Below are positions 1-6,652 of a DNA stretch of 6,652 nt, in pieces. Numbering within the stretch: position 1 is the stretch's first letter; every line of letters starts with the position of its first letter. The stretch comes from a virus: positions 1 through 6,652 of the IMG/VR virus record IMGVR_UViG_3300005043_000004; one strand, written 5' to 3'. Below the pieces are notes generated by a model. That model worked only from the letters and a program-made list of their open reading frames with translations. It searched no databases and was not told the DNA's origin. The position numbers were made by a program, and so were the translations under genes.

Positions 1-99
1 ATATATAATGATTTTCCTAAAGCTGATGTTACTAGCTTTACAGTTGATGATATTAAGTCAAATGAAAAGTGGTTTTCGGAAGTATTGCCAAAGGGTGTT
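1..99. repeat. Terminal overlap: nt 1-99 are identical to nt 6554-6652 (circular genome read past its own start)
   Basis: Direct comparison shows both copies read atatataatgattttcctaaagctgatgtt...ccaaagggtgtt with no mismatch over 99 nt. The offset is 6553 nt. The reading frame of the zot-like gene is continuous across the junction. Confidence 0.95.
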
Positions 100-1002
100 G
101 TTCTTGTAATAGATGAAGTGTGGGATCTCTGGCCGTGTGGTCTTAAAGTTACTAATATGGTAGAGGGACATAAAGAGATATTAGCTAAACATAGACATAT
201 GGTTTTGAACGGAAATACTACCGAAATAGTTCTAGTTACACAGAATCTAAATCAAATTTGTTCGTTTGCTAGAGAGTTGATTGATACCACTTTTATGGCT
301 AAGAAAATGTCATCTATTGGTTTTAGCAAAGCTTATAGAATTGATGTTTATACGGGAGCTGTTACCGGGCAACGCCCGCCAGAACATTTACTTATGCGAC
401 AAATTCCTGGTAAATACAGGAAGAAAGTATATAAGTACTATGTGAGTCATACTCAAAGCGATGACGGCGCAGGTGATGAAACTAGATCAGATTCAAGGGC
501 TAGCGTTTTGAAAGGAAGTGCTGTTTTTTTTATTGTTGCACCTTTTATACTATTTCCTCTTTCATACTATTTTATTAAAGATTCATTATTTCCTGGTGAG
601 GAGGTTGTTGAAGTTGTTAAAGTTGATTCTGTTGATTCTCTTGATAAGATTTCTGTTAATAAATCTGTTAGAGCTGAGCATGAAGAAAAAAAACGTAAAT
701 CATCAAAAAAGGATGTTTATAAAAGTGATCCGAATCCGTTGTTGAAAGGTTCACTTTATATAACGTCTAATATGACATTCGGAATGACGCCGCATTATAT
801 AATCTCTGTAGAAGATGGTGACAGATATGCTGAATTTGATTCTAAGCAGATTAAAAGGCTCGGCGGATCAATATCATATATATCTCAGTGTCTTGTTAAA
901 ATAGAAATTAAGACGGTTCAACGTTATGCTTATTGTAAGCGTCAAACTGATGTTGACATCGTTGGTCGTGGAATGACATCATTTTCTCACTCATCTGAAT
1001 AG
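1..1002 (+). CDS. zot: Zot / gene-I (pI) family assembly ATPase, C-terminal 333 codons plus stop. The 5' end of the same gene is at 6428-6652, giving 375 aa in total on the circle.
   Basis: Frame 1 is open from nt 1 ([10 protein letters not shown]...) and identical to the end of the 6428-6652 ORF. The TTG start at 85 in the track is therefore a window-edge artefact. VLVIDEVWDLWP is a Walker-B-like hhhhDE motif. HRHMV...IVLVTQNLNQI resembles the Zot HRHHGWDICLTTPN region as I remember it. One TM segment (AVFFIVAPFILFPLSYYFI) is followed by a C-terminal domain, the usual pI/Zot topology. Stop is TAG at 1000-1002. Confidence 0.9.
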   Translation: MYNDFPKADVTSFTVDDIKSNEKWFSEVLPKGVVLVIDEVWDLWPCGLKVTNMVEGHKEILAKHRHMVLNGNTTEIVLVTQNLNQICSFARELIDTTFMAKKMSSIGFSKAYRIDVYTGAVTGQRPPEHLLMRQIPGKYRKKVYKYYVSHTQSDDGAGDETRSDSRASVLKGSAVFFIVAPFILFPLSYYFIKDSLFPGEEVVEVVKVDSVDSLDKISVNKSVRAEHEEKKRKSSKKDVYKSDPNPLLKGSLYITSNMTFGMTPHYIISVEDGDRYAEFDSKQIKRLGGSISYISQCLVKIEIKTVQRYAYCKRQTDVDIVGRGMTSFSHSSE

Positions 1003-1003
1003 C

Positions 1004-1140
1004 GATACCCGGTAACGAAAACTCACCGGGACTAATCCGTTACCGGGTATCATAATATAAAATACGAATATCTGTATAGCCACTTGCGTTACCGGGTAAC
1101 TCAAAGTATTATTACTTTATTATATACCGGGTAACGCAAG
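1004..1140. promoter_or_regulatory. Array of four related 13-bp palindromes (consensus GTTACC-S-GGTAAC) organised as two inverted-repeat pairs between zot and the MatP-like gene
   Basis: Site A is 1004-1016 GATACCCGGTAAC. Site B is 1039-1051 GTTACCGGGTATC, the exact reverse complement of A. Site C is 1088-1100 GTTACCGGGTAAC, a perfect palindrome. Site D is 1123-1135 TATACCGGGTAAC. Arms 1004-1017 and 1038-1051 are a perfect 14-bp inverted repeat. Arms 1083-1098 and 1125-1140 are a 16-bp inverted repeat with only the central base mismatched. Centre-to-centre spacing is 35 bp in both pairs and 49 bp between pairs. Confidence 0.85.
1084..1112 (+). promoter_or_regulatory. Candidate sigma70 promoter of the MatP-like gene (TTGCGT, 17-nt spacer, TATTAT), with the perfect palindrome C inside the -35/spacer
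   Basis: The -35 is TTGCGT at 1084-1089, the spacer covers 1090-1106 (17 nt), and the -10 is TATTAT at 1107-1112. Palindrome C (1088-1100) overlaps it. SD AGGAG at 1139-1143 sits 10 nt before ATG 1154 and overlaps the outer end of palindrome-D arm 1125-1140. This is a hexamer match by eye only. Confidence 0.4.
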
Positions 1141-1153
1141 GAGCTATATTATT

Positions 1154-1588
1154 ATGCCGAAGAAAAAATATACAATTGTTAAGTCTGATTTGCTCTTTGC
1201 GAGGCGCTGGATAGATAATAAATTTAATGCGAAAGATTATAAATCATTTAGTGTTTATATGAGAAATCGACAATGCGTAGATTTTGCTTTACAAGAATAT
1301 CAAGAAGTTGATTTCAGAGCGACTACAAAGCTGAACGAATGGTGCGAAAAGTTTCTCACATCAAAAGATTGGTCAAAGTTAAAAACATCAATTAGGGCAG
1401 GTAGAAACCGTAAGGATAAAGGTAATAGAAAGTCTATAGATATAGACTTTGAAGCGTGGTGTAAGCTTTCTGCTATTTCTGATTCCGAAAGTTTGACTAT
1501 TTCTGAAATTATTAATAAGTATTTAAATAAACAGTATTTAGTAGCGCTTGAATCAGATGCTAAACTCCAAACTACTATATTTGATTAA
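1154..1588 (+). CDS. MatP-like DNA-binding protein (helical N-domain plus ribbon-helix-helix), an accessory gene of the phage
   Basis: 144-aa ORF with a good SD. Residues about 58-124 (KLNEWCEKFLTSKDWSKLKTSIRAGRNRKDKGNRKSIDIDFEAWCKLSAISDSESLTISEIINKYL) align by eye with remembered E. coli MatP ([70 protein letters not shown]). Shared motifs are K..IRA.R.R, RKSID.-F..W..L and T.SE.I. Length is similar (144 vs 150 aa). The coding call is firm. The family assignment needs an HMM or structure check. Confidence 0.6.
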   Translation: MPKKKYTIVKSDLLFARRWIDNKFNAKDYKSFSVYMRNRQCVDFALQEYQEVDFRATTKLNEWCEKFLTSKDWSKLKTSIRAGRNRKDKGNRKSIDIDFEAWCKLSAISDSESLTISEIINKYLNKQYLVALESDAKLQTTIFD

Positions 1589-2027
1589 AGCTTCAATTAA
1601 CGGAATACCGTTACAGTATAGTTACTATTTGCATAGCGAATACACCACACAATATCCAACCCTTTTTAAAAAACCGGCGGTGACGGTAGTAGAAATTAGG
1701 GTGCGGTTTGCTCTATAGTGAGCATTCGCATACTGCTGGAACGCAAAACAACCTTGAAATATTGCTCAGGTGTGGTTAAATTAAATCGCGGCGTTATTTG
1801 TTCAACCGGTCATTGTTGGTGACGTCGTTAACACAAGATTGAATTATAAACTGTTGGCGTATTGCAGAAACTATTTATGATTCGACGGTGGGAATATAAA
1901 GCCTCAAGAACTGCTGAAACAGCTCTTAAGACTTCCGATCAATGACCGCAACGCTTATGAAGGAAGCGCAGATATATGTATATTAGTATATATTATTCTC
2001 TGAGCTGGGCAAATACCCCGGTTCGTC
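1589..2027. other. Large non-coding intergenic region, the expected location of the plus-strand origin/nick site and minus-strand origin, plus the rep promoter
   Basis: 439 nt contain only trivial ORFs (22 aa or shorter). By eye the region looks somewhat more GC-rich than the coding parts. Elements seen: hairpin TAACGG-aata-CCGTTA (1598-1613), palindrome ATAGTTACTAT (1618-1628), a T5A6 tract (1663-1673), possible stem AAACCG 1671-1676 / CGGTTT 1704-1709, and an A/T block 1971-1997 (24 of 27 nt) just upstream of rep with several TATATT/TATTAT -10-like hexamers. The function is assigned by position only. Confidence 0.45.
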
Positions 2028-3335
2028 ATGCTTAAATCAATAAATTCTAACGATACTACTATCAATGTTGATGATGTTTTGTTCGAACAGCATGATTTTA
2101 AAACTGTTTTGTTTGATGGGCCTTTTTCATGGTTACCGCCGACACACCCTGCTTTATCAATATTTGATCCTCATAAATTTACTCATCATCGTACGAACAT
2201 CGACCGGCCAACGGTAGTAATACGTGGGCTAACTCCCAATAATGATCAAACCGTGAACAGCTTGGGAGGAATACTTGTTCGTTCTTCTTCTGGTTTTACT
2301 TTTCTTGATACCCCTTTACCGATGGAGTCGGCGCATGATGATTGTGCGATCATCGATACTTGTTCATTTGTTTTAAGAATTGACGATTACGTTAAGATAA
2401 TGCCTGAGTTGTTCGGTGATGAAGAAGTTCTTTCTTCTATTAGTAATGATTTATCGGGAATGGTTGGTGTAAAAATTGGCGATCAAATGGGTGCAAAAAA
2501 CTTCTATCATAATACTAGAAAGTTAATGTATACGAAAAACGAAAATGGCGAACAGCTAAATACAATGTTGGGCTTTATCGCGTGGGGCGGTAATAACTCT
2601 ACAATACAACTTTACTTTAATGCTGACGGTTGTGAATACATTCATTCACAAAAATCTGGCTGGAAAAAAATCAAGGCTTGGGGTGAATTTGTTCATGCTT
2701 CGCTTAGACGTGTTGATTTAGCTTATGATGATATTGACGGCTCAACGTATAGAGTACGACAAGTTAATCAAGATCGTTTGAATGGTTTATATAACAATGC
2801 TAATGGCGGTCGTATGCCGGGTTTTTCACAAGTCGGCGATTGGTTAAATGATGATGCTAATAACAACGGTCTTACTGCTTATGTCGGTTCTCGCTCTAGT
2901 GCTCGTTACTACCGAATTTACGAAAAAGGCAAACAACTCGGCGAGGAAAACTCTGCGTGGGTCCGGGTTGAATTAGAGTTAAAGGCTTCTAATTTTTATA
3001 TACCTTGGGATACATTGATAGAACCGGGTAAGTATCTTGCAGGCTCCTGTAAAGCTTTAGAATTCATTTCAGATAAGCGTATATCATTAATAAACATTCA
3101 AAAGAAAAAAGCACAGATCAGCTTAGACTCGATGATAATGCATTGCAAAAGACAATATGGAAAACTTATAAATGCATTAACAGAAATAGGTAGAAGTGCT
3201 GAAGATATAGTTAACGATATTAAACGAGATGGTATACCAAGAACTTTAGAATTTCCGATAAACGGAAAAATGCCAGATGAGAAAATATCTAGGTATGAGT
3301 TCGAAAATCCGGATTGGTTATCCTATGCATCTTGA
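2028..3335 (+). CDS. Rolling-circle replication initiation protein, Rep_trans / phage-CRI family (RstA- or pII-equivalent)
   Basis: 435-aa ORF. Motifs typical of this family as I know it are RRVDLAYDD, ARYYRIYEKGKQLG (R-I-Y-D/E-K with the catalytic-Tyr context) and WVRVELELKA. It sits next to the large intergenic region as in other inoviruses. ATG 2028 is the first in-frame ATG after stop 2001-2003. No obvious SD is present. Confidence 0.85.
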   Translation: MLKSINSNDTTINVDDVLFEQHDFKTVLFDGPFSWLPPTHPALSIFDPHKFTHHRTNIDRPTVVIRGLTPNNDQTVNSLGGILVRSSSGFTFLDTPLPMESAHDDCAIIDTCSFVLRIDDYVKIMPELFGDEEVLSSISNDLSGMVGVKIGDQMGAKNFYHNTRKLMYTKNENGEQLNTMLGFIAWGGNNSTIQLYFNADGCEYIHSQKSGWKKIKAWGEFVHASLRRVDLAYDDIDGSTYRVRQVNQDRLNGLYNNANGGRMPGFSQVGDWLNDDANNNGLTAYVGSRSSARYYRIYEKGKQLGEENSAWVRVELELKASNFYIPWDTLIEPGKYLAGSCKALEFISDKRISLINIQKKKAQISLDSMIMHCKRQYGKLINALTEIGRSAEDIVNDIKRDGIPRTLEFPINGKMPDEKISRYEFENPDWLSYAS

Positions 3336-3397
3336 TTGAGTACTAATAGCATTTGCAAGCGAGCGTAGCGACCTGCATTGCTATTAGTACTCAATCA
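3333..3397. repeat. Long inverted repeat/hairpin with a 19-bp perfect stem plus a 4-bp extension. Candidate bidirectional terminator, packaging signal or ssDNA origin structure.
   Basis: 3333-3351 TGATTGAGTACTAATAGCA is the exact reverse complement of 3379-3397. After a small internal loop, TGCA 3354-3357 pairs with TGCA 3374-3377. The loop is 3358-3373 agcgagcgtagcgacc. The stem begins on the rep stop codon (TGA 3333-3335) and lies between the convergent rep and the 51-aa minus-strand ORF. A T8 run (3413-3420) lies 16 nt downstream. Confidence 0.8.
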
Positions 3398-3407
3398 TTA
3401 AATTAGT

Positions 3408-3563
3408 TTAGCTTTTTTTTATATCCTCTTTGAATTCTCTAGTTTTAATTATATGTATAATTTCACTAGCGTTGATTCCAAGGGATTTACCTAATATTTC
3501 AAGTTTTTCTATTTCTAATTCCAATGTTGTTTTACAACTATCCTTTTTAATAGCATCTATCAT
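3408..3563 (-). CDS. Small ribbon-helix-helix (CopG/Arc-like) protein, 51 aa, not in the supplied ORF track
   Basis: Hand translation of the minus strand gives MIDAIKKDSCKTTLELEIEKLEILGKSLGINASEIIHIIKTREFKEDIKKS*. On the mRNA GGAG lies 9 nt upstream of the ATG (..ACGGAGUAUGGCUAAAUG), and an in-frame stop lies immediately upstream. The pattern of strand (TTLELE), helix (KLEILGKSLG), G-x-x-S and helix (SEIIHIIK) matches RHH proteins such as CopG. Confidence 0.55.
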   Translation of the reverse strand: MIDAIKKDSCKTTLELEIEKLEILGKSLGINASEIIHIIKTREFKEDIKKS

Positions 3564-3616
3564 TTAGCCATACTCCGTTAATACATGTATTCTAAGATAA
3601 CATCTATTTGATAGTT

Positions 3617-3644
3617 ACTATAATGAAAATGTATTGGCTTGCAA
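3617..3644 (-). promoter_or_regulatory. Candidate minus-strand promoter for the 51-aa ORF (TTGCAA, 16-nt spacer, TATAGT), overlapped by palindrome ATAGTTACTAT (3611-3621)
   Basis: Read on the minus strand, the -35 is TTGCAA (3644-3639), the spacer is 16 nt, and the -10 is TATAGT (3622-3617). This is a hexamer match only. The 11-bp palindrome also found at 1618-1628 overlaps the -10. Confidence 0.3.
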
Positions 3645-3674
3645 CCCTTTAGTATATGGATTGAGGCGCGTTAT

Positions 3675-3884
3675 TTAGTCGACATCTAAACCATATTTCT
3701 TTACCAACCGTTCGACCTCCTTTTCTAAGTATTCATTTATAACAAGTGATACAGGTACTATTTTCGCTTGTTCATTCGTTCTCTTTATCGCGATTTTTTC
3801 CCACTTGTCATAGGTAGACTGTTTTATGCGGATAGTTGCCATTTTTGCGTTTTCCGTTCCTTTGATATTAAAAACTTTATTCAT
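3675..3884 (-). CDS. Small ribbon-helix-helix type transcriptional regulator (repressor candidate), transcribed divergently from the structural operon
   Basis: 69-aa ORF from the track. MATIRIKQSTYDKWEKIAIKR....VSLVINEYLEKEVERL fits a strand-helix-helix pattern. The start could instead be the second Met (55 aa), and neither start has a strong SD. Position and orientation mirror repressor genes of other inoviruses (rstR-like placement). Confidence 0.6.
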   Translation of the reverse strand: MNKVFNIKGTENAKMATIRIKQSTYDKWEKIAIKRTNEQAKIVPVSLVINEYLEKEVERLVKKYGLDVD

Positions 3885-3923
3885 TATTGCATTTAACCTT
3901 TAACTATGATAGGTGTGACTCAT

Positions 3924-3955
3924 AACGTTGTTACGTGTAACAATGTTGCTATAAT
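3924..3955 (+). promoter_or_regulatory. Structural-operon promoter candidate (TTGTTA, 16-nt spacer, TATAAT) embedded in a 24-bp near-perfect palindromic operator
   Basis: The palindrome is 3924-3947, AACGTTGTTAC-GT-GTAACAATGTT, with 10 of 11 arm positions complementary and a perfect core TTGTTAC-GT-GTAACAA. The -35 is TTGTTA at 3928-3933, the spacer covers 3934-3949, and the -10 is a consensus TATAAT at 3950-3955. SD GAGGA 3994-3998 and ATG 4006 lie downstream. Confidence 0.55.
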
Positions 3956-3958
3956 TGG

Positions 3959-3986
3959 ATTATGATGTAAACTCTCCATAGTTCAA
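3959..3986 (-). promoter_or_regulatory. Candidate divergent promoter for the 69-aa regulator (TTGAAC, 16-nt spacer, CATAAT on the minus strand)
   Basis: Plus-strand gttcaa 3981-3986 reads TTGAAC on the minus strand, and plus-strand attatg 3959-3964 reads CATAAT. The spacer is 16 nt. Its transcript would run through the 3924-3947 palindrome. Hexamer match only. Confidence 0.25.
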
Positions 3987-4005
3987 TAACAAAGAGGATT
4001 TAATT

Positions 4006-4296
4006 ATGAGAATTTCAATGTTTGGTACTTTGCTCGGTGCTAAAAGAGTTGATTATGAAACCTGGCAGCATGTGAATTTATACGTTGCTGTTTCAGTAAA
4101 AAATGGTGACGGCAAGCAATCTCAAAAATATCAATTTAAAGAAGGTTTTCACGATTATGAAAAGTGTAAGACTTTAATTGGTCAGACAATAGAAATTGAG
4201 GGTGATATGGAAACTAATGATAAAGGTGAACAGACCGTTAGTGTTGTTTCTATAAAAGCTCTCACTGGAAGCGTGAAAAAATTGGCTAACGCATAA
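4006..4296 (+). CDS. Probable ssDNA-binding protein (gene V equivalent)
   Basis: 96-aa ORF with a strong SD (GAGGA, 7-nt spacing). It is the first gene of the structural operon, immediately before the coat genes, with the size typical of inovirus pV/ssb. The assignment rests on position and size, and I recognise no motif. Confidence 0.55.
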   Translation: MRISMFGTLLGAKRVDYETWQHVNLYVAVSVKNGDGKQSQKYQFKEGFHDYEKCKTLIGQTIEIEGDMETNDKGEQTVSVVSIKALTGSVKKLANA

Positions 4297-4526
4297 TGCC
4301 TTTGATTATGCTATGCGATGGAGTTGTTTCAGAAAACCTTGATTCATCTCCAATCTGTTCGTCAAGTTGGACTGTTACAGATTATGTAATTGTTCAACCT
4401 TTCGATATTGCTTCTCTCGACCCATTGGTGTTGGCAGAGGCTTTCGGTGCTGGCTGGATTATTATAGCCTCTTATTGGTCTGTGACTTTCGGTTATCACA
4501 TAATTCTGGAACTTTTAAAAAGGTAA
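4296..4526 (+). CDS. Small membrane protein of unknown function (possible minor virion or assembly protein)
   Basis: 76-aa ORF. Its start is translationally coupled to the preceding gene (TAATG at 4294-4298). It has an acidic N-terminal part, one C-terminal hydrophobic segment (LAEAFGAGWIIIASYWSVTFGYHIILELL) and a basic end (KR), a coat-protein-like architecture. Confidence 0.55.
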   Translation: MPLIMLCDGVVSENLDSSPICSSSWTVTDYVIVQPFDIASLDPLVLAEAFGAGWIIIASYWSVTFGYHIILELLKR

Positions 4527-4531
4527 TTAGC

Positions 4532-4669
4532 ATGAGTTATGAAACACTTGTAACAGCTGTAAATTTTGTAAATGTAGAAACTGCAATTTTAGGCGTATCA
4601 GTAGCGCTTGCGGGATTATATATTAGTACACGGGGTGCACGAATAGTGCTTGGATTCATGAAACGATAA
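4532..4669 (+). CDS. Major coat protein (gene VIII equivalent), 45 aa, without a cleavable signal peptide
   Basis: MSYETLVTAVNFVNVETAILGVSVALAGLYISTRGARIVLGFMKR. It has an acidic N-terminus (E4, E16), a hydrophobic core and four basic C-terminal residues, the canonical inovirus coat layout. AGG lies 8 nt upstream of ATG 4532. The track ORF 4367-4669 is the same frame extended upstream through the overlapping 76-aa gene. Confidence 0.8.
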   Translation: MSYETLVTAVNFVNVETAILGVSVALAGLYISTRGARIVLGFMKR

Positions 4670-4675
4670 CAGGAG

Positions 4676-4709
4676 TTTAGGAATTAGAGGGACGCCTTTT
4701 TTTCCTAAA
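4676..4709 (+). terminator. Imperfect hairpin with an embedded T7 run after the coat gene, possibly a weak terminator/attenuator
   Basis: TTTAGGAA 4676-4683 pairs with TTCCTAAA 4702-4709. The inner stem AGAGG 4686-4690 pairs with CCTTT 4695-4699 (one G-U) around a GACG loop. The T run is 4697-4703. No clean U-tract follows the full stem, so it is non-canonical. Ff phages are known to have a terminator after gene VIII. Confidence 0.3.
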
Positions 4710-4716
4710 AATAAAA

Positions 4717-4791
4717 ATGGCTGATATATATTATTTTACATTTTTCGTAATAGGCATAATATGCGCTCAATTAACCTTTTCACGATTCTGA
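4717..4791 (+). CDS. Possible 24-aa hydrophobic mini-protein (pVII/pIX-sized) overlapping the start of the pIII-like gene
   Basis: Hand translation gives [24 protein letters not shown]. It is hydrophobic and of minor-coat size, lying between the coat and adsorption genes. No SD is present and it is very short, so it could be fortuitous. Confidence 0.2.
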   Translation: MADIYYFTFFVIGIICAQLTFSRF

Positions 4792-6137
4792 TTCTATTTT
4801 TCAATTCTTATTCTTTTTCAACAACTGAATATAAAGCTACAGCTACGTATGGCGGAGAGCAACATGATACCGGTTGGATTTGTACAAGTTCAGAACATGC
4901 TTGTAATACATTATTTAGATTGTGGGTGCCGCAACAATATAAAGACCAATATCGATCTAAAGGAGTATATCAAGATACAACTAATTGTTCATATCAAGAC
5001 GCGGCATCTATAAATTCTGATGGAGAGGTTAATTGGAATTATACGTCGTTAAGAGGGGTTTTTGAAACCAGGTCTAGTCCTTCTTGTGATTTTGATAATA
5101 CTGAGGAAGACGAGTGTCCTCATCCTTATTATAAATACGATGACAGTGATGGGATTGAAGTATGTACTAGCCCGTGTGAGTATTTTAGGTTTCAAAACCC
5201 AAACGAAACTCATCTTACTGCTTTCTATCCGGATTCCTTTCTTTCTGATTACGGAGAAACAGAACCTGTCATGTATGTTTGCGACTATCTTATTGACGGT
5301 GTTGCATGTGAATTTGTAAGAGATTTATTTACACATATAGATAGCCCTGAACCTGGTTTTCTCACAGATTACAATCTTACAGGAAATGAGTGCCAGGTTG
5401 GTGAATGGGGTGATGATAATCCCGGCGCTAATCCTGACCCTGAAAGTACAGGCGGATGCACAGTTGTTTGTTTTGGAAATTGCGAGGATATATGTGCAGA
5501 AGTAGACGGGGACGGTGTTTTAGATGACTTCGATGGTTTGAGTGATCCCGATCATGAATCGGTACAAGATGATCCAGAAATTCCAATAATTTGTTATTAC
5601 ATACCGACGGCTCCCGGATGTCCGGGAACTAGTACAGATCCGAACGGAGATACGGGTGATGGAAGTGGAGAGGGTGATGGTTCAGGTGATGGGTCGGGTG
5701 ATGGAAGTGGAGAGGGTGATGGTTCAGGTGATAGTGGATCTGGAACTGGAACTGGAACTGGATCAGGTGATGCTGGAACTGGTGATACTGGAACTGGAAC
5801 TGGATCAGGTGACGGAGGCGGAACGGATATCGGAGATCTTGATTTCGGTAACGCACCTTTTATCTCGCCAGGTATTTATTCGGGCACGAGTATTACAGAA
5901 ACGAATGGATTGTTTTTTGATAGGCTTTCACAAAGTCCTGTCTTTTTAATGTCTACTGCGGCTAGTGTTGCGTGGCCCAGCGGTGGCACATGTCCAACTT
6001 TTGAAATGAATGTTTTTGGTTCTTCAGTTTCTAGTGACATTCATTGCAAGGTTAATAATTCAGTATCTAGTGTTTTAGCTAGTGTAATGACAGCCGTTTG
6101 GGTTTTGTTGGGTATTACTATTATATTGAGAGCTTAG
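4761..6137 (+). CDS. pIII-like minor coat / host-adsorption protein
   Basis: 458 aa. It has an N-terminal signal peptide ([20 protein letters not shown]), a Cys-rich acidic N-terminal part (16 Cys before the linker) and a Gly/Ser/Thr/Asp linker ([56 protein letters not shown]). The conserved-type C-terminal domain ends in a membrane anchor ([17 protein letters not shown]). This is the classical gene III architecture and position. Confidence 0.85.
5653..5812 (+). repeat. In-frame tandem repeats with a 42-bp period (and GGAACT hexamer repeats) encoding the pIII linker
   Basis: 38 nt at 5653-5690 are identical to 5695-5732 (offset 42 nt, 14 aa [14 protein letters not shown]). 23 nt ggaactggaactggatcaggtga at 5748-5770 are identical to 5790-5812 (offset 42). 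GGAACT occurs three times in tandem at 5742-5759. Confidence 0.9.
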
Positions 6138-6140
6138 ATT

Positions 6141-6652
<512 letters not shown>

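What the first reader, a model, noticed from the sequence alone, without database searches (positions are those of the whole stretch)
1004..1140. Four matS-architecture palindromes in two 35-bp-spaced inverted pairs upstream of the MatP-like gene
Sites A (1004-1016), B (1039-1051), C (1088-1100, perfect) and D (1123-1135) share the core TACC-S-GGTA within a 13-bp dyad, GTTACC-N-GGTAAC. The MatP target matS is also a 13-bp dyad, GTGACRNYGTCAC. The outer GT.AC/GT.AC frame is retained, while the symmetric positions 3/11 (G to T, C to A) and 6/8 differ, which looks like a specificity switch. A and B are exact reverse complements with 14-bp arms. C and D sit in a 16-bp inverted repeat with one central mismatch. 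Both pairs have 35-bp centre spacing. C overlaps the -35/spacer of a promoter candidate, and the D arm reaches the SD, so autoregulation is plausible. In the packaged + strand, A:B and C:D can fold into hairpins whose stems rebuild the duplex sites, so the elements would persist in ssDNA. That makes a packaging-signal or minus-origin role an alternative. In read-through mRNA from zot the C:D stem would cover AAG of the SD, whereas a transcript from the internal promoter would leave it free.
Basis: partly seen in the sequence, partly recalled or inferred. Interest (0 to 1): 0.8.

Follow-up and report, generated by a model that had tools for sequence, protein, structure and literature searches.

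The report
Phage MatP-like repressor's matS-type operator array
A small filamentous phage carries a diverged copy of the bacterial chromosome-organising protein MatP, and the four palindromes in front of that gene are most likely its own matS-type binding sites for self-regulation, a gene-plus-sites arrangement also seen in other phages and in front of the bacterial matP gene itself.

Summary
TACCSGGTA occurs four times in the 6.55-kb circular inovirus genome, all within 1004-1135 (0.03 expected). The centres are 35/49/35 bp apart, the A:B arms are exact and C is a perfect 13-bp dyad.

The gene at 1154-1588 is a true but distant MatP homologue. It passes the Pfam MatP_C cut-off, hhalign gives 98.5% probability, and the AlphaFold model matches only MatP structures. 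It scores far below the NCBIfam orthologue cut-off.

The sites fit GTTAC-N3-GTAAC, the matS variant reported for Photorhabdus MatP.

Comparative evidence favours protein operators over ssDNA hairpins:
- An 89%-identical relative keeps all four sites while the spacers diverge, and the changes are not compensatory.
- A relative without the gene has no sites.
- Of 11 mobile-element homologues examined, ten (25-45% identical) have 1-4 GTNAC-N3-GTNAC dyads upstream; the eleventh has only 27 nt of upstream sequence and a swapped-half match.
- Seven of these have a pair near -55 and -25 from the start codon.
- 77 of 80 enterobacterial matP genes have such a dyad at -25.

Best reading: an autoregulatory operator array. 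Binding is untested, and what the phage gains from the protein is unknown. It is a new variant of a known kind.

The parts
1004..1016 (.). Site A, GATACCCGGTAAC. It has one mismatch to GTNAC-N3-GTNAC and is centred 144 nt before the ATG. It begins 2 nt after the zot stop codon (1000-1002).
   Evidence: The sequence is identical in L001.
1039..1051 (.). Site B, GTTACCGGGTATC. It is the exact reverse complement of A and is centred at -109.
   Evidence: In L001 it reads GTTACCCGGTAAC; the two changes are not compensated in A.
1088..1100 (.). Site C, GTTACCGGGTAAC, a perfect 13-bp dyad centred at -60. It overlaps the candidate -35 and the spacer.
   Evidence: In L001 it reads ATTACCGGGTAAC. Homologues have a site at -49 to -62.
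1123..1135 (.). Site D, TATACCGGGTAAC, centred at -25. It lies between the candidate -10 and the Shine-Dalgarno sequence.
   Evidence: In L001 it is the perfect GTTACCGGGTAAC. Homologues have a proximal site at -8 to -27, and E. coli matP has one centred at -19.
1084..1112 (+). Candidate sigma-70 promoter of the MatP-like gene: -35 TTGCGT (1084-1089), a 17-nt spacer, and -10 TATTAT (1107-1112).
   Evidence: Read from the sequence. It matches 8 of 12 consensus positions, so it falls below the threshold of the scan and is not listed there. L001 has TTGCAT, 17 nt, TACTAT at the same place. This is inferred, not shown.
1138..1143 (+). Shine-Dalgarno sequence AAGGAG, ending 10 nt before the ATG at 1154.
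   Evidence: Sequence. L001 has AAGGG.
1154..1588 (+). Gene for a 144-aa MatP-family protein: a helical N-terminal bundle, a ribbon-helix-helix domain and a short C-terminal helix.
   Evidence: Pfam MatP_C 30.8 bits against a cut-off of 24. PDB MatP 7nyw, E 1.9e-6. AlphaFold pLDDT 88, and all seven Foldseek hits at probability 1.00 are MatP chains. hhalign 98.5%.

Best explanation
The four palindromes are operator sites of matS type for the phage's own MatP-family ribbon-helix-helix protein, encoded directly downstream at 1154-1588.

By homology with the solved MatP-matS complexes, one protein dimer should sit on each roughly 15-bp dyad, CGTTACC-S-GGTAACG. Helix alpha-4 and strand beta-1 would insert into the major groove.

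Sites C (-60) and D (-25) bracket the -10 element of the gene's promoter, so a filled array would block RNA polymerase. That gives negative autoregulation.

Sites A and B (-144 and -109) would extend the complex to four dimers over about 130 bp. They could add cooperativity and perhaps block transcription reading through from zot, which has no terminator.

The unit made of sites, MatP-like gene, intergenic region and Rep_trans gene behaves as one exchangeable module of the phage. The protein may therefore also set the expression level of the replication module, in the way CopG does for RepB in rolling-circle plasmids.

What is shown: the sites exist and are non-random, the protein is a MatP homologue, sites and gene co-occur, and the arrangement is conserved across the family.

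What is inferred: binding, the promoter position, and repression. The benefit of the protein to the phage is unknown.
For: 1. The sites are non-random and confined to this region: 4 observed against 0.03 expected.

2. The protein is a MatP homologue. Pfam MatP_C is above its cut-off. phmmer against the PDB finds MatP 7nyw, 4d8j and 3vea. Profile-profile comparison gives 98.5% probability, E 4e-15, over MatP residues 48-128, which include alpha-4 and beta-1. The AlphaFold model (pLDDT 88) matches MatP structures and nothing else with probability 1.00. K77, R81, R84 and R86 in the alpha-4 equivalent are nearly invariant in the family.

3. The site type is an experimentally used matS variant. GTTACNNNGTAAC was found for P. 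thracensis MatP, taken to EMSA, and used in the cryo-EM complex (PMC8669397).

4. Phylogenetic footprint against L001, whose protein is 89% identical: 47 of 52 site positions and 35 of 36 core positions are identical, against 62 of 99 in the rest of the intergenic region and 7 of 22 in the A-B spacer. Fisher p = 2e-4. The spacing is 35/48/35 bp.

5. Co-occurrence. L117 shares the structural genes (zot 75%, pVI 91%, pIII 80% identity) but has no MatP-like ORF and no such sites.

6. Family pattern. Ten of the 11 homologues examined, at 25-45% identity and several of them in inovirus genomes or prophages, have 1-4 GTNAC-N3-GTNAC dyads within 200 nt upstream. The background is 0.09 per 200 nt. The proximal site is centred at -8 to -27 and the next one at -49 to -62. 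Four-site arrays with nearly the same layout occur in P0005 and P0006.

7. Chromosomal matP has a GTNAC-N3-GTNAC dyad starting exactly 25 nt before the ATG in 77 of 80 Enterobacteriaceae.
Against: There is no binding, footprinting or expression data.

The promoter is only a moderate consensus match, 8 of 12, and the automatic scan did not report it.

In some homologues no clear -10 lies between the two proximal sites, for example P0009.

The 35-bp spacing is about 3.3 helical turns, which puts neighbouring dimers on different faces of the helix. The spacing also varies in the family, from 28 to 44 bp between adjacent sites, so the geometry of any cooperativity is unclear.

Sites A and B have no promoter of their own, so autoregulation alone does not explain them.

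The more distant plasmid homologues on IncC plasmids have 12-bp arms with an N2 centre, and one (Oceanisphaera pA) shows no dyad at all.
Confidence: 0.7

Rival explanations
1. The array is mainly a cis-acting matS-like 'handle' on the double-stranded replicative form rather than a transcriptional operator. Bound by the phage MatP-like protein, or by host MatP, it would position or tether the small circle (for example at mid-cell), bridge copies, or unload SMC complexes such as MukBEF from the replicon. Autoregulation would then be a by-product.
For: The sites fit a matS variant identified for P. thracensis MatP and used in its cryo-EM complex. Four sites are more than simple autorepression needs, and A and B have no promoter of their own. 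Homologues sit on other small or mobile replicons: inoviruses and 747 plasmids, mostly IncC and conjugative. One lies next to parAB. Here the cassette travels with the replication module.
Against: All sites in every member examined lie within about 150 bp of the gene's own start codon, with the proximal one next to the SD. That is the signature of a local regulator. The homology does not cover MatP's C-terminal tetramerisation and ZapB-binding tail or the region around H38-D42 that contacts MukE. Many family members end right after the RHH domain. The host and its matS sequence are unknown.
Confidence: 0.15
2. The palindromes act as hairpins in the packaged single-stranded plus strand, A:B and C:D. 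They would serve as the packaging signal or as the minus-strand origin, as the intergenic hairpins do in Ff phages.
For: The plus-strand DNA from 995-1155 folds into the two hairpins at -35.7 kcal/mol, z = -8.2. The A:B hairpin lies directly after the last morphogenesis gene, the position of the Ff packaging signal (established knowledge of Ff phages).
Against: In L001 the best fold pairs B with C and A with D instead, so the topology is not conserved. The differences between the two phages are not compensatory; they keep each site's own dyad symmetry. The same kind of site stands in front of chromosomal matP and of plasmid or prophage homologues, and chromosomal matP never exists as single-stranded phage DNA. 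The relative L117 lacks the sites altogether yet has the same structural genes. A better structural candidate exists: a long perfect hairpin after rep at 3333-3397. L001 keeps it as a structure at 4543-4608 with an unrelated sequence.
Confidence: 0.07
3. The sites belong to another regulator and only happen to lie upstream of the MatP-like gene. Candidates are the 69-aa RHH-like protein encoded on the minus strand at 3675-3884, or a host factor.
For: A palindrome with the same GTTAC half-sites but an N2 centre, TTGTTACGTGTAACAA at 3928-3943, lies in the divergent promoter region next to the 69-aa gene.
Against: L117 keeps the 69-aa protein at 72% identity but has no TACCSGGTA sites. Site arrays track the MatP-like gene across unrelated genomic contexts.
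Confidence: 0.05

Closest known systems
MatP-matS (macrodomain Ter protein of Enterobacterales and Vibrionales; PDB 4D8J, 3VEA/3VEB, 7NYW)
   Same: The DNA-binding core is homologous: alpha-3, alpha-4, beta-1 and the RHH helices. The predicted overall fold is the same. The site is a 13-bp dyad of the form GTNAC-N3-GTNAC. The exact GTTAC...GTAAC frame was identified for P. thracensis MatP and used in its complex, and it also lies upstream of E. coli matP.
   Different: The protein is not an orthologue: 43 bits against the 165-bit NCBIfam equivalog cut-off. There is no detectable homology to MatP's C-terminal coiled-coil tail. The gene is carried by a 6.5-kb phage. All sites are clustered within 132 bp at the gene's own promoter; from my own knowledge of Mercier et al. 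2008, which I did not re-check here, E. coli has about 23 matS sites spread over roughly 800 kb. The site centre is C-S-G where matS has R-N-Y.
Ribbon-helix-helix autorepressors with arrayed operators (CopG of pMV158, Arc and Mnt of P22, omega of pSM19035, ParG of TP228)
   Same: A small RHH protein is encoded directly downstream of several short symmetric sites that overlap its promoter. In this phage, as with copG-repB, the RHH gene lies upstream of a rolling-circle Rep gene, and the two move together as one module. ParG is the only non-MatP structure with appreciable Foldseek probability (0.75), over the RHH part only.
   Different: This protein has an extra N-terminal helical bundle that, in MatP, takes part in DNA recognition. 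Its site is a 13-15-bp dyad of matS type rather than short heptad or pseudo-symmetric repeats. A 440-bp intergenic region, probably holding the origin, separates it from rep, so co-transcription is unproven.
The matS-like dyad at -25 of chromosomal matP genes
   Same: A GTNAC-N3-GTNAC dyad sits between a -10-like element and the SD of the gene that encodes the cognate protein, the same place as phage site D. Positions 3 and 11 vary T/G and A/C among genera.
   Different: There is a single site rather than an array of four. I found no paper in the searchable library that describes it or describes matP autoregulation, so whether it is 'known' is uncertain.

Membership tests
MatP protein family (Pfam PF17414 MatP_C plus PF06303 MatP; NCBIfam NF003471) | A ribbon-helix-helix domain homologous to MatP_C | tested here: met
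   PF17414: 30.8 bits against a cut-off of 24, E 3.8e-7, residues 92-125. hhalign of the family profile against MatP orthologues: 98.5% probability, E 4e-15.
MatP protein family (Pfam PF17414 MatP_C plus PF06303 MatP; NCBIfam NF003471) | An N-terminal four-helix bundle whose alpha-4 helix contacts DNA | tested here: inconclusive
   PF06303 scores 16.3 bits, below its 27-bit cut-off. The alpha-3/alpha-4 part aligns with MatP 48-80. The AlphaFold model (pLDDT 88) has helices at 10-25, 39-51, 57-67 and 70-88, and Foldseek aligns 137-158 columns to MatP chains at TM 0.5-0.6. This is a predicted structure, and residues 1-47 show no sequence homology.
MatP protein family (Pfam PF17414 MatP_C plus PF06303 MatP; NCBIfam NF003471) | Orthology to chromosomal MatP (the equivalog score) | tested here: not met
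   NF003471: 43.3 bits against a cut-off of 165. Identity to MatP structures is 18-22%.
MatP protein family (Pfam PF17414 MatP_C plus PF06303 MatP; NCBIfam NF003471) | The C-terminal coiled coil used for tetramerisation and ZapB binding | tested here: not met
   The hhalign alignment ends at MatP residue 128 and query residue 129. Only 19 residues follow the RHH domain. They are predicted helical but with falling confidence. Many family members lack any tail.
matS sites | A 13-bp dyad of the form GTGACRNYGTCAC, or the GTTACNNNGTAAC variant | tested here: met
   C fits GTNAC-N3-GTNAC perfectly. A and B have one mismatch and D has two. The GTTAC...GTAAC frame matches the P. thracensis site. The centre is CSG rather than RNY.
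matS sites | Binding by a MatP-family dimer | not testable with these tools
   This needs EMSA or footprinting. The only support is comparative: co-occurrence and co-variation of sites with the gene.
matS sites | Many sites dispersed across a replication-terminus macrodomain | tested here: not met
   All four sites lie within 132 bp. None lies elsewhere in the 6.55-kb genome, apart from one unconserved near match in zot.
RHH autorepressor operators | Repeated symmetric sites overlapping the promoter of the RHH gene itself | tested here: inconclusive
   The sites are immediately upstream. C and D bracket a candidate -35/-10 that is conserved in L001, and the -55/-25 pair recurs in seven family members. 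The promoter is only predicted, and no transcription data exist.
Ff-type packaging-signal or minus-origin hairpins | A hairpin structure conserved among relatives through compensatory change | tested here: not met
   The MFE topology differs between the window and L001. The substitutions are non-compensatory. The sites are absent from relative L117. No Rfam family matches the window.

The most novel reading that the evidence does not exclude
MatP-like genes with their own matS-type arrays may form a portable module of small circular replicons: inovirus replicative forms, IncC conjugative plasmids and other plasmids. The module would exploit the host machinery that reads MatP-matS. It could unload MukBEF-type SMC complexes from the element, conceivably including SMC-based plasmid-restriction systems. 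It could also tether the element at mid-cell near the terminus and the division septum. Seen the other way round, chromosomal MatP would descend from such autoregulated mobile-element RHH proteins and still carry the ancestral operator at -25.
Probability: 0.12. Interest if true: 0.85.

Novelty: new variant of a known kind. Interest (0 to 1): 0.55.

Why it matters
In the papers I could search, MatP appears only as a chromosomal organiser of the terminus region in enterobacteria and vibrios.

This work shows that a diverse family of MatP-like proteins rides on mobile elements. The search found 163 clusters at 50% identity. Members occur in filamentous phages, and tblastn found similar ORFs on 747 plasmids. 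Eleven of the 14 mobile-element members examined carry matS-type dyads at their own promoter, and ten of those show the standard dyad form. I found no paper on such homologues.

That gives three things:
- A ready-made set of natural protein and site pairs (GTTACC-S-GGTAAC, GCTACAATGTAGC, GTCACAATGTCAC and others) for dissecting how the MatP fold reads DNA.
- A testable hypothesis that matP itself is autoregulated through the conserved dyad at -25.
- An evolutionary link between an ordinary mobile-element repressor and a chromosome-organisation factor.

If the phage protein also touches host matS sites or MukBEF, it would be a new way for a phage to interfere with chromosome organisation. Nothing here shows that.

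Tried and rejected
- Whole-window DNA searches against GenBank phages, in near and distant modes, found nothing. tblastn of the protein against the phage collection also found nothing.
- Alignment-based locus searches failed because no stretch was conserved enough. I used exact-protein look-ups instead.
- The exact two-site pattern TACCSGGTA-N24-28-TACCSGGTA in IMG/VR gave 14 loci. Thirteen have no MatP-like ORF, which is about the number expected by chance.
- A protein scan of metagenome contigs gave no relative.
- The three-site DNA pattern in metagenomes gave 23 loci. Twenty-two are GGTACC-type tandem repeats. The remaining one, L128, is a non-coding TTACCSGGTAA repeat region. None has a MatP-like ORF.
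- XerCD/dif-like attP: no match to a dif pattern with up to 3 mismatches.
- tRNA and Rfam scans found nothing.
- Intrinsic terminator after zot: none was found.
- SD occlusion in read-through mRNA: the C:D stem forms in both phages simply because the sites are palindromes. The extension over the SD seen in the window is not kept in L001.
- Host identification was not achieved.
- I could not retrieve Dupaigne et al. 2012, so I did not compare base-contacting residues one by one.
- Searches for papers on matP autoregulation found nothing relevant.

Full report
**What the window is**

The window is a complete circular filamentous-phage (inovirus) genome of 6553 bp. The sequence starts again at position 6554. 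G+C is 37%.

The genes on the plus strand are:
- zot/pI, running from 6428 across the junction to 1002 (Pfam Zot)
- a 144-aa ORF at 1154-1588
- a 440-bp intergenic region
- a Rep_trans rolling-circle initiator at 2028-3335
- a putative ssDNA-binding protein at 4006-4296
- a small ORF at 4296-4526
- a 45-aa coat protein at 4532-4669
- a pIII-like protein at 4761-6137
- a pVI-like protein (DUF2523) at 6141-6428

Two small ORFs lie on the minus strand, at 3408-3563 and 3675-3884. No GenBank phage resembles the genome at the DNA level.

**Checking the observation**

- A, 1004-1016, GATACCCGGTAAC
- B, 1039-1051, GTTACCGGGTATC
- C, 1088-1100, GTTACCGGGTAAC
- D, 1123-1135, TATACCGGGTAAC

The core TACCSGGTA occurs four times in the window and nowhere else. 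Shuffles give 0.03 matches, and none of 200 reached four.

The A:B arms are 14 nt and perfectly complementary. The C:D inverted repeat extends to 24 nt at 88%. The centre spacings are 35, 49 and 35 bp.

The conserved half-site is really (G)CGTTACC, so each dyad is about 15 bp.

**The neighbouring protein is a true but distant MatP homologue**

- Pfam MatP_C scores above its curated cut-off (30.8 against 24 bits). The N-terminal MatP model scores below its cut-off.
- phmmer against PDB sequences finds MatP and, at E below 0.1, nothing else. The best hit is the Photorhabdus thracensis protein of 7nyw (E 1.9e-6). The alignment runs through alpha-3, alpha-4, beta-1 and the RHH helices.
- A profile of 46 family members aligns with enterobacterial MatP at 98.5% probability, E 4e-15, over MatP residues 48-128.
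- An AlphaFold model built on that alignment has mean pLDDT 88. In the PDB it matches the MatP chains of 7nyw, 4d8j, 3vea and 3veb with probability 1.00, at TM 0.5-0.6 over 137-158 aligned columns. The next hits have E-values above 2.
- It is not an orthologue. The NCBIfam MatP equivalog gives 43 bits against a cut-off of 165.
- The homology stops before MatP's C-terminal coiled coil.

**The site type is a known matS variant**

Bürmann et al. [quoted passage not shown] They took it to EMSA and used it in the cryo-EM complex.

The phage dyad GTTACC-S-GGTAAC fits that pattern exactly. Only the C-S-G centre, where matS has R-N-Y, is special to this phage.

**Relatives of the phage**

L001 (IMGVR_UViG_3300029805_000015) encodes an 89%-identical protein and has all four sites, with centre spacings of 35/48/35 bp.
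- Within the 13-mers, 47 of 52 positions are identical, and within the 9-nt cores 35 of 36.
- In the rest of the intergenic region 62 of 99 are identical, and in the A-B spacer only 7 of 22. Fisher p = 2e-4.
- The changes inside sites do not preserve A:B or C:D pairing. B goes from GTATC to GTAAC and changes its centre, C from G to A at position 1, and D from TA to GT. Each change keeps or improves the site's own dyad symmetry.

L117 (IMGVR_UViG_3300004833_000029) shares the structural module: zot 75%, pVI 91%, pIII 80%, coat 80% identity. It has a different rep gene, no MatP-like ORF and no TACCSGGTA or GTNAC-N3-GTNAC site after zot.

The comparison also shows mosaicism. The block of sites, MatP-like gene, intergenic region and Rep_trans is shared with L001 (rep 85%). 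The structural genes are closer to L117. L001's own zot is only 54% identical.

**The wider family**

An exhaustive HMMER search found 163 clusters (at 50% identity) of mostly 120-150-aa proteins with E up to 1e-3.

Exact-sequence look-ups place several of them in inoviruses. P0004 sits in a prophage with Zot, DUF2523, Coat_B and Phage_CRI genes, and also in what looks like the free circular form. P0005 sits next to Phage_CRI and an HTH repressor-like gene.

I scanned the 200 nt upstream of 11 mobile-element homologues (25-45% identity to the query) for GTNAC-N3-GTNAC with at most one mismatch. All 11 gave at least one hit, 27 hits in all, and further two-mismatch dyads are present. The one hit for P0045, where only 27 nt of upstream sequence is held, has its half-sites in swapped order, so I do not count it as a clear case. 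The background in the same loci is 0.09 hits per 200 nt.

The sequences differ from member to member but keep the frame:
- GTTACCCTGTCAC plus an inverted copy (P0003)
- GTTACATGGTAGC, GCTACATGGTAGC and GTCACAAGGTAGC (P0004)
- GTTACATGGTAAC, GTTACATTGTCAC, GTTACAAGGTATC and GTCACAATGTCAC (P0005)
- GCTACAATGTAGC, GTTTCATTGTAAC, GCTACATCGTAAC and GCTACAATGTCAC (P0006)
- GTTACAGGGTAAC, twice (P0009)
- GTTACAAGGTAAC, twice (P0013)
- GTTACTGAGTAAC (P0007)

The positions are stereotyped. The proximal site is centred 8-27 nt before the ATG, and the next one 49-62 nt before it.

Four-site arrays occur at:
- -144, -109, -60 and -25 in the window
- -130, -89, -53 and -24 in P0005
- -130, -97, -62 and -27 in P0006

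So the C-D pair, and in this subfamily the whole four-site layout, is a conserved architecture. The exact spacing is not: adjacent sites are 28 to 44 bp apart.

Weaker homologues of about 124 aa are annotated as hypothetical proteins on 747 PLSDB plasmids, mostly conjugative IncC plasmids. They have an inverted pair GTTACATGTCAC-N11/12-GTGACATGTAAC upstream.

**Chromosomal matP**

E. coli K-12 has GTTACACGGTAAC starting 25 nt before the matP start codon.

Among 80 Enterobacteriaceae matP loci, 77 have a GTNAC-N3-GTNAC dyad at exactly that offset:
- GTTACACGGTCAC, 39 loci
- GTTACACGGTAAC, 19
- GTTACGTGGTAAC, 7
- GTGACACGGTAAC, 5
- three other variants, 7

The dyad lies downstream of a conserved CTGATATTCTG element that looks like an extended -10.

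This is the same place as phage site D, between the -10 and the SD. I found no paper in the library describing it.

**Mechanism proposed**

By homology with the MatP-matS structures, alpha-4 and beta-1 insert into the major groove (quoting Dupaigne 2012). One dimer should occupy each dyad.

A candidate promoter is kept in L001 as TTGCAT, 17 nt, TACTAT. In the window it reads -35 TTGCGT at 1084-1089, a 17-nt spacer, and -10 TATTAT at 1107-1112. This places C over the -35 and spacer, and D just downstream of the likely start site, abutting the SD AAGGAG at 1138-1143. Occupancy would repress the gene.

A and B begin 2 nt after the zot stop codon, and no intrinsic terminator follows zot. They may add cooperative binding or act as a roadblock to read-through transcription. 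This part is the least certain.

Because the cassette travels with the Rep_trans gene, a copy-control role like that of CopG for RepB is a reasonable extension. It is unproven.

**Rivals**

*Hairpins in the packaged strand.* The plus strand folds well in the window, at -35.7 kcal/mol with z = -8.2. But any two of four palindromes can pair. L001's best fold pairs B with C and A with D, and the substitutions are not compensatory. The same sites occur in chromosomal, plasmid and prophage contexts. L117 has none.

A more convincing structural element is the long perfect hairpin after rep at 3333-3397. L001 retains it as a structure at 4543-4608, although the sequence is unrelated.

*SD occlusion in read-through RNA.* It is weak and not conserved.

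*A dif-like attP.* It is excluded at the sensitivity I tested.

*A cis-acting matS 'handle' for host machinery.* This remains possible. The purely promoter-proximal location of every site in the family argues against it, as does the lack of homology to MatP's partner-binding regions.

**Verdict**

The thing is an operator array of matS type for a phage-borne MatP-family RHH protein.

It is a new variant of a known kind: an ordinary autoregulated RHH cassette built from the MatP fold and matS-type sites, on mobile elements rather than in a terminus macrodomain.

Interest is moderate. The mechanism is probably mundane. The link between MatP-matS and a widespread, undescribed mobile-element family is worth follow-up, and so is the conserved dyad in front of matP itself.

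Noticed in passing
L032 1461-1473 (E. coli K-12 NC_000913.3, 25 nt upstream of matP); L036-L115, position -25: Chromosomal matP genes carry a conserved matS-like dyad, GTNAC-N3-GTNAC, starting exactly 25 nt before the start codon in 77 of 80 Enterobacteriaceae. It follows a conserved element that looks like an extended -10. This suggests that MatP regulates its own gene. I found no paper describing it.
   Followed up: partly
L033 2869-3243, L034 2998-3372 (IncC plasmids pEC12-1b and pVPS129); L035 3001-3390 (Oceanisphaera plasmid pA): MatP-like ORFs of about 124-129 aa, annotated as hypothetical, occur on 747 PLSDB plasmids, mostly conjugative IncC plasmids of Klebsiella, Salmonella, Escherichia and Vibrio. 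The IncC copies have an inverted pair GTTACATGTCAC-N11/12-GTGACATGTAAC just upstream. The Oceanisphaera copy lies directly after parAB and shows no such dyad.
   Followed up: partly
window 3333-3397; L001 4543-4608: A long perfect hairpin (19-nt arms in the window, 22-nt arms in L001) lies between the convergent rep gene and a small minus-strand ORF. The structure is kept in the relative but the sequence is unrelated. It is a candidate bidirectional terminator, packaging signal or minus-strand origin.
   Followed up: partly
window 3922-3949: The palindrome TTGTTACGTGTAACAA (GTTAC-N2-GTAAC) lies in the divergent promoter region, just upstream of TGCTATAAT, which precedes the ssb-like gene at 4006. 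It is next to the 69-aa RHH-like minus-strand gene. Its half-sites are the same as in sites A-D but the spacing is one base shorter. Only the right half (GTAACAATGTTGC) is kept in L001, and L117 has GTGACAATGTTGC.
   Followed up: no
window 1003-3335 compared with L001 and L117: The genome is a modular mosaic. The block of sites, MatP-like gene, intergenic region and Rep_trans is shared with L001 (rep 85%, MatP-like protein 89% identity). The structural genes are closer to L117 (zot 75% against 54% in L001). L117 has an unrelated rep gene and other small ORFs in place of the cassette.
   Followed up: yes
window 1960-2027; L001 about 3170-3230; L116 about 500-570: The block CAGATATATGTATATTAGTATATATTATT is conserved directly upstream of the Rep_trans start codon in three phages. 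It may be the rep promoter or part of the plus-strand origin. It does not match a dif site.
   Followed up: no
window 5640-5830: The pIII-like gene contains a Gly/Asp/Ser/Thr-rich repeat linker ([15 protein letters not shown]... and TGTGTGSGD...), as is typical of inovirus receptor-binding proteins. The match to L001 is broken into separate segments around this region.
   Followed up: no
L128 1558-2640 (metagenome contig JACLAC010019053.1): Two clusters of about 11 TTACCSGGTAA-type palindromes lie in a stretch with no convincing ORF and no MatP-like gene. Their nature is unknown. They look unrelated to the phage.
   Followed up: partly
L020 6380-6420, L021 164-204, L023 2577-2617: The element GCGGCCCCGGCGGGCCT(T/A)CGCAACGCAGATTCTA is conserved upstream of the site arrays in two different inoviruses, those encoding P0004 and P0005. 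It is a GC-rich hairpin followed by a conserved tail. Its function is unknown.
   Followed up: no
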